The notes beneath the pieces were generated by a model that saw only the letters and a list, made by a program, of their open reading frames with translations, ran no database searches and was not told the DNA's origin. Of a stretch of 32,000 nucleotides of DNA, positions 1 to 32,000 are shown in pieces. A program made the position numbers and the translations under genes. Positions within the stretch are counted from its first letter, which is position 1. Each line of letters opens with the position of its first letter. The stretch comes from Vibrio alginolyticus NBRC 15630 = ATCC 17749 (GTDB taxonomy: Bacteria; Pseudomonadota; Gammaproteobacteria; Enterobacterales; Vibrionaceae): the NCBI RefSeq assembly GCF_000354175.2, contig NC_022349.1, forward strand, positions 900,001-932,000, written 5' to 3'.

Positions 1-405
1 GCCAATATTTTCTGACCACTCGAAATCTATGCGACTCTTATTTTCAGAAATATGCGCGCCTATCTTAACAATGCCTTCCCGGCGCTGATAAAACATCTCA
101 AGCACCACTTCAGCCGCAAAGTGTAGCTTCATTAAGGCGTATCTACGCTTCCAATCAATATTCGTAGTTACAATGTCACCAAGAGTAAAATTTGGAGAGG
201 ATTCCAATGTGTAAATAAGTCGAACACCTAACTTTTGAGCAATCAAAACCGGAATACCATTAATCGTTCCTTCATCACTCTCTTGGCCTCCAGACTCTGC
301 AAAGAAGATAGTCTGGTCCAATTCAACCTTATTTCCGTCTACATTGGTCACTCTTGAGTTAAGTTCTGTTTGGTAGGGATTAACCCAAAATAATTTCTCG
401 CTCAT
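1..405 (-). CDS. AlaX-like alanyl/threonyl-tRNA synthetase editing-domain-related protein, N-terminal ~135 aa only (3' end lies off the window)
   Basis: The frame runs off the left edge, so it is absent from the ORF track. ATG at 405-403 is preceded by AAGGA. My translation is MSEKLFWVNPYQTELNSRV..FFAESGGQESDEG..IDWKRRYALMKLHFAAEVVL, which has the GGQxxDxG and DWxRR..H motif order of AlaX-type proteins. Confidence 0.55.
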   Translation of the reverse strand, partial: MSEKLFWVNPYQTELNSRVTNVDGNKVELDQTIFFAESGGQESDEGTINGIPVLIAQKLGVRLIYTLESSPNFTLGDIVTTNIDWKRRYALMKLHFAAEVVLEMFYQRREGIVKIGAHISENKSRIDFEWSENIG

Positions 406-419
406 GCTGCTATCCTTGC

Positions 420-541
420 AGTAAGTCCTATCCTTGATAGTACATTTAGTGACCACCAAGTCAATTCAAGAAACCTCGCCGTCAAGTGTAAGGCTGTGTA
501 TTGAGTACGAGCAGGCTAGATCTATTAGATGCTTTTAAGGC
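420..541 (-). repeat. Diverged attC (VCR-like) recombination site
   Basis: A 142-bp spacer between same-strand cassette ORFs. Its right end, ctattagatgcttttaagg, resembles the conserved ctcttaaatgctttgttat end of the attC at 6201-6325. Boundaries are approximate. Confidence 0.35.
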
Positions 542-547
542 CGGGTA

Positions 548-1093
548 CTAAACGCTGTCCAGGGGTTTAGCTAACAACCCGTAAATTGCTGAATCTGAGA
601 CTACTCCATTCACTTCCCAACGCTGCCTTAGGAAACCTTCCTTTATAAAACCTAACCGTTCCAAGACTTTACCTGAAGAAGCATTGTCTGGATCTATCTC
701 AGCCTCGATTCGACGTAGATTCAGTGTTTTGAATGCGTGTTCGATTAATGCAGTTCCCGCCTCTAATACAATGCCTTTACCCCAGAAATGACGACTAACG
801 CCAAAGCCAATTTCTGCGCGCCTAGACTCTTTCACGTGATTAAACAGCATTATCTTACCCAGAAGTTGGCCATTGCTCTTTAGGAAGATGCCTAGTGTCA
901 CTTCTGTATTGCTATTCATGGCCTGTGTACTCTTGGCTATAAATGTCCGCGCTTCTTCAATTGAAACCCAAGGGCCAGTGTTCCAATATTTCATGACCTC
1001 ATGGTCTGAGAAGATATCAAACAATTCGCTTGCATCATGTTCAACTAGCTCTCTTAGAATTAATCGTTCCGTTTCAATCTTTGTTACTAACAT
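548..1093 (-). CDS. GNAT family N-acetyltransferase (RimJ/RimL-like)
   Basis: 181-aa ORF. It has the N-terminal ERLILRELxxxD..LFxxxSDxEVMKYW pattern, an acetyl-CoA motif region WGKGI, and ends with a DPDNxxSxKVLERLGF-type motif. Confidence 0.85.
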   Translation of the reverse strand: MLVTKIETERLILRELVEHDASELFDIFSDHEVMKYWNTGPWVSIEEARTFIAKSTQAMNSNTEVTLGIFLKSNGQLLGKIMLFNHVKESRRAEIGFGVSRHFWGKGIVLEAGTALIEHAFKTLNLRRIEAEIDPDNASSGKVLERLGFIKEGFLRQRWEVNGVVSDSAIYGLLAKPLDSV

Positions 1094-1129
1094 TTAGGAG
1101 TCAGCCTTTTGGTTTGTTATTGGTGACGA

Positions 1130-1247
1130 AAATCCAATAAAAGTGTGAGACACGTAATACAAATGATTTCGTGTGAGACTTTTAAACAAGCTCAACGCAC
1201 GGTAAAAGCGCCACGTGTAACGACTCTATATTGAAGCAAATTTTAGA
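1130..1247 (-). repeat. Diverged attC (VCR-like) recombination site
   Basis: aaaagtgtgagacacgtaatac aligns with the conserved ttaaggtgtgagcaacgctaccac. gcgccacgtgtaacgactctatattgaagcaaattttagac aligns with gccacgcgttgcgaatcactcttaaacagtttgttatac. Confidence 0.4.
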
Positions 1248-1346
1248 CATTCAAGTGCGTCAACAAGTAACCGTTGAACGCATCAAAGCTAGGGGTGAGT
1301 TGATCATAAATCCTAAACTCAGGCTCAAAATAGTCCATATACTTTA

Positions 1347-1910
1347 TTATCGCTTAGTGACGATTTCCTTCAGTACTCTGGCTGGGTTACCACCAACAAC
1401 GACATTGTCTCCAAAACTCTTTGTAACGACTGCGCCAGAGGCTACTACCACGTTGTTCCCAAGTGTTACGCCAGGGTTGATTACGGCATGGCCACCTATC
1501 CAACAATTGTCACCAATGTTTATGGGCTTTGCTAGCTCTAAACCACTGTTCCTCTCGATAGGCTCTAAGGGATGAGTCGCAGTATAAATGCCAACTTGCG
1601 GCCCAAGTAAACAGTTATCACCAAACTTAACTTCCGCAACATCCAAAATCACACAACCAAAATTAGCGTAGAAATTATCTCCAACGTGAATGTTGGATCC
1701 GTAGTCGCAATTGAAAGAAGATTCAACATGAATATCGTCACCTGTTGTGCCGAACAAGTGCTTAGTTATTTCAACTCGCTTTTGTTTATGCTCAACAGAG
1801 GTCGCATTCAATTTTTCAGTTAGTAACCTAGCGCTCAACCTTAACTTTAACAACTCTTCATCACTTGGGTCATAAAGCTCACCTGCTAACATTTTCTCTT
1901 TTTCTGACAT
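1347..1910 (-). CDS. maa: Maltose/galactoside O-acetyltransferase (left-handed beta-helix hexapeptide family)
   Basis: 187 aa. Near-colinear with E. coli Maa as I remember it: MSxEKEKMxAGELY.., FxCDYGxNIxxGxNFxANFxCVxLDV, YTATHPxxPxxRNSG.ELxKPxxIGxNxWIGGxAVINPGVTxGxNVVVASGAVVTK..NVVVGGNPAR. Confidence 0.9.
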   Translation of the reverse strand: MSEKEKMLAGELYDPSDEELLKLRLSARLLTEKLNATSVEHKQKRVEITKHLFGTTGDDIHVESSFNCDYGSNIHVGDNFYANFGCVILDVAEVKFGDNCLLGPQVGIYTATHPLEPIERNSGLELAKPINIGDNCWIGGHAVINPGVTLGNNVVVASGAVVTKSFGDNVVVGGNPARVLKEIVTKR

Positions 1911-1937
1911 AAAACTTGGACTCCAATACCAATTTTC

Positions 1938-2057
1938 TTACAACGCTACATTCAGTACGTGAGTAACGCTACCACCTAAGCAAGGCTGCTCCACCACGAA
2001 AACAAAGCCCGACTTGAACGCAAGTCCTCAGCGCTATCAATTTTTTCAACAAGTTAG
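1938..2057 (-). repeat. Diverged attC (VCR-like) recombination site
   Basis: acaacgctacattcagtacgtgagtaacgctaccac parallels ataacgccctgttaaggggtgagcaacgcaatacc. The right end is caacaagttag. The stop codon of the upstream cassette ORF (2054-2056) lies inside it. Confidence 0.5.
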
Positions 2058-2467
2058 TGAACTACCACCACCGTTCTCACTAACTTATCACCGAGCCGTT
2101 GCCTCTTTTTACCAAGAATGAAAATTGAGTCAATAAAACCTAAGAATGGAGTAATAACATTTCGAAAGAGCGACTGAAAAATATTGCACTTTTTACCCGT
2201 TCTTGCACTTATAACTGCAATGCCCAAAAGTTTTTTACCCACACTTTGACCATTTGGTAAACAATCAGAAAAAAGGTAATACGATACAGTCGCAGTTACT
2301 GCTGTAGCGCGCACAAGCTCTTTTTCAATACCGATTTCTAAGCCGACCCATAAAACGAGAGTAAAAATGCTAAAACTGACAAAAAGATCAATCATTTGTC
2401 CAACACACCTAACTCCCGGACTAGCCAAAACGTAATTTTCTAGAGTAAATTTTTCTGCATTTTTCAT
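2054..2467 (-). CDS. RDD family membrane protein
   Basis: 137 aa. An N-terminal R..xxIDLxxxF motif is followed by two hydrophobic helices and a C-terminal RLGDKLVRTVVV, the typical RDD-family xxDxxxxTxVV ending. Confidence 0.7.
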   Translation of the reverse strand: MKNAEKFTLENYVLASPGVRCVGQMIDLFVSFSIFTLVLWVGLEIGIEKELVRATAVTATVSYYLFSDCLPNGQSVGKKLLGIAVISARTGKKCNIFQSLFRNVITPFLGFIDSIFILGKKRQRLGDKLVRTVVVVH

Positions 2468-2478
2468 TTTAAAATTTG

Positions 2479-2612
2479 GACTAACAATTGCTTATTGGTG
2501 AACTAACATTATTGAGACAGTAACATCCCCACTAAACCTAATCCATACTTCCGCAGAGCACGGTCGAACCTAATTTTTCTATCTTTTCAATATATTACCA
2601 AGCTCGTTCTAA
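2479..2612 (-). repeat. Diverged attC-like site
   Basis: A 141-bp spacer of the same length class as its neighbours. The left end ggactaacaattgcttattggtgaactaac parallels the tataacgccctgttaaggggtgagcaac layout, and the right end is cgttctaaag. Weak sequence identity. Confidence 0.3.
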
Positions 2613-3217
2613 AGGCTAGATTGGTAATATTTCAACATCTCTTCTTGATTAAGCGCTTTACTTTCTAACTTTTGTTGATCTTTAAAGATTTGAGCTAATG
2701 AAGGGAGAATTGAGCGATTTACTTTATAGTCATCAGACCAAAGTTTCCCTCTCATCACCGCTTTCGCACAATGAAAGTACATACTCTCTATGACTATTTT
2801 GATAACAACCTTAGGATCTTTACTTCCATCGGGGCAAGCAGATATCAAGTTGGCGTCGGTGTGAATACTTGCGATTCCTTTAATACGGAGCACTTCATCA
2901 ATACCATTTACCATCAATAACAACCCTACCTTGGGGTTACTAATGATATTTTTTAGACTATCTATACGATTGTTCCCCGAGCTATCAGGGAGCAACAATG
3001 TTGATTCATCTAAAACTTTTACGAAGCCAGGCTCCCCTCCTTTAGGAGAGAGATCGATATACCCTTGTGAATCAGCGGTACTTAGAACTGCAAAATGGCA
3101 ATTATTAATTAATGTAATCGCATGAACATCCAGCACAGGCAGCGCTTTATTTTTAGCTCTCGCACTTGGCTCTGCGTAAATTTCTTTTAACTGCTCTATT
3201 GTTTTAATTTCACTCAT
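2609..3217 (-). CDS. Pyridoxamine 5'-phosphate oxidase (PPOX)-class FMN-binding flavoprotein (MSMEG_1061-like family)
   Basis: 202 aa. Family-typical string: AVLSTADSQGYIDLSPKGGEPGFVKVLDESTLLLPDSSGNNRIDSLKNIISNPKVGLLLMV.G..EVLRIKG...HCAKAVMRGKLW. Confidence 0.8.
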   Translation of the reverse strand: MSEIKTIEQLKEIYAEPSARAKNKALPVLDVHAITLINNCHFAVLSTADSQGYIDLSPKGGEPGFVKVLDESTLLLPDSSGNNRIDSLKNIISNPKVGLLLMVNGIDEVLRIKGIASIHTDANLISACPDGSKDPKVVIKIVIESMYFHCAKAVMRGKLWSDDYKVNRSILPSLAQIFKDQQKLESKALNQEEMLKYYQSSL

Positions 3218-3239
3218 TCAATGTTGTTCCTTCACTATC

Positions 3240-3354
3240 GTATAATGCTTTGCTTGTAGGCAAGCAGTAACTCTGACTTCTTGTATAGGCACTAGACCTA
3301 ACTCATCGTAAAAATACTACGAGTACAAGTTATCTCTTTAATGCCTTGTTATCT
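3240..3354 (-). repeat. Diverged attC (VCR-like) recombination site
   Basis: The left end is tataatgctttgcttgtaggcaagcagtaac. The right end ctttaatgccttgttatc is close to the conserved cttaaatgctttgttatac. Confidence 0.45.
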
Positions 3355-3360
3355 AAAGAT

Positions 3361-3762
3361 TTAAAGTTTTTCACTAAACTCCCCACACTGCTTACACTTA
3401 TAACCATGCTTGTAAAAAAACAGTGGAAAACCCAGTAAAATAAAAACTAAGAAAGCTGGGCGTTTACCTTTTGTAAATGCAAATAGATCTTTACTACCAC
3501 ATTTAGGGCAAACGTCTTTTTCTTCATCAACGTCAACTTCATTTCCCAATGATTCTGAGAAATCGCTACTAAGTATTTGTTTCGCATCTTCTGCATCACT
3601 TTCGGCCACCATCAGACGGACGCCGCCAATTGCATTTGAATAAAGCCACTGAGTATTTACCGTGTGCTCGTCAGCGATGTAACTTTCTATTCCGACACTA
3701 TCTAGGCTTGCTCTCGCAATATGAGCTTCATGAGGAAAAGAAAACCTTGCTACTACAATCAC
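3361..3762 (-). CDS. DUF2007-like (putative signal-transducing) domain protein with C-terminal CxxC..CxxC zinc ribbon flanking a TM segment
   Basis: 133 aa. N-terminus VVARFSFPHEAHIARASLDSVGIESYIADEH..GGVRLMV..SDAEDAKQIL matches the DUF2007 pattern. It is followed by CPKCGS, a hydrophobic stretch, then CKQCG. Confidence 0.6.
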   Translation of the reverse strand: MIVVARFSFPHEAHIARASLDSVGIESYIADEHTVNTQWLYSNAIGGVRLMVAESDAEDAKQILSSDFSESLGNEVDVDEEKDVCPKCGSKDLFAFTKGKRPAFLVFILLGFPLFFYKHGYKCKQCGEFSEKL

Positions 3763-3796
3763 ATATTACTCCTTGTGGGAAAGCGCTCCCGTAAGG

Positions 3797-3857
3797 TATA
3801 AGAAACGCTAATTGGAAATGCCACGTGTAGTATTTCTTTTTGAACAATTTATTAGCC
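3797..3857 (-). repeat. Short attC-like site (~60 bp)
   Basis: tataagaaacgctaattgg...tagtatttctttttgaacaatttattagcc. It has inverted aagaaa/tttctt arms and a gaacaatttattag end resembling gaacagtttgttat. Confidence 0.35.
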
Positions 3858-3866
3858 CACTACAGA

Positions 3867-4388
3867 CTAATACATATACCCTAACCAATCTATATGACCA
3901 ACAGCCCAAGTTTTACCGCTGATAGGTTTAACATATAAATCATCTAGTTGCTCTACAGCGACACCGTAATTTTTATGTTCGTGAACTCGCAACCAAGAAC
4001 TTAGAGAGTTAAGGCGCATATAACCATTAGCCACATAAAAACGCTCCAAATCGGAGACTAAAATGATGAAGTCGACATCTTTAGTGGACGCATACTCGCT
4101 GAGTTGAGACAACATTTTTGTGCCAATACCTTGTCTTTGAACTGTGCTCTCGACACAAAAGTCACTCACACCTAATACTTTATAAATTTCATCACCAACG
4201 CGAACAACTCTGTAGTCTAATCCCATGTAACCAACTAACTGATCACCTTCGTAATTCAGAACTCTCATATGCGGGAGTTGCTTATAGTAAGAGCGAGTAA
4301 CTTGATGTTCAGGAAACGACTGGTTTCTAAGAGCTTCAATTGCATTATGCTGCGCTTTAGATAATTCGATTTCTGGGTAAATATCCAT
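3867..4388 (-). CDS. GNAT family N-acetyltransferase
   Basis: 173 aa. Acetyl-CoA-binding motif A is VQRQGIGTKML, preceded by a beta-strand pattern LVGYMGLDYRVV. Confidence 0.8.
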   Translation of the reverse strand: MDIYPEIELSKAQHNAIEALRNQSFPEHQVTRSYYKQLPHMRVLNYEGDQLVGYMGLDYRVVRVGDEIYKVLGVSDFCVESTVQRQGIGTKMLSQLSEYASTKDVDFIILVSDLERFYVANGYMRLNSLSSWLRVHEHKNYGVAVEQLDDLYVKPISGKTWAVGHIDWLGYMY

Positions 4389-4538
4389 ATTTGACCTTTG
4401 AGTATTAATGACCTTTTGGTTACGATCCCTGTCGTTGAGTTTAACTCCGAGCGTGTCCTAACCTTGTGGGACATTGACAAATAACATAGAGTTTCTCAAA
4501 ACACTACTTACAACATTTTTACTGCAAACCAATCGAAG

Positions 4539-5135
4539 TTGCTTAAGAACAAACACTACTTCATAGCAATGCCTACGGACCAAGCATTTGCAGCTTCTTA
4601 CCCACACCCTATTCCGCCATCTGGAATTATTTTAATTACACAACGTGGGTACTCAATGTTGGTAAAAGCATTTACCGATGATTTTTCATGGCAAGTCCAA
4701 GAACAATTGGCAGATGCATATTTCGAAGCACAGAGAGTACTATCATCGGCGGAGCAACTATTAAACCAAGCTAATTTGCTAGTTCAACATGACCAACGAA
4801 TTAACAACTTAGAAAAGGCTCAGTTAAATACACAAGCTCACATTTCTAGAACAAATGCCGAAGTTACAAAAGCCAATCAAAAAGCCGACGATGCATTTAA
4901 AGCGGCAAATGCTGCATTAGAGCATAAATTTGGAGATAAGGATTATTACACAGTTATCGCTTATTGTAACTCTAAAAATATCCCAATCATTCTGACCTTA
5001 GCAAAAGCTAAAGGTTTGGAAGCTAGAGCTTACACCCAAAAAATTGGAGGTAAGATCAATAAAGTTCCTGATGAACGTTGGGGACAAGTAAATGCGTATC
5101 ATATTGCAGTTTTAGACCACGTTTTTAAACAGTGA
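4539..5135 (+). CDS. Phage antirepressor-like protein (tail of a Bro-N-type domain plus ORF6C-type C-terminal domain), possibly 5'-truncated. It is the only cassette ORF on the + strand.
   Basis: 198 aa with a TTG start (first ATG at 4569). ILITQRGYSMLVKAF..W resembles the end of Bro-N/ORF6N domains. A central coiled-coil segment is followed by YYTVIAYCN..GL.ARAYTQKIGGKINKVPDERWGQVNAYHIAVLDHVF, which matches the ORF6C pattern (Y.TI..YA...lG..as..c...g.....v.D.R.G.VN.Y...vL...F). Confidence 0.5.
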   Translation: MLKNKHYFIAMPTDQAFAASYPHPIPPSGIILITQRGYSMLVKAFTDDFSWQVQEQLADAYFEAQRVLSSAEQLLNQANLLVQHDQRINNLEKAQLNTQAHISRTNAEVTKANQKADDAFKAANAALEHKFGDKDYYTVIAYCNSKNIPIILTLAKAKGLEARAYTQKIGGKINKVPDERWGQVNAYHIAVLDHVFKQ

Positions 5136-5144
5136 TTTATATCG

Positions 5145-5166
5145 GGAGTCCTCTGCTGAGGGCTCC
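5145..5166 (+). terminator. Weak stem-loop after the + strand cassette ORF
   Basis: ggagtcctc-tgct-gagggctcc (9-bp stem with one mismatch). There is no T-tract, so it is only a possible terminator. Confidence 0.3.
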
Positions 5167-5180
5167 AATTCCCCGTAATA

Positions 5181-5305
5181 AGGCTAACGCCCAGCTAAGG
5201 GGTGAGCAACGCAATACAAAAGCCGCCGCAAGCCGCCTTAATCACTAAAATCAACGCATGGTGAAAATGACACGCGTTGCGAATCCCTCTTGAACAGTTT
5301 GTTAT
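5181..5305 (-). repeat. attC (VCR-like), conserved copy 1
   Basis: ctaacgcccagctaaggggtgagcaacgcaatac...acgcgttgcgaatccctcttgaacagtttgttat. The internal arms gttaagggg-tgagcaacgc and gcgttgcga-atccctcttgaac are imperfect inverted repeats, as in V. cholerae VCRs. Confidence 0.85.
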
Positions 5306-5335
5306 GTGCGTACTTACGTTATGCACCAAACTGTT

Positions 5336-5717
5336 TTATACGCTTAGCGCCAATAAAAACTGATACTTACTTTGTTGAAGTAAGTCTAAATGGCGCTCAA
5401 ACATGGGTACGCCATTGGATAAAGAAAGGGGGTAGACGAGTCCATTACCGACATACACCCCAACGTGTGCTCCGTATGAGTCAGTAGAGTCGTTGTACAT
5501 CATGATATCTAGCGGCTTAAACTCAGTGACCACCTCACTCATCCCACCATTCACTAGAACGGTAGTTAGGTGGATTTAAACCGAAGTCTCTGAGCAGGTT
5601 ATAAGCAAAGACCTGACAGTTAGCTCCAAGCGTTAAGTCTGAATCATCTTTGCAACCCGGAATGCGGGATGAAGCGTATCTTACATTTTTGAATCTGTCG
5701 GGAATATCCATTTCCAT
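5336..5717 (-). pseudogene. NlpC/P60-like (C40 papain-fold) hydrolase cassette gene split by a frameshift
   Basis: Track ORFs 5535-5780 and 5336-5554 overlap in different frames. Together they read MEMDIPDRF..GANCQVFAYNLLRDFG (catalytic Cys context), then ..FKPLDIMMYN..YGAHVGVYVG (His context). The likely true start is ATG 5717, with GGAGA upstream. The track start at 5780 lies inside the attC. Confidence 0.55.
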
Positions 5718-5732
5718 TTTCTCCCAAAGCAC

Positions 5733-5856
5733 ATAACGCCCTGTTAAGGGGTGAGCAACGCAATACCAATGCCGCCGCATACCACCTTAATCACTTAAAC
5801 CAACGCATAGTGAAGATGCCACGCGTTGCGAATCCCTCTTGAACAGTTTGTTAACT
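5733..5856 (-). repeat. attC (VCR-like), conserved copy 2
   Basis: ataacgccctgttaaggggtgagcaacgcaataccaatgccgccgcataccaccttaatcac...acgcgttgcgaatccctcttgaacagtttgttaac. Confidence 0.9.
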
Positions 5857-6200
5857 GAGCGCCTTTCAGTTTTCGCCGATTTTTCAGCCACTTTCGCCAA
5901 AGCTCGTTTTGCTAATTAATGATTAGCAAAGCTAACTCAAATATGTGTTTAACAAAAAAATTACCGTTGATCTTTAGTTTGAAATGCGTCTCACAACACC
6001 ATACTTCGGCGATGTAAGTGCGCCGAACTAATCGCGAACGCCTTATATTATTAGAAGGCTTTATGCCGCCTTTCACATCAGTAAGCTTAAGTACCAAACT
6101 GAAATTAGTCGCATTACCTCAGCTAAGGAAACCGACCGAACACGCTAAACCTCCGAACCTAGAAACCGTATCAATGTGCTTTCGTATTTTCTGTGCCAGT

Positions 6201-6325
6201 TAACGCCGCATTAAGGTGTGAGCAACGCTACCACAAAACTAAACCATACCACCGTAAACACAAAACCCAACGATGGAATGAAAAATTTCATGCGTTGGGA
6301 ATCACTCTTAAATGCTTTGTTATAC
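6201..6325 (-). repeat. attC (VCR-like), conserved copy 3 (most diverged of the five)
   Basis: taacgccgcattaaggtgtgagcaacgctaccac...catgcgttgggaatcactcttaaatgctttgttatac. Confidence 0.85.
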
Positions 6326-6348
6326 AACAGATTTTGTTAGTCCAGATT

Positions 6349-7461
6349 TTATTTTTTTAGTTTGGTTGCACTCACCTTTAGGATTCGTTTTCTTTGAGCC
6401 GACCAAAGGTTATTCTTCAGAATCTTACCTGACATATATAAATCATTTTTACTAACAATCAAAACTGCGCTTTCCAAAGATTTCTCCGAGGATAAAAGTT
6501 CAATTACCGTATCAGTGTATATATCCCAACCAATTGGTCTAAACAGTAGATGACCGCCATCATGATTGTTTCTGTATTTTTCTATGTCTTGACCCTCCTT
6601 ATAGTCGGATAAACTTTTAACATTAGAAAAAGTAATTTCATAAAATGATTTAATAAATTCGAACAATTCATTCTCTTGTTCGTCTGTGATTTTTACTTTT
6701 TCAATCTCACTAATCTTACAGTCTAATTTGAAGGATAAGAGCTTTTGTACACAATCAAAAATATTACCTAACGATGTTACATTAGTTTTATCTCTTAATG
6801 GTCCAACACTAAACGCCACATTGTTTTCATTTAGGCATTTACTTTCTTCTACTATTCGTCGAGTGATGCAAGCCGCTATATCATCCTCATCCAATGCTAT
6901 GATTGCATCTTTTTTAACCAGCTTGGCCTTTTTACTTAGGGTTGTGAATAATCTACGAGACTTCTTAATACCTGACTTCGTATTTCTATGTGTAACAATA
7001 ATGACACTGAGCTGCTCAAAGCCAATATCTTCGTTGTTCTCTACAGCTTTTTTTATGCCTGACAAACGGTGTTGACCGTCTAGTGCAAACATTTTTTCTT
7101 CTTTGGTCAATGAAAGAAAACCAAGGCATTCGCGAGCATAGTCTGGCATTTCCAATAACTCAGCTTCTTTGCTATTTGGCTCAATTCGTGTGAAGTCATG
7201 CCATTGAGGATCACCATCATATATTGCGACAACGAGAGAATTAAAAAAGTGGTCTGGATTGCTTATTAAATAATCTCCAATTTCGACTGCTCGCTCATCT
7301 TCGAGGTTCCTTTGAATCATCTCAGATAACTTTTCACTTGTGTGCAAATCTGTTGCAAAGTTTATTAGCTCACTAATGTCTTTTAGCTGCATTAGACAAG
7401 TGTAAGTGTCCCAAGTACCCATTTTTCCCCTACGACAAGGGATTACTAACTTCTTACTCAT
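6349..7461 (-). CDS. DGQHR domain protein (DndB/DpdB-like, ParB/sulfiredoxin-fold)
   Basis: 370 aa. It carries the literal signature FALDGQHRLSGI, preceded by QRNLEDERAVEIGDYL (the QRxLxxxRxxxIxxYL motif of DndB-type proteins). Its ATG overlaps the upstream stop as ATGA (7458-7461). Confidence 0.8.
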   Translation of the reverse strand: MSKKLVIPCRRGKMGTWDTYTCLMQLKDISELINFATDLHTSEKLSEMIQRNLEDERAVEIGDYLISNPDHFFNSLVVAIYDGDPQWHDFTRIEPNSKEAELLEMPDYARECLGFLSLTKEEKMFALDGQHRLSGIKKAVENNEDIGFEQLSVIIVTHRNTKSGIKKSRRLFTTLSKKAKLVKKDAIIALDEDDIAACITRRIVEESKCLNENNVAFSVGPLRDKTNVTSLGNIFDCVQKLLSFKLDCKISEIEKVKITDEQENELFEFIKSFYEITFSNVKSLSDYKEGQDIEKYRNNHDGGHLLFRPIGWDIYTDTVIELLSSEKSLESAVLIVSKNDLYMSGKILKNNLWSAQRKRILKVSATKLKK

Positions 7462-7994
7462 AGGATGCTTGCTCCTTTTAACAAGTCTCTTACTTCTACC
7501 AAAAAATCATTCGTGTTATATGGTGGTATGAAAATTGTAGTCAACTGTTCTTCAATGTCACCCGTAGATACACCATTTGGTACCTCAGCATAGTGGTATG
7601 TCAAATGTCCAGCCCAAAGATTTAACATTCTATGAATTTTAGGTCTAGATTGAACTCTCGCTTCTCTAATATAATCTCTATAGCGCTTTTTAATTGTATT
7701 ATTGCTTGTTGTATCTCCCGCTTTACCAACGTAAAGAATATAAGAATTACTCGGTAAACTTCCATGTTCAACGTTAATCGAGAATGCATAGACACCCTGA
7801 TGATCTGGTAGATTAGGGGACGGCTCATTAAACTTGATTGTATTCCACACTAAGTCCGGCAATTCGTCTTTTTTACGAATAAAGCTAGGGCAAAGAACAA
7901 ATTCCCTTCTATATTTCGATATATACGCTAGGCGTTTGTCATCCTGGGATTGCTCTTCAATATCTTGATCAAGAACATCATAAAATTCACTCAT
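7458..7994 (-). CDS. GIY-YIG superfamily nuclease-domain protein
   Basis: 178 aa. Ordered motifs are GVYAF (GIY), 14 aa, ILYVGKA (YIG), KKRYRDY (conserved Arg), and IEEQLTTIFIPPYN (E....P.YN as in UvrC/Slx1-type domains). It is the first gene of a 2-gene cassette. Confidence 0.75.
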   Translation of the reverse strand: MSEFYDVLDQDIEEQSQDDKRLAYISKYRREFVLCPSFIRKKDELPDLVWNTIKFNEPSPNLPDHQGVYAFSINVEHGSLPSNSYILYVGKAGDTTSNNTIKKRYRDYIREARVQSRPKIHRMLNLWAGHLTYHYAEVPNGVSTGDIEEQLTTIFIPPYNTNDFLVEVRDLLKGASIL

Positions 7995-8018
7995 TTACTA
8001 CAATATATCCTCATGTTG

Positions 8019-8142
8019 TATAACGCCCTGTTAAGGGGTGAGCAACGCAATACCGAAGTCACCGCACACCACCTTAATCACTTAACCCATGCATAGTAAA
8101 AATGCCACGCGTTGCGAATCACTCTTAAACAGTTTGTTATAC
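8019..8142 (-). repeat. attC (VCR-like), conserved copy 4
   Basis: tataacgccctgttaaggggtgagcaacgcaataccgaag...ccacgcgttgcgaatcactcttaaacagtttgttatac. Confidence 0.9.
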
Positions 8143-8145
8143 AAA

Positions 8146-8745
8146 TTAACTACCCAAAATTTGGTAATTTAAAAATGCTTTTAAGTTTCTATAAAGCTGT
8201 GTTGTTCGCACATAAGGCCAACGTCCTAATACATTGGAGCCAACGACTAAGCCCGTCCTTTGCAGTCTAGAAATAAGTGTGAATGCATAGTCCTCAGATA
8301 TAGAATACTTTTCACTTAGGAGTTTTACTGCGTCCTCATTCTTCTGACCTACATCAGAGTTTTCACCATCAACTTTGGTGAACGGTAATATATCTCCAAC
8401 GAGGAACAAAACTTCGATTTCACGGAAGGACATGTCAGAAAATATTGTTACTATTTCACTGTAGAGATCCGGTTTATCAATAATCAAGCCATCTTTTACA
8501 CCCTGTACAAACAAATTAGTTAAAAACTCTACTTTCTCGTTTACTGACGCCTTTTCGATTGCTTCATTCGTCTTCAGAAAACAGCCAATGAAAGAGTCAT
8601 CACTCAATACATGATCAGTAAGCTTAATGTCGCCATTTTCCAGACCGGATATTAGTTTATTAAAACGACGCTCTCGAAAGCGGCTAACTACATTTCCCAA
8701 AGTTGCACTTAAAGCCAACTTGCCACTGCTTGCTACGATGTCCAT
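8146..8745 (-). CDS. Hypothetical cassette protein, soluble, with no domain I can name with confidence
   Basis: A 199-aa ORF fills a whole cassette between two conserved attCs. There is no TM segment. The C-terminus YAFTLISRLQRTGLVV looks like a winged-helix recognition segment. The middle (KVEFLTNLFVQGV...YSEIVTIFSDMSFREIEVLFLV) faintly recalls the DUF4393/Abi-alpha pattern. Confidence 0.6.
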   Translation of the reverse strand: MDIVASSGKLALSATLGNVVSRFRERRFNKLISGLENGDIKLTDHVLSDDSFIGCFLKTNEAIEKASVNEKVEFLTNLFVQGVKDGLIIDKPDLYSEIVTIFSDMSFREIEVLFLVGDILPFTKVDGENSDVGQKNEDAVKLLSEKYSISEDYAFTLISRLQRTGLVVGSNVLGRWPYVRTTQLYRNLKAFLNYQILGS

Positions 8746-8759
8746 TTTTTCCTCATTTG

Positions 8760-8883
8760 TATAACGCCCTGTTAAGGTGTGAGCAACGCAATACCGAAGC
8801 TACCGCATACCACCTTAAACACTAAACGCAACGCATAGCAAAAATGCCAAGCGTTGCGAATCACTCTTAAACAGTTTGTTATA
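8760..8883 (-). repeat. attC (VCR-like), conserved copy 5
   Basis: tataacgccctgttaaggtgtgagcaacgcaataccgaagctaccgcataccacc...caagcgttgcgaatcactcttaaacagtttgttatat. The stop codon of the upstream ORF (8879-8881) lies inside it. Confidence 0.9.
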
Positions 8884-9742
8884 TGCATTTTTCGGTTACC
8901 TCACTAAACGCCCACTCTGAGAAGACCCTCTCAAGTTTGTACCGATCCATATTTTTTCCTTGATAAAGGCTATCCGCAACAATGTCATCTTGGTTTTCAA
9001 CAAATTTCTTATATGCAAGCAGATACGAACTACAAAGCTCTTCAAGTTGCTCATTTTTATCTAAGATAAAAAATGGGAGCTTTATAATTGGAGACTTTAT
9101 CTGAGTAACAATAGGAGTACTTAAGTCGGGCTTGTCAGTATGAATTTTGCGCAGATGTTCGAACAGTGCATACGACAATGAGCCTTTGGTATAGTAAAAT
9201 AGATCACAATAAAACTTTGCATCTAGTCCATCTCTCTTTTCCGGGTGAGTTACATACTCAACATCCGGAAATGGAACGCATAAACCTTCATTTTGGAAAT
9301 GGACGACGGGCAACTCATGCATAACAGCATTTTTGTACTTGAGCAAATAATCGTACTTTACGGGCTCTTCAATTAGAGTATTCTGCCACCAAAAATTACT
9401 ACCTCGATAATCATCTTCAGATATCGATATAGTAAAATCTGGATCCAACGCATAAAATGCACCATTAACTCCATTGTAAATCCAGTTATCTGTATCCTCT
9501 AGGAGCAGTTTGAAGCGAGCTGCAGCAGGTAAATCAAGCCCAAAACGCTCCAGCCACATTGCTTTAATATCTTGAGGGTTTGCACAAGAGTCTTTTGGTG
9601 TATTTGTGTCCTTTATTCGTGAATATACCGTACCTGCTCTGAGTATTTTATTACGATGCTTAAGCTCTTTCGTAAAGTAGAAAGGCTTTAGCCTTTCATT
9701 TTTAATGCTCAAAACCGCTACAGACTTTTCAGCGTACTCCAC
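8879..9742 (-). pseudogene. 5'-truncated AlbA_2 (Schlafen-like DNA-binding) domain protein with an uncharacterised C-terminal region
   Basis: The frame is open up to 9790 and has only a GTG at 9742. The first residues (..KFVEYAEKSVAVLSIKNERLKPFYF......GTVYSRIKDTNTP) match only the last third of an AlbA_2 domain (V.VI.V..s..P.y....g.iY.R.gs.t.p). The N-terminal ~70 aa and any RBS, attC or attI upstream are missing. Confidence 0.45.
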
Positions 9743-10081
9743 AAATTTAATATCAATAGAAGGTTTACTCGTTGAGCGGTGAACAGCGCTTCATACGACC
9801 TCATGTCGCACGCCCCAAAGTTTCTTAGCCCCCTCAGGTCAACACTAGCTAGTGTTGCAACGAATGGGTTAATTTATTTAATCCTGCTAATATGATTTTT
9901 TATCAGTGATTTTGATGCACAGAGCAATTCACCAATCTCCAGCCTCTCCGTTAGAAAAAATCCAAATAAAAATGTTACCAAATTAACTAATTCAACTAAT
10001 TGCACTGCTCTAAATCTGACCTATAGCACTGAAATTAAGAGTAGATATACTGAATAGATTCTGTGCAATAAGAAGGTTTAT

Positions 10082-10620
10082 ATGGAACATCAGAGCCTAT
10101 TTACGTACCAGCGCATTCAGCGCTTTCTCGTCCGGTTTGGATCGTATTGTTTGGTACCCTATTCTCACGCATTAGCTTGTTTCTGGCCTGGCCGTTTCTG
10201 ATTGTCTTCCTCTATCAAGATTACGCTGCCAGCGAGATCGCCATCGGCACCATGTTGGCGCTTTCGGCGCTGGTAGGCAGCACCTCTGGGATCTATGTCG
10301 GCTACCTATCAAATAAATTTGGCCGCAAAGTGATGATGCTCGGCGGTAATGTGATCGCTGCGCTGGCGTATACTGGCATTGGGCTGGCTGATCAAATCTG
10401 GCACTTCTTTGCCTTGCTGCTGATCACTGGCTTGATGCGTCCGACCATTGAGGCACCCTCCAAGGCAGTGATTAGCGACTCTCTGCCCGACAAAAAAGAC
10501 CGCGAACTGGCGCTGAATATGCGCTATTTTCTGATCAATCTCGGTGGATCTATCGAGCCCTTGGTGGGCATCACTCTAGCGCTGGCGCACCCACAAAAGC
10601 TCTTCTATGTCTGTGTGTGT
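10082..10620 (+). pseudogene. MFS transporter gene fragment (N-terminal ~170 aa), frameshifted and 3'-truncated
   Basis: ATG at 10082 gives MEHQSLFTYQRIQRFL, then the frame is lost near 10124-10131. The next frame continues SRPVWIVLFGTLFSRISLFLAWPFL... with MFS helices and a GRK loop. Homology ends near ..AHPQKLF, before a (TG)n-G9 tract. The segment is visibly GC-richer than its flanks. Confidence 0.65.
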
Positions 10621-10937
10621 GGGGGGGGGACGCTGATACACATGTGAACATGATCTTTCATCAAGTGCCCTTCCTCAATAGTCACGCCTTTCCGTTTCGC
10701 TAACTCATGAAACGTTGAACCTAGATGTTTTCGCAGTGCACCATATATCAATCTTTGTCTCTTTTTCGGTATAAAAACCACATGGTATTTACAATCCCAA
10801 CGGGTATGAGACAGACTCTTATAGCCTCGCATAGGTTGTTTCCTCTTTACTTTTGGTCGAGAAAAGAAGTTACACCGTTGTCATGGTCAAACCTATGCGA
10901 GTCACCCCAGCTTAGCTGGGGATTTACCAGTATTTAA
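10605..10937 (-). mobile_element. tnpA: IS200/IS605-family element remnant (left end plus the first ~70 codons of Y1 transposase tnpA)
   Basis: MRGYKSLSHTRWDCKYHVVFIPKKRQ..DHVHMCISVPP matches IS200 TnpA (SLAHTRWNCKYHIVFAPKYR..DHIHMLLEIPPK), then breaks off in the G9 run (10621-10629). Upstream is a perfect hairpin, ccccagc-tta-gctgggg (10905-10921), typical of IS200 left ends. Confidence 0.75.
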
Positions 10938-10941
10938 TTAG

Positions 10942-11637
10942 TTAGTGTTTCAGGTGATGTTCACCAATCACACACCATGTAATGTAATGTGTATCATCCA
11001 TCATTGAATAGCGGACTTTAATATTCACCTCACTGTTCAAATATTCATCGAGAATAAGGCTTGTCGCAAAAGTCAGTTCTTGTCTATCGCAATCAATCTG
11101 CTCAAGAACGACTGAATCAAAATCTAAAATCTGTTGAACGGTAGGGAAAATCGCTTTATAGATAGCCTCTTTTGCGGAAAATATTAGCGTTAGAAACTGA
11201 CAAATATCATCAAAGTGAGCAGCGTGATGCCGTTCATTAAGCGAGACAATTTGTGATGATAGTTGATTCGCCCACTGACGAGACATCACTTTCTCAATGT
11301 CTACCCCTACCCCAACGACATCTTCACTACAGTGAGCAACAGATGCGACAGCATGTCCCACACAATGGGAAATAGACCCAACAATATTTTCAGGCCAAAC
11401 AGGTTCATTCCCACGACCAATACCAATACTGCCGGCAGTTTCATGACCTAAATAGGTTAACGCTTGGTGCGCACACGCTCGTCCTGCCAAGAATTCACAA
11501 CGGCGCTTAAGTGCCGCTTTACAAAAATTACTTGGTAAATGGATACCTTGCAACTCTATATTCGATATAAAATCAGGGCTGTAATCCACGCTTAGGTAGA
11601 GGGAAACCAAGTTATCAGACCACGGAAAAAGCTTCAT
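10942..11637 (-). CDS. vabD: 4'-phosphopantetheinyl transferase, EntD/VibD/VabD type (siderophore carrier-protein activation)
   Basis: 231 aa. It has the motifs GNEPVWPENIVGSISH, VGVDIE and FSAKEAIYKA (EntD-family P2/P3 motifs). A Fur box lies immediately upstream. Confidence 0.8.
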   Translation of the reverse strand: MKLFPWSDNLVSLYLSVDYSPDFISNIELQGIHLPSNFCKAALKRRCEFLAGRACAHQALTYLGHETAGSIGIGRGNEPVWPENIVGSISHCVGHAVASVAHCSEDVVGVGVDIEKVMSRQWANQLSSQIVSLNERHHAAHFDDICQFLTLIFSAKEAIYKAIFPTVQQILDFDSVVLEQIDCDRQELTFATSLILDEYLNSEVNIKVRYSMMDDTHYITWCVIGEHHLKH

Positions 11638-11657
11638 AAAACTTACAAAAATTATTT

Positions 11658-11676
11658 TATAATGAGAATTATTATC
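11658..11676. promoter_or_regulatory. Fur box upstream of the PPTase gene
   Basis: tataatgagaattattatc matches the consensus GATAATGATAATCATTATC at 16 of 19 positions. It lies 21 bp upstream of the ATG at 11637. Confidence 0.7.
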
Positions 11677-11989
11677 TTATATCGATGATCGTTTTGAAAG
11701 CTGTTGTCACTTATCTTTGTTCACAAACTCTTTCAGCGTATCAGCCTGCCCAGACATCTTGGCAAACTCAGATAATGTTACCGATCTTTATTGGGACGGT
11801 CAGAATAGGTCTGTTGAAAAAGGGGTTTAGCGATTGATAGCTCACCTTTAATTAATGCCCCATCGATTCGGTGTTACCACGTTCGTCACGAGCACATGCA
11901 TCAGCACCATTTTGAATCAATAACGCCACCGCTTTAGATTGACCACTATGTACGCCCCGTAGGTTGATCCATTTGTACGCATGAACATC

Positions 11990-12373
11990 AAAATCATACA
12001 TAGTTCGGCGACTGATACAAGAATATTGGGACAAACCAATGGGAACTCTGCCAATCTAAAAACAGAATCGATGAAGCCTTGTAGGCTAAAGGTAAGGAAA
12101 AGACGCGCTTTACAATGAGAGCGGTCGTGATAGCAAGGTCACTAAACAATCCGGGGCGACCACGTCTATTCTGTCTGGGTTGCTTCCACTCAGCTATCGC
12201 CTCTTCGTCAATCCAAAACGTGAGTGAACCTCAGTTAGCCAAGGAGTTATTGTACTTGCTCTAGTTAATAGTTTTGTAGCGAGGCTTAGGCATGAAATCA
12301 AAGTCTGTGAATGAATCTCCCTGATCTGATCGTAAGATTTTGGTTTAGTCCATTCGATTTCCGCAACAAAGCC
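11990..12373 (-). mobile_element. IS5-family (IS903 group) element remnant: terminal IR plus a decayed 5' third of the transposase gene
   Basis: The terminal sequence ggctttgttgcggaaatcg (reverse strand, ending at 12373) resembles the IS903 IR. The reverse frames read MPKPRYKTIN*SKYNNSLAN*GSLTFWIDEEAIAEWKQPRQNRRGRPGLFSDLAITTALIVKRVF...GFIDSVFRLAE.PLVC..YSCISRR, with in-frame stops and frameshifts. The rest of the element is absent. Confidence 0.7.
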
Positions 12374-12464
12374 AGTGCATAATTTAAATATACAATTTCG
12401 CTCTTATTTACTACCACCAGTATTGACAAGTTACAAAATGTTTCACACTATCTACCCCGGAATC

Positions 12465-12482
12465 GAAATGAGAACCATTATC
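12465..12482. promoter_or_regulatory. Fur box (and candidate promoter) upstream of the DAHP synthase gene
   Basis: aaatgagaaccattatc matches AATGATAATCATTATC at 14 of 16 positions. A TTGACA lies at 12423-12428 upstream. Confidence 0.6.
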
Positions 12483-12537
12483 AATTCTAATAAAACATCA
12501 TTACATTTTTGTCTTTTGGTTTATTTGGATATTAGTC

Positions 12538-13614
12538 ATGCAACCTTTACACAACACCATCAACGCAGCGTCAGCCATACAACTCCCTACACTACACACT
12601 GTGTTATCTAAATCTGGAGTAGATGAGCGCTTAGAGCGTTTTATAGAGACTCAACGTGACGAGATCAAAGATATTCTATCGGGAAAAGATCAGCGTATGC
12701 TTGTGATCATTGGCCCGTGTTCAATCCATGACCCTAATGCAGCTTTGGAATACGCGAATAGATTAGCCAAAGTTCAAAAACAATTTAGTCAAACGTTAAA
12801 AATTGTCATGCGAACGTATTTCGAAAAGCCGAGAACACGAAAAGGTTGGAAAGGTTTTATCGTCGACCCAGAGTTAACAGGCGATTTCAATTTAGAGCAA
12901 GGTATCTATCAAAGCCGCTCATTATTGAAATCGATACTAGAGCTAGGCGTCCCTACTGCAACAGAATTTCTCGATACAAACATTGCTCCATATATTGCTG
13001 ACCTTGTTTGCTGGGGGGCGATTGGAGCACGTACAACAGAGTCACAACCTCATCGACAACTTGCATCAGCACTTCATTGTGCTATTGGCTTTAAAAATGG
13101 AACAGACGGAAACACCTCCATATCCATTGACGCAATACATGCGGCAGGAGACTCTCACTTACTGGTGACTTTCGGTTCCAATGGGCATCCAATCGTACTC
13201 CAGACACCAGGCAACCCCCATTGTCATGTCATTCTTCGTGGAGGATTGGCTCCAAACTATTTTAGTCCAAATGTTCGTAGTACTGCTTATGACCTTGAGT
13301 ACAACAAGTTAGCACCTAGCCTCATTATCGACTGCAGTCATGGCAACAGTGGTAAGATTGCAAAAAACCAACTCAATGTTATCAATAACATTTGCGATCA
13401 ATTGACCGCAGGTGAAACGAGCATTTCAGGTGTGATGTGTGAAAGCTTTTTGCAAGGTGGTAACCAAGCATTGAATTCAGAAGAGTTGTGTTACGGCAAG
13501 TCGATTACCGACGAGTGTTTGAACTGGGATGATTCCGTAAGCTTCTTATCTAAACTCGATGAAGCTGTTAAGATTGCTTACCAAAACGAATACCTTCATT
13601 CTGAGATCGCTTAA
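12538..13614 (+). CDS. vabG: 3-deoxy-7-phosphoheptulonate (DAHP) synthase, class I (AroG/F/H type), siderophore-cluster copy (VabG-like)
   Basis: 358 aa, colinear with E. coli AroG as I recall it: LVIIGPCSIHD, MRTYFEKPRT..GWKG, WGAIGARTTESQ.HR.LAS, GFKNGTDG, HVILRGG..PNY, GKSITD.C..W. Confidence 0.9.
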   Translation: MQPLHNTINAASAIQLPTLHTVLSKSGVDERLERFIETQRDEIKDILSGKDQRMLVIIGPCSIHDPNAALEYANRLAKVQKQFSQTLKIVMRTYFEKPRTRKGWKGFIVDPELTGDFNLEQGIYQSRSLLKSILELGVPTATEFLDTNIAPYIADLVCWGAIGARTTESQPHRQLASALHCAIGFKNGTDGNTSISIDAIHAAGDSHLLVTFGSNGHPIVLQTPGNPHCHVILRGGLAPNYFSPNVRSTAYDLEYNKLAPSLIIDCSHGNSGKIAKNQLNVINNICDQLTAGETSISGVMCESFLQGGNQALNSEELCYGKSITDECLNWDDSVSFLSKLDEAVKIAYQNEYLHSEIA

Positions 13615-13620
13615 CTATTT

Positions 13621-13641
13621 AGCCGGGCATAACGCCCGGCT
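13621..13641. terminator. Bidirectional stem-loop between convergent genes
   Basis: agccgggc-ataac-gcccggct (8-bp GC-rich stem), located between stop codons at 13614 (+) and 13645 (-). Confidence 0.65.
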
Positions 13642-13644
13642 TCA

Positions 13645-14424
13645 TTAGTTGTCTAACGTAGCCCCTCCGTCCACACGAAGATCATGCATTGTGATCTGTT
13701 TAGCACCATCAGACATCAGAAAGAGAACTGCTTTAGCTATGTCTTCTGGTTCTGCCATTTGCCCCAATGGAATCCCCAGCCGATATTGCTCTAAGTTGCC
13801 TTTTATGACTTCATTCTCGCCGTAGTTGACGTTCCATAGCTGGGTCTGCATGTCTGTTCTCGTTGAACCAGGGCTAACAAGATTGCAGCGAATGCCCTTT
13901 TCAGCAAGTTCCAAACCAACGCACTTCACTAGCATATGTAAGGCTGATTTTGTTGCTGCATATGCCCCTATATTCAACCTAGGTGTATTTGCCGAATTTG
14001 AGCCAATTACGACAATGTTTCCCTGCTGTCTATCTTTCATGCTGTTTGAAATCGCTTGGATTAACGCCAAAGCACCAAAGGTATTTACATCAAACATTTG
14101 TTTGATCTCATCCAAAGACATATCGTTCACGGCACCCAGATGCAATATTCCAGCACAACTCACTAAATGGTCAAACTGAAACTCACGATCGAGTTGGCAA
14201 ACTTTGTCATTCACCTCATCGTGTTTTAATAAATCCAATTCGAAACAACATAACCTAGATTCATCAAAGCGAGCTCGAAGAGCTTCAATACTTTGATTCA
14301 AAAACGAAATATCCTTATCTGTCGCTACCACTCGATAGCCATTTTCTAACAGATGTTCCAACACAGCATAACCAATACCTTTACCTGATCCAGTGAGGAG
14401 TACCGTTTCAAAAGTACTATTCAT
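13645..14424 (-). CDS. vabA: 2,3-dihydro-2,3-dihydroxybenzoate dehydrogenase (EntA/VibA/DhbA/VabA; SDR family)
   Basis: 259 aa. It has the SDR motifs TGSGKGIG, NCAG-like SCAGIL and YxxxK (YAATKSAL), and sits divergent from an isochorismate synthase gene. Confidence 0.85.
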   Translation of the reverse strand: MNSTFETVLLTGSGKGIGYAVLEHLLENGYRVVATDKDISFLNQSIEALRARFDESRLCCFELDLLKHDEVNDKVCQLDREFQFDHLVSCAGILHLGAVNDMSLDEIKQMFDVNTFGALALIQAISNSMKDRQQGNIVVIGSNSANTPRLNIGAYAATKSALHMLVKCVGLELAEKGIRCNLVSPGSTRTDMQTQLWNVNYGENEVIKGNLEQYRLGIPLGQMAEPEDIAKAVLFLMSDGAKQITMHDLRVDGGATLDN

Positions 14425-14486
14425 TTACCTTACCCCAACATTCAAGTGGTAGCAGAAATCTGACGTCATTTATCGCTCCTTATTAA

Positions 14487-14525
14487 AATGCAATTAATTA
14501 TCGTTTGATGTTGATAATCATTCTC
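14487..14525. promoter_or_regulatory. Tandem Fur boxes in the divergent vabA / vabC-vabE promoter region
   Basis: gatgttgataatcattctc (14507-14525) matches the consensus at 16 of 19 positions. aatgcaattaattatc (14487-14502) matches the core at 12 of 16. Confidence 0.75.
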
Positions 14526-14601
14526 ACCTATACTCTAGCACTACATTTGCATGTGAAACAATTTGTAAATATGAGTAACGTAATATTTAGAGGTTAGGTT
14601 T

Positions 14602-15783
14602 ATGAAACGTGAAGTTGTTGGATTCTCCAAAATGACTGATGAGATTTTGGATGCGCGATTAGATGAGTCCCCTTTCTTCTTTGCTTCCCCCCATAGTTCG
14701 ATGCTAGGCGTCGGTATTGAACAACAACTTGAGCAAGCCATTCCATTTTCACAACTGGCAGTTCAAGCCAATGAAATGTTGGAAAAAGCAAAGTCTGAAT
14801 ACAACGATAACCCTGTCTTGTTTGCCAGCGTTCCTTTTGATGAAAATACGCCAACAAGATTTGTTATCCCAGAGAAGCTTTATGTTTCCAGTAGCCACAG
14901 AGCAAGAGGACAAGATAAACAAAGTTCAAATAAAGCGACCATAGTGTCTGCTCCAACCGGAAACGATTATAAACAAGGGGTATCTACTCTCTTGAATTTG
15001 TTTGATACCACAGAGCTATCAAAGGTCGTACTTTCACGCTCACTCAGGCTGGCAACAGATCACACAATCGACCAAACAGTGCTACTGCGTAACTTATTGT
15101 CCATCAATGCCAATGGTTACACCTTTGCTTCAGACATTGGAAGTGGGGTTAAGTTGATGGGAGCCAGTCCGGAACTACTACTGGCCAAAAAAGGCGGTCA
15201 CGTGATTTCTAACCCGTTAGCGGGCTCTCGTCCCAAATCTCAAAACACTCAAGAAAACCTTCATTTACGTGCTTCCTTGTTAGATACCCAAAAGGATCTG
15301 AATGAACATAGTTTTGTTGTCGAAGAAATTGAAAAAGTCTTGAGTCGTTATTGCCACAACCTGTTTACTCCCATGGTGCCTTCAGTGATTGAAACGGAAA
15401 CAATGCTGCACTTGTCGACCGTATTGGAAGGTCAGGCAGACGATCCAACAACGAGTGCACTGCAAATCGCGGCCGAGCTCCACCCTACTCCAGCGGTTTG
15501 TGGGTTCCCAAGAAATTCGGCTTATCAAGCCATTAAGCAGATAGAGAACTTTGACCGTGGCTACTTTACCGGCATGGTTGGTTGGTGTGATGCAAGGGGT
15601 AATGGTGAGTGGGTGGTAACCATTCGCTGCGCAGAAGTAAGCCAGCACGAAATGTGCGTGTTTGCGGGTGCAGGTATCGTCATGGACTCTTCTCCTCAAA
15701 GTGAGCTAGATGAAACAGGAGCGAAGATGGGAACAATTTTACGTGCTGCTGGTATTCAAATTGACGAATTGCTTACGGTATAG
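14602..15783 (+). CDS. vabC: Isochorismate synthase (EntC/VibC/DhbC/VabC)
   Basis: 393 aa. It has chorismate-binding-enzyme motifs: [47 protein letters not shown] and GAGIV..S.P..E..ET..K. Confidence 0.9.
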
Positions 15784-15788
15784 AACGC

Positions 15789-17408
15789 ATGACGAACATA
15801 CAGCACACGTTAGATTTTACACCATGGCCACAAGAGTCCGCTCGGTACTATCGGGCAAAGGGATATTGGCAAGATAAAACATTATTCGACCATTTGCTGG
15901 ACTCGGTTAAGACTCATCCAGATGCTTTAGCCATCATCAGTGGTGAATGCTCATACACCTTTCAACAGTTGCATGACAAAGTCACCCAGCTCGCCGCAGG
16001 ATTCATTACATTAGGCCTGAAATCGGGTGACAATGTTGTCATGCAAATCAGCAATCGAGCGGAGTTTTATATCTGCTTCTTTGCACTAACCATGCAAGGG
16101 ATAAAGCCAGTTGTTGCACTGCCAGCTCACCGAACTCTTGAGCTCAGCTATTTTTGTCGTCACGCACAAGCAAAAGCGTATATTTTCTCTGATGACACGC
16201 CGGGTTTTGATGCCCAAAAGACGGCCTTAACTTTGCAGGATGAATGTGCATCATTGTCATACCTCATTCACACAGACCAATCGGTAGATTCTCAAATTAC
16301 CGAATTAAGCACGCTTTATGAAGCGCAAGGTATTGCTCAAAACAGCAATGCTAACCATGTAGCTTTCTTCCAGCTGTCTGGTGGCACTACAGGCACTCCA
16401 AAGCTGATCCCAAGAACACACAATGACTACGCATATAGCGTTATCGCAAGTAATGCAATATGTAACTTCAGTGAACAAACACGCTATCTGTGCGTATTGC
16501 CAGCAGCACATAACTTCCCATTAAGTTCCCCGGGTGCGTTAGGCGTTTTCTTTGCTGGAGGCTGTGTGGTATTGGCACAAGATAGCTCACCACAAAATGC
16601 GTTCAAGCTGATTGAACAACATAGGATCACCGTCTCCGCTCTTGTACCACCACTCGCGTTACTTTGGATGAAACATGCAGAGACTGCCGATGACGATATT
16701 TCTAGCCTTAAATTTGTGCAAGTTGGTGGCGCCAAGTTCAGTGAAACCACAGCCAGAGAGCTACCTAATAAGCTAAACTGCCAATTACAACAAGTCTTTG
16801 GAATGGCGGAAGGTTTGGTCAACTATACACGTTTAGATGACCCGATTGATGTCATCGTAAAAACACAAGGGCGGCCAATGTCGCCAGACGATGAAGTGCT
16901 CGTGGTTGATGACGAAGGCAAACCCGTCCCTGTTGGTGAAGAAGGTGCACTATTAACCCGAGGCCCATATACGATCCAAGGTTATTTCCGCGCCAAAGAA
17001 CACAATCAACGTTCATTTAACGCAGAACGATTTTACGCCACGGGAGATCTCGTTCGGCTAACCTCTGACGGCAACATCATTGTTACTGGACGTGATAAAG
17101 ACCAAATCAACCGAGGAGGAGAAAAAATCGCCGCAGAAGAAGTAGAAAACCTGATACTTCAACATGACAGCGTACATGATGTCGCTTTAGTCGCCATACC
17201 TGATGAGTTTCTGGGCGAGCGCAGCTGTGCGATTATTGTTCCTGAAAGCAACCAGAAACCAAAACCTGTTGAACTAAAACGCTTCTTGCACAGTCAAGGA
17301 CTTGCTCAATTCAAGATTCCTGACCAAATCCATTTTGCTGAAGCCTTACCGAAAACTCCGGTAGGCAAAATAAACAAGAAAGTGTTAAGAGAACAATTCT
17401 CTTCATAA
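15789..17408 (+). CDS. vabE: 2,3-dihydroxybenzoate-AMP ligase / (2,3-dihydroxybenzoyl)adenylate synthase (EntE/VibE/DhbE/VabE)
   Basis: 539 aa, near-colinear with EntE: FQLSGGTTGTPKLIPRTHNDY.YS, QQVFGMAEGLVNYTRLDD, RGPYT..GY, KDQINRGGEKIAAEE.EN. Confidence 0.92.
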   Translation: MTNIQHTLDFTPWPQESARYYRAKGYWQDKTLFDHLLDSVKTHPDALAIISGECSYTFQQLHDKVTQLAAGFITLGLKSGDNVVMQISNRAEFYICFFALTMQGIKPVVALPAHRTLELSYFCRHAQAKAYIFSDDTPGFDAQKTALTLQDECASLSYLIHTDQSVDSQITELSTLYEAQGIAQNSNANHVAFFQLSGGTTGTPKLIPRTHNDYAYSVIASNAICNFSEQTRYLCVLPAAHNFPLSSPGALGVFFAGGCVVLAQDSSPQNAFKLIEQHRITVSALVPPLALLWMKHAETADDDISSLKFVQVGGAKFSETTARELPNKLNCQLQQVFGMAEGLVNYTRLDDPIDVIVKTQGRPMSPDDEVLVVDDEGKPVPVGEEGALLTRGPYTIQGYFRAKEHNQRSFNAERFYATGDLVRLTSDGNIIVTGRDKDQINRGGEKIAAEEVENLILQHDSVHDVALVAIPDEFLGERSCAIIVPESNQKPKPVELKRFLHSQGLAQFKIPDQIHFAEALPKTPVGKINKKVLREQFSS

Positions 17409-17411
17409 TAA

Positions 17412-17441
17412 AAAAACCGATTTCATCAGAAATCGGTTTTT
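17412..17441. terminator. Bidirectional rho-independent terminator
   Basis: aaaaaccgatttc-atca-gaaatcggttttt. It is flanked by A and T runs and lies between convergent stops at 17408 (+) and 17451 (-). Confidence 0.8.
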
Positions 17442-17450
17442 ACTTTAGCT

Positions 17451-18332
17451 CTAAGCGGCAACTTCCAAATTCGATTCAATCATTTGCCACCATTCTCTTA
17501 AGGTGGTTTTTTGCATGATGTCCGAAAAGGCAATATCAATGCCCTGCTTTCTCCAAGCTTCAAATAACGTCATTGCTCTTATGGAGTCTAGGCCTAAAAA
17601 CATTAGGTTCTCATCAACATCAACTTCTTCAAGATCCATATCTAGAATCTCTGCGACATCAACACGCATGGAAGCTAGGCTCAGCTCTGACTTCAGTTGC
17701 CCACCCTGTGCTATTTCATTGATAACCTGCGACATTGATTTAATGCAACCCGCTCTGCCTGCAACGTATTTCAACGCGTACTGATGATCTTCCAAAGAAA
17801 AGTCTGCAATCGCATCCCCGACAATGAAGGGCTTAACGTCTAGCATAAATGCATCAAGCGCAGTGGACAAAATACCGATATGACCGTAGACCCCGACAAT
17901 AATCAGTTGGTCACGCCCCGCTTCTCTCATCCAATCTAACAGAGGCGTCTTCTTAAACGCGCTATAGCGCCATTTTTTATACTGAATATCACCTTGTTCT
18001 GGAGCAACTTCTGCAATGATTTCTGTTTCTTGCGTGAGCCCCGTTCCCCAGAAATCCGTTAGTAAAGCACGTTCCTTAGGATCTTGATTCGCAGGTTGCG
18101 CTGTATAAACCACGGGAATATCCGCATGACGAGCAGCCTGCGCAACGTTTTGTACATTGCGAAGTAAGTGTGGGATAGGTTGCTTGGCTTTATCAAAGAA
18201 GTTAATAAAGTAATCCTGCATGTCGTGAACCAATAACACCGCTTTGTCTGGCTCAATACTCCAGTTGACTTTGTTATCAGGGAAAGTATCAACTTCTGGT
18301 ATTTCGTAGCCAGCAATCTTGGGAATCGCCAT
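17451..18332 (-). CDS. vabB: Bifunctional isochorismatase / aryl carrier protein (EntB/VibB/DhbB/VabB)
   Basis: 293 aa. MAIPKI.GY..P matches the EntB start, followed by [17 protein letters not shown], and the C-terminal Ar[11 protein letters not shown] with the phosphopantetheine Ser. Confidence 0.92.
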
Positions 18333-18401
18333 TTTTTATAATCCTTAGTAAGTTATTTCCTATATAGGAATTGGTTGACGTTGTTTATGAACAAAGAAAC
18401 A

Positions 18402-18420
18402 AATGGTAACAATTATCATT
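18402..18420. promoter_or_regulatory. Fur box (vabB side of the divergent region)
   Basis: aatggtaacaattatc matches AATGATAATCATTATC at 13 of 16 positions. Confidence 0.6.
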
Positions 18421-18457
18421 TAACCAATAGTAAGCAGCAGCAAAGACAAAATCAATT

Positions 18458-18476
18458 GATAATGATAGTAGTTCGC
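18458..18476. promoter_or_regulatory. Fur box (binding-protein gene side of the divergent region)
   Basis: gataatgatagtagttcgc matches the consensus at 14 of 19 positions, and the first 10 nt are perfect. Confidence 0.6.
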
Positions 18477-18548
18477 AATAAAGTAGCTACCTTCTACCAA
18501 TAATGAAGTCATACGCGTTCGTTATAGAGCGATTAACCACGGGAACTA

Positions 18549-19550
18549 ATGATGAGACACCACTATGCGAGAATTTTGATAGGGCTGCTTTTTCTAACCT
18601 TATTGTCGGCATGCAATGATGCTGCAATTTCAGACCAGACGTCTAAGCCATTAACTGTTTCAGACGGTTGGCCAAAGAAAATAACGTCAAGCTATGGTGA
18701 CATCACACTGACATCACCACCCAAGCGCATCGTTTCCACCAGTGTTTCGATCACAGGAACACTTTTGGCTATTGATGCTCCAGTAATTGCTTCGGGAGGG
18801 ACGCTTTCCAACAGTCCTGTCGCAGATAAAGACGGGTATTTTTATCAATGGCGCTCCGTTGCCAATCAAAGAAACGTTAAACCACTATATCAAGGCCTAG
18901 CTAATGCAGAAGCCGTCGCCAAAGAACGACCAGATTTGATTATTGTGTCCGCAACGGGTGGTGACTCTGCAATAAAAATGTATGACCAGTTCTCAGCTAT
19001 CGCTCCGACTCTGGTTATTAATTACGACGATAAAAGCTGGCAAGAGCTTGCCCGACTATTGGCATCCTTTACTGATCGGAAAACACAAGCGGAAAACGCA
19101 ATTCAACGCTTCAATCAGAGGGTTGTCGAAGTCAAAGAGCGCATTAAACTGCCACCTCAACCAACTACTGCCATGGTGTATTATGGCGATGGTCGTGGCG
19201 CTAATTTTTGGACAGTAAACTCCGCCCAAGGACAAGTTTTGCAAACCTTAGGGTTTGAGTTAAGTGAGATCCCAGAACCACTCACAGACAATCATCAAAT
19301 GGGACAACGAAAAGATATTGTTCCAGTCAATGGTGAGAATTTTGCCGATGCGATAACAGGTCAATCCATACTTTTGTTCGCCGCAGAAGCACCTGTGATT
19401 CAGCAATTACGAGAAAATAAGTTCATCGCCCATTTGAAAGCGGTTCGAGATCACCATGTTTACGCAATGGGTAATGATTCATTTAGACTTGATTATTACA
19501 GCTCCATGAATTTACTTGAGAACATTGAAACACTTTTCAGTGCTCAATAG
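18549..19550 (+). CDS. fvtB: Ferric-catecholate siderophore periplasmic binding lipoprotein (FepB/ViuP/FvtB-like, ABC substrate-binding)
   Basis: 333 aa. It has a signal peptide with the lipobox LLSAC. The layout is that of a class III (FecB/FepB) binding protein: RIVSTSVS.TG.LLAIDAPV, DLIIVSA. It lies in the siderophore cluster. Confidence 0.8.
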   Translation: MMRHHYARILIGLLFLTLLSACNDAAISDQTSKPLTVSDGWPKKITSSYGDITLTSPPKRIVSTSVSITGTLLAIDAPVIASGGTLSNSPVADKDGYFYQWRSVANQRNVKPLYQGLANAEAVAKERPDLIIVSATGGDSAIKMYDQFSAIAPTLVINYDDKSWQELARLLASFTDRKTQAENAIQRFNQRVVEVKERIKLPPQPTTAMVYYGDGRGANFWTVNSAQGQVLQTLGFELSEIPEPLTDNHQMGQRKDIVPVNGENFADAITGQSILLFAAEAPVIQQLRENKFIAHLKAVRDHHVYAMGNDSFRLDYYSSMNLLENIETLFSAQ

Positions 19551-19555
19551 AAAAC

Positions 19556-19578
19556 AAACCGCCCATATAGGGCGGTTT
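19556..19578. terminator. Bidirectional stem-loop terminator
   Basis: aaaccgccc-atata-gggcggttt, located between convergent stops at 19550 (+) and 19582 (-). Confidence 0.75.
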
Positions 19579-19581
19579 ATT

Positions 19582-20871
19582 CTAACTTGTCGCTGTGGCT
19601 TCTTTTGCTGAACCGGTTGGCTCTGGTGGCGGAGCCAAAGCAGGATCAAATAGCTTTGCTCGGCGCAGCGGGCGGAACAGAATAACCATTAACATCCCTA
19701 CCCCTGTCGCCCCCAATCCAAATGAAAATATCGACATTGCTGGCGCCATAACCTTACCCAAAGCACCTAATCCAATAGCACCCATTGAGTCTCCAGTTAC
19801 GTCTTGCGCTGTCCATAAACTGCTTACACGGCCTAATAAATGATCCGGGGTATGTCCTTGGACAATAGAATATTGAATAAGCGAAGCCACAGAACCTAAG
19901 TATCCGTATATCACCAATATACTAAGGAATAACCAATAGTTTCCTGCCAATCCCATGGCCACAATGGCTAAAAATGTTCCCATAGTTGCATAGATCATAA
20001 CCATTCCCGGCCGTTGAGATTGCTTTACCCAACCTGACGTCAATGCACCGACCATTGCGCCTAATGGGATCGCTGAGTACATCAATCCGGCATTCGCTGC
20101 ATTTCCGGTAAATGTCTCAAGAGCCAACGCGGGAAACATAACTCTAACCGCTGTTGCGAGTGTTTCTAAGGTGCCAAAAACAACCACACACCCCACTACC
20201 TTGTTCGAAAAGAGAAACTTTACGCCTTCATACAATGACAACAACGGATTTTCTGGTGCGTCATGACTCGGTTTCATGGAAGGAAGTCTGAACAACGGGA
20301 ATAAGGTGCACAAGGTACCAACTGAAGCAGCAAGGTAGTTCCAGCTGACATCACCAAACGAGATGAGCAACCCACCAATCGCTGGTGACAAAACCATTCC
20401 CATGCGAACAGTAAGCATGCTCAGTGCCGCCGCTGAGGGCAAATTCTCTCGCCCAACAATAACGGGCAACGAAGCCATCAAGGCCGTCATTCCCATCGCG
20501 CCAAAAAAGCCATCCCACACAGAAAGTACATAAAGTGCAACCAAGGAAGATTCCGCCAATAGGCTGTTTAAGGCTAACGCCCCAAATCCAATGCCACACG
20601 TTGTTCTGGCGAATAGAATGAGTTTGCGTCGGTCGTATTTATCTGCCAAAACGCCCCCGATGAGCAACCCGACAAACATGCCGATGCCATCTAATGCCAT
20701 GATCATTCCGACTTGAAGGGTTGAGCCAGTCATTTGATGTATCTGTATTGGTACAGCGACGGTCATCATGCCAAGAGCAAGAATCGACATCATCCTTGCA
20801 ATAAATACCATTCTAAAATTCGGGTTTTCTTTAAGTAAGCTGAAATCCAGCATAATTTTGGGCATTTTCAT
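19582..20871 (-). CDS. vabS: MFS siderophore exporter, EntS family (VabS-like)
   Basis: 429 aa, colinear with E. coli EntS as I recall it: LLKENP.FR.VF.AR..S...LG...VAVP.QI..MT.S, GGVLAD.Y.R.K.IL.AR.TCGIGF, VGRENL and LGR...LWTAQ.VTGD. Confidence 0.88.
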   Translation of the reverse strand: MKMPKIMLDFSLLKENPNFRMVFIARMMSILALGMMTVAVPIQIHQMTGSTLQVGMIMALDGIGMFVGLLIGGVLADKYDRRKLILFARTTCGIGFGALALNSLLAESSLVALYVLSVWDGFFGAMGMTALMASLPVIVGRENLPSAAALSMLTVRMGMVLSPAIGGLLISFGDVSWNYLAASVGTLCTLFPLFRLPSMKPSHDAPENPLLSLYEGVKFLFSNKVVGCVVVFGTLETLATAVRVMFPALALETFTGNAANAGLMYSAIPLGAMVGALTSGWVKQSQRPGMVMIYATMGTFLAIVAMGLAGNYWLFLSILVIYGYLGSVASLIQYSIVQGHTPDHLLGRVSSLWTAQDVTGDSMGAIGLGALGKVMAPAMSIFSFGLGATGVGMLMVILFRPLRRAKLFDPALAPPPEPTGSAKEATATS

Positions 20872-20964
20872 TATTTCTTACGTCAAATATTGTGAGTCGT
20901 GAAATCAACACGTTGAAAGAGGATGCTTATTGCTTGAACATTCTACGCATCAAGTTACAATAAT

Positions 20965-20983
20965 GGCAATGATAATTATTTAC
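20965..20983. promoter_or_regulatory. Fur box in the divergent exporter / ABC-permease promoter region
   Basis: ggcaatgataattatttac matches the consensus at 14 of 19 positions. It lies only 11 nt from the annotated permease ATG, so either the 5' UTR is very short or the box mainly serves the divergent exporter promoter. Confidence 0.5.
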
Positions 20984-20993
20984 AATTGTATTT

Positions 20994-22073
20994 ATGAGTG
21001 TTCATAAGTTGCCTTTAATCTCTTCTCTCTTACCAAGTAAAACGGCACTCCCCCAAACGCCAGACTCCCGTAAAAAACGTACTTATCGCCACTCTTTAAC
21101 GTTATTTTCTTTATGTGCTTTACTGCTGTTCACATGCATCTTAAGCTTGGTGATCGGTGCCAAAAGTATATCGCCAAGCATTGTGTTTGAAAGCTTGCGA
21201 GGCACAGTAACATCAACAGCAAGCCAAATAATCGTCGAAGCAAGAGTCCCACGAACCCTCGTTGGGTTGCCGGTCGGAGCGGCGTTAGCTGTGGCAGGTG
21301 CGTTAATACAATCTTTGACACGCAATCCCCTTGCAGACCCCGGTATCCTTGGTGTGAATGCTGGTAGCAGCTTTTTCGTGCTTATTGGTGTCGCAATTTT
21401 CGGTAACCATTTGATGAGTGAACACCTGTGGTTCGCTTTTCTCGGTGCTCTCACTACGAGTTTGTTTGTCTATTTCATAGGAACATATAAAGAAGCCCGA
21501 GTGAATCCATTAAAAATTACGCTTGCCGGTGTGGCTCTAGGTGCACTTCTTGCGGGAGTGTCGTCATCGGTTACGCTTTTAAACCCTCAAGCCTTTGACG
21601 AAATGCGTTTCTGGGACGCTGGCTCGTTAGATATCAGAAACCTCTCTTTGACCTTTACGGCCATCGCTCCCATTACATTTGCATTGATCGTCGCGTTATT
21701 GATTGCCCCAGGGTTGGACAATTTAGCCCTTGGTGAAGATGTTGCGCAAGGACTGGGTACGAATGTCAAACAGACGCAAGCTTTAGCCCTGCTGGTGATC
21801 GCTATTTTATGTGGCAGTGCCACAGCGCTTGCTGGTCCAATTGGCTTTGTTGGCTTGATGATCCCACACGTAGCTCGAAAGCTGGCTTCTTCAAGCCAAC
21901 GCTGGTTAACGCTTTATGCAATGGTTCTTGGTCCTCTCCTTTTGATTAGCGCCGATATCATTGGCCGTGTTATCGCTGTCAATGAAGTCCGAGTCTCTAT
22001 TGTGACAGCATTTGTCGGGGCCCCAGTCCTAATCTACCTCGCTCGTAAACTGAACTCCTTTGGTAAACTCTAA
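20994..22073 (+). CDS. fvtC: Ferric-siderophore ABC transporter permease (FepD/ViuD/FvtC-like)
   Basis: 359 aa, polytopic. It has FecCD-family motifs: RVPRTL.GL..GAALAVAGALIQSLTRNPLADPGILGVNAG, GPIGFVGLMIPH.AR and AFVGAPVLIYL. Confidence 0.88.
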   Translation: MSVHKLPLISSLLPSKTALPQTPDSRKKRTYRHSLTLFSLCALLLFTCILSLVIGAKSISPSIVFESLRGTVTSTASQIIVEARVPRTLVGLPVGAALAVAGALIQSLTRNPLADPGILGVNAGSSFFVLIGVAIFGNHLMSEHLWFAFLGALTTSLFVYFIGTYKEARVNPLKITLAGVALGALLAGVSSSVTLLNPQAFDEMRFWDAGSLDIRNLSLTFTAIAPITFALIVALLIAPGLDNLALGEDVAQGLGTNVKQTQALALLVIAILCGSATALAGPIGFVGLMIPHVARKLASSSQRWLTLYAMVLGPLLLISADIIGRVIAVNEVRVSIVTAFVGAPVLIYLARKLNSFGKL

Positions 22074-23113
22074 TGCAACCATCAGGCACTTACCTACTTG
22101 GCCGCAAAAGCGGCCGTTTCAATTTTCTAATATCCAAACGAACTGTCGCTTGGTGCATTTTGCTTACAATAGCCACAACAATCATTGCCACCTTCGCTTT
22201 ATCTCAAGGAGAGCTAAGAACAAGCCTGACCGATCTTGTTGAGGTCGCATTCGGCACAGCTGAACAATTCACTTCAATTGTGATTCTTGAATGGCGACTA
22301 CCGAGGTTATTTGCATCGCTTGTTTTTGGCGCAGCGCTCGGAGTCAGTGGTGCACTTTTTCAATCACTCATCCGTAATCCATTAGGAAGCCCTGACATTA
22401 TTGGCTTTAACACTGGCGCGTACACAGGTGCACTAGTCGTCATCATTGTATTTGGGGGAAGCTATTTTGAGGTTGCATTTGGTGCAATCACAGGCGGCTT
22501 AATTGCAGCAACGGCTGTATACCTGCTGGCATACAAACAAGGAATCCAAGGATTTAGATTAATCATCATTGGTATTGGCATCAGCGCCATGTTAAGCGCT
22601 TTTAATAGCTGGCTGATGCTCACAAGCAAGTTGGAGACAGCGATGACAGCCGCCATATGGGGTGCTGGTACACTGAATGGGCTGGGATGGAATAAAATTT
22701 TGCCATCATTTGTTTTTATTGCTGTCGCTTTTGTCATATCTGCAACACTTGTCAGAAAGTTAAACATTTTAGAAATGGGTGATGACAATGCCGCAATGCT
22801 TGGCGTAAGTGGTGAACGCACTCGGCGGTTAGCGATGCTATCTGGCGTTATTTTGACAGCAGCAGTCACCGCCGCTACGGGCCCGATTTCATTCATCGCT
22901 TTAGTCGCTCCACAACTTGCTAGAAAGCTAACCAAAGATGGCTCGGTGGGACTGATGGCCTCAGCATTGATGGGAGCGATGTTACTCACTCTGTCCGATT
23001 TCACTGCCGTTAATTTATTTGCACCAAACCAATTACCCGTCGGCGTAATAACCATAAGTATTGGAGGTATCTACTTGCTGTATTTGCTTATTCGCCAATC
23101 AGAGAGATCATAA
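22073..23113 (+). CDS. fvtD: Ferric-siderophore ABC transporter permease (FepG/ViuG/FvtD-like)
   Basis: 346 aa. The start overlaps the upstream stop (TAATG). It has FecCD-family motifs: WRLPR, GAALGVSGALFQSLIRNPLGSPDIIGF, GPISFIALVAPQLAR. Confidence 0.88.
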   Translation: MQPSGTYLLGRKSGRFNFLISKRTVAWCILLTIATTIIATFALSQGELRTSLTDLVEVAFGTAEQFTSIVILEWRLPRLFASLVFGAALGVSGALFQSLIRNPLGSPDIIGFNTGAYTGALVVIIVFGGSYFEVAFGAITGGLIAATAVYLLAYKQGIQGFRLIIIGIGISAMLSAFNSWLMLTSKLETAMTAAIWGAGTLNGLGWNKILPSFVFIAVAFVISATLVRKLNILEMGDDNAAMLGVSGERTRRLAMLSGVILTAAVTAATGPISFIALVAPQLARKLTKDGSVGLMASALMGAMLLTLSDFTAVNLFAPNQLPVGVITISIGGIYLLYLLIRQSERS

Positions 23114-23114
23114 T

Positions 23115-23936
23115 TTGACTAACGCAACACAACATAAAATAAACTCGCGCTATCGATTGCAGGCGGAACAAGTCACACTCGCCTACCAAGATAACGTCAT
23201 ATCTCAATCTTTGTCAGTTGGCATCCCAGACAATAAATTCACTGTCATCTTAGGACCAAACGGCTGCGGTAAATCAACATTACTACGCGGATTAAGCAAT
23301 CTGCTCATGCCCAAATCTGGATCTGTTTTGTTAGATGGCAAAAATCTCTGCCACTTTCCTCGTCAAGAACTGGCAAAGCAGCTGGGACTACTGCCCCAAT
23401 CTGCAATTGCGCCATCTGGCTTAACTGTTCACGATCTCATATGTCGAGGGCGCTTCCCTCATCAATCATTTTTGAAACGCTGGACACAAGCTGACGAACA
23501 GGCCGTACAACAAGCGATAGAGGCAACTCAGGTTGAGCCATTACTAGGGCAAAACGTTGAAGCATTGTCCGGAGGACAGCGGCAACGTGTTTGGGTTGCC
23601 ATGGTTCTGGCGCAAAAAACACCTTATTTACTGTTAGATGAACCGACAACTTATTTAGACATTGCACATCAAATTGAACTATTGGATCTATTTAGAAAAC
23701 TGAATCGGCAAAACAGTTCAACCATCGTTGCGGTGCTGCACGATCTCAATCATGCATGTCGTTATGCTGATCACTTAATCGTGATGAATTCAGGACAAGT
23801 CGTTGCAGAAGGAACACCCAATACGGTGATCACAGAAACACTGATCCAACACGTATATGGGTTACGTTGTTTAATAATGCCCGACCCTCTAACCAAGACG
23901 CCAATGATCATTCCTCGAGATTCTAGAGTCGATTAG
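23115..23936 (+). CDS. fvtE: Ferric-siderophore ABC transporter ATP-binding protein (FepC/ViuC/FvtE-like)
   Basis: Walker A is GPNGCGKSTLL, the signature is LSGGQRQR, and Walker B is LLLDEPT. I prefer the in-frame TTG at 23115, which gives a ~273-aa product matching FepC length and starts just after the upstream stop. The track start at ATG 23061 would overlap the permease gene by 53 nt, so the start is uncertain. Confidence 0.85.
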   Translation: MTNATQHKINSRYRLQAEQVTLAYQDNVISQSLSVGIPDNKFTVILGPNGCGKSTLLRGLSNLLMPKSGSVLLDGKNLCHFPRQELAKQLGLLPQSAIAPSGLTVHDLICRGRFPHQSFLKRWTQADEQAVQQAIEATQVEPLLGQNVEALSGGQRQRVWVAMVLAQKTPYLLLDEPTTYLDIAHQIELLDLFRKLNRQNSSTIVAVLHDLNHACRYADHLIVMNSGQVVAEGTPNTVITETLIQHVYGLRCLIMPDPLTKTPMIIPRDSRVD

Positions 23937-23983
23937 CGTTTCTGACGATATCATGCGTTTCACATAAAGAATTTACACCAATA

Positions 23984-24011
23984 AAAAACCGGCGATTTCG
24001 CCGGTTTTATT
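23984..24011. terminator. Bidirectional rho-independent terminator
   Basis: aaaaaccggcga-tt-tcgccggtttt followed by atttttg. It lies between convergent stops at 23936 (+) and 24016 (-). Confidence 0.8.
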
Positions 24012-24015
24012 TTTG

Positions 24016-27000
24016 TTACTTCAAACTTGGGAGTCCACTAAGCAACGTATTTAGCTGCTCCCCAACATCACCAACGTTTTCAGGCGCGATAATATCTTCG
24101 TGCGAACACTCAAAATAATGCTTGTGCAAGCTGGTAATAAATGGCTTCCAATGCGCATCAATGTCATACCCCTCCGGTAAGGTACGTTCAGCCACAAACA
24201 AATTCACCTCACCATCATAAAGTGATGATTTTGCACTAGATAATAGCCGAACAGCATCTTCATAGTTCGATGTAATATCTTTAAACATCGCCATACGTTG
24301 CTTGTCCAATTCATCATCTGTAATGTCATTTGCTGCTAAGAACAAATCCTTTTCTCTTTCGATCTCGTCTTGCGCCTCTTCATTCATTGGCCCTTCCCAA
24401 TCTTGGCCTTCAGGTGGGTAGGTATCTAGCAAGCCTAAGAATGCAACTTCTTCACCTTGACGTCGCAGTTTAGATGCCAATGCTTGAGCTACTGTTCCAC
24501 CAAAGGAATAGCCTAGTAAATGGTATGGCCCTTCAGGCTGTAATTGCTTCAATGCTTTCATATGAATATCACAAGCATCTTCCATGTCTCGCCCCGCAGA
24601 GATGGCACCATTTGGACGTGGTGATTGCAGACCAAACACTGGATAGTGACCATCCAGATATTTAGGTAAACCTGTATATTGCCACGCGAAGCCAGAGGCG
24701 GAATTGATGCAGAAGAGCGCAGGACCAGATCCCGCTCTTATTGGCAGGACTTCACCAAAGCCAGCAAGAGTTGGATCGTTTAGCGCTTCATCGTCTAATA
24801 ATAATGCCGTCAGTTTCTCTGGTGTTGGATTCACCATGATTTGACCAATGGTCACAGGAACATTAAGAATTCGACGAATATCTGCTGCCAGCTTCATTGC
24901 CATTAATGAGTGACCACCTAAGGCAAAGAAATCATCTTCTGCAGACAGAGTATCCAGCCCTAACACGTCAGCAAATATGCTCACAAGTTGAGTTTCCATC
25001 CCTGGTCGTGCCGTTCGCCCAGAACCAGTAACAACGTCACTCGGGAGAGGCAACGCTTTGCGATCAAGTTTGCCGTTGGCACTTAATGGGTATTCTTCCA
25101 TCAAGATAATGGCAACAGGAACCATGTGAGCTGGCAAATGCTCTGCCAGTTTGCTGCGCAGAGTTTCGCTCTCCGTTTCGACACCATCATTGAGGATCGC
25201 ATAACCCACAAGCTGGCGATCATCCGCACCCGCCATGGCCTTTTCATTACTCAAGGATTTTGCACAGACAAGGGCCTGCTTAACACCTGCAAGCGATTGA
25301 AGCGCCGTTTCGATTTCTCCCAGTTCAATCCGTTGACCACGAATTTTTAATTGATCATCACTTCGACCAAGGTATTCGATTTTTCCAGAGGGTAGCCAAC
25401 GAACAACATCTCCTGTACGGTACATACGCTCCCCACTCGAGAACGGATTCGCAATAAACCTGTCTGCCGTTAATCCACTGCGGTTCAAATAGCCGATAGC
25501 CAATTGATCACCAGCTAGATACAACTCACCGGGGACACCCACTGGCGTTTCTCTCAGGAAGCTATCTAGCACATACACCTGCGTATTCCATACGGGTAGA
25601 CCGATCGGCACACTCGTCCCTAAGCTTTCAGCTAAAATAGAACCAAAAGCCGGACAATACGTCACATCAACCGCCGCCTCAGTTGGACCATATAAGTTGT
25701 GTAATGGCGCCTCTATCCAGCGTGCATATTGATTAGACAGTTCTTTCGATAATGCCTCACCAGAACAGAAAACACGCTGTAAGCTTCGAGCGACACGCTC
25801 ACCTTGTTCATGACTGTTTTCTATCGATGCCATAAACGCAGCAAGCATAGACGGTACAAAGTGCATGGTTGTCACTTTGTAGTCATTGATGATCTGCATT
25901 AACCACTCCGGATCTTTATGCGATTCCGGTGGTGCCATGACCAAGCTCGCACCTTCAATCAGCGGCCAGAAGAACTCCCAGACGGAAACATCAAAACTGC
26001 ATGGCGTTTTTTGCAAGACCACATCTTGCGCATTGAGTGTATATTCATGCTGCATCCATTTCAGGCGGTTTACGATAGCCTGATGCGAAACTAACACGCC
26101 TTTCGGATTCCCTGTCGAGCCAGATGTATAGATAATGTAGGCCCCATGATAAGGCGTAAGTCCATCCTTCTCTTCCGTCAGCGTGGAAGCCACTGGTTTA
26201 GGAAGTTCATCCAAAATCAGCAACTCTCCGAATGCAGAAAAGCGCGCTCGGTGCTCAGATGTCGTGATGATCAGCTTAGGCTTCGCATCATTGACCATGT
26301 ACGCCAACCTTTCGTCTGGATAACCCACGTCAAGCGGTAAGTAAGCGGCCCCACATTCAATAATACTATTGAACGCAAGACTTAACTTCGTACTTCGTGA
26401 CAACGCAACGGCAACAATATCGCCAACACTCACTTTGTGCTGCCAAAGTAACTCTGCTATCGCTTTCACCTGCCCTCTCATTTCGCGATAAGTGAAACTT
26501 CGGTCTTCATCAATCAAAGCAAGCTTCTCGGGCGTTTTCTCAGCTTGTTGCGCCATCAACGAACGCAAGGTTTGCTCTGGTAACGCAACTTTGGTCTGGT
26601 TAATACGTTGCTGTAACTCAATTTCATCAGCAAGACGTAAATCTAACTGGGTCAAACTTGCCTCTGGTGACGCGATAATCGCATCTAACACTTGTTCAAA
26701 GCGCTGCATTACTTGCTCAGCGACACCCGCTGTATCGCGGTATTCAAACAGAATATGGATCTGCTCACCCGGTAACACTAAGAGCGTTAATGGGTAATGA
26801 GTGTAGCCACGGTTATGAATATCGCACAGCTGCGCCCCTGCATAGTCTTTGTTAAACCAATCAGAATGGTCTGGATAGTTCTCAACCACCAGCAGCGTAT
26901 CAAATAGCGTTTCGCCGCCAGCCAATTGCTGAATTTCACCCAAACCAAGTTCATCATGCTCTAGTAATTGAATCTGAATTTCTTGATGCGCTATTAGCTG

Positions 27001-30000
27001 CTCAAGCAAACTTAGCTCTGGTTTGAGTTTCATCCTTACCGGAATGGTATTACTGAACAAACCAATATGTTCATCAATCCCTTCCACATGACCAAAACGA
27101 CCTGATATCGGCGTACCAAACACTACATCTTCTCTGCCCATCATGCTGCCAAGAATGCTCGACCAAACACCTTGCATTAATGAGTTCATGGTAAGGCCAT
27201 AGTGGCGAAGTAGCTGATTGATCGCTCGAGTTTTGTCTTCTGGGATAAACAGTTCGAGCTCGTTGAGCCTATCTGTGACGGGAATATCTTCAAATGCAAT
27301 GGCTGGGTTCACGCCCTGTAACACATCCACCCATCGTTGCTGAGCGGCTTTTTTATCTCTTCCCGTAAGCTGCTCAACAACACTGGCATAACTTGCACTA
27401 ATCGGCGTTAAAACATCAGCACTACTTGCATATGCCGTTAGGAAATCTCTCAACAAAATCGGCGTCGACCAACCATCAACCACCAAGTGATGAGCTGAGA
27501 TGTACAAAGTACTTTGGTTATCACCATGATAAATCACACTCGCATTTAATAGTGATTGTTCAGGGTTGCTGAGATCAAACTGACGCGTCAGCTCACTTTT
27601 CTCATAACAAGTCAGATACGCTTGCTGCTCGCTTTCTTCCATCGAAGTAATGCTATGACTCTCGATTGGCCACTCACCAAGCTCCTTAGGAATAAGCTGA
27701 ACGGTTTTACCCAGTATATCACTATCAAACTTAGCCATTAATTGAGGATGACGGCTTATCACCACATTAAGAGCACGCTTAACATGTCCAATATTGATTT
27801 CACCGTTAAAGGTTAAGCGCGTTGTTGAATTGTAATTACTGTTCTCATCACCCAGTTGTGACTGGAATAACAATCCTTCTTGTAAAGGCAAGGCCGGAAG
27901 CACATCTGCAAGCTCACCATATCGCTTTTCAAGACTTGAAGCTTGTGGCAATGAAATACCGACAACCGTCAATTCAGCTGGCACTTTTAGCTCTTCAGCC
28001 AACATTGTTCTCGAAGAAAGCCAATCAACTATGGAATTCAGATTCTCTTCAATTTTATCACTAATAACATCGATTTCATTTTGGCTAAACTGGAATTCGT
28101 TCCATGACCAGTTCAATGCAAATACGGGCGCGGCTGCATTTTCATCGACAAAAATATTCAGTTCGAGATCGTGCTGCAGTGCTTGTTCACTGTCTAACAG
28201 AACAGCAAAGGTATCAGCAAATTTTCTAGCTCGACTTTGTGGCGACCATTTCTCTGACGATTGCTCAAATCGGCCCAAATAGTTAAAGAGTACCGACGAC
28301 TTATAACGACTTGCTAGTTCTTTTAACTCGTTACGATGAGGATTATCAAGATGGAGCAAGGCCATATACCCCAACCCTTTATCCTTGATACTCCGTTTGG
28401 CTTGCTTTACCTCACGCAGCAAGTCAACCGTTGTCCCTGATTCCGGCAACTCCACAACCAAAGGATACTCTGTGGTAAACCAACCTATGGTTTGGCTTAG
28501 GTTGATGGACGAGTCAAACTCTTCTCGCCCATGAGATTCAAGATTGAATTTAATCGCCTCGTTGCCAAACACATTAGCAATGGCTGCACTTACGGATGAA
28601 AGTAAGATTTCTTCAATATCAATCGACTCTGACAGTTGACCGAACTCAAGCACACGCTCTGTGGTAGCGGCTGCCAGTTTATTTCGGCAATGCTTAACCC
28701 GGCAATCCTCTTGCGCAGGTTTGAACGGTATGACAGGACGACTTTCTCGTACTCGCCAATCCGCCATTTGCTGAGCAGCAACATCCAAATAATTGTGCAG
28801 CGCATGAGACCAGGTATTGATACCCGTGACTTCATTTGGAATGACGATGTCATGACCGGAAACTTCCGCGCGAGTTAGTGATTTAAGCTGAGGCAATAAC
28901 ACACGCCAAGAGACACCATCAATCAACAAGTGATGGGCTAAGATCATCAGGCCACATTGCCCTTTACTATCACTTAACATCACTAACCGTAATAACTGAC
29001 CATTAGCCAAGCTCATTGTCTTACCATACTGATCAAATATGGCATCAATATCGGCATGTTTTAGCTCGCCTACTGTTAGATGCTCCACCCACGATGCGAC
29101 ATCAAGTTGATCTATCGATTCGATATAATATTGCGATTCTTTCTTTATTAAGCGACACACCGAATTCATCGATACCAGTTTCACCAGCGCTCGTTGTAGC
29201 GCACTCAACGTAACATCAGCTTCGATTTCGACAAAGACACTTTGAACATAGTTGGTGTCCTCCGAGAAGGTATCTTCAAACCATCGCCACATTGGCAACG
29301 GCTTTATTTGCCCTTCTTGCGCCACATGCTCTTGCTGGTTAAGTAGCTTCATCACTTTTGCCATATCACCGACTCTACGGGCGGCAAAGATTTCTTTGGG
29401 GCGGAGTTCGAAGCCAACTTTACGCAAAATGGTGCCAAGCCCCATTGCGGAGATACTATCCCCACCGAGGTTAAAGAAATCATCTGAAATGCCAACATCA
29501 GCAACACCAAGCAATTCTGCAATGGCACTACATAGAGCAACTTCTTCTGCTGTAACCGGAGCTATCACTTCTTCGCGATTGGTAAGATCAATGTTTGGTA
29601 ATGACTTTCTGTCGATTTTCCCGTTGACGTTTAACGCAAACGCGTCAAGGATCATCAAACCTGCCGGAACCATGTATTCTGGTAATGCCTGACTCATTTC
29701 ATCGAGTAATTGCTGCTCAGAGGTATGCCCCTTCGCATGACTGACTAATGTGCAATACGCAATTAAACGGTGTGAATCTCCAAAACGTTCTGCAATCACC
29801 ACGGATGAATCCACATCTGGGATATTGTTGATTGCGCTTTCTACGTCCCCAAGTTCGATACGGAAACCACGAATTTTGACTTGATCATCCGTTCGACCAA
29901 TAAAGTCTAACTGCCCATTCTCGCGCCATTTTACTAAGTCACCCGTACGGAACATTATCTGACCGTGCTCAAATGGATTGGCAACAAATCGATCTGCTGT

Positions 30001-32000
30001 CATTCCCGGTTGATTCAAATAGCCTTTCGCCAGCCCTGCACCTGCAAGGTATAACTCACCGGCTACGCCGACAGGCACTTCTTGCAATGCATTGTTCAAA
30101 ACATAGGCTTTAGCGTTGAGTATCGGACGGCCAATCACAGGGGTGGTATCTGCATTTAGAGGAGCACTCACGGCATCTACGGTAAATTCTGTTGGGCCAT
30201 AGAAGTTCTCTACCAACAATTGAGGGTAATTCCCCACCCGCTCCCACAGTTTTTCTGGTATCGCTTCACTGCCGATGAGAACCAGAGTCGGAGTATAAAC
30301 CTGCTCCATAAGCCCACTATCAAGCATCTGATTAAACAGCGATGGGGGTAAGTCCATTGCATCGATGCGGTCGTTTTCTACACATTTAACTAATTCATAG
30401 GCATCTTTGCGCTGATCATCATCGTAAAGATAAAGCGTGTGCCCGCATAGCATCCAAATAACTTGTTCCCAAGAAGCATCAAATGAAAATGAAGTCGTAT
30501 GTGAGGCCCTGACCGTAATCTTTTCCGGCTCAGTTGAACGATTTGTCGCTAGGCTTGATATCGCCTTCCCAAAGATAGAGTTTTGATGAGAATGAAGTAA
30601 ATTAAGTAACGCGCCATGTGTGTTCATAACACCTTTCGGCTTACCTGTTGAGCCTGAGGTAAATACGATATAGGCGACATCATGCTTGGAGATATCAATC
30701 TGTTCTGGGGTTGAAATCTGTTGAGCGGTTAATTCAGCAAGTGTTGTGCAGTTTGCTAATTCCCCCCATGACAGGTTTTCTCTATCTTCAACAATAACTG
30801 TTTGAGGTTGAGCCTGTTCAAGGATAGTCTCTATACGCTCTTGGGGATAATCAAGATCTATTGGCAAGTAAGCCCCACCACAGCGCATGATAGCCAGCAT
30901 AGTAACCACGGTTTCTGGACTTCGAGGCAATGCCACGCCTACAACATGCTTTTGTTTTATACCCAAAGTACGCAACTGAGCAGCGCGCTGCTCAATGGCT
31001 TCACGCAGTGACTGAAAGCTCCATTTTTGTTGCTTATAAACGAGCGCAGTTTCATCTGGTGTTTGTGCAGCATTGCGTTCCAAAACATCAAGAACAGACT
31101 TATCTTGATACGGATCTTGCCATCGATTGCCAACAGACCAATCATCAATACTTTGCTGTTCACTTTGAGGAGCAAGTGCAATTTCAGCGAGTGTAATGGA
31201 TGGGGTTTGCGCGATTTGCTCTACCATGTTGGCAAATCGATTAGCATGAATCGTTAATGATTGGGTATTATACTTTTGCGCATTGGCTGTGATCTCAATC
31301 TCGAGCTTGCTGTTACTTAATGCAGGAGAAAATTCAATATCATCGATCGGACCTGCAGATAAGATATTCGTTTTCGATTTATTGCTACCAACATGCAGTT
31401 CATCTTCAAATGGCTTGAAGTTGAGCATTGGTCCGTACAAGGGTTGCCCTACTTTGCCTAAATCACGCGAGATTTGCTCTGCTTCATACATTTGGTAACG
31501 ACGAGCTTGTCTGATGGCTTTATTCATCACCCGAGCGACATCAGTAATACTCATAGTTTTATCAACAGAAAATGCCAAAGGTAGTACATTCACAACCGCA
31601 CCAGAGGCACTCATTGCCGAACTGCCCATTCGGCGCATAAACGGGAAGCCGACACAGACGTCGTCATTGCCACTGTGTAAATGTAAATACGCAAACACAA
31701 GAGCCATTGCGAGCTCTGAAGGCAGTACATTATTGCCTTGCGCATGTAGCCAATCGCCACCACGAAGACTAATGTGCTGCTTAACAACACCAAAACGTGC
31801 CTTATCGGTTCCACCTATGGTTAAAGAAGGCGGAGCGGGCAACGACCTTCCGGCCTCCTTCCAAAAATATCGTGCTTTGTCGTATTGCTCTGATTCGATA
31901 AATTGACCATGTTCCGCGACTACCTTGGCCATTGGTGTAAAACCTTCAGGCTCGGACGTTCCGAGTGTCATGTGATTGTAGTGACGGGTGATATTTTGGC
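24016..32000 (-). CDS. vabF: Non-ribosomal peptide synthetase, partial (5' end off window): ..C-A-T-E-C-A(Ser)-T-TE. An EntF-like terminal module is preceded by an epimerising module (VabF-like vanchrobactin-type synthetase).
   Basis: The frame stays open upstream of the track Met (31971) to the window edge. Its first residues align to about residue 190 of EntF, inside a C domain. A cores: AYIVFTSGSTGKPKG / AYIIYTSGSTGNPKG. Carrier Ser: GGDSIS and GGHSL. All E-domain motifs are present: PLPMWRWF, HHLLIDGVSWRVL, LESHGRE, TIGWFTTEYP, GLGYM, FNYLGRF. C2 has HHLVVDGWS. TE has GYSFGG. Confidence 0.9.
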   Translation of the reverse strand, partial: QNITRHYNHMTLGTSEPEGFTPMAKVVAEHGQFIESEQYDKARYFWKEAGRSLPAPPSLTIGGTDKARFGVVKQHISLRGGDWLHAQGNNVLPSELAMALVFAYLHLHSGNDDVCVGFPFMRRMGSSAMSASGAVVNVLPLAFSVDKTMSITDVARVMNKAIRQARRYQMYEAEQISRDLGKVGQPLYGPMLNFKPFEDELHVGSNKSKTNILSAGPIDDIEFSPALSNSKLEIEITANAQKYNTQSLTIHANRFANMVEQIAQTPSITLAEIALAPQSEQQSIDDWSVGNRWQDPYQDKSVLDVLERNAAQTPDETALVYKQQKWSFQSLREAIEQRAAQLRTLGIKQKHVVGVALPRSPETVVTMLAIMRCGGAYLPIDLDYPQERIETILEQAQPQTVIVEDRENLSWGELANCTTLAELTAQQISTPEQIDISKHDVAYIVFTSGSTGKPKGVMNTHGALLNLLHSHQNSIFGKAISSLATNRSTEPEKITVRASHTTSFSFDASWEQVIWMLCGHTLYLYDDDQRKDAYELVKCVENDRIDAMDLPPSLFNQMLDSGLMEQVYTPTLVLIGSEAIPEKLWERVGNYPQLLVENFYGPTEFTVDAVSAPLNADTTPVIGRPILNAKAYVLNNALQEVPVGVAGELYLAGAGLAKGYLNQPGMTADRFVANPFEHGQIMFRTGDLVKWRENGQLDFIGRTDDQVKIRGFRIELGDVESAINNIPDVDSSVVIAERFGDSHRLIAYCTLVSHAKGHTSEQQLLDEMSQALPEYMVPAGLMILDAFALNVNGKIDRKSLPNIDLTNREEVIAPVTAEEVALCSAIAELLGVADVGISDDFFNLGGDSISAMGLGTILRKVGFELRPKEIFAARRVGDMAKVMKLLNQQEHVAQEGQIKPLPMWRWFEDTFSEDTNYVQSVFVEIEADVTLSALQRALVKLVSMNSVCRLIKKESQYYIESIDQLDVASWVEHLTVGELKHADIDAIFDQYGKTMSLANGQLLRLVMLSDSKGQCGLMILAHHLLIDGVSWRVLLPQLKSLTRAEVSGHDIVIPNEVTGINTWSHALHNYLDVAAQQMADWRVRESRPVIPFKPAQEDCRVKHCRNKLAAATTERVLEFGQLSESIDIEEILLSSVSAAIANVFGNEAIKFNLESHGREEFDSSINLSQTIGWFTTEYPLVVELPESGTTVDLLREVKQAKRSIKDKGLGYMALLHLDNPHRNELKELASRYKSSVLFNYLGRFEQSSEKWSPQSRARKFADTFAVLLDSEQALQHDLELNIFVDENAAAPVFALNWSWNEFQFSQNEIDVISDKIEENLNSIVDWLSSRTMLAEELKVPAELTVVGISLPQASSLEKRYGELADVLPALPLQEGLLFQSQLGDENSNYNSTTRLTFNGEINIGHVKRALNVVISRHPQLMAKFDSDILGKTVQLIPKELGEWPIESHSITSMEESEQQAYLTCYEKSELTRQFDLSNPEQSLLNASVIYHGDNQSTLYISAHHLVVDGWSTPILLRDFLTAYASSADVLTPISASYASVVEQLTGRDKKAAQQRWVDVLQGVNPAIAFEDIPVTDRLNELELFIPEDKTRAINQLLRHYGLTMNSLMQGVWSSILGSMMGREDVVFGTPISGRFGHVEGIDEHIGLFSNTIPVRMKLKPELSLLEQLIAHQEIQIQLLEHDELGLGEIQQLAGGETLFDTLLVVENYPDHSDWFNKDYAGAQLCDIHNRGYTHYPLTLLVLPGEQIHILFEYRDTAGVAEQVMQRFEQVLDAIIASPEASLTQLDLRLADEIELQQRINQTKVALPEQTLRSLMAQQAEKTPEKLALIDEDRSFTYREMRGQVKAIAELLWQHKVSVGDIVAVALSRSTKLSLAFNSIIECGAAYLPLDVGYPDERLAYMVNDAKPKLIITTSEHRARFSAFGELLILDELPKPVASTLTEEKDGLTPYHGAYIIYTSGSTGNPKGVLVSHQAIVNRLKWMQHEYTLNAQDVVLQKTPCSFDVSVWEFFWPLIEGASLVMAPPESHKDPEWLMQIINDYKVTTMHFVPSMLAAFMASIENSHEQGERVARSLQRVFCSGEALSKELSNQYARWIEAPLHNLYGPTEAAVDVTYCPAFGSILAESLGTSVPIGLPVWNTQVYVLDSFLRETPVGVPGELYLAGDQLAIGYLNRSGLTADRFIANPFSSGERMYRTGDVVRWLPSGKIEYLGRSDDQLKIRGQRIELGEIETALQSLAGVKQALVCAKSLSNEKAMAGADDRQLVGYAILNDGVETESETLRSKLAEHLPAHMVPVAIILMEEYPLSANGKLDRKALPLPSDVVTGSGRTARPGMETQLVSIFADVLGLDTLSAEDDFFALGGHSLMAMKLAADIRRILNVPVTIGQIMVNPTPEKLTALLLDDEALNDPTLAGFGEVLPIRAGSGPALFCINSASGFAWQYTGLPKYLDGHYPVFGLQSPRPNGAISAGRDMEDACDIHMKALKQLQPEGPYHLLGYSFGGTVAQALASKLRRQGEEVAFLGLLDTYPPEGQDWEGPMNEEAQDEIEREKDLFLAANDITDDELDKQRMAMFKDITSNYEDAVRLLSSAKSSLYDGEVNLFVAERTLPEGYDIDAHWKPFITSLHKHYFECSHEDIIAPENVGDVGEQLNTLLSGLPSLK

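What the first reader, a model, noticed from the sequence alone, without database searches (positions are those of the whole stretch)
6326..8018. Two-gene integron cassette pairing a GIY-YIG nuclease with an orphan DGQHR (DndB/DpdB-like) protein: candidate undescribed anti-phage / anti-MGE module
Seen in sequence: one cassette of ~1.7 kb, the largest here, is bounded by two well-conserved attCs (6201-6325 and 8019-8142). It carries two minus-strand ORFs whose stop and start overlap as ATGA (7458-7461), which suggests a translationally coupled operon. Every other intact cassette in the window holds one ORF. ORF1 has the ordered GIY-YIG motifs GVYAF, ILYVGKA, RYRDY and EEQL....PPYN. ORF2 has QRNLxxxRxxxIxxYL and the literal ALDGQHR signature. 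Established knowledge: DGQHR/DndB-type ParB-fold proteins are normally embedded in DNA-modification clusters, either dnd phosphorothioation (with DndACDE) or dpd 7-deazaguanine (with the TGT-like DpdA). ParB-fold NTPase plus nuclease is the logic of type IV / modification-dependent enzymes such as GmrSD, BrxU and SspE (DUF262 + HNH/DUF1524). Chromosomal integron cassettes have been reported to carry compact defence systems. Inference: no dnd, dpd, ssp, methyltransferase or TGT partner lies within the cassette. The pair therefore looks like a self-contained, split sensor (DGQHR) plus effector (GIY-YIG) module, a nuclease-swapped analogue of GmrSD-type systems. I do not recognise it as a named system.
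Basis: partly seen in the sequence, partly recalled or inferred. Interest (0 to 1): 0.85.

Follow-up and report, generated by a model that had tools for sequence, protein, structure and literature searches.

The report
Phosphorothioate-linked nuclease pair in integron cassette
A Vibrio alginolyticus integron cassette carries a coupled GIY-YIG nuclease and DndB-like (DGQHR) protein. In most other genomes this pair sits inside DNA-phosphorothioation (dnd or ssp) defence clusters, so it is probably an undescribed restriction partner of that DNA mark, not a stand-alone system.

Summary
An 1,820-bp cassette between two attC sites carries ORF1 (178 aa) and ORF2 (370 aa), joined by an ATGA overlap.

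- **ORF1** is a divergent GIY-YIG nuclease. Y69, Y88, G90, R104, Y108 and E148 are invariant in 93 relatives, and hhalign to UvrC gives 98% probability.
- **ORF2** is a DGQHR/ParB-fold paralogue of DndB, not DndB itself.
- **The pair travels as one unit.** The ATGA overlap is kept in 38 of 43 loci, down to about 40% identity.

The "orphan, self-contained" reading is not supported. In Vibrio, Shewanella, Aeromonadaceae, Endozoicomonas, Pseudomonas, Salmonella, Geobacter, Rhizobium and Colwellia-type loci the pair lies inside dnd clusters, between dndFGH and dndBCDE, where DndI lies in Salmonella. In Roseobacter and Actinomycetota it follows sspABCD, where SspE normally sits. Copies also ride on prophages. 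Both complete E. coli genomes with the P2-borne copy carry dndC elsewhere.

Best reading: a split analogue of DndI/SspE, that is, a phosphorothioate-sensing NTPase plus a nickase, here detached from its modification genes. No library or paper searched names it. It is a new variant of a known kind. Whether this copy works depends on dnd or ssp genes elsewhere in the host, which I could not check.

The parts
8016..8144 (-). attC site at the 5' end of the cassette (it belongs to the preceding cassette). The R' core GTTATAC lies at 8024-8018, so the cassette starts at 8023.
   Evidence: Member of the attC repeat families D2-D4. Folds as an imperfect hairpin that pairs its two ends. Identity with the V. 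cholerae copy begins at this core.
7991..8014 (-). 7-codon upstream ORF (MRIYCSK*). Its TGA stop overlaps the ORF1 ATG, giving a second ATGA junction. Significance unknown.
   Evidence: Read from the sequence. Identical in the V. cholerae cassette but not conserved in non-cassette homologues.
7458..7994 (-). ORF1, 178 aa. An N-terminal helical region (about residues 1-60) is followed by a divergent GIY-YIG (URI) nuclease domain (about 60-161) and a conserved C-terminal helix.
   Evidence: No Pfam or PADLOC hit on its own. AF2 model pLDDT 93 with beta-beta-alpha-alpha-beta-alpha order. Invariant Y69, Y88, G90, R104, Y108, E148 in 93 relatives. 11 of 93 relatives hit PF01541. hhalign to UvrC GIY-YIG: probability 98%, E 2.3e-13. 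BFVD top hits are phage GIY-YIG proteins. Foldseek against PDB found nothing significant.
7458..7461 (-). ATGA stop/start overlap between ORF1 and ORF2 (translational coupling).
   Evidence: The same 4-nt overlap occurs in 38 of 43 homologous loci, down to about 40% identity.
6349..7461 (-). ORF2, 370 aa. A DGQHR/ParB-fold domain (about residues 1-230, DGQHR at 128-132) is followed by a helical C-terminal domain. It is a DndB paralogue that lacks the last 10 aa found in relatives.
   Evidence: Pfam DndB PF14072 3.6e-29. TIGR03187 DGQHR 105.8 bits (cutoff 58.85). TIGR03233 DndB only 73.8 bits (cutoff 328). AF2 pLDDT 85.8. Best PDB fold match is the pNOB8 ParB N-domain, then sulfiredoxin; both are weak. 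D128-R132 invariant in 40 homologues.
6352..6358 (-). A7 homopolymer, one A shorter than in relatives. The frameshift creates the premature stop at 6349-6351. The ancestral stop is TAA at 6320-6322, inside the attC core.
   Evidence: Protein comparison with P0048 and DNA alignment with the V. cholerae cassette, column 1846.
6196..6327 (-). attC site at the 3' end of the cassette. The R'' core TATAAC lies at 6324-6319 and the R' core GTTAAC at 6204-6199. The cassette ends at G6204.
   Evidence: Repeat families D2 and D4. Homology with the V. cholerae copy ends at the GTT of R'. The minimum-free-energy fold does not pair the ends.

Best explanation
The cassette encodes a two-protein restriction effector that belongs to DNA-phosphorothioation (PT) defence systems. 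It is a split, nuclease-swapped analogue of DndI and SspE.

Shown:
- ORF1 is a GIY-YIG nuclease.
- ORF2 is a DndB-paralogous DGQHR/ParB-fold protein with an intact DGQHR motif.
- The two genes are inherited and translated as one unit.
- The unit's usual home is inside dnd or ssp clusters, at the positions where DndI and SspE lie.

Inferred by analogy with the published DndI and SspE mechanisms:
- ORF2 binds DNA and hydrolyses NTP in a PT-responsive way.
- ORF2 thereby keeps the ORF1 nickase off PT-marked host DNA, or licenses it only in PT-marked cells.
- Unmarked phage or plasmid DNA is nicked and its replication blocked.

In this window the pair has been captured as a promoterless integron cassette in Vibrio alginolyticus, without modification genes. 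It would work only with dnd or ssp genes elsewhere in the genome. Otherwise it is silent or decaying cargo held in the cassette bank.
For: Domain identities.

One unit:
- An ORF2 homologue lies immediately downstream of every clear ORF1 homologue that has downstream sequence.
- The ATGA overlap occurs in 38 of 43 loci, and ORF1 and ORF2 identities correlate at r=0.95. The loci are not independent.

Linkage to PT systems in cis:
- Order dndF-G-H, then other nucleases in some loci, then the pair, then convergent dndE-D-C-B. Seen in Vibrio sp. ED004 (86%/80% identical to the window pair), V. cholerae, Shewanella, Aeromonadaceae, Endozoicomonas and metagenome loci; one Pseudomonadales contig holds only dndH and ORF1 before it ends.
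- P. viridiflava has two copies beside dndBCDE.
- A Salmonella Infantis conjugative element, Geobacter and a Rhizobium plasmid also carry it next to dnd genes.
- A Colwellia-type contig has dndB-C-D-E-ORF1-ORF2 co-directional, with a 15-nt gap after dndE.
- E. coli islands carry the pair 9 kb from a DndI-like gene and dndE.
- On a Roseobacter plasmid, SspA, B, C and D (PADLOC E values 1e-97 to 0) are followed directly by the pair, with a 4-nt overlap between the two ORFs. The same SspC, SspD-like, pair order occurs in an Actinomycetota MAG, and a metagenome contig shows an unidentified upstream gene, an SspD-like PAPS reductase and then the pair.

Linkage in trans: dndC is present in 207 of 5,426 complete E. 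coli genomes. Both genomes with the P2-borne pair are among them.

Published precedent: DndI (DUF262 ATPase plus HNH nickase) lies next to dndBCDE, is cotranscribed with dndFGH, and uses PT-stimulated ATPase activity to spare self DNA. SspE behaves similarly (PMC11662687). 84% of sspBCD loci lack a known restriction partner (PMC8092258).

Cassette copies evolved under purifying selection: dN/dS is 0.15 for ORF1 and 0.10 for ORF2 between the window and the V. cholerae copy.
Against: - No dnd or ssp gene lies in the 32-kb window. I could not examine the rest of the host genome.
- The family also occurs as cargo of P2-like, Mu-like and other prophages and of integron cassettes with no PT genes within 10 kb. 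That suggests it is tolerated, and perhaps useful, without linked PT genes.
- A DndI-like GmrSD protein and the pair co-occur in some islands. They are therefore not simple substitutes for each other.
- dnd islands accumulate many unrelated nucleases (PMC10853773), so adjacency alone could reflect defence-island clustering.
- The E. coli co-occurrence rests on two genomes that may be related.
- ORF2 resembles DndB, a regulator, more than the DUF262 domain of DndI/SspE.
- PT sensing, NTPase activity, nicking and complex formation are all untested.
- V. alginolyticus carries several homopolymer frameshift alleles of the cassette.
Confidence: 0.55

Rival explanations
1. Autonomous, PT-independent defence module. 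The DGQHR protein senses some feature of invading DNA, such as a phage base modification, and activates the GIY-YIG nuclease. This would resemble a split GmrSD/BrxU-type type IV enzyme or an abortive-infection pair. Its presence in dnd/ssp islands would be ordinary defence-island clustering.
For: The pair is cargo at classic defence or moron positions: the P2 old/tin hotspot, a Mu-like prophage between endolysin and Mor, an Enterobacter prophage between endolysin and terminase, beside a prophage integrase, and integron cassettes. No PT genes lie within 10 kb in these cases. The exact ORF1 protein is found on 39 V. alginolyticus contigs. Cassette copies show purifying selection.
Against: The linkage is far tighter and more specific than island clustering:
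- The pair takes the same slot next to dndE in many genera.
- It is operonic with dndBCDE.
- It takes the SspE slot after sspABCD in unrelated phyla.
- Both complete E. coli genomes with the P2-borne copy carry dnd in trans, against a 3.8% base rate.
Confidence: 0.2
2. Regulator plus back-up suicide effector. ORF2 acts like DndB, as a DNA-binding, ATP-modulated regulator or a nucleotide-depleting ParB enzyme. It holds the stand-alone GIY-YIG nuclease in check. The nuclease is released to kill the cell when a phage disables the main PT system. This is the role the Aravind group proposes for URI nucleases at the edges of Dnd loci.
For: ORF2's closest characterised relative is DndB. PMC10853773 proposes that stand-alone URI nucleases in Dnd neighbourhoods are suicide back-ups and that ParB proteins may degrade nucleotides. 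The tight translational coupling resembles toxin-antitoxin stoichiometry control.
Against: Canonical DndB is already present in the same clusters. The pair replaces SspE positionally, and SspE is a direct restriction effector. No data bear on toxicity.
Confidence: 0.12
3. In this particular genome the cassette is inert stored cargo: promoterless, far from any integron promoter, and decaying. Whatever the family does elsewhere, it does nothing here.
For: No integrase or Pc promoter lies in the window, and the cassette shows no promoter excess. ORF2 has lost its last 10 aa through a homopolymer deletion. Other V. alginolyticus strains carry a T-run insertion that fuses the ORFs and destroys ORF1's conserved C-terminal helix, and a further split of ORF2.
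Against: ORF1 is intact. The lost ORF2 tail is poorly conserved. dN/dS of about 0.1-0.15 against the V. cholerae copy indicates past purifying selection. Intact 178+380 aa alleles exist in the species.
Confidence: 0.25
4. PT-dependent (type IV) restriction. The pair recognises and cuts foreign DNA that carries phosphorothioates in a sequence context different from the host's own.
For: SBD-HNH 'phosphorothioated DNA-binding restriction endonucleases' sit directly beside the pair in V. cholerae and Endozoicomonas dnd islands. PT-binding nucleases therefore coexist with dnd.
Against: No sulfur-binding domain was detected in either protein. Operonic fusion to dndBCDE or sspABCD fits a partner of the host's own mark better than an enemy of it.
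Confidence: 0.05

Closest known systems
DndI (IscS-DndBCDE-DndI system, Salmonella enterica Cerro 87; PMC11662687)
   Same: Same logic: a ParB-superfamily NTPase with a DGQxR motif plus a nicking nuclease. Same genomic slot, between dndFGH and dndBCDE.
   Different: DndI is one 656-aa polypeptide of DUF262 plus DUF1524 (HNH). Here there are two proteins, the nuclease comes first and is GIY-YIG, and the ParB module is DndB-type (PF14072), not GmrSD_N. DndI-like proteins and the pair can co-occur. PT sensing is unproven for the pair.
SspE (SspABCD-SspE system)
   Same: The pair sits directly after sspABCD, where SspE normally lies, on a Roseobacter plasmid and after SspC and an SspD-like gene in an Actinomycetota MAG. 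The ParB-type NTPase plus nuclease logic is the same.
   Different: SspE is a fused DUF262-DUF1524 protein whose nickase is switched on by a PT-stimulated GTPase. Neither Pfam domain is present here.
DndB (regulator of dndCDE)
   Same: Same Pfam/TIGR family (DGQHR, PF14072/TIGR03187). About 24-30% identical over the N-terminal domain.
   Different: Scores 73.8 bits against a 328-bit DndB cutoff. Canonical DndB is present as well in the same clusters. ORF2 is always coupled to an upstream GIY-YIG gene, which DndB is not.
GmrSD / BrxU type IV restriction enzymes
   Same: ParB-fold NTPase paired with a nuclease. Split (GmrS + GmrD) and fused forms are known (PMC4619093).
   Different: Those enzymes have DUF262 + DUF1524 domains and target modified phage DNA. 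They show no PT-cluster linkage of the kind seen here.
Stand-alone URI/GIY-YIG nucleases noted at the edges of Dnd loci (PMC10853773)
   Same: Probably includes this ORF1 family. That paper notes URI nucleases in Dnd neighbourhoods.
   Different: There they are treated as solitary back-up suicide effectors. The obligate coupling to a DndB paralogue, the Ssp linkage and the mobile copies are not described.

Membership tests
GIY-YIG (URI) nuclease superfamily - ORF1 | Ordered motifs GIY ... YIG ... catalytic Arg ... Tyr/His ... Glu ... Asn | tested here: met
   G67-V68-Y69, Y88-x-G90, R104, Y108, E148 and P157-P158-Y-N160 are present. Y69, Y88, G90, R104, Y108 and E148 are invariant in 93 relatives of 24-51% identity.
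GIY-YIG (URI) nuclease superfamily - ORF1 | Significant profile similarity to recognised GIY-YIG domains | tested here: met
   ORF1 alone has no Pfam hit and only a UvrC hit at E 0.1. However, 11 of 93 family members hit PF01541 (best 9.8e-7) and 7 hit GIY_YIG_2. hhalign of the family profile against UvrC N-termini gives probability 98%, E 2.3e-13. Those UvrC sequences had been retrieved through a shared motif.
GIY-YIG (URI) nuclease superfamily - ORF1 | Three-stranded sheet with flanking helices (beta-beta-alpha-alpha-beta-alpha fold) | tested here: inconclusive
DGQHR / DndB Pfam family (PF14072, TIGR03187) - ORF2 | Score above the curated cutoff; QR, DGQHR and downstream motifs | tested here: met
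   PF14072 scores 102.3 bits (cutoff 29.1) and TIGR03187 scores 105.8 bits (cutoff 58.85). Q50-R51 and D128-R132 are invariant.
DndB proper (TIGR03233 equivalog) | Score above the equivalog cutoff; first gene of dndBCDE | tested here: not met
   ORF2 scores 73.8 bits against a cutoff of 328. A separate canonical DndB heads dndBCDE in the clusters that also hold the pair.
DpdB (7-deazaguanine dpd system) | Adjacent DpdA (TGT-like) and other dpd genes | tested here: not met
   No dpd-type neighbour appeared in any of about 25 distinct contexts examined. No DpdB model hit was reported.
DndI / SspE (PT-sensing NTPase-nickase) | DUF262 (GmrSD_N) plus DUF1524 (GmrSD_C) domain architecture | tested here: not met
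   Neither domain was detected in ORF1 or ORF2. True DndI-like proteins in neighbouring genes do hit both.
DndI / SspE (PT-sensing NTPase-nickase) | Encoded beside dndBCDE/dndFGH or directly after sspABCD | tested here: met
   Met for the family. Not met for the window copy itself.
DndI / SspE (PT-sensing NTPase-nickase) | NTPase stimulated by PT-DNA; nicking of unmodified DNA; protection that depends on PT | not testable with these tools
   Needs biochemistry and phage assays.
Integron gene cassette | A discrete unit bounded by attC recombination sites, found in different arrays | tested here: met
   attC family members lie on both sides. The same unit with the same boundaries occurs in V. 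cholerae and at a different array position in other V. alginolyticus strains. No intI lies in the window.
Any named anti-phage system in PADLOC-DB v2 | Hits to the system's component models | tested here: not met
   ORF1 has no hit. ORF2 hits only the generic DndB model.

The most novel reading that the evidence does not exclude
The pair is a portable 'reader-effector' half of phosphorothioate immunity. Mobile elements (integron cassettes; P2-like, Mu-like and other prophages) carry it without any modification genes. They exploit the PT marks already written by the host's dnd or ssp system to exclude competing phages and plasmids. This would be a restriction-only module that free-rides on the host epigenome. 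It would also be one of the missing restriction partners for the large majority of dnd and ssp loci that lack DndFGH, SspE or SspFGH.
Probability: 0.3. Interest if true: 0.8.

Novelty: new variant of a known kind. Interest (0 to 1): 0.66.

Why it matters
Most phosphorothioation loci have no known restriction partner. About 84% of sspBCD loci lack one (PMC8092258), and only 806 of 3,416 nuclease-bearing Dnd taxa carry DndFGH (PMC10853773). What reads the mark in those loci is an open question.

This pair is a sizeable family. The ORF1 profile finds 381 clusters (50% identity level) at E<=1e-10, all small stand-alone proteins. It links to both Dnd and Ssp systems across Proteobacteria, Geobacter and Actinomycetota, and it appears never to have been tested.

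If it is a PT-sensing restriction module, three things follow:
- It adds a third effector architecture (GIY-YIG plus DndB-like) to DndI/SspE and DndFGH/SspFGH.
- DndB-type proteins can act as effectors' sensors, not only as regulators.
- Prophages and integron cassettes trade the effector half separately from the modification half.

The experiments are simple: express the pair with and without dndBCDE in E. coli.

Tried and rejected
Searches that found nothing useful:
- ORF1 alone against Pfam, PADLOC, PHROGs and NCBIfam gave nothing useful.
- All 36 close ORF1 homologues against Pfam gave one weak GIY_YIG_2 hit.
- PDB sequence searches found no relative for either protein or its profile.
- Foldseek against PDB gave only noise for ORF1 and only weak ParB and sulfiredoxin matches for ORF2.
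- A viral-contig scan with ORF2 found nothing.

Ideas considered and dropped:
- **Fusion as evidence of interaction.** I first read the 558-aa GIY-YIG-DGQHR fusion in V. alginolyticus as Rosetta-stone evidence. It comes from a +1 T in a homopolymer that replaces ORF1's conserved C-terminal helix, so it is more likely a damaged allele.
- **HEPN motif in the ORF2 C-terminal domain.** R297 is invariant but the partner His is not, so I did not pursue it.
- **Host dnd status from contig lengths.** I compared contig lengths of Vibrio DndC hits with those of cassette-bearing assemblies. No match was found, and the result is inconclusive because only the longest contig per protein is listed.
- **Second E. 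coli variant.** The P0105 type is absent from complete E. coli genomes, so it could not strengthen the co-occurrence test.
- **Upstream ORF.** The short ORF overlapping the ORF1 start is not conserved outside the cassette.
- **Rousset 2022 P2-hotspot paper and the integron 'biobank' preprint.** Their main texts mention neither DndB nor GIY-YIG.
Full report
**1. What is in the window**

Window 6196-8144 is an integron cassette on the minus strand.
- attC-type repeats lie at about 8016-8144 and 6196-6327. They belong to a family with 5-6 recognisable copies in the left 10 kb of the window.
- ORF1 (7458-7994, 178 aa) and ORF2 (6349-7461, 370 aa) lie between them. ORF1's stop and ORF2's start overlap as ATGA.
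- A 96%-identical copy in V. cholerae aligns from the GTTATAC core of the upstream attC to the GTT of the downstream attC and diverges outside. This defines an 1,820-bp mobile unit, 8023 to 6204.
- That alignment and a protein comparison show that the window has lost one A from an A8 run (6352-6358). ORF2 therefore ends 10 residues early. The ancestral stop lies in the attC core.
- Exact protein look-ups identify the source as Vibrio alginolyticus. The exact ORF1 protein is seen on 39 contigs.
- The array ends against a phosphopantetheinyl transferase and catechol-siderophore genes. No integrase lies in the window.
- Promoter-like sites in the cassette do not exceed the number expected by chance.

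**2. The two proteins**

ORF2 is a DGQHR/ParB-fold protein.
- Pfam DndB scores 3.6e-29 and TIGR03187 scores 105.8 bits against a cutoff of 58.85.
- It is not DndB itself: TIGR03233 scores 73.8 bits against a cutoff of 328.
- The AF2 model has pLDDT 85.8. Its best solved-structure matches are a ParB N-domain and sulfiredoxin, both weak.
- The QR and DGQHR residues are invariant in 40 homologues.

ORF1 has no direct Pfam, PADLOC or PHROGs hit, but several lines place it in the GIY-YIG superfamily.
- Its AF2 model is confident (pLDDT 93) and has the beta-beta-alpha-alpha-beta-alpha order of a GIY-YIG core, preceded by three helices.
- A search of 1.84 billion representative proteins with the family profile finds 381 clusters at E<=1e-10. 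All listed hits are stand-alone proteins of about 160-185 aa.
- In 93 of these, at 24-51% identity, the invariant columns are Y69, Y88, G90, R104, Y108 and E148, the GIY-YIG catalytic set.
- 11 of the 93 hit Pfam GIY-YIG and 7 hit GIY_YIG_2. No competing family recurs.
- hhalign of the family profile against UvrC N-terminal domains gives probability 98%, E 2.3e-13 over ORF1 residues 60-161. Those UvrC sequences had been pulled in by a shared motif, which inflates the E-value.
- Foldseek against predicted viral structures ranks phage GIY-YIG proteins first.
- Foldseek against PDB found nothing.

I accept the GIY-YIG assignment.

**3. The pair is one unit**

- Every clear ORF1 homologue with enough downstream sequence has an ORF2 homologue immediately after it.
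- The 4-nt ATGA-type overlap is kept in 38 of 43 loci, down to about 40% identity.
- ORF1 and ORF2 identities to the window pair correlate at r=0.95. The loci are not independent.

**4. Where the pair lives: inside dnd clusters**

This is the main result, and it changes the interpretation.
- The commonest arrangement is dndF-G-H, then sometimes another nuclease, then ORF1-ORF2, then convergent dndE-D-C-B.
- It occurs in Vibrio sp. ED004 (86%/80% identical to the window proteins), V. cholerae, Shewanella, an Aeromonadaceae MAG, two Endozoicomonas relatives and several metagenome contigs. A Pseudomonadales MAG contig holds only dndH and ORF1 before it ends.
- P. viridiflava has two copies beside dndBCDE.
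- A Salmonella Infantis conjugative element has the pair beside dndBCDE.
- A Rhizobium plasmid has pair, methyltransferase, dndBCD.
- Geobacter has a DndD-like gene, dnd_assoc_4, the pair, an Mrr-type nuclease and dndBCD.
- A Colwellia-type contig has dndB-C-D-E-ORF1-ORF2 co-directional, with 15 nt between dndE and ORF1. This is a single operon.
- E. coli islands carry the pair 9 kb from a DndI-like gene and dndE.

**5. Where the pair lives: after ssp genes**

- On Roseobacter litoralis plasmid pROLI83 the order is SspA, SspB, SspC, SspD, ORF1-like, DGQHR. The Ssp proteins are confirmed with PADLOC (E values 1e-97 to 0). The ORF1-like and DGQHR genes overlap by 4 nt.
- An Actinomycetota MAG shows SspC, an SspD-like PAPS reductase and then the pair. 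A metagenome contig shows an unidentified upstream gene, the same PAPS reductase and then the pair.
- In Ssp systems that position is normally held by SspE.

**6. Published precedent**

- DndI lies next to dndBCDE and is cotranscribed with dndFGH. It is a DUF262 (DGQQR) ATPase fused to an HNH nickase. PT-DNA stimulates its ATPase, which releases it from self DNA. It is toxic without PT (PMC11662687).
- SspE is similar but is inactive without PT.
- The pair therefore has the same two activities predicted (ParB-type NTPase plus nuclease) and the same genomic slots. It differs in domain families and is split into two proteins.
- The E. coli B7A-type island fills the slot with yet another two-gene set, a DUF262 protein plus an ATP-dependent nuclease.
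- Other islands place AIPR, HARE-HTH-Mrr, SBD-HNH or DndI-like genes between dndH and the pair. The region is an accretion zone, and the pair and DndI are not strictly alternatives.

**7. Mobile copies without linked PT genes**

- Window: integron cassette.
- V. cholerae: the same cassette beside filamentous-prophage genes.
- E. coli: the P2-like prophage old/tin hotspot between portal and gpA.
- A. dhakensis: a Mu-like prophage.
- V. alginolyticus: next to a prophage integrase.
- Enterobacter: a prophage, between endolysin and terminase.

For E. coli I could test linkage in trans.
- dndC is present in 207 of 5,426 complete genomes.
- A chimeric query (pair plus dndC) returned two matching places in each of the two genomes that hold the P2-borne pair. 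The total of matching records stayed at 207, so both carry dnd elsewhere.
- In one of them the dnd island is 2.6 Mb from the pair.
- The chance of this is about 0.0015 if the two genomes are independent, and about 0.04 if they are clonal.

**8. State of the window copy**

- ORF1 is intact. ORF2 lacks a poorly conserved 10-aa tail.
- Between the window and the V. cholerae cassette, dN/dS is 0.15 for ORF1 and 0.10 for ORF2, so the genes have been under purifying selection.
- V. alginolyticus also carries damaged alleles. One is a 558-aa fusion caused by +1 T in a T-run, which destroys ORF1's conserved C-terminal helix. It is seen on 21 contigs, including a complete chromosome. Another allele splits ORF2.
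- dnd occurs in some V. alginolyticus strains. I could not tell whether the cassette-bearing strains are among them.

**9. Interpretation**

- Best-supported reading (confidence about 0.55): the pair is a PT-system restriction effector, a split DndI/SspE analogue, here detached as a cassette. PT sensing, NTPase activity, nicking and complex formation are inferred, not shown.
- Rivals are an autonomous PT-independent module (0.2), a regulator plus suicide back-up (0.12) and a PT-dependent type IV enzyme (0.05).
- A separate question is whether this particular copy is inert cargo (0.25).

**10. Novelty**

- PADLOC v2, NCBIfam, Pfam and PHROGs have no model for ORF1 and no specific model for this ORF2 clade.
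- Eight full-text searches found no paper that describes the pair.
- The closest statement is a general remark that URI nucleases occur at the boundaries of Dnd loci as possible suicide back-ups (PMC10853773).
- I rate it a new variant of a known kind, of real interest to the PT-defence field.

**Limits**
- Contexts were sampled, not censused. Retrieval was pattern-based.
- The in-trans test rests on two genomes.
- Nothing was tested experimentally.

Noticed in passing
L060 (Roseobacter litoralis plasmid pROLI83, NZ_CP143425.1) 2629-10727; L037 4826-11702; L042 20-4270: On the Roseobacter plasmid a complete sspA-B-C-D operon is followed directly by a GIY-YIG-like gene and a DGQHR gene in place of sspE. 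An Actinomycetota MAG shows SspC, an SspD-like PAPS reductase and the pair; in the metagenome contig the upstream gene was not identified. This looks like an undescribed Ssp subtype.
   Followed up: partly
L049-L051 3001-4677 (V. alginolyticus, including CP082317.1); protein P0171: A 558-aa GIY-YIG-DGQHR fusion allele of the same cassette. It is caused by one extra T in a T-run 16 codons before the ORF1 stop. A further allele splits ORF2 (P0174/P0175). Homopolymer frameshifts seem frequent in this cassette.
   Followed up: yes
L029 1-6400 and L030 1-11685 (V. cholerae): The same cassette, with both attC sites, lies just downstream of filamentous-prophage genes (Rep_trans, Zot) and a HEPN_RiboL-PSP gene, next to core chromosomal genes. 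It is not in an obvious long cassette array. A HEPN_RiboL-PSP gene also lies 7 kb from the pair in the Enterobacter prophage (L057 2857-3843).
   Followed up: partly
window 7991-8014 (minus strand): A 7-codon upstream ORF (MRIYCSK*) starts just after the attC core. Its TGA overlaps the ORF1 ATG, giving a second ATGA junction. It is identical in V. cholerae and is not conserved in non-cassette homologues.
   Followed up: partly
L047 18044-20850 (E. coli JNEC-KY180, B7A-type dnd island): Between dptH and dndE this island carries a 401-aa DUF262 protein plus a 536-aa ATP-dependent nuclease (ABC/AAA-like). This is another split ParB-plus-nuclease pair in the DndI slot.
   Followed up: no
L001 11745-12752 (E. 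coli P2-like prophage): The P2-like prophage that carries the pair also encodes a 335-aa PAPS-reductase-family protein (27% identical to DndC over 212 aa) next to gpA. I do not know whether it relates to the pair.
   Followed up: no
window 5309-5729 and 4539-5135: One cassette holds two overlapping small ORFs (72 and 81 aa, minus strand). It may be a frameshifted gene or a small two-gene unit. The neighbouring unit has its only long ORF (198 aa) on the opposite strand to all other cassettes.
   Followed up: no
window 10942-31971: To the right of the array lies a catechol-siderophore locus. It includes a PPTase, DAHP synthase, 2,3-DHB dehydrogenase-like SDR, isochorismate synthase, an AMP-binding (adenylating) enzyme, isochorismatase-ArCP, a binding protein, an MFS transporter, two FecCD permeases and a 2,651-aa ORF. 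That ORF has an internal 63-nt repeat pair (25308 and 29838, 78% identical). A truncated MFS fragment (10147-10647) sits between the array and the locus.
   Followed up: partly
L017 5061-5927; L007 5085-5963: A 'phosphorothioated DNA-binding restriction endonuclease' (SBD-HNH, NF045808, 373 bits) is encoded directly between dndH and the pair, inside a dnd island. A PT-binding nuclease thus sits beside the genes that write PT.
   Followed up: no
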